Assembly (NCBI GenBank): GCA_002189035.1
Contig: NEEC01000013.1
Coordinates: 1,922,001-1,986,000, forward strand
Reading direction: 5' to 3'
DNA length: 64,000 bases
DNA from: Utricularia gibba
Taxonomy: Eukaryota > Plantae > Magnoliophyta
The notes under the pieces were generated by a model. The model made no database searches. It saw nothing but the letters and a program-made list of their open reading frames with translations, and was not told where the DNA came from. The position numbers and the translations under genes are program-made. Positions 1-64,000 of the stretch are shown in pieces (within the stretch, counting starts at the first letter, position 1; the number at the start of each line of letters is the position of its first letter).

Positions 1-1586
1 AGATGTGTAAATAAGATAAATAATGAAATAGTAGAAATTGATGTGGTTGGGTTAATAGCGAAGTAAGTTTGTAATGTTTGATAAATAATTTTACAAGGAT
101 AAAAAAAAAAAGAAAATGAGAATTCAGTGATTCCCACGTACCATGCAATGACACATCATCATTATTACACAATGAACAAAAGATGCTGTGTCCGCTCGTA
201 CGGTCCACATCCTATCGCTTTTATGATGTCCATACCTTAAGTTAGGTAAACACACACAACTAACCGCCCTGCTTACTTATTACTCTCATTTATTCAAAAA
301 AAATTGGATGTGTATTTTGTTTCTATCTCAGACATTAAATTCATTTTTATTACAAAATGTCATCTTTTGAAATAATTCTAAGTTTTCACCACACCCAACA
401 AACACGAGTTAATTTGAAAAATACCCACTGTAATTTAACTATATGATAAAAGTATTCATCTTATGTTAAAAAAATAGTTTTAATGTATAAGAGATACTAG
501 TACAATAGATACTTTAATAAAAGACCCAACAAACATAGCATATGAGACTACTGGAGTACATGTGGTTGGTCATCCCGACCCGACCCGACCTCGTAAACAG
601 TGGCTGAGGTTGAAGTATTTTTTGAGAGGGATCCATTTGTAGGATTATTTTGAATTAAAAAAATAAATACTTATAGCTGGTTTGCAAATGCTTTTGTACT
701 TCAATAGGATTGGAGAAGGTAAAGGGACAGCCCCATGGATATTTATATGGGGAACATGGATGGTCATTGTCTCCTTCTCCCCTCCGTACATGGGTTGGTG
801 GCTATGGTTTTAAATAAGATATATTAATTGTAAATTTGAAAAAAAATGACATCAATGGAAAAGGTTTGTGATAGAAGTATGAATCTCACGTTGGTTACAG
901 ATGAATAAAAAATATAAAATTGAATAAAATGATTACGCAAATCTTACATGATATATTTTTTTCAACATGGTAAAAATTCTTAACATGAACTCCAAAGTTA
1001 AAAAGAATGTAAAATTATTAAGGTTGTATATTCAAAACAAATAATATTGTATAAATTGTAAAGATATTTTTGTTATGTTCAAATCGAATAATATTAAAAA
1101 TTAGTGTTTGGTAGTATTAGAGTGGGCGAAGTCCAATCCAATGGGCTCAATAAAGGCCCAAATGTGAAAGGTGGGGGAATGTGGGGCTAGATGGGCTCCG
1201 CCACGTGGTAGTTTTTTAATGGTAAAATATTTTAATAAAATAGTAATTGATACATTGATGGTTGGGAATTCATAAATTTGATAACATTTTAATAAAATTG
1301 ATTATCTTTAATATTAATTTTCTGTATTGATATTTAAATAAATTGAGTATCGATAAATTTATAAATCATCCAATGATATTTTACAATGTTGGAGGTGATA
1401 TCTGGTGCGGTAAACTCCAGCGAAGAACGGGTGCACCGTCGCTGTGACTGGAAACTGGAAGCATTTCGGTTACCGAGTCCCATCATTATTCTTCATTCTG
1501 CATGTATTCAAAGTGTCTGACTGTGCAAAGGCTGGACAGATTCATTCATGTCTCCGTACGATTCTGAATCCGGTGATCTTGTTTTT

Positions 1587-3899
1587 TCAGAGTTTCCCGT
1601 TCCGAGCGCACTCTTCGATCTCCGAGAAATCCAGGAATTCATCGAAACCGCTGCCCAGCAGAAACCTGTGAAAACACCGACAGTTTACAGCTTCTGATTT
1701 GAGGCGACGAAGAGTTCGAATCTGAATTCAACGCCGGGAGTTCAGTCGATCATACTTGTCTAAGAGAGATGAAGCCATGGCTTGGCAGCCGCCTCGGATC
1801 GTTGACTGCATGTTCACAGCAATATTCGGGTTGTGGATGCTCTGCCGGAGATGGATCCACCCGTACTCCCCATGCTCTGCATCTGAAACCTTGGCCCTGA
1901 ATTTCAAAACATGGGAATGCATACGCTGTGAACTTGAAAATCCATGAAACCCTCTTCACAAAACCCCAACTTGAATGGCTTACCTGTACATGTAGGCGTC
2001 GATGGGGGCGGGGGAGTCACCGGTGTCCACCAAGCAGCCTTCACTCACCCGACAGTCTCCGCAGGAGTCCATTTCCCATCCTTTCAGTGATCCTCCCTGC
2101 CGACAGCAATGCCTGAATAACGATGAATTTGCAATGAAATGTCTGTGATCATTGCTTTTACCTCCAAGAACAGCCTGAATCCTTCTATTATCTCCACTGC
2201 CCTGGTTTTGCTGAACTGGGGCTCGCAGACAATGTTCATCCTCAGTTCCGTAGACTCCAGAGGCTCCTCAAAGTCTTTTATCAAGCTTCCAATACCTTCC
2301 TCGATTCCTTGGAGCTTCATTCTTACCATTTCAATGATGATCTTCACCACTGTATATGCACCTGCAAGTTCCTCCCATTTCAGTAACGAGATTACAGATG
2401 CACATACAGTGTTCTATAGATTTACCATCATCGAGAAAGTGATTCTCCTTCAAGGCACCATGGCCAGAAGTTTCCATCATGAGATGTGTCTCAATTCCTT
2501 GCTCATTTAGCCTCACTCCTTTATCAATCACATTCCTGTATCCAACTCTGTACAAGCAGTGAGCTCCTCCTCTCTGTGTGATAAACTTTGTCAACCCAAC
2601 ACTTGTTCTAGCATCAGTCACTACACAGGTATTTGGATGCTCCTTCAAAACAATGGCTGCTACTAGAGCTATCAGTCTGTCGCCATTAATGGGGTTTCCC
2701 TCTTTATCCACCACACCACTCCGATCGACATCCGTGTCGAAAACAATGCCTAGACTAGCGTTGTGTTGAAGCACAGCCGATCGGGTAACGGCCATCGCCG
2801 TTTTGTCCTCCGGATTCGGCATATGGTTCGGAAACATCCCATCCGGGTTGAGATGGAGTGATCCAAATGTGTCGGCTCCTAGCCTGTCCAGTACGTCCCA
2901 AGTGAAGAACCCCCCTGATCCATTCCCAGCATTCACAATTATCTGCAGTTTTTGAGTTGAAATATCATATGAAAGCAACAAAAAATGAGATCTTTTCCTT
3001 GGTTTTTCGCAAAGTGAACCTGGAATCCCTGAAGAGGGGTGTCGTAGTGCTGGGGATGGTTCACTCCTTGCTTGATCACTTCTCGGAGATGCCTACTGTA
3101 GGCGCTCATGAAGTCGACCTTCAATGGCGGAATCCGAAGAGCAGTCGACACACTCGCGAAACGGTTCGCATATTTCAGTGCGGCTCTGTTACATATCTCC
3201 TCCACCTCCGGCGATGTCAGGCCGCCTTTCTTTGTAAAGAATTTCAAACCGTTGCGTGTGTACGGCAGGTGTGATGCGGTCATCTGTCACCAAGTTCTCT
3301 GTTTTTATAAGTTCTGTGCTTGGTACTCTACCTTATAAATGCTTTTGGTTTGTTTCTTTTGTTATACTCACCATGATCGAGGCATCGTACTCAAATGGCG
3401 ACAAAATGGTGCTCATGAAGCACGCCGGCGTAGTAGCCAGTCCCATATCGTAGACTTGGCAGCCGGCGCGGCCGAGTCCGGCGAACACCGCGGCGCTCAA
3501 CACGGCACCGGAAATCCTGGGATCCTTTCCGAAGGACACCCTCGGCACGGCATCTTTCGCCAATCCTGAACCCACCCACTCGCCGAAGCTCTCTGCGATG
3601 GCTTCCACGGCAGGTGGCGTCAGGTTCACCGACCGCCCTTTCTCCCCTTCCAGAGCCACCCCACGAACGTCGGATCCGTTCTGCAGCCGTCTGATCTTAT
3701 CCATCTCCTCATCTTCCACAAGTACAGCTTCATCTTGCCGGGCGGTTGTGGAATGAGACACCAAACGTACTGCAAGTTTAGTTGAAGAAAATGGAAGGAA
3801 TACAGCATTGTGAGGAGATGGCTTTGCGTTCGCAAAAAATGAAACTCTTGGTTTAAACTGCAGAAACTGGGCTGCCGTTGAAGACGAAGCAGCAGCCAT
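1587..3899 (-). CDS. Plastid phosphoglucomutase/phosphomannomutase-family (alpha-D-phosphohexomutase) protein, multi-exon
   Basis: Transit-peptide-like N-terminus, then RRLQNGSDVRG, GLATTPACFMS..DASIM, HMPNPED, VFDTDVDRSG, YRVGYRNVIDKG, ETSGHGALKENHFLDDG, WIHLRQSIHNPNIAVNMQS. Last exon (FLLGSGFDEFLDFSE...GKL*) read by hand after a CAG acceptor; stop TGA at 1587-1589. Confidence 0.9.
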
Positions 3900-4343
3900 T
3901 GGAATTGTGAATGGTCTCTGAACATCTTCCGCTCTTCTTCAGCCAAGCGATTAAGTAGATAAGATGGTGATATCAGTGGACGAGAATCCATAACTTGTTA
4001 CATGCAAATCAGACAGATATAACACATGTGGCAACCAAGTTCCCCATTTGCACGAAGATATTTTTGTCCCATTTCATCATCAAAACACTAACCTTCAGGT
4101 AACCCCGCTGCGCAAAATAACCTGCGCTCTCACCAAAATCTTACATGCTCCAAGTAGCATGTCGCTCTTCTTGCAGAATCAGGACAGCATTGTCCAAATA
4201 TCGCAAGAACAGGCCAAGAAAAGGAACAACAGTTGCACCAACAGTCACCCTTCTCATCTGAATCTGAATACAAAGCAGCATCAGGATGAATCAGCAAATG
4301 CGATCTGATGATGAAAACATCAAGATCGCTAGTTGATGCTTAA

Positions 4344-4429
4344 TGGGCCACACAATAACAGTTCATGGGCCGTAAACTGCAGATTCGGATAGCCCAATCC
4401 AGCCGTAACCCAAATATCTTTATTGGGCT
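4344..4429. promoter_or_regulatory. Cluster of four site II (TGGGCY, TCP-binding) elements upstream of the PGM-like gene
   Basis: TGGGCC 4344 and 4366, AGCCCA 4391, TGGGCT 4424, about 450-530 bp upstream of the ATG at 3899. Confidence 0.45.
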
Positions 4430-5281
4430 TTCTCCAAATCCGTAAACCTTTCCAATGTGAATATTTCTCACAATTAAAAAAATTTCATAAAATCAAATAA
4501 TCATAATTTACCTATTAAACACACAATCACAAATTAAGCTCTATGTTATAATTTATTTAAATTTCAAATAATTTACCAAATGTAATGACCTACTCTAAAA
4601 AAAAAATTGCTCATACAAAATTAAAGAATATATTTCTATATAAATTGTTTAATTATCCCATTTTTAATTGATAAGATTCGTCTAAAATCCTTAAACTTAT
4701 TTTTAGTTTGGTCTTTCCACTCCCTTTGGAAATTATGCATCCTCTATGAGGTTTGCCCCATCATTGATTATAAATTCGGGTTTAATTCTGATATAAAATA
4801 TATCAAAATAAATGATTTTTTTTTCAAGTATTTTTTTGATAAAAAATGTTAATAAACTATAAAATAAAAATTTTAAAAAATGAATTTCTCTTTCATCCTA
4901 AAAAAATATTTTTAAAAGAATAAAACCAAATATATCCTAATTTAATCAATTTTTAAGGTACGAGGGATGAAATTGCTAGCTTGAACATGATCTGCATCTG
5001 GAATATGACTAATTAGGATATGGCCCCCACAGTTTTGCAGGTTTAGGTAAATGGTCCCCTACTAATGATAAATTACTCAGTGGAACCCCAAATGTGAATC
5101 ATTTTCAAGTATGCAAAAACGAGAGCCTCTTATTGCTGTAAAATTAAAAAACACATCCACAAAGAAATAGAAATTCGAAATTTCACCCACTCCCCTATCA
5201 GGAATTCACCGCAGATCCAATCTGTATCAAGGACCTTCAGATTCCGGCGCCCGGCGCGCGTCGGGGCTGTGCAAATTTCGG

Positions 5282-7005
5282 TCAGTTCCTCGCGGAAGAG
5301 GCGTCGCTCATTGCCCAGGCGGTGGTGGAGATCAGTGGCCGAGAATGCCAACCCAACATCAAGCACCCGTTGTTCTCCTCTACACTGTATCCGTCGCCGC
5401 CGAAGACGGCGAGGAGCATAATCGCTTGTTTGTAGACATTGGAGCCCAGATGAACGGGTTGGAATCCGGCGGAATTGAAGCGGTTTCTCCATTGTATCAA
5501 CGACTCGTGTCTCTCAATTCGATCGGCGCCTTCACAAGCGACGACATTGAAAATCTGCTGCCCTAAATACGCCTCGCTCATCATCTTATTCTTACGGCTG
5601 AGCGCCACATCGGGGCCGCCGCCACCGTCGCAGGTTTCAAGAGAATCGAAGAGGGTGGAGTAGTAGTGCAGAGCTTCGGTGAAGCGGTCCAAGAAACAGC
5701 TACTGTTGTGGTTGGCCTCCTGCTCAACAACCGTCAAAATCTCCGGCTTCACTTCCCGGATGACTCGCAGAACCTTGTCGATCGCTCCAGGCTTCGCAAG
5801 CAATTGATGCAACTCGAAAATGGAGTTTACAGCTACAGTTTCATCTTCTCTGATATCCAACAGAAGGGCATCCAGATCAGCTAATGAATTCGCTACAAAA
5901 CCTCTGTATTCGAACTGAACATTGATGGTTTTGGCGAACTGGGCTAATCTGAATCCAACTTCGTGCAAATAATCGTTGTCATCCGGCGAGGGAGGACCGA
6001 TTCCGGTGAGACGGAAAGTGGGGGACCGCCCTGTCTGAAAGCTAGCGCTTGAAGAAGCGCTGGCCATTGCATCCCCTGCTTCATACTGAAATCAATGACA
6101 CGGACATGGCTTTTGCCTGCAAAAGCTTCAAGAATTGCTTGATTCGCAGTGAAATGAGCAAATTTGAGATATGGGCAAGTTTCGTAGAAGTGCATCTGCA
6201 ACATATCGGTGAAATGATAGTCCTGAGGCTGATGGTTCATGGGGTAGATTCTGTAAATTCTTCTAGCCAAAGCTTCTGCGAAATATGTGGCCACTTTTCG
6301 CATAGCTCCAGTTTGAGAAACGGCAAAGAAAGCGATGTTCTTCACCAACGCTTCTGCTAATTTGAAATTCTCCTCCTGCACAGCTTCTGCACACGCCATT
6401 AAAGTATGGACGAGCCTGATTCCATTTTCCTGAGAATCAATCAGGATCGACCGCCGGGGCGGCGAGGGCTCACCCCGCAACGTTTTCGCTTTCTTCGCCG
6501 GCGGCTGATGCTGATTCCTGCTCTCCGGCGAAGGTTGGTGAAACTGGGTATTAGCAAAAACAGCTTTTCCGGGTATAGCGATGAGATCCGACCCAAAATC
6601 AAGGTCAGCCGCTGCCAACCCCCGGTTGCTATCAGCGGCGGAAGATTCAAGAAAAAGATCCAGAGAGGAGTCGAAGTCGAGTTCCGGCAAAGGGCCGAGC
6701 CCAGAAAGCATATACTCAAGCCAGGAAGATAGATCCGAGGGATTACAATGAAGAGTATCATCCATAGAACCGAGCTGCGAATACCCACCAGCCGCGGCGT
6801 CCCCCATGGCCGCTTCAATCTGATGAATCTTCTGAGCCACATCCGCCATGTCCGATGCCCTGACCTTATACCCCAACACCCCGAAAAGCTCATCATCAAT
6901 CCCTCCCTCCTCCAACCCCCGCTGCCTCATCCTACCTTCATCCATGAAAGAAGAACTCCCAGAACCAGAAAAATTATCCTCGGAAACCAGATTCTCCCTC
7001 TTCAT
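5282..7005 (-). CDS. GAI: DELLA protein (GAI/RGA-like GRAS), intronless, split by a 1-bp deletion at G5 6020-6024
   Basis: [75 protein letters not shown] in ORF 5944-7005; frame continues in ORF 5282-6067 ([55 protein letters not shown]). One extra G restores GGPPTFRLTG. Confidence 0.93.
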
Positions 7006-7925
7006 CGCCCCTCCTCGGAACCAATAAAAAACGAAAACAGGATGAAATGGAATCAGAGCATTGGGTTAACGTGCTTAGGTATTCACAAAGTTACCCTCCG
7101 TCTCCGGGATTCCTCTGTTTGAGAAAGTGAGAGAAGATGGGGCACCGAGGGGTCAGTGCGTGGGCATCGCAGAGAAGAGTGTGCTGTTGGCGGGGCGGGG
7201 AAAGAGGTAATAATTACTAATGGTGGTACGAATCTATACAAAGAAAATTATCCACACCAAATTCAAGAACACAATATATTTATTTAATAAATAAACATGA
7301 AAAATAATATAAAATCATTGTACTTCTTGGTATTTTAAATACCATTATCTCACACAAATTATTAATTAATAATAAATTGCGCTATCAACAGTTTTATAAA
7401 GGTGAATAAGGAGTTTTTTGGTATTTTAGAGTTTATGGGGCGTGGAGGGAGGACACTTGCCAAAGCGCACAGATCGATGATAACGAGATTTCAGTTTCGG
7501 AACTGCCCCAGCAACAGGGGACAAATTGACCAAAGGACCCCCGCCAACCGCCGTCAACATCCCTCCGCTACCTCCGTTATTGATACTGCCCAACAGTTAA
7601 CGCCGTTGCACTCCCCGTCCGTTAGTGTGACGACTACCCTTTTTTATTAGAAATAAGAAATAAATAAATTATCCTTAAGTTAAATTATTAAATATATTAA
7701 TTAATTATATAAATCATATTCATTGATATCTCATAAATTATAATTTATCATATACTGAATATTCAATTCATCTTAATAGTTTATTATTTTATTTATTCCA
7801 AAAAATCCCACTTATTTCATGTTATTTAATATCAAAATAAGGGAAAAAAACTAAAATCACCATAAAGACTTTCCTAAACCTATTTAGAAAAATGACCAAA
7901 CTGCATTTATCTCTAATATACTATA

Positions 7926-8158
7926 GGAGTGTTCTGAAAAATTTTTAAAATCTATTTCTACTTTTCAAAAGTAAAACTAATATTGTTCTAAAATATTTTT
8001 AATTGTAAAAATAATTCTATCAAAAATATTTTTAAAATTATAACTACAAAAGTTATTTTTAAAAAAGTAAGGAGTTGATTAATTTTACTTTTTATTTCTA
8101 TTTTTCAAAAGTAATTTTGAAAAGTATAAACAGGTTTAAAAAATTTTCCAAAACACTG
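7926..8158. mobile_element. Possible MITE (imperfect terminal inverted repeats, AT-rich interior)
   Basis: Left end GGAGTGTTCTGAAAAATTTTT versus reverse complement of right end GCAGTGTTTGGAAAATTTTTT; no clean TSD seen. Confidence 0.4.
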
Positions 8159-8375
8159 CTTACGACTATTTTTTATATATACAATAGATATTAATTCTTG
8201 ACCCTTTTTTGTAATAAACCCATTTTTTCTCCATAATATTTACTATTTTTAAAAATATTATACCATGATAGGCTATGTTCTCCACATGAAGGCCGCTACA
8301 TGTCAAGTTGGGTAGACTATGTTCTAGTGTACCGAATGTGGTCTCGTGCGAGACTGTCACACGATGGACATTGAT

Positions 8376-8603
8376 GTGAATCTTGATTAAACTGTAACTT
8401 AATTTAAAAAAACATTAGTGGCAAAGGATGATTGTCTCATCTAGTGTTAATCAGCCACTATAATTGAGCATGAGTCCCATCAGCCTATCAGGTGACATGA
8501 CCACTTGAGTAATATCAACTTTTTTGTTGATAATGATGTATATTAATGACACACAATTATCTCCTACAGTCTCTAAACATGATTTAATGATCTCAAGATT
8601 CAC
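8376..8603. repeat. 11-bp perfect inverted repeat bounding a ~228 bp segment (MITE-like)
   Basis: GTGAATCTTGA at 8376-8386 and TCAAGATTCAC at 8593-8603; TTGAT lies just outside both ends (8371-8375, 8605-8609). Confidence 0.35.
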
Positions 8604-10383
8604 TTTGATTTCTTTTTTTTTTCTAGAAGTTATTTTAATAAAACAGAATTTGAATGTATAACATTTAAACTACCCTTTGGAGAATTAATTTTTGAGAATT
8701 ATTTATGAAAAATTAGAAACTATAGTTATGGAGATTATTAAATTTTTTAAAAAATTATTTTTATGTTTAATGATAAAATTATTTTTAAAATATGATTTAA
8801 TTATATTTGATAATAAAATTATTCTTGAAGTTTTTTTTTCCAATATTCATTATAAACATATACTATATCATTAAAACCTTTTTTTCTTTTATGAACTATT
8901 ATTTTTTACTTTTTTTAATAAATAAATTTTTTAAATAATCGATTACCGATAATTTTTAATAAATCAAATTTTAAAAAAATGGGATTAGCAAAAGCAGGGT
9001 AATGAAATCGATGAGCGAGATGGAAGAGGAGTTGGGATGGGGACCAGTCAATACAGTGGTGGAGGTGGATAAGGAAGGAGAAGAAAGCGGATGGAGGAGA
9101 AGAGTGGGGCTCAACTCAGAAAGGGATGCGTCAGTTCATCCAAACCCTACCTTTCGCTCAACAGTAATTCCAGAGAGATGAAAAAAGGGGGGAAATGGAA
9201 CAGAACCCGTAAGTTCAATTTTCTTTTTCTTTTTCTTTTAATGAAATCATGGATGCGGTGTCATCTCCTCCCGCTTTAATAAAATATATATATGCGCGGC
9301 ATATGTTCGACGTAATGCCTCAGAGAGATGCAGCCGTACGAGGAAATTGAGGATCATGATTGCAATTATGCCTTTCTTTTTATCTACAAAATAATTCATT
9401 GGTGGAGCACAAGAGCTGTTCGGCGTAATGGTTAACAGGGGAAAAGCCAGCCAGGGGTGGCGAGTAAAATGGTGGATCATGCATTTTATGAGAGTGTCAG
9501 ATTATTTCCATGGCGGGGAGAATGCAGCAGCAGCAGCATTGAAGAAGTCAGGGTTAAAAGCAGGGCCTTGATAAATCTACAGACTCGGCAGCAAAATCAG
9601 TGAATTTGGTGGAAAAGAGATATGTGAGCATAAAAATTGGGTAAGAAAAGTAAGAGCAGTAGAGCGTGTTAGCAGAAGAGAATTGAGGGGTCACTGAAAA
9701 CCACCTTTCCAAATAGGGAAATCTAAGCATCGATGATGTTGTCACGTGAAACGTGGGCCATCACCTTTGCAGGGGGAGACATGAAAATGATGGACATGAG
9801 AAAGAATTTATGGCGTTGAGAGGAACCACTGTGGTTTTTGGCTTAGGAAATTGAGGTGAAGAGCCAGGGAATACTGAAGCGTCTTGAAAATGGGTAAAGA
9901 AAAAATCTGAATGGGAAACTGTGGGTGGAAGGCGCTGCTGCTGCATCATTCAATACGTTGGTCAGCTCACTGTGTGTTTGGCCTGAAACATCTGCCACGA
10001 AATAGACATGTAGTGCAGTCAGTACTTAGCATGGAAATGGAAGGGTATTTGTGTTCATTGGGTTTCAATGGTGGATCAGTCAAAGCATTGTTGCATGTTC
10101 AATTGCCTAAAAGCTCTAGAAGAGACAGAGGAGCTGGGAAACCGTAGATTGCCACGGAACAAGGATCGTATTCAATCGAGCATTGCCTGGATATTGGGTC
10201 ACTCTGTGTTCAATATGTTCAGGAACTCCGGCCAAAAATGAGGCCTGTTCATGAAATACTACCAACAAGGCCGTTGAAATAATCTTAAATCTGGTATTTG
10301 TAGAAGACCATCAGGCAATCCTGGTCGTTGATCATGGACTAAACGTCGCCGGTGTTCTCCTTGCCGGAGCTGGTTCCAGCACC

Positions 10384-11388
10384 TTAGACTGTAGCCGCAG
10401 CGACTTCCGGGCCGTCCCAGTCAGCAGCAGACTTCTTCTCCATCATCATATGGCGTAGCACTCAGTAAGTACCCTGGATTCAATACCAGTTTATAAAATC
10501 AAGTAGATGATCCCTGAATGATCATAGCAGACGAGGGATGGTAGCTCTCCTTGCGTTTCTCCAGGAATCGGGCCATGAAAGCTTCACGGCCCCTGAGAGA
10601 AACGGCTGGCGGAACATTCGTGGAATCAATGGAGACGGGCTCGGTGGCCGGAGTTTGGAACACGGACACGGCACGACTTTTAGAGCTTCATTTCCAAGCC
10701 TTACATATGATCGGGCGTGACTTAAACTCCATGAAATTTGAAAAACTACAGAGAGACGAATGCTTGTGAAAAAATTAAGCTCACGGTGGAGAGAGATCTG
10801 TCTATCTGACTTATCCGGCGTGATTTCATCGTAAACGGTCATGGCTCCACCGTAGAATATGGTTAATTAAACATCTACTTTATATTCGTTCCCTTATTCT
10901 TCTTCAGGCAGTAACATATCGGAAGAAATCAGATTCATCCTCTTTGAAAAGTTTTATTTTTACACTTCACGCTTGTTCTGTTCCTCAGATTCCACAGATG
11001 AAAACCGGAGGGCCAAAGGTTGTTCTGAAACAGAGGCGGAGCTCCGGCCAAATCCTGCTGCGAACGGAGCAAACAGAAAATTGTCAACAAAACCCCATTT
11101 CCTCTACTACCCATCACACAAGATCGGTTTTTCTCAACTGGGCTTTAGCCAGACACACAGAATCAGAACAAATGAATTCTCAAGTTCAACAAAAAAAACC
11201 CACAACAGAAATCGCTGAAGTTAGCAGAATCGAAACCAGACGAGAAAAAGAAACCTCATTACATTGTGAAGTCAAGACAAACTTTCATTTCGAAAGCTTA
11301 CTAGAATCTTGAGAAGGTCCTTCGACGATCTCCTCATTGACTCTTCAACAGGCTTCTTGGAACTCAGACCCAAAAAGTCCCTCTCCGT
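10384..11388 (-). pseudogene. JAZ: JAZ/TIFY pseudogene (JAZ3/JAZ9-like)
   Basis: Exon 1 (ACG)ERDFLGLSSK = MERDFLGL start with ATG>ACG at 11386-11388; TIFY motif LTIFYGGAMTVYDEITPDK at 10810-10866; Jas motif REAFMARFLEKRKE at 10545-10590; last exon V-L-S-A-T-P-Y with a 4-bp TACT duplication (~10463-10470); four in-frame TAA stops and several frameshifts. Confidence 0.9.
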
Positions 11389-11985
11389 GTATCAGAAAAC
11401 CCGAAGGGGTGGTAGCTGGCGGAAATAAAAATAAAATATTATAAAAAATCATAAATTATTAATAATTGATTAAAACCAATATTTTTGAATATGATGTATA
11501 ATTATGTTTAACTTATGTATGTCCATCCGACTCATCGTTTCCTTAATTTCAATACTTAGAAAAACGATGCATAAAATAACACAGAATGAAGAAGAAACGC
11601 TTGTCTCATGTGTTATTAGAAAAAAAAAGTAGGTTTTACGGAACTACTTTTTTTAATTTTTTTTAAAAATGATGATATATGCATTATTTTACTATAAAAT
11701 ACGTCAGAATACAAATCATTCACATGGTGATGGTGCTTCACGCACAACGAGACAACGAGTGGAGCTTAGAGAGAGGGAACCAAAGAGGAAGAAAAAGAGA
11801 AGTTCCATCAATTTTGAACTGGAAACAGCTTCTCTGGCAGAACACCGATTCTGAAAATCGTCTTCAGTTTCGTTGATTCTTGGTGCTGATAGTCGTTGAT
11901 ACAGATTCCTTGTTCCTTACAATGGCGCCGGTTTTGGGAGGATTTTTATGCGAGTTATAACGGCAACTGAGCAGATCGGGCGGGG

Positions 11986-14897
11986 ATGACGGAGACTTCC
12001 GGAGACGGAAGCGTTGATGCGCCAGCGGAGGTTGTTTCTCGTGACACTGGCGGGAATGCAGTGGGTTTGGGACCGACGCTCACGGTGTCGGCGTCGTTCA
12101 AGGGCTCCGCATCACGGCGGAGGTCGTTAGCGCGACCTACCGTTGATGCGGATGAGTTTTTAAGCTCGCTCCATGGCTCGGATCCGGTGAGGCTGGAGCT
12201 TAATCGACTGGAGAACGAAGTAAGAGGTGAGTATCTCTGGTTCTGGATCCACGGGATTTGTTTTCTGATTTGAATTTGAGACGGCGCCGTTCGGATTCTT
12301 GGCTTGAACTTGTGTATTTCGTCGAACGCACAGCACAATGAGAATGAATTGAGTGTTTTCTCTGTAGATAAGGAGCGGGAATTGGGAGAAGCTTATTCAC
12401 AGATCAAGGCGCTGAAGCTCTCTGAGAGGCTTCGAGAAAAAGCCGTTGAAGAGGTTCTTATTTAGATTACTTAGTATATTTATGATGAGTGTATCAGGAG
12501 AAGTTTGTCATAGCAGATGAAAGAATTGCCGGAATCTATTACAAAATCTGCGTTGGTGTTAGTGCATTCAGATAATCTTAAACGCCGCTGAGCCCTGAGA
12601 CCTTTCATTTTGTTTTAGTTGACTGATGAGTTGTCGAAGGTGGATGAGAAACATAAATTAACGGAGTCTGTTCTTCAGAGCAAGGTACTGTGTATTCTTT
12701 TTCCATTATGATCTCCGTATCATTATTTTGTACATTCTGTAGATCTACTTGCCCTATAATTTTGTTTTTTTTTTCAGAATCTTGAGATTAAAAAACTTAA
12801 TGATGAAAAGAAGGCCTCAATGGCAGCCCAGTTTGCTGCCGAGGCTACACTTCGGCGCGTTCATGCTGCCCAAAAGGATGATGATATGCCCCAATTGAAG
12901 CCATTCTGGCTCCATTGGAAGCCGAACTTAAACTCTCTCGACAGGAGGTTTGTGCATTTAGCAACTCGCTCTGATGTTAATCCGCTTCATTTATGATAAT
13001 GTTACTGAACCTATCTGTATTTTCCACTTAGATTTCAAAGCTACAAGAGGACAACAAAGCATTGGATCGGTTGACAAAATCAAAGGAAGCTGCTCTACTT
13101 GATGCGGAGAGAACTGTACAAATAGCAATGGCAAAAGCATCAATGGTGGATGATCTGCAAAACAAGAACCAAGAATTAATGAAGCAGATTGAAATTTGCC
13201 AGGTATAATGGACACCTGTGGCTGCAAGTTTTTGTGACACTATTCAACACAGTTAATATTTTTTTCTTTGCCATTTGGATGTTTTCCTATTGTATCAGGA
13301 AGAAAATAAGATAATGGATAAAATGCATAGACAAAAGGTGGCTGATATTGAAAAGCTTACCCAAACTGTGCGTGAACTTGAAGAGGCCGTGCTCGCTGGT
13401 GGGGCAGCTGCGAATGCAGTCCGTGACTATCAGAGAAAAGTTCAGGAGATGAACGTATTAATACATTACCCAATGATTTCACACGTAACTTCTGATGTTA
13501 ATCTTAAGTTGATTGCCTTCACTCATTATGTTTTCAGGAAGAAAGGAAAACTCTTGACAGGGAGCTGGCTCGAGCTAAGGTGACTGCAAATAGGGTTGCA
13601 ACTGTTGTAGCTAATGAATGGAAAGATGCTAATGACAAAGTAATGCCCGTGAAACAGTGGCTGGAAGAGAGAAGGTTCTTGCAGGTGTAGTGAATCCCTT
13701 TCACTTGCCAATGAATATTTGTAGTTGTTAAATATTGGCGAGTTGGATAATCCCAGCTTATCTTTATTTCTACTTCACAGGGCGAAATGCAGCAACTCAA
13801 GGATAAGCTTTCTGTAGCAGAGAGAACTGCTAAATCAGAAGCCCAGTTAAAAGTAAATGGCTTCAACATATTGATTCTGGGTAATTTTTTAGAAACATGT
13901 CATTGGGATCACATTACAATTTCTCATCTTTCAGGAAAAGTTTCAGTTACGTCTGAAGGTTCTTGAGGAAACGTTGAGATCGCCAAATGTGGCACCCCGT
14001 GGTGCTTCGGAACCTAGGAGCTCAAGTAATGGTTTAGCACGCCGCCAGTCACTTGGTGGAGCTGAAAATATCACCAAATTAGCCTCCAGTTTCATTCTGC
14101 CTAAAAGACCCCCATCGTTTCAGAGTAAATCTTATGGAAGCAGTTCAGTTTTGAAACATGCAAAGGGAGCATCGAAGTCCTTTGATGGTGGATCACGACC
14201 TGTGGACAGGAATAAAGTTCTCTTGAATGGGTTAGGTCCAAGTTTCAAGCAAGTTCAGTCATCTGAAGATGCTAAGCAAATTGACGAGCCTACTAGTACC
14301 ACATGTGGAAAAGCTCCAGCAGAAAACACGAGCGACATACAAATTGAAGCTGTTACTGAGGACACAGTGCCTGGTGTATTGTATGATCTATTGCAGAAAG
14401 AGGTGGTTACGTTGAGAAAAGCTGGCCAGGAAAAGGATCAAAGTCTCAAGGACAAGGATGATGCAATTGAGGTTAGATCATTATGCCCTCGAATTTTTTG
14501 TTGAACATGAGTCAAGTGTTTCCTGTCCACTACTTTGATCAGATATTAGCAAAAAAAGTGGACACTTTGACCCGGGCAATGGAAACTGAAGCCAAGAAGA
14601 TGAGAAGAGAGGTAGCTGCCATGGAGAAGGAGGTTGCAGCGATGCGTGTGGAGAAGGAGCATGACACCAAAGCCAAGAGACTGGTGCATTCGAGGAGCTC
14701 TAACAGTTCACAGTTTCTCTCTGCAAGGTATGGTTCCCTATTCTCATACATCTCAACACAAAAATATATATATTGCTGACATTTTATCGATGCACAACTG
14801 TATGGCCTTTCCTTACGCACAAGCATGCGTTCACAGTAATGCAATGTTGCCCTGCAGGATCTTATCAAGAAGTGGGATGACCCGCAGCACACAATAA
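11986..14897 (+). CDS. MAP70: Microtubule-associated protein 70, multi-exon; 1-bp deletion at C4 12889-12892
   Basis: LHGSDPVRLELNRLENEVR, EATLRRVHAAQKDDDMP(P)IEAILAPLEAELK, DDLQNKNQELMKQIEICQ, AVRDYQRK, VANEWKDANDKVMPVKQWLEER, LYDLLQKEV..LRK, EAKKMRREVAAMEKEV; GT-AG introns. Confidence 0.95.
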
Positions 14898-15524
14898 CAG
14901 AACATTTGTATCCGGGTTCCTTTTCATCTAATCCAGGTTTCATTATCCACCGTATGTCTGCTGGCATGCCCATGCCAATATCTCTTTGGTGGGATGAAAG
15001 TATACGGTGGAAACGATCAATCATCATGTGTGTTTATTTTACCCTGAAATCAAGCTGCTCATTCAGTAGATTTGTATTGCTGTGGGTAGCAATTAAATTC
15101 CCTCTATGTATAGGTAACTTGGTAGCTTTTGGTATGACTCGTTTGGGATTGTTGTACGGGTCTTCATTGTTAACGTCGTTTTCATGTTCCTTGGTTTCAT
15201 CTTCTGCCACTTGAATTTATTGGATGAAGATGTTTGTCTCTCTCCGTGTAGTGTCTCTTGGACTGGAGTCTTTATGCCTGAATGCTGCTTTCAACTTTGT
15301 CTCCATTAGTGTTGTTAGTGCTATTGTTTTGTAATTGGAGAAAGGGATTTTTCAACTAGCATATGAATGCAAGGATCCGTCATGTCGTTTAGGTCATCTT
15401 CTGCAGGATTCAGATTCGCACGGCGCATTTCACCCAGTGTAACTGTGAGTATTCACAGAGAGGCATATGGGAGCAGAAAAGATTTACGAAATGATGGTAC
15501 CATATGAATTTGTACAAGGAAATC

Positions 15525-17527
15525 TCAAGGCAGAGGGAAGCTCAAAATGTTGTTCTCGCAGCTACTGCATAAAAAAATGGCTGGAATCTCTTCAGTCTGA
15601 GGAATATTTACACACCTTGTGTGCTGCTGAACTTGGCAGATATCACACGACACCATTCTCTCCCCATCATTGTCTCTAGTTCCACAAACACAGTCCACTG
15701 TCATCAGGAGCTCGCCTTCGCACACAGGCTGCCCAGTTGCTTTCACCTCAAACACAACTCTGCTTCCCGGTTTCAGTGCTTTGAACACCAAGTCTGATCC
15801 TTTACACCTTATGTTCCTCGGTGAATCTGCCTTGAAGCCCTTCAGCCCCATGTAAGTCTCTCTGAACACCCTCTCTGCTTCAGTTTTCAACTCATCAAAA
15901 ACAGAGGAGTTCCTCAGGATCAAGCAATGGTATGGAGTTGCAACCTCCTCCTGCTCTGATCCATCATCCTTCTTCACCACAATGGAGCAATACATCTTCC
16001 ATTTGTCAGATTTGTTCCCAGGTACCTCCTCCCCACCGTAGTCTTTATACAGATGCTTCGAATCAAGGATGATCCTAGATGCCAGGGGGAGAGTGGCTAA
16101 GGCTCCAGCTTTGGTGTCTCTGAAAACGTGTGTATACACATGGTTAATGTCCCTCATGAGCTGAGCCCAAGAGACCTTCAGCTGATGAGGCCTCAGTGCT
16201 GGTTCATAGTTCGTGGATGGCTCTTCCAGTGACAGTGTTTGGGAGATATCTTCCACACAATACTCCAGCACTTTGGTCACAGGATTCACACATCTACGGA
16301 TGAAATACTTGCCAACCAAGTGGTTTCCCAAGGACTTGAGCACAAAGTCGAGCAGACCCGTGTCTCCAATGTATGCCCGTGCCTGGTCTCGTATATGCTG
16401 CCTAGAAACCCAATGTGTTTCAGCTGTTTTCAGTGATTCAACTATCACATGAATCGCCATTTCGACGCGCTTCGAAGACCATCTGCAGGATGAATCAGAC
16501 ATGATCCCTGGATAGGGAGAAGAGATTTTGGACTCCTTTGGAATCCTGGACTTGAGTTCCAGCATGAACAGGAAGAGTTGGCCTATGGTTACCAGAGAAT
16601 GCCCAGATAAAAGCTGGAGTTTCTTCAGTATCACTTGTGTCATTTCATTTGGACTGCTCGTGTGTGCAATCAGGCTGATAGGAATGCTCTGTATTGCTCT
16701 CACTGCATTCCCATATGACTCTTCATCCACGCCGTAGCTCCCCCGGCCGAGCGTGTAGCTCCACTGCGAGAACCATGGCTTGCCATAGGCTACACCATGA
16801 AGCAGCCTGAGTTCCATGCCTCTCTTCCTAGAGACGTCTCTCAAGCTCACCTTCCTGGAGTTCTCATTGCATTAAAACACTGGACTCAGGATGATTCATT
16901 TCAAGTTTTATGATATTCGAACCTCGCTCCGAGCCCGACGCAGAGACGATCCCAGAACTCCATGATCTCGTAGCCTGCCAAGAGTGAGCCAGTCTCTAAA
17001 CCTCCAATGTAGAGCAAATGACCATAGCCATTGGAATGGAACACACCATGGAGGCTATGCTTCTCCCTCTGCAACTCAACCAGTGCACAGTATTCCTCCG
17101 AGTCTGCTCTCAATGGCAGCAGAAAATGGTACCTCTTGTTGCAGACCAAGTGATGCCCCCAGCCTGAACTACATTTCAACATCACCAAGAAGAGAAAACA
17201 CAACACACAGAATCAAAGTGCCATGTTACTATTACCTATATATTGACAGTACTTGCACCGGAGTTCCATCGAAAACTCCTCCACCGGCTCCTCCACCACA
17301 AACAGAAGCAGATGCAGCAGCGGTTGGCGATGAACTTCCAGGTGAAATGACCAACTTGGCATGGTTCCACTGCGATCCTCTTGGCCAAACTCCAAAAGGG
17401 CTCTCACGTTTTCCTGAAAAGAACCACAGAAATCAACAGGGTACCCCTTCTCCCCAAAGAGCTTGAATTTGTACACCCTTTCGCCCCTTCTCCTCTTCCT
17501 GCACCCATTCACTTCCATATGGGGCAT
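15525..17527 (-). CDS. MS1: MALE STERILITY 1-like PHD finger protein, 3 exons
   Basis: CRKRRRGERVYKFKLFGE, WSFHLEVHR, LLLFVVEEP, CKYCQYIG|WGHHLVCNKRYHF, LHGVFHSNGYGHLL, MELRLLHGVAYGKPWF, GDTGLLDFVLKSLGN, C-terminal PHD DCVCGTRDNDGERMVSCDIC..HTRC...FLCSSC. Confidence 0.88.
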
Positions 17528-17913
17528 TGCTTGTTTCCCTTCCTTGGAACTTAGAAGAAGGTGTTTGCAACACAGAAAGAGAGTTAAATTTGGAGATGGC
17601 TTTGCTTATAATAGGGTAATTCACACACATGTTGCTGGAACACAGAATAATGAGAAGAGCATTAGCAGCTCCAAGATCATCGTGTTTGTCCGAAAGTATC
17701 GCGCTCTCTTACCATGCATGACTTCCTTTTCAAGTAATTTAATGAACACATACCTTCTATCCTCCTCCATTTTTTTGTTACCTATCCATACCTACACCTT
17801 ACTTACATCCATGCTCTAGATGCTAGAATCTAAACAGTATGTTTGGAGGTGTTTTCCACCTACTCGTTGCTAGAAAAACAAAATAAGCATGGTCATTTTT
17901 TGCATTTGAAGGA

Positions 17914-17961
17914 AAACCCTATTTCCTTGTGAGAAAAATTTAGGGTTTGGGGTTAGGGTTT
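17914..17961. promoter_or_regulatory. Telo-box cluster (3 copies) upstream of the MS1-like gene
   Basis: AAACCCTA 17914-17921; TAGGGTTT 17941-17948 and 17954-17961. Confidence 0.5.
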
Positions 17962-19144
17962 TTGTGTCTTTCTGAATAATCCTAATCCTATTACATAAAT
18001 AGCATCTTGCATGATTCACATGACATCCATTTCATGAATCATGTTTTCATTTTACAATATTATGTGTTTTGGATATCTAGTTTTCATAGTTCTATGTTCT
18101 CTATTTTTGATAAAAAAAATTATCTAAGATTAAGATAGTAACTCTATTTAATCAGATACCAATCATATGGAATACATAAACTCTATAAACAGGATGTTAC
18201 ACATCAATGCATCAATTATTTCCAAATGAATGTGTAGTCTTCTAGTCTCAGAATTAAAAACAAAAAAAAAGTTTCTCTTTTTCTTTTTTTTTCATAGATA
18301 TTTGTAAATATTGTAAATATCAAAGAGTAGGCAACATGTGTAGTTGCATAGGGCTTTAAAGCAAATGAAAAGATTTCAAAATTGGCAAATATACTACCGC
18401 AATAGATATTGAAAACCACTTGATGCCGATACTTCTATTGGTCGACTGTGTGCCTTTTAGATCATAACAACATGTTTCACTATGCAGAGACGCAACACTC
18501 CTCCCATGGAAGAGTCTGGATTTTCAATCACCTAATGTTGAAAATAAGGACTCAATAGATCCCTCCTGCTCGATCCTTGTTATGGTCTACCTGATGGAAA
18601 CGTGAAAGAAATGGTAAGGTGATCTACTCTTTATGCGTAGATTACACGCTCTCTCTTTGTATGATATTGTTAGAAGCTCGTAATTCAGATCATGAAATCG
18701 ATACTTGGCCAAGGCATCCTTCAAATCTTGATGAGGCCGCAGTGAATAAAATGTCTTGCAGTAAAATCATCCAAGTAAAATTAGGGTTTATCCTTGGGAG
18801 TAAAATTAAACCAATGCTCCTCTTTGTGATAGTTACAACATGTTTTTAAATAAAATTATCTTATCCATTACATTTACGTAAATCTAATCTTGAGTAAGAT
18901 ACGACAAAATCGTAGTCTTTGTCTAATTATTTTTGAAAAATGATTCTAATAAAATGAGTTTTTGCAACTTTTTTTTAAAAAATATTTTAAAAACATAAAT
19001 CACTTGTATTTAATAATAAAATTATTTTTAAAAAAATAAAAAAATAATTCCAAATAGAAACAAATCCAACTTCTTCCTCCTCCTCCCTAACAAAAAACAA
19101 AACAAAAGAAGAAGAAGAGGAAGTGTAGTGAGATAAGGTAACTG

Positions 19145-19272
19145 AAAGTCAACGCCATAATGCCTGGGGGGTGATGTTGCGGGGGCCTCCCACTAAACGA
19201 CCAAAGTCAACACTCGTGACAACGTATTGGTGGATTTTTTAATTGTACACACCAAAGTCAATGCACACGTGT
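19145..19272. promoter_or_regulatory. Three W-boxes plus a G-box in the MS1-SOS1 intergenic region
   Basis: AAAGTCAA (reverse complement TTGACTTT) at 19145, 19203 and 19254; CACGTG at about 19266-19271. Confidence 0.5.
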
Positions 19273-19599
19273 CGTATTAGTACATATATTATATGCACCA
19301 TGTGAGGGATATGCCGCGGGCACATACTAATTGCATGATCCCCGATTAATGCGCTAATCTTATCATCACTAATCATCCTCGGGTTTAATGTACATTGCCT
19401 TTGCATTCGTTTGTATTTTGTAACAAAAATATTTTTAGATCACATGTTCAAAAGTATAAATTATCATAATTTGAATTCTGTATCTTGAAAAATAGTTTTC
19501 GAAAAGTGATTTTAATAAAATAGAAATTGGATCTCTATATCTTTTTGAAAGAGAAAATTACAAGAACAAAATTTCAAATTTAAGTCAATATAAAGAACA

Positions 19600-20070
19600 T
19601 AATCATCAAGTTTCAAAATTACAAAAAAAAAAACATATCAAGTTGTCAAAATCATGCAATGAAAATCCAAAGTATTTTCAAAATTTTTAAAAATTGAATC
19701 TATTTATGACAGTTTTGGTTTTAAATCTAACTAAATTTCATACTAAAGCTTTTCACATTTGTGTGTGAAGTTCAACAAATCGAAGTATACCTCTATTAGA
19801 ATTATATCGTATTTATATATTCTATTATTTGAAGTGATAATGTTTATATTATATTCATATCTTATATAATTTAAAGTGATAATATTTATATCGTATCTCA
19901 TATTATGCATTATTATAACGATGTTAAAATCAAAATCAATTAGTTTTGATTACATAAGAGGTTAAATATGCAATTTTATAAATTCGAGAGCAAATTTTAT
20001 AAAAAAATAAGTTGAGAATTATATGAATTAATTTTGAAATTTGAGGTTAAACTTATTATACTGATTGTAA
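19600..20070 (+). repeat. AT-rich dispersed repeat, copy 1 (probable non-autonomous TE)
   Basis: Blocks such as TCAAAATCAT..AATGAAAATC.AAA..ATTTTCAAAATTTTT.AAAATT.AATCT and TCTCATAT.ATGCATT...ATCAAAATCA.TTAGTT...AATTTTATAAATTCGA recur at ~61.7-62.2 kb. Boundaries approximate. Confidence 0.6.
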
Positions 20071-21450
20071 ATTAGAGCGACACTAGCAAACTCCACCCCT
20101 TTTTAAAAAGTGTGTTTTTAGAATTATGTTGTTTTTGAAGTATAATTTGTTTGTATTTTGTAATAAAATTGATTTTGAAACCTATTTTTTTAGAAGGATA
20201 AGGTGTTACAAGTGGAACCTAATTTATACGTATTCCTATACACATAATTGCGTCGTATTTGTATTCCACGAGTATTAAGGTTTTTTTGATCATGTTTATG
20301 TAAGATAATTATGATTAGTTGGCGACTAAACAAAAAAAAGTCTAAAGTGGGATTTTCCTGCAAAGGCAGTTGAAATCTTGCACGCACAAGACCTGCCCCC
20401 TACACCGCTCCTCTTTTTCCAGTGCAGACCAAGACTTCCAAACTAATGATATGTTTGAATCACCCCTATTCTGGAATTTCATTCCTGTTGTTGTAGATAG
20501 AGCACATAACAATTTCTTCTGTAGTTTTGGCGCTCAAAACTGGAGGTTTCAGAAACTTGTTGCTTGAACAAGACTCAGAGGTGGCATATGTAGGAGTATG
20601 TTCCTAAGCATAGAATTTTTCACTCATCATTGGCTTCCTTGAAACTTATCAACTACGCGCGCATATCCGTCGATCGCCACGGTGGTCGCCGGAAGGTCGG
20701 AGGCGGAGGAGGAGGCCTCGGCGGTTACCGTACTATGATCGAATTATGGAAACTTAGACCCGAGTGTGGTATTGAAAAACCAGGCTGGATTCTATGCAAC
20801 AGCGCCAACTTGGTGTTAAGCTCTTCTACTCTTACCCTAAAGTCGAGTGCCACCTTTTAAATTACAAGGTTAGAGTCGCGTATCCTACTAGGACAAAAAG
20901 GGTCGCGGTCAGGGAGGGCGTTTGGTCTTTTCATGGCGGCTTTCTTCATTGTTTCCTCGTTGTCTCCTGTTGCAATACTACATTGTAATAAAAATAAAAC
21001 GTGAAGTCAACGAAATAATGAATGTGATTTTTAGCATTTTTTTTTGTGCAGTTGATGATAAGAATAAAAAGAAATACAGAATGTAGATGTCGACCATGAT
21101 CATCCAAGTAATTTGCACGGAGAAGACAATTCTCACGTGGAATACTCATCTCTTGTCTGGTTAGTTCCCGGAGTGTTCAAGTCAGAGTGGGTGAATACAG
21201 ATGAAAAGTTTCAATGGTCTACGGTTTCAAGGGGCAAACTGTTTCTTCAGGTGTATTCATGGAAACAGGAGCACAAAAGTCAAACCAGTGCATGTTGTCA
21301 ATATTCTGGAAGATACCCATAACTCTGCGCACCCCACACACATAATATATATATACATTAGTATGTACGAGCACTTGGGTTGAAAGTTCTCTCCCTAAGA
21401 AGCTTTATTTGCATGAGAATACAACGCTTGGCCTAATTTTGAGGAGTGGG

Positions 21451-24400
21451 ATGGAGTGGGGAATGCACAGAATCCTGCAAGATGGGGTTGCTGCTGTGGG
21501 AGAGGACTCAGTAAACGCAGTGATATTTTTTGGTGTTAGTATGGTATTAGGGATTGCAAGTCGGCACTTGCTCAGTGGGACGCGTGTACCTTATACTGTT
21601 GCTCTTCTTCTTCTTGGCATTGGCCTTGGGGCCTTAGGTAACACATGATCTTATCGATTGTATGAATTGGGCTCATGATTCTAGAGTAAAGATTTGATTT
21701 TTCTTTTTTTTTTTTTTTTTGTAGAACATGGAACAAGAGAAGGCTTAGGAAGGTTTGGGAATGGAATTCGGATATGTAAGTGTGCATCACTGTTTGTGGG
21801 AGCTTTTAAAATTGGATGGACAGAGAGAGAGTTGATTTTCTGTACTTGTTATTTTACAGGGTCTCAAATTGATCCTGATCTTCTGTTGGCTGTCTTTCTT
21901 CCTGCTCTCTTGTTTGAGAGCTCATTTTTGATGGAAGTACATCAAATAAAGGTGTTGTAACATCTCCCTGCTGTGCCCCAGAGTGGTTTCTCTGTTGCGA
22001 TGCTAAATCTGCTACTTGTTTTTTCGTTGCAGAGGTGTCTCATGCAAATGTTTTTACTTGCTGGTCCGGGAGTGGCGATTTCGACCTTCTGTCTTGGAGC
22101 CGTTTTGAAGGTCTAGTGGATAGATGCCACATAGTTTTCTCTAAGAACTCCTTTTCCGAAACCTTAAACTTTAAGTGCAGCTTGTTTTCCCATATAACTG
22201 GAACTGGACAACTTCTTTGCTGCTTGGAGGGCTTCTCAGTGCCACTGACCCTGTTGCAGTCATAGCCCTTCTGAAAGAGCTGGGAGCAAGCAAAAAACTC
22301 AGCACTATCATTGAAGGAGAGTCCTTGATGAATGACGGGTACATTAGATACTGCAGTTACTCAATACTTATGGATGCAGTAACTGTACCATGACAATTCT
22401 TCGAGGTTTCAGGACTGCTATCGTGGTTTATCAGCTTTTCAACCGCATGATCCTCGGTTGGCGCTTTAATTTGGGAGGCTTGATCGAGTTCTTGTGCAAA
22501 GTTTCTCTGGGGGCGTAAGTTATTCACTCTTTCTAATCAGAGTTTGGATACTGTAGTTGTCCTAACTCTTCATGTAACAGCGTTGGTCTTGGAATTGCTC
22601 TCGGAATAGCATCTGTATTCTGGCTGGGATTCATCTTCAACGATACAGTTATTGAAATATCGTTGACAGTTGCAGTGAGCTACGTAGCCTTCTTTGTGGT
22701 ATGCATGTATTTCGTCTTCTGCTGCTTCTTAAGTATGACTCTCAATGGATCAATAACACGCATTTTTTTGAATGATAGTCTCAAGAAACGCTAGGCATCT
22801 CTGGAGTGCTGACTGTCATGACCTTAGGAATGTAAGAAGCTTCATCATCTCTTATTTTCTTGAAGAAGATGATCAGACTGTTTGAGTGAAAGGTGCTCCC
22901 TGAAACAGGTTCTATTCCGCCTTCGCTCGGACAGCATTTAAGGGCGAAAGCCAACGGAGTTTGCATCACTTCTGGTACTTGTCTTTGTTCAAGTTATACA
23001 GTTTTCTTCAAGAGGGGATAGTTGGAATAACTTGTGTGAGTTCACAGGGAAATGGTTGCTTACATTGCAAACACTCTGATCTTCATCCTAAGGTAAGAAA
23101 GAAAGACTCTGCAAGTGCTCTTTTCCACTTAAATACTTCTGCTTGTAGTAACTCTGCACCTTTTCATGGCTGCAGTGGAGTAGTCATAGCCGAAAGCATA
23201 TTCAGCGATGACAAGCTATTCAAAACCCATGGTGAAATGAGACCTTGAAACCTTCTTCTTGTATTGCCATTCTGCAGTGAATCTTACCATCAACTGTTCG
23301 CCATCCTGCAGTGAATTCATGGGGTTGGCTGTTTCTGCTCTACGTTTTCGTTCAGCTTTCCAGAGTGATCGTTGTTGCTGCACTGTTTCCACTCCTGCAG
23401 TACTTCGGGTACGGCATGGACTGGCGAGAAGCCATTGTTCTCATCTGGTCAGGTCTCCGTGGTGCCGTGGCGTTGTCACTCTCCCTCTCCGTCAAGGTAT
23501 TTTATTCTTACAAGATCTCCCATTGTTCTGCAACAAGTAACTTACATTTCCGTTCTCGCTGCCGCCTCCAGCGTACCAGCGACACTTCTCCGCTCATCAG
23601 TCCGGACACCGGATATCTGGTATGGATTCACCATCTCTTATTTGAAACTCTGCACTTTCTTGTTCTCTTCATCACAGTCTCCTGCTGCTTTTCCAGTTCG
23701 TGTTTTTAACTGGAGGGATTGTCTTGCTGACACTCATCGTGAATGGATCAACAGCACAGTTTGTGCTGCATGCTCTCAAGCTGGATCTCTTAACATCTGC
23801 AAAGGTTACACCAGAGCAGCCCCGGTAGTCTTTTCTAGCCACCACAAGAAGCTAATGCCATGGCTTATTTTTCTGCAGAAGCGAATAATGAAGTACACCA
23901 AGTACGAAATGCTGAACGAAGCATTGCAGGCTTTTGGGAATCTTGGGGAAGACGAGGAGCTGGGGCCTGTTGATTGGCCTACAGTGAAGCAGTACATCAA
24001 GTGCTTGGATAATGTAGAAGGCGATCGAACGCATCCCCATTCAGCATCCGAGACTGATAATGATTTCGAGCATTTGAATCTGGAGGATACAAGAATCCGT
24101 TTCTTGAATGGTGAGTGTGGTTTCATTCACTGATGCAAGCAAACAGAGGGCTGTATTTTGCTGAAAGAAGTGGATTTGCAGGTGTTCAGGCAGCTTACTG
24201 GATGATGCTTGATGAGGGAAGGATCACACAAACTACAGCAAGCTTTTTGATGCAATCTATAGATGAAGCCATGGATCAGATATCCAATGAACCTTTATGT
24301 GATTGGAGAGGTCTGAAATCTCATGTCAGCATCCCAAATCACTACAAGTTTCTTCAGTACAGATTCATCCCTCGGAAGATAGCAACTTATCTTACGGTGG

Positions 24401-26540
24401 AGCGATTAGACACGGCTTGCTATATCTGTGCTGCCTTCCTGCGTGGCCATAGAATTGCCAGGGAGCAACTAAGAGATTTCATTGGTAAGCATTCTTTCAC
24501 TGGAACAAGCACCTTCTGTTTCAAGCTTCTTAACTCACGCACTGGTACTGCAGGTGACAGTGAAGTTGCCAACATGGTGATCATTGAAAGTGAGTTGGAA
24601 GCAGAGGAACCAAGAAGATTTCTGGAAGATGTTCGAATGACATTTCCCCAGGTACATACATAAATAACAAACCTTGTAACATGAGCTCAGGGTGAAGTGC
24701 TTATTACTAGACAAACCTTTTCAGGTTCTTCGTGTTGTCAAAACCAGACAAGTCACATACTCTGTACTGAATCATTTGATTGAATATGTTCATAATCTGC
24801 AAAAGATTGGTTTGTTAGAGGAGAAGGAGATGACCCAGCTTGATGATGCTGTCCAGGTAAAGAAAATTGATCTGATATCTTCCTCAATGGCCTTGTTTCC
24901 ACTGAATAAACTTTACCTCTGATACACAGACTGATTTGAAAATGTTATTGAGGAAACGCCCCATGGTGACAACTCCAAAAGTACAAGATCTGATAGCTGT
25001 GAATCCTTTTCTGGGAGCTCTTCCTCTCAATGTGCGCAAATCCCTAGTTGGATCTACAAAAGAAATAATAAAACTATCAGGAACCACATTGTATAAAGAG
25101 GGATCAAAGCCTTCTGGAATCTGGTTGATCTCTAGTGGGGTGGTCAAGGTATGCAGCTTTAAAGTCTTAACCCAAAATTGCAATTGAAAACAGTATTTAT
25201 GTTCCATTGAACTGTATGCTGGCAGTGGTCAAGTAAGAGCATAAGGCATAACCAGTCCCTGCACCCAACTTTTACCCATGGAAGCACTCTTGGTTTGTAT
25301 GAAGTGATGGCTGGGAAGTCGTATATCTGTGATGTTACTGCAGACTCTGTGGTTCTCTGCTTCTTCCTGGAGACTGAAAAAATACATTCTGCATGTAAAT
25401 CTGACCCTGCTGTGGAGGATTTCTTTTGGCAGGTAGTTTTTTTTGTCAGCAGTCCAAATTATGCTACACTACATCATCAAGCAGAGCAACCTAACTTTAT
25501 GTGTTCTGCAGGAAAGTGTCATTGCTCCTTCTAGACTCATATTGCCTCATATATTTGAGAAGATGTCAATGCAAGAATTGAGAACTCTCATTGCTGAGCG
25601 ATCCACGATGAACATATACATAACAGGAGAGGTTTACGAGTTACCTCAGCATTCCATTGGTTTCCTATTGGAAGGTTTCATTAAACATCAAGGTGGCCAA
25701 GAGGAGGTTCTTACAGCTCCTGCTGCTCTGTTGCCGCGCTCCGATCAAAGCTTCCGCGTTCAAGGGACACCAGGTATACAACTGATTGATCTGATCTATC
25801 TGCTGGAAGACAAAATATAAGCAATGTTGTTCTGGGATTCTTGTGATCCATAGGTCCTAGGCTTGGAGGCTTATCCCATCAGGGATCAACATATCAAGCT
25901 ATGACAAGATCAAGGATCATTACATTTGATCTTGCTGGATTTGATACTGGGCGAGCACTTCAGAGAAGGCAATCTTCTATAATTTTCAACATGGGAGATC
26001 GCCCTTCTGGATCTTTCCTTAGACGAGAGCGCAGCAGCTTGATGAGCTGGTCTGAACAAGCCGCTAAGCCTAAAATACAGGACTTGGAAACAGGGAATCA
26101 ACATGAAAATAATATGTCCACAAGAGCGATGCAGCTAAGCATCTACGGGAGTATGGTAAGCATGAGTTTTTTCATGGCCATACGGGAATGTTAAAAATAA
26201 AATCTTTACTCCATTGATTCATCAGGTGGACATTGGAGAACACCCAGCGCGGTTATCTCCAGGTGGGAATGTAAAGCCACGATTGTACTCCGAAGAAAAC
26301 TGGGCTCAAGGGAAACCGCGCCCCATGGTGTCTGTCAAATCAGAAGGGTCAAGTACCCTGCGCAGGAAAATCTTTAAGCGTGGAAGTGAGCCAAATGTCG
26401 TAGCAATAACTGGGTCTGCTCGACCAAATGAAACCACTGATGCCAACAAAGATGATTTGAGCGATGATTCAGGCGGTGAAGATGGGCATGTCGTGCGGAT
26501 AGATTCTCCCAGCAGACTCTCCTTTCGCCAAGCCCCATGA
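21451..26540 (+). CDS. SOS1: Plasma-membrane Na+/H+ antiporter SOS1/NHX7, about 23 exons, apparently intact
   Basis: GIASRHLLSGTRVPYTVALL, IDPDLLLAVFLPALLFESSF, LSATDPVAV.ALLKELGASKKLSTIIEGESLMNDG, WSGLRGAVALSLSL, GVQAAYW.MLDEGRI, cyclic-nucleotide-binding-like region, C-terminal VRIDSPSRLSFRQAP*. Checked junctions are GT-AG and in frame. Start could be 21451 or 21463. Confidence 0.96.
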
Positions 26541-26599
26541 AGTTACCGCCATTTCCCGTAACAGCAACAAGTTGCTGTACTCATCGTTCTTTGCACGTA

Positions 26600-27075
26600 G
26601 ATAGGTGCTTGACGGGGGACTCGAGGCTTCTTCCCTGCCCCATCCCACGCAAAATAAGAGCACTCACATGTGTATGTAGACTAGAAGGTAGACAGGAAAT
26701 CAATAGTATATGACCAACATAAATTTTCACAGCGCCCGGACTCCAAAGCTATCATCTTTAGCTCTCCATGATTCCACCCATCCCCACCCCTCCATGACCC
26801 TTTCGATTTGAATAACTGGTTTCTGAGTTTATCGAAGCGATAGGTGCTTGAGGGGACTCAAGGCTTCTTCCCTGCGCCATCCCACGCTAAATAAGAGCAC
26901 TCAGAAGTGTATGTAGACTAGAAGGTAGACAGGAAGTCAATAGTATATGATCAACATAAATTTTCACAGCGCCCACAGTCCAAAGCTATCATCTTTAGCT
27001 CCCCATGATTCCACCCATCCCCACCCCTCCATGACCCTTTCGATTTGAATAATTGGTTTCTGCGTTCATCGAAGC
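26600..27075 (+). repeat. Tandem direct duplication, 2 units (26600-26838 and 26839-27075)
   Basis: Both units run GATAGGTGCTTGA..GGGGACTC...CCATCCCCACCCCTCCATGACCCTTTCGATTTGAATAA...ATCGAAGC, with scattered substitutions. Confidence 0.95.
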
Positions 27076-27422
27076 ATCAAACCATGCTGCTTCAGGGATA
27101 GGGTAGTCCAAAATTATAAAGACCAATGATGAAATCAAGATACTTTCGGGAATTTTTTTATATACAGCAATAAAAGGAGTACACGCCACAAGCATCTCGA
27201 TACACAGAATCTGTAATAAATTGGGTTGACAAGGATTCCGTTCGCCCGGAATCCAATCATCAGTATTGTGGGCTAATCCCAAGAGGATGTTATAAATCGA
27301 AGGGACTCTCTCAGTTGTCAGCACTCTCCGAGGAGCCTGGGAAGCGGTTGAACGGATTTTCGTTGTGATCTGAACGGCCTAAGGAGCTGCAGACGCAAAT
27401 CACAAAGAGGGGTTTGATTTTA

Positions 27423-29869
27423 ATGGGTACCCAAGAGGAAGAGAGGTTGCTTCTAGAAGAGGGTGTTCGTGAGGCGCGTCTCCTTTTTCATCTGCTTTTC
27501 GCGTTATTGCTGATTTTTTTAGAATAAAAGCTTTTTGATTTGAGTTTACTCTAACATAAGAGCCAAGCAAGATTAAAAGTTGTAGTTTAGGATTGGGAAT
27601 TTCAGTTGCCTGATTACTAAAAAAATTCGGTATGCATACTCTTTTGTTAGAGATCTCATAATCTGGGATTGTTTTTATGTGAGCTGCACAGATGCTGTAT
27701 CATCTGTGAGTTATTCTTAGTTGGTTCTCTTAACACTACCTCTCCTTTGATAACAGGATAGGATTGATGCTCTTTTTACTGGTGATGGTTCTGTTGATAT
27801 TAAGGGGAACCCTGTTTTGAAGAGCAATACTGGGACTTGGCGAGCATGCCCCTTCATTCTGGGTACTGAGAAGTTACTGATAATTTTCATTCTCTAGTTT
27901 CTCATCCCCCTAACATGTAAAGTAATGCAGGAACTGAATGTTGTGAGCGTTTGGCTTACTATGGGATTGCAACTAATCTTGTAACCTATCTTATAAAAAA
28001 GCTACACCAAGGAAATGTGCCGGCTGCAAGAAATGTGACTACTTGGTCAGGCACCTGTTACCTTACTCCCCTTATTGGGGCAATCCTGGCAGATTCTTAC
28101 TTTGGGAGATATTGGACGATTGCTGCCTTTTCCAGTCTTTACTTCATTGTAAGTGCCTAACTTCATCTATTAATTTTCTTCTGAGTCGACACTTCACTAT
28201 TTTTTTTTTTTTTTTTTTTGTCTTTTGGAAGTGTTGATTTTTATGAGGAGAATTTTGTTTGGTTTAGGGGTTCTTCACATGGACTTACTTGTTATAGCTT
28301 ACATGATTTAGTGGCTTTTATGCTCATACTCTGGTAATGCTATCATCCTTATATGATACAGTTTCTGGTCATCTGATTCATCTGTCATGAACTTTTTTAA
28401 GGGAATGTGCACCTTGACTCTGTCTGCATCTATACCTTCCCTTAAGCCCTCTGAATGTATCGTCACTCGACTGGATACCGTATGCCCTTCTGCTACTCCA
28501 GCTCAGTATGCTGTATTCTTTATTGGACTATATCTTATAGCCCTTGGAACAGGAGGAATAAAACCATGTGTTTCTGCCTTCGGAGCTGATCAGTTTGATG
28601 ATACTGACTCCGTGGAGAGAATTAAGAAGGGCTCCTTCTTCAACTGGTTTTACTTTTCCATCAATATTGGTGCCTTGATATCTAGTAGTTTGATAGTGTG
28701 GATTCAAGATAATGCAGGCTGGGGCCTTGGCTTTGGCATCCCTGCTTTGTTCATGGGAATTGCTATAGTTAGCTTCTTTTCCGGCACCACAATATATAGA
28801 TTTCAGAAACCAGGAGGAAGCCCCATTAACAGAATCTGCCAAGTTGTGGTTGCATCATGCCGCAAGTTGAATTTGGTGCTCCCTGAAGATTCTGCCCTTC
28901 TGTATGAAACACCGGATAAAAATTCTGTGATTGAAGGAAGCCGAAAGCTGGTGCACACTGATGAATTCAGGCAAAGATTTTCTTTTTGTATGCTCTTCTG
29001 AAGTTTCTGTTTTCCCATCTGATGTGTTCCAACGTTTCCTCTGAAGGTTCCTTGATAGAGCTGCCATAGTTGCTGACAATGAGAGGGAAACCGGATATTT
29101 TTCAAGCCCGTGGAGGCTGTGCACAGTAACACAAATTGAGGAACTGAAGATCTTGATCCGCATGTTCCCCATCTGGGCTTCTGGTATTGTCTTCTCTGCT
29201 GTTTATGCTCAAATGTCAACAATGTTCGTGGAGCAGGGCACGGTGATGGATACTTCCATCGGCTCATTCAAGATCCCAGCAGCCTCTCTGTCAACTTTCG
29301 ATACCATAAGCGTCATCTTTTGGGTCCCCATCTACGACAAGTTTCTCGTCCCCGTAGCCAGAAGAATAACAGGCAAAGAGAGAGGCTTCTCAGAGCTGCA
29401 GAGGATGGGGATCGGCCTTTTCCTCTCCGTCCTCTGCATGTCCGCCGCCGCCGTCATCGAAGTCCGCCGCCTCTCCCTTGCACAAGAGCTCGCCCTCGTC
29501 GACACGCCAGCTGCTGTCCCAATGAGCATTTTCTGGCAAATCCCACAGTACGCCCTGCTGGGAGCTGCTGAAGTTTTCACATTCATCGGACAACTGGAGT
29601 TCTTCTACGATCAGTCCCCGGACGCCATGCGCAGCTTATGCAATGCATTCGCCCTGCTGACAACTGCTTTAGGTAACTACTTGAGCTCCCTCATACTCAC
29701 ACTGGTTACATACTTCACCACCCGCGGAGGAGCAACCGGATGGATACCTGATAACCTGAACGAGGGGCATCTGGACTACTTCTTCTGGCTCCTTACCGCG
29801 CTGAGCATGATCAACTTGGTGGTCTACATCTTCTGCGCCAAGGTTTACAGACCCAAGAAGTCCTCCTGA
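27423..29869 (+). CDS. NPF8: NRT1/PTR family peptide transporter (NPF8/PTR2-like), 5 exons
   Basis: [36 protein letters not shown]|[88 protein letters not shown]. Confidence 0.95.
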
Positions 29870-30073
29870 GGGAGCTCACTCCATGCTCTCAATGTAAAAA
29901 CTACGCCATTGAAGGCAGGCCCTTCTACCTCTGCACAGGGTTCACAGGATGCAGCTTGCTCCCTTTCCTCCCCTTTGATTCTACTGCAACTGTATCACAG
30001 CACACGAGTGCCTTGTAAGATGTGAAAACATAGCAACTGGGAAAGCTTCTATAATAGCAATGAAGTGGTTGCG

Positions 30074-30639
30074 TGCTAGAATACAAAATATCATATAGAA
30101 AAATGAAAATAAAATAATTAAGTATATAAGAAATTACAGATCATAATTAATCAGTTGTGTCTAATTTTTTCTATTATGATTTACATTTTTTGTGTACTTG
30201 GGCTTCATGTGTGTGTTCGTCCGACCCGTCGGATCCTGAATTTGAACATAGTATCAGAGCGTTTGTCTTGCGGCATGTCTTGGGTGGCCAAGATGGGTTT
30301 CGTATTAGTCTGATATCCGGTTAAAAAAAAAAAACAAGAAGATGCATTGGATTTAGGTGACAAAAAAAAAATAAATCGACCTATAACTTGAACACTACTT
30401 ACAATCATAAAAAAAAAGGAGCAAGTCATCACCGGATCGCATACCAATTCAACTTGAGGGTGTGTGTTAGAATACAAAATCTCATATCGGAAAATGAAAG
30501 TGAAATAGTTAAATATATAAGAAATTATAGATCACAATTAATCGATTAGGTTTAATCTTTTATATTATAATCCATATTTCTTGTGTATTTGGGGTTCACA
30601 TGTGCGTTCACCCAACTCATCTCATCCTGAATTTCAACA
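30074..30639 (+). mobile_element. TRIM (terminal-repeat retrotransposon in miniature), complete
   Basis: Two 175-bp LTRs with TG...CA ends (30074-30248; 30465-30639); PBS TAGTATCAGAGC 30249-30260 (tRNA-iMet type, 1 mismatch to TGGTATCAGAGC); purine-rich GAGGGTGTG before the 3' LTR; 216-bp non-coding interior; degenerate TSD TTGCG/TTACA. Confidence 0.88.
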
Positions 30640-31334
30640 TTACACAGGTCATATGTCGTTTACTGCGTAACTGTGGAAGCATTCGCCCATTTCATATGAT
30701 GCAAGGAAATGCACTCCTGTTTCCTTCTACCAGTTTTGCTCCATTTTCGCTTCCCACCAAACGCACCGCGTCGCCCCATGACTCAAATGAAGTCACTGTT
30801 CCCACACACACACACCCGTCTGTGTATCTGTGTCTACGTATTTTCAACTCCGAAGCAGCTCCGTTGACTACGCCATGGATGGACACGGCTTCTGAGTTCC
30901 GTGGGGTCGTTTTTGGAAGACGAAGCCTTGGAAACTTAGGGTTTGCATTATTAATTTAATATGATTTGATAAATTCCGTGGGGTCCACATTCTAGAAGTG
31001 CATCTCGATGGATTAGTCATAAGTATTATTTTAATTTATTTGAAATTGTGATACATCTTCCCCATTAAAATTAAAATTAAATTTATACCAAACACTAATG
31101 CACAAGATCTCGTATGAGCTCTTAACTAATGTTTGGTTAATTGATAATTGTTAAAAATAAAACTATATTATAAACCTTAATAATTTTTTTTTATTTCTTC
31201 ATTAATTTTATGAAAATGATGAACTAAGAATAATGAGGTTTTGATATACAAAACTCATATAGAAGGTGGATTTTCATAAATCTACTTAATTAATGTTTAA
31301 AAAATCAGATGTATTTATTTTTTTATTAAATTCA

Positions 31335-31361
31335 ATATATATATATATATATATATATATA
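31335..31361. repeat. (AT)n microsatellite
   Basis: About 13 AT units. Confidence 0.9.
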
Positions 31362-31629
31362 GATAGATAACAACGGCAACGCGTTGGAGACTCCTCGGGT
31401 GGGTCGGGTGGCACAATCCGAGTGGGTCCCACGCGGGGCGCTAACGGACACCGTACGGGTCAGCTTATGCTGGCTGGCCATTTCCTGGCCTTCTTCTCCA
31501 ACCCTACTGCGCTCTGTGTCTATTATTTTGTGGGAACCGGACTCTCAGTCTCATCTCATCCGCACATGTCAGCCTCCTTATATGAAGCTGGAGGGCATCA
31601 AAAGAAGCTGATGTGTTTCGCATTTTTCA

Positions 31630-31796
31630 GCAAGATATTACTATCAAAATGGATCGAATACACGTAAAGTTTAAGTATATAAGAAATATGAATTATATTA
31701 AAAATATTAGCTACAATCAATTTCTAATGCTCTGAAATATCTTATATATTTGACTACTTCATTCTCATATTCGATGTGAGATTTTTTGTTCTAATA
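31630..31796 (-). mobile_element. Degenerate solo LTR of the same TRIM family, inverted
   Basis: Reverse complement TATTAGAACAAAAAATCTCACATCGAATATGAGAATGAAGTAGTCAAATATATAAGA... aligns by eye with the LTR at 30465; 3' boundary approximate. Confidence 0.75.
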
Positions 31797-32309
31797 TTCT
31801 AGTAGCTTTTGAAAACCCTAACTTATGAAATGGGTGAGTAGCTTAGCTAGACTGTTATGAGGAAAGGTTGGAGCATTGGCAATATGAATGGACATGCACT
31901 TTTTTGGTTGTCGCATTTCAGTAACAAACAAGGAGTTACCATGCAAGCGAAAAGTGAAAACATCTACATGAAAAAAGAGGGCCTTTTTGTTTTGTTTCTT
32001 TTTCTTTTGTGGGGTTTCGAGATATGCGTCTGCTCCCTCTCTGTGGACGACATCAGGAACATAAGAAAAGCATCTTTTTCGAAATAGCTGATTTCACTGA
32101 AAGTAAGAAGAGGAAGAAGAACAGGGAGAAAAAGCACCCCCATCAGTGACGATAAATACTTTATTGTGTGTGTCCTGTCTGCACCTCTTCTTCTGCGTGT
32201 GTACCTTTTTTTTTTGTTTCTCTAGTTTCTTATGGTTATAGACTGCATGTGCGAATTGATTCTTGATCTGTGTAGCTGAAGCTCGAAACGGACAATTGAG
32301 ATTGGATCC

Positions 32310-34336
32310 ATGGCGGCTTCTTCATCATCATCATCTGCTATGAAGAGAAAAAGAAACCAGCCTGGAAATCCAAGCAAGTTTCAACTTTTTTATTCGAAAT
32401 CTACATGAAATAACAATGAAATCTTTACCTTAAATTCTTTCGTTTGTTCATCAGATCCAGATGCAGAGGTCATTGCTCTATCTCCCAAGACCTTAATGGC
32501 CACAAACAGATTCATCTGCGAGGTTTGCAGTAAAGGGTTTCAGAGAGAACAAAATCTGCAGCTTCACAGGAGAGGCCACAACCTTCCATGGAAGTTGAAG
32601 CAGAAGACCGCAAAGGATGTGGTCAGGAAGAAAGTGTACTTGTGCCCCGACCCGACATGCGCCCACCACGACCCGTCTCGGGCTCTCGGAGACCTCACCG
32701 GAATAAAGAAGCACTTCTCCAGAAAGCACGGCGAGAAGAAGTACAAATGCGACAAGTGTTCGAAGAAGTACGCCGTCGTTTCCGATTGGAAGGCTCACTC
32801 CAAAACGTGCGGTACTCGGGAATATCGATGCGATTGCGGCACCCTCTTCTCTAGGTACACTCCATTAAACTCCGGCAACCTTGATAACTTTCCAGTTTGG
32901 ATGAGATTAGTATTTAGTAGATTATAAGAGATTCAGATTCCCATCACGGGCATGGAAAATCATGTGGGTGTTTTGGAAGTTTGCCTGCAGAGGCAGAGAT
33001 AAAGGCTACACGTGAAGTGTCACAACCAAAGATGTGATTTTTTTTTGTTGGTTGCCGGAGACTTGGGTTTTTTTCCAATCCATTATGTTTCTCCTTCACT
33101 CAACTGTGGAATGTTGAAGCAAGGTTTCAGACCCAGCTGAAAGCTGTTTTCTTGTGAACTTGGTTTCGTGTTGTTTAGTTGCAGTTTCTGCATACAAGAT
33201 TCGGTTTTTTCTTCGTATTCTTCCAGAACCCAGAAAAATATTCCATCTGACAGATACTCCTCTTGTACTTCTTAATACTGTTAGTGCCATTCTAATGTGT
33301 ATTGATTGTTTTGCAGAAGGGATAGTTTCATCACCCACCGGGCGTTCTGCGACGCCCTGGTGCAGGAAATAGACGGGGGAGTATACTGAATCACGCGCCG
33401 TTGGGCGGCCACCTTCTTACAGGTTTTCCGAGGAACTCGGCGGCGGCGCATGACCAGATCGACGTGGGTCTACTTTTCGCGAATCATGAATTACTCCGAT
33501 ATGGGTCTGGACCAAGCGTCTGTCAGCTCAGCAGCCTCGTCGCCCCCGCTGGGCCGCCCTTCTTCCCGCCGCCTTTGTCTCTGCAGCAACAGCCGTACAG
33601 CAGTAACGAGGAATGCCAGTTGCTTAACAAACCCTCTTTTCATAGTCTCATGCAACAGCAGCAGCTTCCTCTGGAGAACGGCGGCGGTTCGTCTCTAGGT
33701 CTCGTCAACCTAAGCTTCTTCCCTGGAAACAGTAATTCCTCCCCACAACACTCCGCCATCTTCTCATCTGGTAAGTTTCTGATGCCCAAAATAATTACTT
33801 TTTTTTTTTTTTTTTGCGAAGTTTACAGTAAATATATGTTTCTTTTTGTCTCCTCAGGCCACCAGCACCGCCACCTCACGAGTATGATGATGACTATCCC
33901 TTCCTTTTACAGCGGCAGCACGGCCCTGCAAAGCCCCGGCGCCGACCATACCTCATCGGCATCCATCTACGGCTCCGCTGCCACCACCTCGCCGTTCAAG
34001 CCAATGCCGCCATCTTTCGGGGTTTTCGAGGGGAACAACAACCACCTCCAAGACGTGGTGAACTCCGTCACCGGCGGGGGCGGCGGTTCATCGTCCTCCC
34101 TTTTTGATCCCGGCCCCTTCGTAGGGAAACCCGCGTTAGAGACGATCAACAGCGACAAGGGCGTATTCGTAAGCCATGGATTGGATATGGAGATGGAGCA
34201 AGGGAGACTGAAACTCACCCGCGACTTCATGGGCGTAGGGGAGATTTTGGGAGAGCAGCACCGGAGTAGAATCTCGATGGATCGTCTCAGCTCAGCCTCA
34301 GAACTAAGTTCGCTTACATGGAAGCCAGCTCCATGA
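32310..34336 (+). CDS. IDD: INDETERMINATE DOMAIN C2H2 zinc finger (IDD4/5-like); 1-bp deletion at G5 33375-33379
   Basis: KRKRNQPGNP|NPDAEVIALSPKTLMATNRFICEVCSKGFQREQNLQLHRRGHNLPWKL...CDCGTLFSR|RDSFITHRAFCDAL; C-terminal LTRDFMGVG. One extra G joins EIDG(G)SILNHAP to ORF 33401. Confidence 0.95.
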
Positions 34337-34884
34337 CTGAAACTCAGAAAATTCCCATCAAAATAGGAGTATCTGTGTGTGTTATATAGCAGCTATTGCT
34401 AACTCCATTCAAGACTATATATATAGCCTTTGAAATTTGTGCACATGCTTTTTTTGGAAGAATTTCACGGTAACTGTGTGACATCAAGTTTGTAAGAATT
34501 CTTATCAGAAAACGAAATAACATAAAGAATAGTACTTTACTATTCAAACAACTTAAAATGGCACCCAAGAAGCCACTGACACAGAGGGGAAAGCAGGGCA
34601 ATGAACGAACACTGTTGAACTAAGAAGCCAAATTTGGCATGGGCTGTTGTTACAATTTTGGAAAACTACAGCGTTTGCAAGCATCAGCATAAACATGCAA
34701 AAGGTAACAAAGGCACCATGGCTCTGCGCAAGCAGGCCAGTCCACACTTGTGGCAGCGGCAGATCACGTTATGCGTCAGCAAGTAAATTAAGATCAAGAA
34801 ATGGTTAGCAGATGTAGCAGCTGGGCAAGAATTTACACTCGTTGCCTTTCTTTTGCGGGATGATCTCGGCAAGTGCTAGTTTTT

Positions 34885-37800
34885 TCACGAAATGCCCTGA
34901 AGGGCAAGATTCAGTTCATTGGCAGACTTTGCCACAGAACCGCCCCGTCTGTAAAAAAAGCAATAGCAGGCAGTTGTTCATGCTATGTGCCCGGAGGAAG
35001 GTGACCTACTTGCTACTACCCTTGGTAAAAGGACGTACCTTGAAAGGATGGGGAGGAAGTTCTTCACTTTTTCGAGTTCCATGTGGCAAAGACTGTATCG
35101 TTCCAGCCTTGTGGTGGAAAAAAATTATAGAACCTCCAGTCAGATTGTTCAAAAATGTAGCAGGAGTGCTAAAGAAAGAAGTAAGCTGTTTTTTTTATGA
35201 CAGGAAACCACACCTTTGCTCTGCCTCAATGTCAACGCCAACGGATGGTGGTGCGGATAATGAGGAGTATATCATAGAGCCAAAGACCCTCACAAGCTTC
35301 AGAAGCAGAGAAAGTGCAATATCTTGATGCCTAAAATAAATTCCAGTTAAGAAGGTATAGTTGTGGTTGTTACAGCCATCGAAAGAACACGAAACATTAA
35401 AAAGAAGCATGATTGTCAACAATGGGTTCATATACCTATCCGTATCACTTCCAATGAGTTGTGTCAACAATGGCATGAGAGATGCACAAATATCGAGTGT
35501 AACAGCATCAATCCTATCATCCAAAACGGTTATCACATCAGCGAGCACCTGAAAGATTGGTAAAACTGAACAGAGTTAGCAAGCCTCTTCTGCCTCATAA
35601 GAATTTAAAGAAACGAGCTCACATTGCAATCACCCATTTTGCTAATGGTGGTGAGTGCACTCTTGATATCATGCCTCCGCCAGTAATCAAGAGCGATCTG
35701 CAGGTGAGCAGGGGTCATATTGTTTGTAATATATAGTAATCAGAATATCCCATAGAGTTTAAGCTCAACAGATACAGAGAAATGAACCATTTAAGACATG
35801 CATGCTGCCAACTAGAAAACTCAATCACAGTAGTATACATAGTCGTAGCATTATTTAGCCTGCATAACTAATCAAAAACTTAGAAATTAAAAATTCTTGA
35901 AATATTGGATCAGCAGGTTTTGCTCTCGGAGAAGATTATGGATTAACTGGAACATGTGAAGCAGAGAATAATAATGAATCTTCACTTGAACATGTTGAAC
36001 GAATTCAGGGAAATGATCACATTAGAACAGCGTTATATACCTGCAGTTTGCCTAAACGCGATTTTAATGAACCAACAAATTGATCATGCCGTTCCATCAG
36101 GTCAGCAATAATGTCCTCATCACAAGCAGAGGTGGACTCGCTCTCGCCAGGAAAAGGGAGATTCCTTTCCTAGATGCAATGTAAACGGGAGTCAGAGTAA
36201 GCTCGAACAGCTGATCTACATGTATGGCGCATGACAACAACTTGAGTATCGGCTGCACAGCCAACGTTATACTACAGGAACTAAAATGGATGACAAACAA
36301 GAGAACGTTCTACAAAATCAATTAGCAGGAGGTGCTTACAGTTACTGATTCCCTAGGGGCAATACTTGAAGAAAAACCTGCATGATAATTGCTTCTGTTC
36401 TTTCGATTCCAATGAGATGGAAGCTGTTTAGCTAGCCTGTTGGGCATACTTCCATTCTGATTTTCTACAGAAGGCGTGTCCAGAGTCTGATTACTCTGGG
36501 AAATTCATCTGGAGTGGGGAAAAAAAAAGAAGAAAAACTCATTTTTAAAACCTCATGTTCAAACACAGAATGCTGCAGACTGTAAGAATAATTTACGGAA
36601 TCAGAAAACTGAATATGAGCTTCAACACAAAGTTAGAGCTTCTAGAAAAGAAAAATGGAATTCCAACCAAATCCAACACTCATGTTCTGGTTTTATCAAT
36701 ATATCCATGGTAGTATGTTATGAGCAACTTACTTTTCAGGATGTCAGATAACAGTATTAAAAAAATACACTTGGAAGAGTATCAATCTGTTTCCTCCTCT
36801 CAAAAACCATTATTTCAGAGCATGCACTCTTTCCATGAAGGTTTAACAAATCTTGGAGGCAAGACCATTAAGTGAACACGAGATCGAAAAAATAACCATA
36901 TTCAAGAATCACATACATCTTTCTGGCTGATATCTCCTCAGGGAATCAGACCCATTTACTTCAGATTTTCTTGAAAACATGAGGCTATCATCCTTGGGTT
37001 TCGTCTCAGGAGCAGAAAGTACACTCTTAACCGTCCTATCAGACAGACTGAAGTTCATGACCTTAGAGAGCTCATCACCAGGAAGATTAGAGGCATTTGA
37101 CCTATCCAATTCAGGATTAATACTGGTATTTTTGCAAACATCATCTGATTTAGACTGAAAAGGTAGCATTGCAGTCTTCAACGGGACCTCTTTCTTCTGA
37201 TCAACTACTGGTTCAATCATTGGACTATTTCGTGGAACAATGACTGGAATAACTTCACATCTGTTTACTGTGGGAGCTCCCCCAGAACTAATTACCTTCC
37301 CAACTGGTCTCTTGAAGTGTGCAGCGCTACCTAAACTTGACACATTGGGCTCAGTCGTTTTTGCAATGACGTTGAAATTGGATCTTTGAGGACTTGGAGT
37401 GCTTGCAGTAGCTTCAGTCAACATAAAAAAAAAAAAAATGTAAGCAGCCTTAAGGTTAAGCTGTAAAAGGATATAAGACAACTGATACTGCAAGAAACGG
37501 AACATGAAAATTCTCACTCACATGACAGAGATTTAGAAACCTTATTCGGATCTGGATTCTGGACGGATAGCCTTGCAAAAGATCTTGTTTCCTTCAGAGA
37601 ATCAGAATTATTTGATACAGACAATTTGGCAGGATTCACCTTCATGTTTTGTTCAGTTAATACAGATGAACTTGATTTTGATTCAGAATCACCATTAAGT
37701 CGAACGGTACTGCCCATTGCATAAGGTTCAATACGCTACCAAAAAATAAAAGCAAGTTCATGAGCAACAATGCCTTTGAAACACTGCAATTTCTCTATCT

Positions 37801-39978
37801 GAAAAAATTTAAAAAAAAACACTACAACTATCCATACCGAAATATCAACAACCCAAACTCCAACACAGCTTTGATTATAAGAACATCCTAGAAGCTTCCC
37901 TTCATGAACGGTCATATCTGATAATCTTGACCACCCCACATCCACTGTATCATGACTCCTGATTGGTTCCCATGAGAAAACCTGAAAGCAAAAATTGAGG
38001 TCAAGCAGTGTTACCTGAAAGACAAAACCAAAAAAAAAAAAAAGAAAGACATTGTATTAGTAACGTACATACTTTCAAATTCTCATGCAGACCACAGAGT
38101 AGGGTTCTCCCATCAGGGTTAAAGGTCATACAACGAACTCCTGTGGACTGATTTTGAGATAACGAGAAATTATTATAAAGATATGAATCCCAGGTTCAAC
38201 AACAAGAGAACCGTAAGTGAAAACAAGTAACCTCGGGCCCAGCAGAACCAATTAGTTCAAAAGTTTCAAGATCCCAGAATTTTACAGTTCGGTCAGATGA
38301 GCCTAACAAGGAATAGATGAGAAGCCATTGAACTGAGGGAATCACTAGAGACGATTATAATCAACGTAAGCACATCATGAAATTCCACCTGTTGCCAGCA
38401 AGAATTCATGAGGATGAAAATCAATGCACTGTATTTGGCCTTCATGACATTTGAAATCATGCAAAAGCTTGCCTGCAGTTAAATCCCATAGCTGTATTTT
38501 CAGGGATAGAAATAGAGTTAGAGACAACTGAATGTATATAGCCTTTTAAAAAATTAAATTACACATGCAAATTTTAAATTTGTAAATCTGACTGAAAACA
38601 TCGGCATGAGTTTGAAATTGCCAAAATAAGAGAGAATTCTAAGAATTACAGTGATTCGTGATTCATGTTGGTTTTCTTGAAACTTAGGATGAGAAAATGT
38701 CATAACACCAGTTCTGAATCAAAAGTGATTTAAAAAAAAGGAATACCAGACCTTTACAGTGTTATCCTCTCCACCGGACACTACCCACCTCCCATCAGGA
38801 GTAAATCTGATTGAATTAACACCCCGAGTATGCCCTTTGTAAGTGTGTATACATCCCTTCCGCCGAATGTCCCATATTTTGAGGTTGGTGTCCAGAGAAC
38901 CAGAAGCAAAAAACTCCCCAAAAGGGTGAAAGTCCAAAGATATGCAGTTGGAACGATGGCCAGTGAGTGTGCGAATGACTGTAGAAGGGAAAAAATATAT
39001 GAAAAAGGGTGCAGTAGCTCCTCATGTATTCATAAATATGCAATGAAAAAATATTACCTTTAGCCTCCTCCAAATCCCATAGCTTAATAGTACCACTTGC
39101 AGCTCCTGCAGCTACCAAGACCTCTGAAGAATCAAAGCTTACTGAATCGATCCCACTTGAGTGGCCGGACAAACTCTATGAGTTGAACATGAGTGGACCA
39201 CACATCAGCTTTAATTCGAGGTTTATGCAAATGCTCACAAGTTGTTTGTCAAGAGGAAATGGAAGCATCGCACACATGTAGAATGAAATCTTTACAGCAA
39301 TGGAGCCTGGGGGCAAAGAGAATAACAAGAAAGTACCAATAACATACCAATATGGCATTAGGCTTGCCAATAGCCCAGAGATTGACCTTGTGATCTTCTC
39401 CTCCTGTAACAAGAACCCTTGAAGATTTCCTTCCAATCTTCAAGCAGTTCACACTTAAAGAATGGGCCACAAATTCCTCTATAATGAAGGGTCGTTAAGG
39501 TGTGCAAGAATCGCAAACACCATGTCAAGAACATATAATGCGAAATAATCGAGTTACGGCACTAATTTCTCTGTTATTAAACAGAGCTCATCCTCATGCG
39601 CGCATCATGCAGTAAAATTTTCGGCTTGGTGTGCGGAATGCGAAAAGAGATTTAAATCACAGAAGCATCCAGCAAATGCCACAGAAAATAAAAGATCAAA
39701 TTTTCGTTATCTTCCACACTCATCCATATGCTCAACATCTTTGGCACCTGAAAGCGTATACAGTTAAAAGAAACAAGATTCGGGATATAATTCTACATGC
39801 TTACCATGCCAAAGAACACGTTTTCCAATCAAAGAGAAATCAGATAAACATCAGACAGGCGGCTCTCTATTCACCTCCAAAACGAGATTCCAAATTCTTG
39901 AGTTCATAGGACGATAAGGAAAGAATGCATTTATGAAAGGATACGGAGCTTATATGCACGTTTAGTGGGGGCCGTCAT
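34885..39978 (-). CDS. KTN80: Katanin p80 WD40 subunit B1, multi-exon; first coding intron is U12-type
   Basis: [11 protein letters not shown]|[97 protein letters not shown], con80 region [13 protein letters not shown], ending [19 protein letters not shown] (TGA 34885-34887). Confidence 0.95.
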
Positions 39979-41036
39979 TTCACCGCTCCCAGATAAATTC
40001 CTGCCAAAAAACCAGCACAAACCGTAGCCCAGAAACAAAAATTAGAATAATCTCGCAGATCCCAAGAAATAGGCGCCAACCGCGTTCGCATTCCTTCAAG
40101 TACCTCGGACCGTCAATTGATCACGTCAAGTTTGAAGAAATGCCTGAAAAACTCCCCATTGTCATTTACGTGCTCCTGGGTTCACGAATCAGAATCAGCA
40201 GAGCCCAACACCATGCGAGCTGTCCGGGAAATTTGGTTCCTTTCAAGAAAATAACCAGCGTCGGCAAGAAAAGCACAGAACAGAGAAGAGGCGAGATGTC
40301 GCTTTCCAGATCCAAGCTTCACACTTCGTTGGATTGCAACTTCGCAACTTCGAAAATTGACAGGCGTTGCAGTCAAAGTTTGATATACATTTTTTTCTGC
40401 AGCCACAAGGATGCAAACCCAAGATTCTGTTAAATAGGAATTTTTGAGGTTTGGGGTCAATTTCTGTTTGAACTTTTGAGTTCGATGGATTTCTGCATTC
40501 ATTATTTTGTCGCAGGGCCCAACAGTTTGTGATTTCTCATTTTAACCCCTCATTTCTTCGAAATCTCCCATCAGTTCCAATTTCCTAAAGATTAGGGCGA
40601 ATTTTTGTCTTTTCCAAATTGGTGTGATGGTTTCCAAGACTCCGCCGCCGGAGGTCCGCCGGCCAACGGGAAGCCAGGGGAATGAACGGTGCGCTAGGCG
40701 GGAAGGGTCGATTCTGATTTGCCATTCCATCGACATTACTAATTCCCGTTCCACCGGTGAGTAAAAATGTGGATCCAAGTTCTCAACAAGATGACAGGGC
40801 GGCACAAGAAGGCAAGCTACTATTACATGGATACTGCTAATCTAGATGCCAACCAGCCGTCCGTAGAAAATGAAAACTGATAGAGGGGCATGCTATTTTT
40901 ATTGATCTGCTTCAGCAGTGAGCTCATGCTGCAAAAATGGCTACGCCATTCTCTTTCTGAAGAGATGGATTGAAGCCCTGCCTGGCGATGCAGCTTTCAA
41001 GGAGGAGGCTGGCGAGTCACCATCCGTGGCTCATGC

Positions 41037-42626
41037 TTAGGCGACGTCACCATTTCCAGTGAGCGGAGTTGGAGAGCTGAAAAGCGATGGCCGATTATTA
41101 CTAGAGACCAGTAAGCTAACAAAAAGGATTAAGTTCTTGGACAAGTTGAAGGGCATGCACCTGCGACATGGGTGGGAAAATGCGACTGGCGAGTTCCTCA
41201 TTTAGGACGATAGGGAGAGGAGGCATTTGGCTCATGATTCCAGGTGCGGTTCTCATGCTGCATTTAGGAACTTGAGAATGTTTTGAAGAAGATGCAACTC
41301 CAAAGCTAGCAAGATGAAACTCACTTGTTCAATATTTTAGTTAAGTTGCTCTTCGTTTGAGAGAAGAGATCGATATTCTGCTGCAACTGCATAGAGAAAA
41401 CAGATTATAGGTGCAGTGCTGGAGGACTTTGGGTTCATTAGCAATGACTTCTGGACACTTAGTAATGTAAACTGTGCTGATCCGTAACTTGTAGCAAGGA
41501 GGATACTATACCTTGAGTGATGAAAGATTCACAAAAATTAGATGGAAAGCCCGGTTATTTTCTTCTAAAAGGTGCCTGGAGGCTCCAAAGATGGCTGCAA
41601 CAGCAGACAAAAGGGATCAAGAAATTAAGGAGACTCCCAACAAGGAATTCAACTTGCACAGTAGAATGGGAAACAGAGGATGAGTTCAACAGTGAAACAG
41701 ACCTTCAGAAAGCATGGAATGGCTCCGATCCTTGTCATTTGTAGTTAAAGAGAAGGCGTTCACTGAAGAAAAGCTGTCCTTGAATGATGACCCGGCGAAA
41801 TGTTCCTAAGAAACCAGTTGGTCCAATCCTCAGAATGCCATGCTTGAGTCTATAGTGTAATATCCTACTTATTCAAAAGAAAAATGATACCTTGGTGTCT
41901 GAAACTTTCTGCACGAAGTCTTGGTCCCCTGGTTTCCTCCTCTTTCTCTAACAAAAGAAATCGTGCCCATCAGGTGAAACGTGGATTCAACACACCAGAG
42001 GTATTAGAAAGGGAAATGGCCTTACCCCCATCCATTTACACCGAAGGGCAACATCCCGTACAGACTTGTTTCTCAGAGAAGCTGCAACCTTCACATAACG
42101 CATAATATTGGGTTCATTTGCATACCTGTGGGTGAAAAAAATCAACAAGTGAGAAACTACTTCTCAAGTTCAAAGGATGAGAAACCAGGAGTAAACGGCA
42201 ACGCGAGCCTTCAGATCTCTGGTTTTACATAATGGGAACTGAGTTGTCGGAAAAAGGAGGGACCTTTAGAACACAAGAAGCAGCAGCATTACATTTCACC
42301 GTGGAACCGAGTAACCCAGAAAAAGAAAAGCTCATTCCTGAAAACAACGAACAAGTATAAAAAAACTAACATCGAAAGTCCGCCCTCCAACTTGTACTGC
42401 TCATCAGCCGACCACTCAACGGCGAGCCCGGTGTCATGCTTCAACCCAGTCGAGTCAAGAAGAAGAAGGGATGGTGAGGAAGAAGAAGCGATCATTCCTA
42501 GTCCTCCCCCAACTGGGTTTCCGTAGTAACCGCCAACGGAGGTAAAATCACCCGGCGCTGCGGATTTGAACAGCATCTCCTGGTGCTGTTGGGGGAACCT
42601 GGAGGAAGGGGTCGCTCCCTAGCCAT
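41037..42626 (-). CDS. DUF3755-domain / SANT-like protein, multi-exon; probable 1-bp deletion at G5 42591-42595
   Basis: GLKHDTGLAVEWSADEQYKLE|YANEPNIMRYVKVAASLRNKSVRDVALRCKWM, RHLLEENNRAF, LQQNIDLF, PGIMSQMPPLP. ATG at 42624-42626 (AAAAATGG) needs +1 C to join MLFKSAAPG. 3' end uncertain; last firm exon ends ~41161. Confidence 0.8.
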
Positions 42627-44827
42627 TTTTTCTCAAGGAGAAGGCAAAGGAATTCAGGTGAGCTTTTGGGGTCGCATTACTTGACTGCGGAGGAGGCAGC
42701 AGCAGGAGCAGGTAGATGCACAAATTGGGAGAAAGAATCCAAAAGCTAATTTCCGAAATTGGAACAGAATAATTGACAACTGATCTGTAGTTGTACTTGG
42801 ATGTCTCAACCAAAGAAAAAGGTATAGAATAGAGTAGAGTAGCTTATCCCCCATTAATGTACCCCTCCCCTACTTCTCCTTCTTCTTCTTCTTCAATACC
42901 CCATTTTTTCACACTTTTCCTTCACATCTAAAAACTGGGAATAATTCAAAACCATGGGAAGCCGAAGGAGTTTCTATGGTTCTGAAGAAATGGTGAAACA
43001 TAACCCGCACACAGTCCAGGCCCGGACCCACCCAACTGCATGAGCAACACTACAAGATTAGAAAGTGAAGAGACAGAAGATGCATTGACAACTTCACAGA
43101 GCATCGGCAGTTCTTCCCACAACTTTTTACATTGAACCTTTTTCAAAACTACTTTACAAAAAAATCATCTTCATTGCACACAACGGTCAAGAAGAAGCAT
43201 CTCTTCCATTCCATGGGGTTGCAGCAAAGTACACAGAGATGCTTCAAAGCATACTTGTCTGGATTGCATTTCCCCATCTCTCAGTATGATGATGGCATTC
43301 ATGCCTTGTGGTCCTCCATGAACAGAAGTTTGAGAGCCACTGGGGTACTCCAGAAACCGGGTTTCCGACCCGTTTCAATCACACGCCCATTCTTTTTACC
43401 ATGCTTTCACCGCAGTCATTTTGGTAGCGAAAGGTTATCGGACCAGATTACCACTTCTAGCCCATTAATTAAGGTCTGGTGTGTATTAATAATTTTTTAA
43501 AATTATTGAATTTTTTTCAACTTTTATTTTAATAATTACATAAAAAATTAGAAAAATTATAATATTTTTATAATAATTTAATATTATATTTTTTAAACCA
43601 AAATGCATACCATGGGGTTAAATTCATTCGGCGCGGAGCGCGTTCTACGAAGGAGACAGTTGCAGGGTGTGTAAACAGTAAAAGGTGAAAGCGACTGATG
43701 AGGAAAATATGTAATTTGTGTGTTATAATATAAAAATATAGAAAAAATATCCAATTGAATATGATTTTATTATTAAATATGATTGATTTTTATTTCAAAA
43801 AATGAAAATTTCAAAATTCTCAACAAAAAAAATGAAAGATGTACGGCCTCCATTCTATTGGATCGGCTATCAAAACTCATAACTGGTTTTGATGGTATGG
43901 AACGAAACGGAAATTGTTGGTGGTTGTTGTCGGTTTTCTTTGACAGGAAGTAATAAATGACTGAAAAGCTGGGATTTTTTTGTCCATTGCCTTTTACGTT
44001 TTTTATATTTAATTCCAATACTTAAAACTAAAAATATGTTAAAAACATTCCGTTGTTTTGTGAATTATCAATCAAGAGATTAAACACAATAAATTAAACC
44101 AAATGAAAAGTGGTATTGGTCACAACAAAATCAAACAGAAATCCGATAAACTAAATAATTGCGAGTCATCAAACAAAGATAATTCCTTGATTAACACGAT
44201 GGTTTCTATGTATGATAATGGGGATTTTCTATTATAGATTAAAACGAAAAATTATATTGAAATTGATTATTTTTTTAATTTTTTAACAAATCATTTCATT
44301 TTGTATAATATTATTCGTTTTAGATACTCAAATTTAACGATTCGATATTTTTCCAATCTTTGGCTTGTCTTCTCAAAAAATCATCCATCCTCACATTATT
44401 CTAAGCTAATTATGTTTAATTTTGAAATTACTATTAATTACTCTTTGTCGTGCTTGAAAAAATATTTAGTTTAATAGTTATATGATTATTTTATTCAATT
44501 TCATCATTTCCTTCCATCTATAACTAACGTGAATGAATTTGACTAGAATCATTACCACCTTTGGGCAAATCATCATAAATATACATATCAAAAGATTATC
44601 AGATTTCTAAATTATGGGATGATAAATATGCTTTTTTGTTGCTTTGCACGATAGGTGGTCTTCCTTTCATCTTAGCTATTTTTGATCACATGCGAACACA
44701 GTGATTAAAATGTTACACCAGGTGGTCTCAAGCACGTGTTTCATCTTGCTGGATGTTGCCTCCAGGAGCTCTTACCGACTTCACACATCTCACTTGCCTG
44801 GGCTTTATAGATCTCTGGAATCCAAAG

Positions 44828-44988
44828 TATTAGAATACATAATTACACAACGAAACATAAAAATAAAATAGTTAAATAGATCACAAATAATTGATTAAAT
44901 TTAATCTTTTCTATTATAATCTAAGTTTATTGTGTACTTGTATTTAAAGAATGAGGTGGTCCTATCCATGGCATCTTTAATTTCAAAA
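44828..44988 (+). mobile_element. Degenerate solo LTR of the same TRIM family
   Basis: TATTAGAATACA...AAATAGTTAAATA..GATCACAA.TAATTGATTAAATTTAATCTTTTCTATTATAATC...TTGTGTACTTG...TAATTTCAAAA resembles the 30074/30465 LTRs; no TSD. Confidence 0.7.
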
Positions 44989-45686
44989 CTAATAAACTAG
45001 TTCACAACTTGGGTTTGTTTTTTGTTGCAGGAGATGACCACCTTGGAGACGCCAAAGATTTCTAACAGCCTGCTTCATTCCGACATCTCCGACCAGATAT
45101 CATTCCTCGGTCTCCACTCAAACCGTCTCTTCGGATCCTTATCAGGCATATTATGCAATAACAAGACAAGAATCCATCGCAGAATCAAGTAGCATCCCAT
45201 CCCAGAGTTGGGTGCCAGCAAGAAATGAGATCCCAGTTCCATATAAAATCTGGGGAAAAAAACATCAGGGAACAAACATCTGGAACAATTCCTACCAACG
45301 AGCCTTTGGGCTAGGGCATTAGATGATCCCGACATTAATTGATTTGGGCGACCCGTTCTAATACCGGGTCAAATGGATCTCAACTCGGACGGCCCAATAT
45401 CAGAAACTCGGTCATACCCAGGATATAATAATAATTCTGGTTTTTGTATGCTTTCCGATTTCCGAAGCCGGATCTCCTTCGTCTCCGTGTCTCCAGCCAC
45501 GCGCACTTCATCAACTCTGCCGCCGCTTCAATTGCCACTTCCGGGGGCGTGGTGCAGTGAGTATGTTTGGTATCTTTCTGGCTCGGTGGTTTACGTTTTC
45601 GATCGAGAGGATGTCGGTTGTAATTTGAGAGCTAGGTTTTTGTTGTTGTCACACACGTATTTGATTTTTGGTTTTAAGTCGAAACA

Positions 45687-48600
45687 ATGAAAAGCCGATC
45701 ACACCGACCTCCGATGTTGGAACCGCGCCACGACGACTGGGTCGATGGATCCTGGACCGTGGATTGTATTTGCGGGGTGAATTTCGATGACGGTGAGGAA
45801 ATGGTGGACTGTGATGAGTGCGGGGTCTGGGTGCACACTCGTTGTTCTCGCTATGTCAAGAGTGAGAAATCTTTTTCTTGTGACAAGTGCAAGAGCAAGA
45901 ACGGTGTCGGTGGTAATAGGAATGATAGTGAAGAAACGGAGGTAGCCGAGTTTCTTCTTGAGTTGCCTACCAAAACGATGCTGGACGCGCCTAATCCTGC
46001 CTCCATCGCTTCGCGTAAAACTTTTAAGCTTTGGACTGATATCCCCATGGAGAAAAGGGTTCATGTGCAAGGGGTCCCTGGGGGGAACCTGGGTTTTTTG
46101 AGCGGAGTAAAATGTCCTCTATTTTTGGTCCTCGATTGTGGAATTGTGCTGGCTATGTTCCTAAGCAGTTTACTTTTCAGTATACCGAGTTCCCATGTTT
46201 GGTTGAGGAAAAGTCTGAGGATGAGATGGACAAGGAAAGTGGTGAAGGAAATGGGGATCAAGTGAATGATGGTGCGGGGGCTCTCATTTCATTTTTAAGG
46301 GTTGCCAAAAGTCCCTTTCCCACTTCAAATGGAAACCCCGTGCTAAACTGCCCTTCTGATGTTCCTGTTTCTGGTCAACTACTATCGCCCACCCAGAACA
46401 AGAAGTCTGATGTTGAAAACCCTGAAATGCCCTGCACTGGGCAAAGCTTATGCGAGGAGGCCACCTCAGAGCCTGTTGTGCTAGACTCCACAAAGCGTGA
46501 GGTGAAACAAAATATTATGCTTAATGACCAACAAGTGAAGAAGTTGAGGACCGCGGAAAAAGATGGAGACTTTGACAATCAAGTCTCTAGAGATTCCGAA
46601 GCAGGTAAGGGTGAGTCATCTTTCTATTATTCCATTTTTTGATGGAATTTCTTGTTGTTTTTGGCCTGTTTTCTATTCAAAATGTAAATCTTCTGCGCTT
46701 GAAATGTGATTGTTCAGGGCACATAACTCACACCTCTCCTCGGATACCACTAGATTCAAGTGATGTGAAGCACTTTGATTCTTCTCAAGAAAGAGGCTCC
46801 AAAGCTTCCAACCACCATCCAGGAGAATGTGCTACTAACTTGGCTTTGAAGGGACATAATCTTAACCATGGTGACTCATCCATAGTCGAGAATAAGGAAG
46901 CTGAAAGAAGACCAGGAAGCTCCATCAAAACGTGCAGCGATGTAAAATCATCAACCAAATTTGCTGAAAGTCGGTATATGCCTCTGAAAGAAAAGGTTTT
47001 TTTCTCATCTCCTGATTATGCGTTAACACAATGCAACTTCTTTGAGCATATCTGTTCATATTTAAAAATCGTTCATGTACTTTTGACCTACGTCAAAATA
47101 GTGTATATCAAGCAAGTTTCTTAAAACAAGAGCAACTCTTCTATCTTCGATTCCTCAATTTTAGGACACTTGTTACTCCAGTTTTCCATATGAGGTGATT
47201 ATGTCATTTGACTTCAGAATAAATTAAAAACAGGTTCCCAATGTTTCTTCTCAAAGTACTGATGTTGTGGCTGGAAGTACTGGAAGATCGGGAACTGAGT
47301 TTCTAGCCAATAATCCAGTGGCAGAGTATTCGATTACTGGAGGTTCAGAGGCTGAAAAGGCTGAGGATGATCAGAAACTAGCGACTGATATGGCTAATGA
47401 GCGACCTATGAAGAAACAAAAACGTGAGTCAGTTGATGAATATAGTGAGATCAATTTGAAGAATGGAAAAGCCACCATTGAATATTCCGATGTTTTTGCT
47501 GAAGGAGTTAAGTTGCCAAAGACGTTGGCAATGGGTCCTGAATCCAATGATTCTCAGTTGCACTATGCAGGGGAGAACCAGAATCTAAATATTGATGATT
47601 GCAAAGCAGATAATCCTGATTACTCGTCTCCTGATTTGTATGATGCAAAGATAGAATCTAAAACTTCAGAAGTCGATCTGGGACCTAGAAAAAAGTCTTT
47701 AAACATTAGAAATTCTTCAGAGGTTCCAGATGGGATACTCAAGTTGAATGGAGATTCCCAGATGCACTTCGTCGGTGCTACTTCAGTGAAATCAAGTTCA
47801 AATTCTGGCGGTATGGCATATAGTTCCACAGGTGATCATGTGGCACTGGATTCGAGAAGTCTTTCCACTCATAATGGGCTGAAAGATTTATCTGAGCGCA
47901 TTGTTGGGAACATGAGAGGCCATGCTTCGGCTGATATGCTTGAGCAAAATCCAAAATGTGGGAGGCCGAAGAAAATTGCTAAAGAATCTTCTGGATCAGG
48001 TTTTGTATCAAAAATTCCAGATTCAACCAAAATTTCTCACACGTCCAATTCCAGGGGAACGTGCTCTGATTCAAAGGATTTCAGCTTCTCATCCTCTAAT
48101 GTACCTCACTTGCGAAGTGTTTCTTGCACTCGTTTTTCGGATAATGGTGTCAACCAGTCACCCGGTCTCCAGGATAAAGTATCAGCTGCATCTGTTCCAA
48201 GCAAAGGAGAGAAAGTTCGCCAGTCTATCTGTCAGACCTTGTCCAAAGGAAATATAGCTTCTGCGTCTGCATCATCAAATGTTCCTGCAGCACTAAGTGA
48301 TGAAGAGGTACAATGAAATAATTTCAAGTCCATGTTTTGCTTTAAGAACACATTTTACCTTTAGAAATTATGTGCTGGCAGCTTGCTTTGCTCTTACATC
48401 AAGAGCTTAATAGTTCCCCAAGAGTCCCCAGAGTCTCACGGATGCGTAATGCTGGCAGTTTACCTCAGATAACTAGTTCAAGTGGAGGAAAAGAGCAAAT
48501 TCTGGTACCCCCCTTGGGTTAACTCAAGCTTCTAGCAGTTTTTTTTTCTTCACCTAAATGATGAATCTTCTCATAATATTTTTTTTGTAATGTGATAAAT

Positions 48601-50140
48601 CTTGTTTTCAACAATTCTTAGAGTTACAGAAAGAAAAGCAAGGATTTGTCGGGGGAAGCCTCACATGGCTACCTTAGGTCAAACGTTGAAGTTAAGAAAG
48701 TCGAGAGAAAGCCTTCTTCCCCTGACAATACAAGGCAAGATTCTGCTTCCAGCATAGATCAGCATTCCCAAAAGGAAGCTGATTGTGGTTCAATTAAACA
48801 TGTGCAGTCTATGAACAAAGTGTATGTGGGCGGCCTTTCTTCTCATACCTGCGGAAATGGGTCCTTGCGTAATTGTCCCTCAGCCCGGAATACTGCAGAA
48901 GATGGCTCACAAATGGTCACGCCGCATCTAACCTTACCTGGTTTGTATCTCAGAAAAGCTAGAAGTTCGAAAACTGTTCATTCTCGTGATTTTCCCTTCA
49001 CTTGCAATCTTTAAAGGTTTGATCGCTGAGATTATGAGTGGGGGAAACCGTATGACATACGAAGATCTTTGCAATGCTGTCCTTCCGGTATTCTCACTCT
49101 TGCCTGGAAATATGTGTTTACCTTCCGTGAGAGATATTTTCTGGTATACGTCCCCTAGGGTTAAGTTTTAATTTGCATTTTGCAGCATTGGCCTCATCTA
49201 AGGAAGCACAATGGGGAGAGTTATGCATACTCAAGTCACTCGCAAGCTGTTCTTGACTGTCTAAGGAACCGTAGTGAATGGGCTCGTTTAGTTGATCGGG
49301 GCCCCAAGGTACAATCTCAATGCTATCTCCTGCCTGCACCTGAGACACATTTGTGCACGCATGCAGTGACCCCCGTTCACTGTTATACCTTCTCTTAGAT
49401 CTTATAAAACACGTAGCAATGAACAAAGATATTGTTATGGATATTCCATCTTCTGGTACTTGATTGTTCACTAGATGTAATAAAACTGTAACTTGTGCTA
49501 TTATCTAGATTAGGGCTGATGCTAAGATCATCGGTCCTATCAGATAATTTGTTTCACCTATAGTCCTGGGTTACTCCTTGGTGGACTCACCACACAAATT
49601 CACGAAAAATGTTCCATGCACTTGCCTTACCATTGGCATCCCATGGGATCTAGGGGATGCTTATTTTTCTTCCCTGATTGGGGCTTTTTACAGTTGCAAA
49701 CTTGTGAAACATATGTCTCTAATGTGGACTTTTTTTTTTCATGGGTGCTCGTATCCCAGACTAATGCAGGAAGAAAGAAGCGGAAAAATGATGCAGATTC
49801 TTTTAGTATGGAGTTAGAGGAAAGTGAAGAGACTAGAGTGAAAGTTGCAAGGAGCGAAGGGAGTAACAAGAGTCTGGAGTCCCACCAAGAAGACGTTCCC
49901 AAAGGTAGAAGACAAGCTAGGAAACGAAGGGGCCTTGCTTCACAGGAAAGAGGTGGCATTATGACAAGGCAGCGAAGGGCTGATATGGAAAGTGATTACG
50001 AGAGCGAATCCTCCAAGGAATCCACTGAAGATGATGAATCCAGCGAAGAAGAGGAAGAGGATGAAGACGAGGACAATGATGACGATGGAATATCAACAGT
50101 TAGGAGCGAGGCTTCTTCTGGTTCCGAGGCTACCCATTAG
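45687..50140 (+). CDS. Large PHD-finger protein (RING/FYVE/PHD superfamily), multi-exon; 1-bp deletion at G6 46080-46085
   Basis: DDWVDGSWTVDCICGVNFDDGEEMVDCDECGVWVHTRCSRY..FSCDKCK; WTDIPMEKRVHVQGVPGG(E)PG; LSDEELALLLHQELNSSPRVPRV; TYEDLCNAVLP|HWPHLRKHNGESYAYSSHSQAVLDCLRNRSEWARLVDRGPK; acidic tail. Confidence 0.88.
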
Positions 50141-50538
50141 TGTCTTCAACTCCCAGTAAAGCATCATCTTTTGGTTGAACATCCCTAGGCTGGGTAATAC
50201 AGATTACTTCCAGTGGAGAAGGGGAATCAAATGCTCTCTCTCTCTCTCTTGAAGAATCTCCTTTCCTTCCGAGCGTGAACGCAGATGCGCCGTGTCTACA
50301 CTTTGGACCGAGGTAAAATCATAGAAATCCCTCTTGTCGATGCTACTGCCTTGAGATTTGTACAGGATGGGGCCCTCCCTGCCCTCAAGTTTGAAATGTA
50401 CGGTACGCACATGCATATATCATATATGCTTTACAATTTACAATGGTTGAGAATATTAAAAAGTAGGAAGTTGGTTACATCAAAAAGGGGGGTTTCTATG
50501 CCTTCTCTTTTAGTCAGTGTTACTTTTGATGTAACATT

Positions 50539-52073
50539 CTAAGCCTGTTGGCGTAGTGAAGTTTGTGGTTCGATACATATGTTGATGATTTGTGATTCCT
50601 TATCTTCTTCTCCTTGATGCCGTTCTTTTATCTGTTCACCTGAGTTGTTATCCGTTTCCTGACTCTTCTTCATGTCTCTGTCTTTCCCCATAACAAAAAG
50701 TACAGCCCCACAATCACGGTGCCTGATCCCAGTACACTGCACAAAAAGGGTAACTGCAGAGTTAGGTAGCTAGAGGTGGGAGCATGGGAATTGTTACAGA
50801 GCGAGGGATCCATGTAACCAACCTTCCAAGATGCAGCTGCTCTCTAAACACTGGGACCTCATAAGCAGCCGCCATGATCTGTACCAGTGGACTGAACGCC
50901 GCTGTGAAGACTGCGCCGCGCTTTTTGACGCACCACGACATTCCCGCGAAGCACAATCCTGATGCTACGATTCCCTGCAAGGTTCTTCCTTGTCATAATA
51001 CCACTCATCCACTTCAGAAAGTGGTGATCGTATCCCCAGCAGTACACTCGACTCAGTGGGTTGTTGTACTTGGAAACAAGTTGGGTAGAGTTCTTACCGT
51101 GAAGAGAATGATGAGTATGTCGGAATGCCTTTTGATGAACCAGACGGAGGCCTCCCTGTTTGTAGACAGACACAGAATGGCTGATTGCAGAGCACTGAAC
51201 AAGGACATGAAGGCCGTGCTGGAGTATGGGAAGGGATATGCTTTGCCTAATCTTGTCTGCAGGAGGAACCACGACGACCAGCACAAAGTTCCTCCAACCA
51301 GCGCCATTGAACCAAACAGCCATTTCCTTGAGTTGGAATCGACCCTCTCTTCCTTGGTGAAGTGAATCGATGGTGTTTGTCTGGAGCAGGTCAAGAGGAT
51401 CACGCCTGCAATGCACACCAGCGCACCCACAAGCTTTGCGATCCCACTCTTCTCCCTCACATTCACCACTTCTTGGCTGCATGCATACACACCAAAGGTC
51501 TTTGGTTCTTGTGAGACACCTGTTTTGGTACTGTAAGGACGAAAGGGGAGAATGGTGCGTGCATCTTACCCCAGGAGCAGAGCCATCACGAACGTGAAGA
51601 CGGGCACCATGTTCAGGAAAGCGCATGCAAATGTGGCAGATGTGCTTTCTATCCCTATAAGGAAGAGATATTGGGACACCGTTGCCCTGCAGATCGATCA
51701 AACAGTTTTCGATGTACACAGAAAATATGCTGTTCATGAACTGGGATTGTGAACTCACCCCAGTATTGCACTGAGGAACAGTTGACACATGATTCCGAAA
51801 GTGAGTCCAGGATGGTTCTTCCTGCAAGGACACCGCCACCACATTTAATCTAAGATCAAATACACAAGGAATAAGAAGAAGAAGTAGCAACCCCTCGAGG
51901 AAGAAGGCCACTGGAGCTAGAAACAGAGTGGCAACAAGTTGCCGGTATGTTACGAAGACCAGGCGATCAAATCCTTCATCAACAAGCTCTTTCACAAGTA
52001 CGTTACTAACAGCGAAACCCATATCAACAACTATCATCACAATTACAGGATACCATCTGACCATCATCTTCAT
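50539..52073 (-). CDS. WAT1-related / UMAMIT (nodulin MtN21, EamA) transporter
   Basis: LVFVTYRQLVATLFLAP.AFFLE, GIAKLVGALVCIAGVILL, WSSWFLLQTRLGKAYPFPYSSTAFMS, GIVASGLCFAGMSWCVKKRGAVFTAAFSPLVQI. Confidence 0.92.
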
Positions 52074-52498
52074 TCTTTGCCTTGAGACGGAGGAGTTACA
52101 GTCTTATGATCTCTATATATAAGAAGAAGGTGGTGATGGAGGGAGGAGGAAACAAGAAAGGGAATAAAAGGGAGAAGGTAGAGAGAGAAAGCTTCAACAA
52201 TTGCTTCTCTCCAAGTTGCAAAGAGCATCTGGGACTGTGTAATGGGCGTAAATGGCTTGGGATATCGGCATCCAATTCCAAGGTGAAATGGAATCTTTCC
52301 AACCATGGGGACATCAAATCCTATTTCTTAAAAACGTGCGAAATTCAAAGCAACACAGTCAAAAAGGGTGTTGCCTTCAATGAACGGAGCAGAGAGTAGT
52401 GGAGTTCGCAGTCCCTTCCTTCCTAAAGAACAAAGGCTAGCAGCCCCTTGGTTCCAGTAAATGTGTTCAGCATCCATACATCTTGTTAGTCCAGTTGC

Positions 52499-53394
52499 TC
52501 AGAAATACAAACATGTATATGTTGAACCGAGCTCTGAAACTACAACATAGAACTGGCAGAATGATCTTCAAGAAGCCGAGACTAGGAGATTGTAGAACCT
52601 TGTAGATCTTCAATGAACAGAGGATGATATTGGTCTGTATAACAAAGCTGATGAACCAGCGCTGGGTCGCCAAACCCATTCATCTAGCCTTACAAATAAA
52701 ACAAGTATTGGCGGCTTGTCATCTCACCTTCATTTCAGAAACCGTGGCTCACAACGAGATCACCAAAGACTTGATCTTGCTAACAGCAAGCGTGAGGCTG
52801 CTTGAATATCCACTCATCTGCACATCCACCCGTTTCATAGATGTCAATGAAAATGCTCACTGCCTGCGGATTCAGGAAAACTGGCTGGCTGTTTTTAGCT
52901 ACCTACCTTTCCTATACGAGGATGTTCTTTAAACTTCTGGAGAGTGTTTCTCACATGCGACATAGCTCCCAAGCATATTAAAGCATCAGCCACATCATCA
53001 ATCCCAAATCATACTCATTTTCACTAAGAACCAGCTGAAAACTATTCATTCCTGCGTACGCAGCAGTTGATCTCTAAGTGCAAGCTTTCAGCTAACCCGC
53101 TACCTGCACTTCCACATAACATTCATGGCAAGGATATTCAAGTTGTGGCTGTTAACCCGTTTAAAGAACAAACGGATTAGAGTGGCTGAATTGAATTGAA
53201 GGAATCATGTATATAAATACAACTCACATCCCCTATCGGTTCAAATCGCCTTCAATTGGTTTCTCTGCGACAAAAAGCGGCGAAGAATGTCGGGAGCAGG
53301 GCCGATGAAACGCGCCGAGAATCCGATGCCTGAAGCAGGGATTTCGATGGTCACGGCGTCGCGCCGGAGTATGACCACCAAGAATACCCGCCAT
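52499..53394 (-). pseudogene. Unidentified multi-exon probable pseudogene, divergent from DUF177
   Basis: Segments 53148-53104, 52936-52907, 52863-52728, 52688-52599 and 52533-52499 have GT-AG borders with compatible phases and give one frame with three internal stops; upstream ATG 53394 (MAGILGG...). Two implied introns are only 39 and 43 nt, so the model is uncertain. Confidence 0.4.
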
Positions 53395-53598
53395 TGCCGG
53401 CAACCGGAGGCAGCTTGGGAAGAAAACATGCATACATTACAAAATTTTAGAGAAATCAGAATAATAATAATAAATAATAAATAATAAATCACTTCTTTTC
53501 TAATTAAATATTTGTTTTATTCGTCTTCTGTTTGTGAGTTGTGGAGTGGTGCCAGCCACAGGGAAAGGCCACCAGGATAAGGCAGGTCTCCGGGCGAG

Positions 53599-54765
53599 AT
53601 GGCCGCCGGAGTTGGGCACTGGTTTCCATCTTCAGTCTATCGCTGCACCAAAGACCTGAGACTCAGTAGCCATGGAATGTCAGCTACCTGTTCAAAGAAA
53701 AACGAATCTCCACCTCCCATGGTAACACACTAACCTGAACTCTTCTGTTGGATTGCTTACTCATGATGTATCTGTTGATTCAAGGTGGCCAAGAACAGGC
53801 CTAAACCACGGCTGGTCACGATATCGACATCCGACGGCCGGTGGAACGGGAAATGGGACACTGAATACTTGTTCTCCCTCAGGGATCTTGGATTGAGTGA
53901 TGACCTGCTAGATGGAGCTGATAGGAACACCCGAGTTCATGTTACTCTCAGTATCCACAAGGTGAGCTGCACTGCAGCAATAGCAGTTACCACAACATAG
54001 ACTCTGCCATGTTATGATATGCATATAAACAGTGAAGAGTGAAATAGTCTTCACCTTTCAGCATACTGGTCTTGGGCTTTCAGTAGAAGGAAGGCTAAGA
54101 ACGAGCTTCGCAACGACATGTTGCAGCTGTTGTGCCCCTTTTGTAAGAGAGGTGTGCACATCACCAGATTTAGATGTTCTGCAACGGTTGGATACATAGA
54201 ACTGATGCAAGGATAGTGTATGATGAATATCTATCAGATTGATGCCCCATTCAAGGTTTGGATTCTGGCGTCCACTAGGCAGATAAAAGACCCTCATCAA
54301 CAGCTCCCTACAATAGGAGAAGATGATCCCTGTGTAAGAAAGCATTTCACTGCCAATTCAAACTATGTAATCCATCACAAATTTGATGATAAAACTGCAG
54401 GTGATTTTGGTGAAACCTGGATGCGATGCAGACCTTGACTCCGTGATACAGGACACCACCCGGCTTGCCATGAGTGTTCAAGTATTTAAGCAAACGAGCA
54501 TATGACTGCTGTTGCATATCATTCAGAGCTGATGATGCATTCTTCACTGGGTTGCAGGAGACTTGCTCGGAGTCCTGTGAAAAGGCGGAGCCTCGCCTAC
54601 AGTGTAAGTGATAGTAAACAAACAACAGAATCTCCTTATGTCCAAGCCGCTAAAGGTTTCAAGAGGGTTGTTTCAGATTTCGGACCAAAAAATACGGCTT
54701 CAATTCATAGAAGGTGGTCTAAACTACTGGAGCTGAAGAACAACGGCTTCACCTCGGATAAATGA
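53599..54765 (+). CDS. DUF177/YceD-family plastid 23S rRNA accumulation protein (DUF177B-like), 6 exons
   Basis: Transit peptide, LVTISTSDGRWNGKWDTEYLFSLRDLGL, HTGLGLSVEGR...CCSCCAPF, LPTIGEDDP, VKPGCDADLDSVIQDTTRL, ETCSESCEK, SIHRRWSKLLELK. Confidence 0.85.
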
Positions 54766-55178
54766 CCAGCCTTGTGGTGCTGGTTCCGATTGGCGTAAGC
54801 TACAGGAACTTTGAATCAGCTAGAAATATACATCAATTCCTAGAGAAACAACGTTACAGACGATGGCTTGCATGGTTGCTGATTTCAAGTATCATATACA
54901 ATTACTAGATGCAAAGAACGCATGGATCTTATTACCATCTATTAAACCAAGTGTTTTCACATGATTTGGTAATTAGGCTATCGCAGAACAAGGAATTATT
55001 GCACATTGAATCAAAAAAAAACTGAGTAAAGCCCTGGATTGTGATGAATTATTCATAAGCACGCACAATCAGTGACCTGAGATCCTACCAAATAAATTAG
55101 AAAAGAACAACACAAGTTTCGTCTTCAGCTGAGAACAACAGCTACAGGATCTCAAGTGACCTGATATTTGTAAGCATA

Positions 55179-57091
55179 CTAGGTCCTTTCAGAAGTAGAA
55201 ACTTCAGTGCTGCATACAGGACATACCTACACAAACAATCAACCAAACATTGTCTCAACGGAATGCCAAAGAAATTTCAAGATTCGAGTTTATGTGCTCA
55301 TGTATGCTAACGGTTGAGTATTGATAGTTTTTTTATTTTATCAGTAACTGAGTAGAGATAATATTCAACATTTATATACATGCTACTCAACATTATTTAA
55401 CAAAAATATACCTTGTTTATCCTCAACCAATTATTTATACATTCTGGATGGTACAAATGTTTGCATGACAGAGACGTCAAGGTGTCGCCATCTTCATACT
55501 CTAACCTACATATAACACAGCTGAAACGCCACAATGGATTTTCTTAGCATTACACAACAGACAAGGGAATCTAATAGGTTGCACATTATTAACATGTAAG
55601 AGAGCACGTCTAATGACACTCACGAATCACAGCCTCCCTCATCTGCGCCTTCTGACTTATATTTGATAGAAGGCAATGAAGCAATTGTATCAGAAGATAA
55701 GCCTCTACTTTCAGTTCCAACAACATCACCAAGGGCAAGCAACTCCTAAAAACGTGAATTTAAATTAAAGGGATCCACAGTACATATAATTATGATTCCA
55801 TAATACTTGCCTCATATGACAGTTGGTCAGGATCAATATCCTCCCAGGTATCCTGATGTTACACAAGTTCACCAGAAAATAAGCAAGGCATGGGAAAATG
55901 TTGTTTTTATTAAAAAATGCTTCCGGAAAAGAAAGGGCCAAAAAGCTCAATCATACTTACCTGAGAAGTACCACCAAGCAGATCCTCATCCTCATCTTCA
56001 TCTTCATCCTCATCTGCAGCCTCTTCCTCTTCTTCATCATCTTCACCCAACCCAATGACTACTATAGATTAATTGAATCCCATCAGAAAACATTTTGACT
56101 TTTGAGATACAAGTGGTGGGCATGGATAAAAATAAAAAATAAAACAAGAAAACGAAAGTGACTAACTCGTATTTTCATTTATCCCAGCCATAGCCAGCAA
56201 CCTAGCTGCCATTTCCCGATCTTCCGCATCCTGCAAGGCTCTTGCATAGGCCTCATCACTAGAGTAAGCAGAAGGATCCAAATCACCGCTAATGTGTTCG
56301 TTTTCAACTGCTTGTGCATGAGCATTCACATCAAATGCATCTTCCGCCTCTTCATCCAACTCCACGTCCGAGCCATCGTAATCTCCTTCACTAGCATCAT
56401 CATAAGCATTAACATCAATCTCATACTCAAGCGCATAACTGTCGGCATCCCAACTCCCATAGTCACTGTCCTCCCCAGCATCCATCCTCAGCAGCATATA
56501 CGCTCTCTCCTACATGAGAAAGGCATACATATAGATCAAACCAGTGTTTTCCATGACAAGCCGAATACATACCAGGCCAAATTGAAAAGGGAAGGCCTTT
56601 ACAATGCTCTAGCACAAATCACGGGTTTCATGATGGAGCGAGTAAAAACAGTGAAACAAAACAAATGCCATCATCACAAACAATTGAATTTTCAACATAC
56701 GAATTATTCATTTTTTCAACACGCGTTTAAAAGTTATTAAATGAGTCATAACAAAAGAAAGTAGACTGAAACTGTCAAGACTAACAAGGAGCCCCAGGAT
56801 CGCAAGTCGAATCAATTAAGGCATTCAAGTCAAACCATGAATAGCAACAAACAAGCTAAAATCCACGAAATAGCAATTGAAGTCATCGAAGAAGAACAAA
56901 AGTCGATGAAGAAAATTTTCAGGAACCTGCTCTTGAAGAGTGCGGGCAAGGACGAGATCGGCGTCAACTTGACTGAGGTCTGTAAAAGGCGTCCTCCCGC
57001 GGGCGCGACCCGCGTCAGCGTTTTCACCGGGTTGATTAGCGGTAGGGTTTTGTTCTGGCGCAAGGTCGGCGTCGGGATTGCGGTTATCCAT
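55179..57091 (-). CDS. BBR: E3 ubiquitin ligase BIG BROTHER-related (RING-H2)
   Basis: PFTDLSQVDADLVLARTLQEQ|ERAYM, SDEAYARALQDAEDREMAARL, WEDIDPDQLSYE|ELLALGDVVGTESRGLS, CVICRLEYEDGD...CKHLYHPECINNWLRINK|VCPVCSTEVS; stop TAG 55179-55181. Confidence 0.93.
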
Positions 57092-57111
57092 GCTCAGAAT
57101 CTGTAGGGAGG

Positions 57112-57143
57112 CGGAGACAGAGAGAGAGAGAGGGAGAGAGAGA
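57112..57143. repeat. (GA)n/(CT)n tract in the BBR 5' region
   Basis: GAGACAGAGAGAGAGAGAGGGAGAGAGAGAGG just upstream of the BBR ATG. Confidence 0.7.
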
Positions 57144-57612
57144 GGAAACGACGATTGAGAGGAGGGAAGGGGGATTCGAATATCACCGCGTGAAAAGGAA
57201 CATTCCGACTCCGGTCACCGACTTGGGTTCTGATTTATACTTAACGAAGGAGGATGATTATCACTGCATAGGGCTAGCTGGGCTGCTTCCAATCACTTCC
57301 GAAAGATAGTAGACGACCCGCCCCGACCCGAAAAATGACATTCGTCTCCCCTTTCAGAGGAAGAAGCATGTTTTTCGAACCATGGAAGTTTTTCTTAAAT
57401 TAAGAAACAGTGGCAATGGTTGATGAACCGCATCAAATGAACTAGTTTTCTTGCTGTTTGCCAGGCAATAAGGGATAAAAAAGCGATGTTTGCTGAAAGA
57501 AAAGCTTACCTTAACAGCTAAACAAACGCACAAATCTATCAAATGCTACTGCACATTCCATTAAAGACACAGCTGCAGTTCCCCACACAACAGCTCCTCA
57601 ATCTGTCATCAT

Positions 57613-58499
57613 CTACTGTGAGCTTGAACTGGTTATGTGCTTCAGCTTTCCCTGCAAAACTGCACCAGCCTCATCTGCAATGCCTTTCTTTTTAGTAGCC
57701 ATCTGCATTTCATGTAGTTGTCAGTGAGATGGATGGCTATGGGGCATGACAAAAACACCACTTGTAAACAGATAAGACACCTCGAGAAGTTGATCGTGAT
57801 TCGATTTAAGCAGACTGATCTTACGCGAACAGTAGTCTCTACCCTCCTCCATTGTTTTCTGGTAAGATATGGAGAAGGATCAGGGGAATGCGACCTGCTT
57901 TTCCACATTCTAGGAAGTACATAGCCTTATGAAAGGCCTGATGATATCCTCTAGTAGCACATACATCACCAGTATAAAATTTAAAAGATTTGTTTCAAAG
58001 TAACCGATGCCCTGAGGAGCAAACCCGATTCCTATGCAGGAAGACCACATCATCTCACGAATCATCTAAAAAGCATGTTCTCCCGGAATCCAAATATAAC
58101 ACAACTGAATTCCATTTTAGCAAATTGGAGATTAACGGAGTACAAGCTAGCCCACCTCAATGAAATAGCCGGTTCCTACATCGATCAACACTTTCTCGGG
58201 ATCATCCAGCGTCCCCGGTACGTAGAGCGACGCCGTCAACGGAACCAACATTTTCTTCCCTGATAAAACTGACGAATCTGAGCCCGCAAAAGAGTGAAAT
58301 AGAAACAAGGTGAGCCCTATAAAAATATTAATAGACCTTGGGGACGGAGGGCGAGATCGCTGAGGGCGGTGGAAGCAAGCTCAAGGCGGACCGTGGCGGT
58401 GCGGATATTGTTTAGACTCTCCTGGAGCAAATTCACCTCTAAATCTGCCTGCTCTTTCAATGCCCTTAGCTGCTCAATGCTCATCTTCTGTATTTCCAT
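57613..58499 (-). CDS. PFD5: Prefoldin subunit 5 (alpha-type), 4 exons
   Basis: [33 protein letters not shown]|[33 protein letters not shown]|[14 protein letters not shown]|..[16 protein letters not shown]; stop TAG 57613-57615. Confidence 0.95.
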
Positions 58500-59018
58500 T
58501 CTTGATGACGCCGTCGCCGTTCCCAGGAATCTTCTCCGCTCACAAATTCTCAAGTGAGTTAAGAACCCTAATCAGGATCCGCCCTAGTGCACAATAGTCA
58601 GTGTGAAGGGATTTGTTTGATCTTTTTTCTTTTCTTTTTTTTTTTGCGGGTGAAAAACATTTTTTAAAAAAAATATGCCGATGAAAAATTTAAAGTGAAT
58701 TTCCTAATTATCAATTTATCTTCTTTCATCTTTATTATATATTGGGCTAAGTTTCATATGCTGGCCCAAGGCGCGGCGGAGAGACCTTCGACTGCGGCGG
58801 CAATCGTTGCTACAATTTTGTCTTCATATCTGTCACATAGTCCGAGGTTCGATGATTATTGTGTTATCGAAGATTCAAGTTTTTGGAATTTCTTCTTCCA
58901 AGTGTTAATGCATACAGCAATCGATCGCTGGACGTCGTGAGAACAGAAAAGTCTGAAGTTTTTTTTTTTTTTTTTTCGTTAGAACCAGGGTTGGGTAGTA
59001 CTTGGCTGGTGTTTCAAG
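58500..59018. promoter_or_regulatory. Bidirectional promoter between PFD5 and GRWD1-like genes
   Basis: Head-to-head ATGs about 520 bp apart; telo-box-like AACCCTAA ~58564; site II-like TGGGCT ~58743 and GGCCCA ~58763. Confidence 0.55.
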
Positions 59019-61549
59019 ATGGGCAGGAAGGTGAAGCCCAAAAAAGCGAAACTGAAAAAAAAGGTTAAGCAGTTGGCGTTGTTGTTGTTGTTTTTTTTTT
59101 CTCTTACGCGGGGTTCTGCCAAGTAAATGGCGAATGAACTACTGATTTATTTGAAAAGTATTGGTTTTGAGTCCAGGGTGCGAAGAAGGCCGGTGGTTCT
59201 TCGGTGCCTGCTCCGCAATTGGAGCCCAGGGTATGGCGACCGGACGTAGACCGGTTGGAGGAGGGTGAGGAGCTGCAGTGCGATCCTTCTGCATACAATT
59301 CACTCCATGCTTTTGATATTGGATGGCCTTGCTTGAGGTAAAATTACCTTTTGTGTCTTATTCCTGGATACATTCATTTTCTAGAAGCCGTTCATCAAGA
59401 AATTTGGAGCTCCACGGCGCTTATGAGATAATGAGAGTTTGGTTGATGTAGAGTATGATTTGTGCGTGACAGTTTATTTCATGGGGTGCAGTTTTGATAT
59501 AATGCGCGATTCACTTGGCCTGAAGCGCACCAACTTCCCACATACTGTGTATTGTGTTGCTGGAACCCAGGTCAGTAAGTAGCATCTGCTAGCATGATCT
59601 ACCGGACACTTTTTCTGACCTTTTTGGGTCCCGTTTTGGTTTCAAGATAAGTGATCGCACTTTCTTTTCTATGATTTTAGGCGGAGAATGCTTCCTCGAA
59701 CTCCATTGCAGTATTTAAGGTGCTCAATATTTCCGGAAAGAAGCGCAGTTTAGTTCCTGACAAGATGAATGCGGATGGCTCTGGCACGGATAGTGAGAGT
59801 AGCGACAGTGATGACGATGACGAAGAGGATGGTACTGGATCTGGTGTCCCTGTTTTGCAGGTTTCCATCTGGAGCTTTAGGTTCATTGACTTGTTTTTTC
59901 TGTTGTGGTCAATTGTTGAGTTATATTGAATCACAGATTCGAAGAGTTTCTCACCAAGGATGTGTTAACCGGATACGTGCTATGCAACAGAACCCCCATA
60001 TTTGTGCTTCTTGGGCAGACACTGGCCATGTTCAGGTAAGAATTTCTTGCACCAGCACTCGGAAAAAATGCAATATTATCCACCTGGATGCACTTTCATC
60101 ACTTTTTTCAATGATAAGGCAAGCTTATGCCTTTCCAACTTGATCCTTGGCAGGTTTGGGACCTCAGTGCTCAGTTAAACTCGCTTGCAAATGATGCTGA
60201 GGCCGCAAATGGAGGAAACCTTGCTGGCAAGCAGCCTCCATTAGTTAAGTTCGGCGGACACAAGGATGAAGGCTATGCGCTTGATTGGAGCCCTTTAGTG
60301 GCTGGAAAGTTTGTTTCTGGTACATCTCTTTGAGCCATTTGAATGGTGTATCTTGGTGGTTATCATTATCCACGGATTTCAACTAGATTATCGTTTTATA
60401 GGGGATTGCAAAAGCTATATTCATCTTTGGGAGCCATCTTCTGGCTCGACCTGGAATATTGATGCTAAACCTTTTGTTGGTCATCGTGCAAGTGTGGAAG
60501 ATTTACAGGTACAGTGCTGCACTTTCCATTTGTATTGCGGTTTCAGGCATATGAGTTTTATTTGCACTAGTTGAAAATCGAATCTTTCTGCATATTCCCA
60601 TTGTCACTCGCAGTGGAGTCCCACAGAACCTGATGTATTTGCGTCGTGCTCGGTTGATGGTACTATTGCAATATGGGATATTCGTGTTGGGAAGTCGCCC
60701 GTGCTTTCCATGGAAGCTCACAAAGCTGATGTCAATGTTATATCATGGAACAGGTACCTAGAAGCCTATGTCTTTTTAGCAGCAACCTTGTGCATGCGTT
60801 TTCTCAGCTTCTGCTTATTACTTCCTCTAGCCTGGCAAGTTGTATGCTAGCATCCGGCTGTGACGATGGAACATTCTCAATTCACGACCTTCGGTTGCTC
60901 AAGGTATCATGTCTTTACTGCATCCTCGGTCAAACTCCCTCTGGTTCAAGCCCACATTCTCACATCTTTTTCCCTTCCACAGACTGCAAATCCCGTGGTT
61001 GCAAGCTTTGATTACCACAAGCATCCCATTACATCCATCGAGTGGGATCCAAACGAGTCCATGTTGGCCGTATCCTCCGCAGACAACCAGCTAACGTAAG
61101 AAATATAGTGCATTGCAGTTTCCATCACCATAACCATTGCCTTCTTCTTCTTCTCCCCCTTATGTGTCTGAATTTCCTGTCACTTTTTCTCCGTTCCCAG
61201 AATATGGGATTTTTCCCTAGAAAGAGATCAAGAAGAGGAAGCCGAATTCAAAGCCACAGTGAAAGGACAGGCAAACGCCCCAGAGGATTTACCACCACAA
61301 CTCCTCTTTGTCCACCAGGTGATACGATACACATTGCGCCCTTTGGCCCTGGTTTCTTCGCTTCCGATGTTGTCAACTCCGCTTGTTTCTGCAGGGGCAA
61401 AAGGACTTGAAGGAACTTCACTGGCATAAGCAGATTCCTGGTATGATCATGTCAACTGCTGCTGACGGCTTCAATGTGCTCGTCCCTCCAACATCGACAC
61501 ATCCCTCCCTGGAAACGCTCCTCCACCCTAACGCAGCAGACGCTGTCTG
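59019..61549 (+). CDS. Glutamate-rich WD40 protein (GRWD1/RRB1/HTD1-like), multi-exon; probable 1-bp deletion at C3 61484-61486
   Basis: [34 protein letters not shown]|[41 protein letters not shown]|[14 protein letters not shown]|[16 protein letters not shown]; +1 base gives PSNIDTSLP...* at 61547-61549. Confidence 0.93.
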
Positions 61550-61699
61550 ATTCTCCTTCACGAAATGATCGCTGGAAATTTTATTATTATAATTTTATTT
61601 CCATGTATTTTCCATCGACTTTTGGTTTCAGTTAGATTTGATTTAATTTAATATAAACTTGTAATAACAATATCTGTTTCAATCGGTATAAAGAAGCCA

Positions 61700-62170
61700 A
61701 CTTTTAAAGTTTAAAATTATAAAAAAAAAAGATATCACAAATTATCAAAATCATAATGAAAATCTAAACGATTTTCAAAATTTTTTAAAATTAAATCTGT
61801 TCATAACATCTTGAATCAACTCTAATTTTAAATGCAACAAAATATCATGTTAGGATTTTTAGTATATGCATATGAAATTTGATAAATTAAATGATATTCA
61901 TGTTAAAGTTATATCACGTTTTTATATCATATGGTTCAAAATGATGATAATTATATCGTATTCATATCTCATGTGAAGTGATATCTATATCACGTCTCAT
62001 ATAATGCATTGACTTAATGATTTAAAGATCAAAATCAGTTAGTTATAATAACATGTTGAATTAAATAAGTAATTTTATAAATTCGATAGATAATTATTTA
62101 TAATAAAAATTAAATTAAAGTATTTATGATATAATTTTAATATTTAAGGATATATTTAATTAAAATTAAA
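61700..62170 (+). repeat. AT-rich dispersed repeat, copy 2
   Basis: Shares the same colinear blocks as 19600-20070; boundaries approximate. Confidence 0.6.
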
Positions 62171-62912
62171 ATTCCAATTTTTAAAATATTCGGTTGAATA
62201 TATTATGAAATAATTTAAATCTCAATTTAAAAATCATTCACGCGTCTCTGCCAATAAAATAAACAACGCTATTCTTTTCACCATTTTTACAAAGTTAAAA
62301 AGGAAAAAGGTTGTTGGAAATCCTACGGCAGGGGACCAGTGCTCCTCCACGTGTCGCCCGGTGACCGCTCTTTCTCCGGATCCAACGGCGGGAACCCTCG
62401 CGTTGCCCGCCACCACCAGCCTTTTACCTCTTTGACGGACACAGACAAGACACGTGGGGCGATTCCTTTCTTAACTTTTTCTATTTTATTTTTGTCTTTA
62501 AATTTAAAAATTAAAATAATAATATTTTTTTGCAAAAATTAAATTTAATAAATATAATATTATTCGAAATTGGAAAACGGGAATTGTCCCAAATCGGGCA
62601 TCACTAAAATTCTATTCTTTTTAGATGAAATTTGGTACAATAAAAGTTGTACTTCTATACCACTTGGATGTTGTACGATAAACTGTACGTTTTATGAGTC
62701 CATGGAATCAGTAATTAGTATCCATGTTGATTGAAAATTGTAATATAATGAGTTGCTTATGTCTTGGGGGATATATATTTTATTTTATTTTATTTTTTAA
62801 TATATAATTAATCATTAACTTAGTATAAAAGGAAAGAAAGAGAGCCGTTTGGTTCGTCCTGAAAGGTCAAAACCAGAGTGCCCCTGAAGAAGCTCAGCCT
62901 GCTCCCACAACC

Positions 62913-64000
62913 ATGGCAGTTTCGATTCCGAGCATCCCGCCGCCGTCGTCTGTTTTCTCGGCCTACGCCTCCATCTCCGCCTTCTTCTTCCTCTTACAAA
63001 CCATAATAAACCAGTTTTTTCCAAGTTGGCTTCAAGAATACCTCCGGAGCCTCATTCTCCGATGGTTCTCTCCGACGTCCCGCACCGCTGCCGTCGTCAT
63101 CGAAAGATGGGATGGAATGTCGAGGAACGAAGTGTACGATGCCGCGGAAATCTACCTCTGCGCTAAAAACCGTCTCAACGTCGGGCGCCTCAAAGTCAGT
63201 AAGCGCTCCGCAGACTCTGAAATCTCCGTGAAGTTCGCCAGATCGGAGAAGATGGGCGATTTCTTCGAGGGCGTCAGCGTTGAATGGGAGTATTTCAAGG
63301 AAGAGTCCAAAGGCGGCGCTAGATCCATGGACGAGGACGCAGATGGGTCGTCTCCTGACTCGTGCAATCACTTCTTCGAGCTCTCGTTCGACAGAGCCCA
63401 CAAGCAGAAAATCATAGATTCCTACATTCCTTTTGTGATGGAGAGGGCGAAGCTGATCACAGAAGGGAAGCGCCTCATCAAGATCCATACTTTATCTTAC
63501 TCCTACTCTATGGGCGCAAACGGTGCCTGGGATTCGACCAATCTAGACCACCCATCCACCTTCACCACCCTCGCCATGGATCCCTTTCTCAAGAAATTCA
63601 TAATCGACGATTTGGACAGGTTCCTTCATCCCTTTTTCTGGAAAGTTTGATGTCCCTGCCATGAATAGCCAGATCAGGGTTCAATATCTGGAAATATGTG
63701 TTGCAACTTTTTTCATTTTAAAGCATCTGTAGCATCTGCAGTTGAATTTTGTGTCTGCATGCTCGTGTTTTCACAATGCGCATATGCAGATTTGTTGGGA
63801 GGAAGGAGCTGTATAAGAAAGTGGGGAAGGCCTGGAAGCGGGGGTACTTGCTGTACGGCCCGCCGGGCACCGGCAAGTCGAGCTTGATCGCGGCGATCGC
63901 CAACTACCTCAAGTTCGACATCTACGACTTGGAGCTTGGGAGCGTGAGGCGCGACTCTGATCTGAGGAAGGTGCTACTAAGGACCGCCAATCGGTCCATT
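62913..64000 (+). CDS. BCS1-like AAA-ATPase, partial (runs off the window)
   Basis: N-terminal AAA-associated region (RNEVYDAAEIYL), W.STNLDHPSTFTTLAMDP.LKK.IIDDLDR|F..RKELYKKVGKAWKRGYLLYGPPGTGKSSLIAAIANYLKFDIYDLEL (Walker A). Confidence 0.95.

Follow-up and report, generated by a model that had tools for sequence, protein, structure and literature searches.

Structure of the locus

The window is the whole stretch of Utricularia gibba DNA that was analysed, 64 kb in length. Its minus strand carries an ERDFLGL N-terminus, a TIFY motif and a Jas core between positions 11388 and 10421, in the canonical order. The features that we assign to this relic, together with the spacer that adjoins it, are as follows.

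11389-11985, no strand assigned: AT-rich spacer of 597 bp, once the promoter region, shared with a MAP70 gene in head-to-head orientation
11388-11302, minus strand: exon 1 relic, ERDFLGL N-terminus, reading TERDFLGLSSKKPVE... and then VNEEIVEGPSQDS in the next frame
11301-11058, minus strand: intron 1, 244 nt, with GTAAGC donor at 11301-11296, pyrimidine tract and CAG acceptor
11057-10971, minus strand: exon 2 relic, reading (T)GFGRSSASVSEQPLALRFSSVESEEQNK, open, fitting the shifted end of exon 1 and exon 3 in phase
10970-10878, minus strand: intron 2, 93 nt, with GTGAAG donor and AAG acceptor, placed by phase
10877-10810, minus strand: exon 3, first half of the TIFY domain, LTIFYGGAMTVYDEITPDK
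10809-10721, minus strand: intron 3, 89 nt, inside the TIFY domain, beginning TC instead of GT and ending TTTAAG
10720-10545, minus strand: exon 4, second half of the TIFY domain (SRPIICKA), linker, and N-terminal part of Jas, RGREAFMARFLEKRKE
10544-10474, minus strand: Jas intron, 71 nt, following KRKE+AG, with the CAG acceptor intact
10473-10421, minus strand: exon 5, reading (R)V + LSATPYDDGEEVCC and a stop, the X5PY end of Jas, behind a duplication

The model has five exons and four introns of 71-244 nt, and by calculation its phases are consistent. The combined exon length is divisible by three (465 nt, or 155 codons) only if one base is added to exon 1 and a 4-nt duplication is subtracted from exon 5. 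The ancestral stop is the TGA at 10423-10421. The original prediction had taken the gene to end at 10384, which is instead the stop of an out-of-frame ORF. For intron 2 the acceptor could equally well lie 3 nt beyond the one given. No Pfam model matches exon 2, and its assignment is deduced from phase arithmetic and position. The placing of exon 2 and of a frameshift in exon 1 also leans on what we take to be the usual form of JAZ3-type N-termini.

Intron 3 splits the TIFY domain directly after PDK. The Jas intron lies at the conserved position and, with a TACT duplication discounted, leaves a 7-residue X5PY end (VLSATPY); the same intron position and 7-residue end have been described for JAZ genes (PMC3355530). 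All four introns are kept at their expected positions, which identifies the relic as an unprocessed pseudogene and not a retrocopy.

Neighbouring genes

The spacer at 11389-11985 contains no G-box (CACGTG). Beyond it lies the MAP70 gene (11986-15214, plus strand), with its ATG at 11986 and oriented head-to-head with the relic, followed by a PHD-finger gene of the MS1/MMD1 type (15525-17527, minus strand) with an At1g33420-like ubiquitin-like domain. The flanks of the relic show no terminal inverted or direct repeats, and the relic matches no Rfam family.

On the other side a DELLA gene lies 3.4 kb downstream of the relic. Between the two, the ten longest ORFs at 7.1-10.4 kb match no other Pfam family, and nothing recognizable was found. 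Lamiales DELLAs share 60-68% of their residues with this DELLA, that of Genlisea aurea the most, and the block of DELLA and phosphoglucomutase (PGM) is collinear with G. aurea contig KE533563.1. That contig stops at the 5' end of DELLA, so that the JAZ side is not covered. At the DELLA loci of Erythranthe and Paulownia there is no JAZ/TIFY remnant within 10 kb.

The DELLA/GRAS gene (7005-5282, minus strand) is split into two overlapping ORFs, both halves being 65-75% identical to Lamiales DELLAs over the full length. The frame switches by a single base within 6019-6040, where there is a C5 run at 6024-6020. Either the frameshift is very recent or the assembly has a homopolymer error there. A non-coding block of ~90 nt (window positions 7490-7580), with TTGACGGC and TTTGGTCAATTTGTC, precedes the start of the DELLA by about 0.5 kb. 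The block is strongly conserved ahead of the DELLA orthologues of Erythranthe guttata (L001:5774-5851) and Paulownia fortunei (L002:7033-7131), and it is probably a conserved promoter element. Just downstream of DELLA a DUF7054 gene is present in G. aurea (L003:3787-4403), where it sits between DELLA and phosphoglucomutase, and in Erythranthe (L001:20771-21806). The corresponding interval of the window (3900-5280) has no match to DUF7054, and the gene has apparently been deleted there.

Relic motifs and assignment to the JAZ family

On six-frame translation of the whole 64-kb window TIFYGG, RFLEKRK and ERDFLGL each occur once. The three hallmark motifs all lie on the minus strand, collinear and spread over ~820 bp. 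Unique, on one strand and in canonical order, they are not a chance occurrence.

Sequence searches were made exon by exon. The TIFY motif named in the original prediction is well supported: LTIFYGGAMTVYDEITPDK at 10866-10810 matches Pfam tify (PF06200) over profile positions 7-25 of 34 with 31.3 bits and E = 1.3e-7, above the gathering score of 27 bits. The second half of the domain, SRPIICKA at 10720-10697, is read on exon 4 past the intron. The N-terminal part of Jas is RGREAFMARFLEKRKE at 10594-10547, including the predicted core ARFLEKRKE at 10573-10547. The Jas motif has the consensus SLX2FX2KRX2RX5PY (PF09425), and its X5PY end lies on the next exon. Exon 4 alone scored 15.6 bits (E = 0.014) with Jas_motif PF09425, for which the cut-off is 22.1. 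Alignment of RGREAFMARFLEKRKE with QARKASLARFLEKRKE of the JAZ9 (TIFY7) peptide in PDB 4RS9 (QARKASLARFLEKRKER) gave E = 0.21, and the core ARFLEKRKE is identical at 9/9 positions.

The sequence keeps the signature of the JAZ3/JAZ4/JAZ9 group (TIFY6/7), namely TERDFLGL at 11388-11365, LTIFYGG directly behind a stop, and ARFLEKRKE. The TIFY and Jas motif strings of this group were taken from Table S1 of PMC6829463, a census of 1065 JAZ proteins from 66 plants. ERDFLGL matches the walnut TIFY N-terminal motif MERDFLGLSKKTDS (PMC8903722). These matches support the stretch being a decayed gene of the TIFY family, namely a JAZ of the JAZ3/JAZ9 (TIFY6/7) type.

Lesions

The relic carries at least eight independent lesions, which are of several kinds, and exon 2 is the sole undamaged exon. 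At the start position (11388-11386) the sequence reads ACG (ACG GAG AGG GAC TTT TTG GGT CTG), and a TGA precedes it by two codons. Exon 1 can be joined to exon 2 in compatible phase only through a -1 shift near 11343-11341, and a frameshift would therefore lie there. In exon 3 a TAA (10869-10867) abuts LTIFYGG at the position where relatives, which read QLTIFYGG (PMC6829463 Table S1), have Q. The donor that should follow AAG (10812-10810) reads TC, its G having been lost.

Exon 4 contains an in-frame TGA (10690-10688), giving AWK*SS where walnut Motif3 has AGKGSS (PMC8903722). This exon was at first taken to be frameshifted, since GNEALKVV, read in another frame, resembled LAGN. That reading was dropped because a single GGA>TGA change is more parsimonious and AWK*SS matches AGKGSS. 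We infer the ancestral codons at both stops. In the degron RKASL has drifted to REAFM, which includes a K>E change in the RK pair. COI1 binding depends on a basic RK/RR pair in the degron, and in JAZ9 it requires this K (PMC3355530). AQA>SRP on the TIFY side is a further drift at otherwise conserved sites. The donor of the Jas intron has CT for GT (10544-10543). Finally exon 5 carries a TACT tandem duplication, TACTTACT at 10471-10464. The splice sites that are still intact comprise three acceptors and two of the four donors.

Much of this had been anticipated in the original prediction. The ATG>ACG change in a MERDFLGL-type start, the GTAAGC donor, the AG|CT after the Jas remnant and a last exon with the duplicated TACT were all found as described. 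The frameshift proposed for exon 1 is borne out as a deduction from phase. The TAA, the TGA of exon 4, the lost donor G, the drift of the degron and the second half of the TIFY domain were recognized in the present analysis.

These changes leave no canonical splice model that gives an intact protein with TIFY and Jas. The sequence from the TAA to TIFYGG contains no AG, and an in-frame ATG does not occur until 10842, past the motif; canonical splicing therefore cannot yield a protein with the TIFY motif. Where a functional gene would have an open frame from ATG to Jas and usable splice sites, we find ACG, two stops, two lost donors and two frameshifts. Where a functional degron would have the RK of JAZ9, the sequence is RE.

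Alternative explanations

We have considered whether the relic might still be transcribed and retain some role, either as a non-coding or siRNA transcript fired from the spacer shared with MAP70, or through a short protein from the ORF that starts at 10842. The head-to-head arrangement at a distance of 597 bp would allow a bidirectional promoter still to fire, and three acceptors and two donors survive. Yet the TIFY motif is missing from the 106-codon ORF that starts at 10842 (MTVYDEITPDK...), and over intron 3 and exon 4 this ORF is out of frame. In a large protein collection no protein of 63-200 aa contains it, and the relic matches no RNA family. A residual role is thus improbable.

It is slightly less probable again that the relic marks a consequential, lineage-specific event. 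This might take two forms. In one, the relic would be the recently killed orthologue of a JAZ gene that is intact in the DELLA-MAP70 interval of other Lentibulariaceae, and the loss would then tie in with the jasmonate-independent control of digestion reported in Utricularia. In the other, a transcribed pseudogene RNA would regulate an intact paralogue.

The broken appearance could in principle arise from errors of sequencing or assembly in an intact, functional JAZ gene. The adjoining DELLA, otherwise conserved over its full length, shifts frame once at its C5 run, and a frame switch at a homopolymer is typical of long-read error. Two lesions of the relic, in exon 1 and at the donor after AAG, are likewise losses of a single base. 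Against this, at least five lesions are not homopolymer indels: the T>C change at the start, two nonsense substitutions, the G>C change at the Jas donor, and the 4-nt tandem duplication. Moreover, conserved residues of TIFY and Jas have drifted too. Assembly error is unlikely and cannot account for everything seen, and we regard an intact gene here as very improbable. The earlier preference for decay over read error holds, most of the lesions being substitutions or the 4-nt duplication and not homopolymer indels. The frame switch in DELLA hints at some homopolymer errors in the assembly, which makes the two 1-nt lesions less secure than the others.

A gene fragment captured by a transposon, or a retroposed copy, can be set aside almost entirely, given five exons and four introns in order and flanks that are devoid of terminal inverted or direct repeats.

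Origin and fate of the relic

The reading that we favour is that of an unprocessed, duplication-derived pseudogene of the JAZ3/JAZ9 type, most likely a whole-genome duplicate, undergoing loss by fractionation. We consider this very probable. Utricularia gibba has undergone three whole-genome duplications, with massive fractionation afterwards (PMC4972453), and 11 JAZ genes have been reported in the species, three of them of the JAZ3/9 type (PMC6829463). A dead JAZ duplicate is what three rounds of whole-genome duplication followed by fractionation would predict, and we infer such an origin for the relic.

Judged by the published motif strings, the closest relative found is the U. gibba JAZ UGI.Scf00246.12491 (235 aa). 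The relic would likely be the whole-genome-duplication sister of that gene, or of the corresponding gene in a close relative. The ancestor may be pictured as a gene of five exons and ~155 codons. Its N-terminus would have been of the ERDFLGL form, one intron would have interrupted its TIFY/ZIM domain, and the conserved Jas intron its Jas motif. The relic can no longer give a JAZ protein, owing to the ACG start, frameshift, two nonsense codons, destruction of two of the four donors, the 4-nt duplication and drift of the degron.

The original prediction had seen here the loss of a jasmonate repressor. That was overstated, as the 11 genes include three of the JAZ3/9 type, the closest relative being one of these. 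With these numbers and three whole-genome duplications, what has been lost is a redundant duplicate and not the jasmonate-repressor function.

Searches for other relatives gave no further match. A word search with region 1-40 of the 114-aa TIFY ORF found none among proteins of 63-200 aa, a size range that excludes the paralogues of 235-244 aa; none of the stop-free pieces of the relic has the length needed to reach them. The 30-aa TIFY piece, which is too short for such a library, found none at E ≤ 0.001 among 1.8 billion proteins. Exact look-ups of the DELLA ORF of the window and of the 106-aa relic ORF returned no record, and neither of two metagenome scans, one with protein and one with a degenerate pattern for the TIFY exon, gave a match.

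In itself the relic matters little. It is a routine loss of a duplicate of which sister copies are reported to be intact, and JAZ pseudogenes have already been reported in the family censuses of other plants. It does provide a clean, unannotated case of fractionation in progress in a very compact genome. Given an alignment with paralogue DNA, it might help to date the duplication as a neutral-rate marker. Any count of JAZ genes for this species will vary with the treatment given to relics of this kind.

Comparison with related JAZ genes

The splice variants of JAZ genes include delta-PY forms, which retain the Jas intron, and delta-Jas forms, and these are stable dominant repressors. In a live gene, loss of the Jas donor would give a protein that ends soon after KRKE and lacks X5PY, and so would be delta-PY-like (PMC3355530). 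The splice variants come, however, from intact genes with an intact TIFY domain, whereas the upstream part of the relic has also been destroyed. A delta-PY-like repressor therefore cannot be made from it.

Compared with Arabidopsis JAZ9/TIFY7 (PDB 4RS9, 4YWC), the relic has an identical ARFLEKRKE and keeps the R of the RK pair. It differs in the K>E, S>F and L>M changes of the degron, and it is not translatable.

The similarity to UGI.Scf00246.12491 extends to rarer features. Counted by eye on the printed strings, 20/28 residues are identical in TIFY and 15/26 in Jas. Both have LTIFYGGA, DEITP and the rare IIC in place of the usual IML, and among the motif strings of Table S1 of PMC6829463 DEITP occurs in UGI.Scf00246.12491 alone. 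Each belongs to the JAZ3/9 type and has RFLEKRKER and an X5PY end. The deduced ancestral length of the relic (~155 codons) is shorter than that of UGI.Scf00246.12491. The U. gibba gene is annotated as intact, while the relic has a stop for Q, AQA>SRP and RKASL>REAFM.
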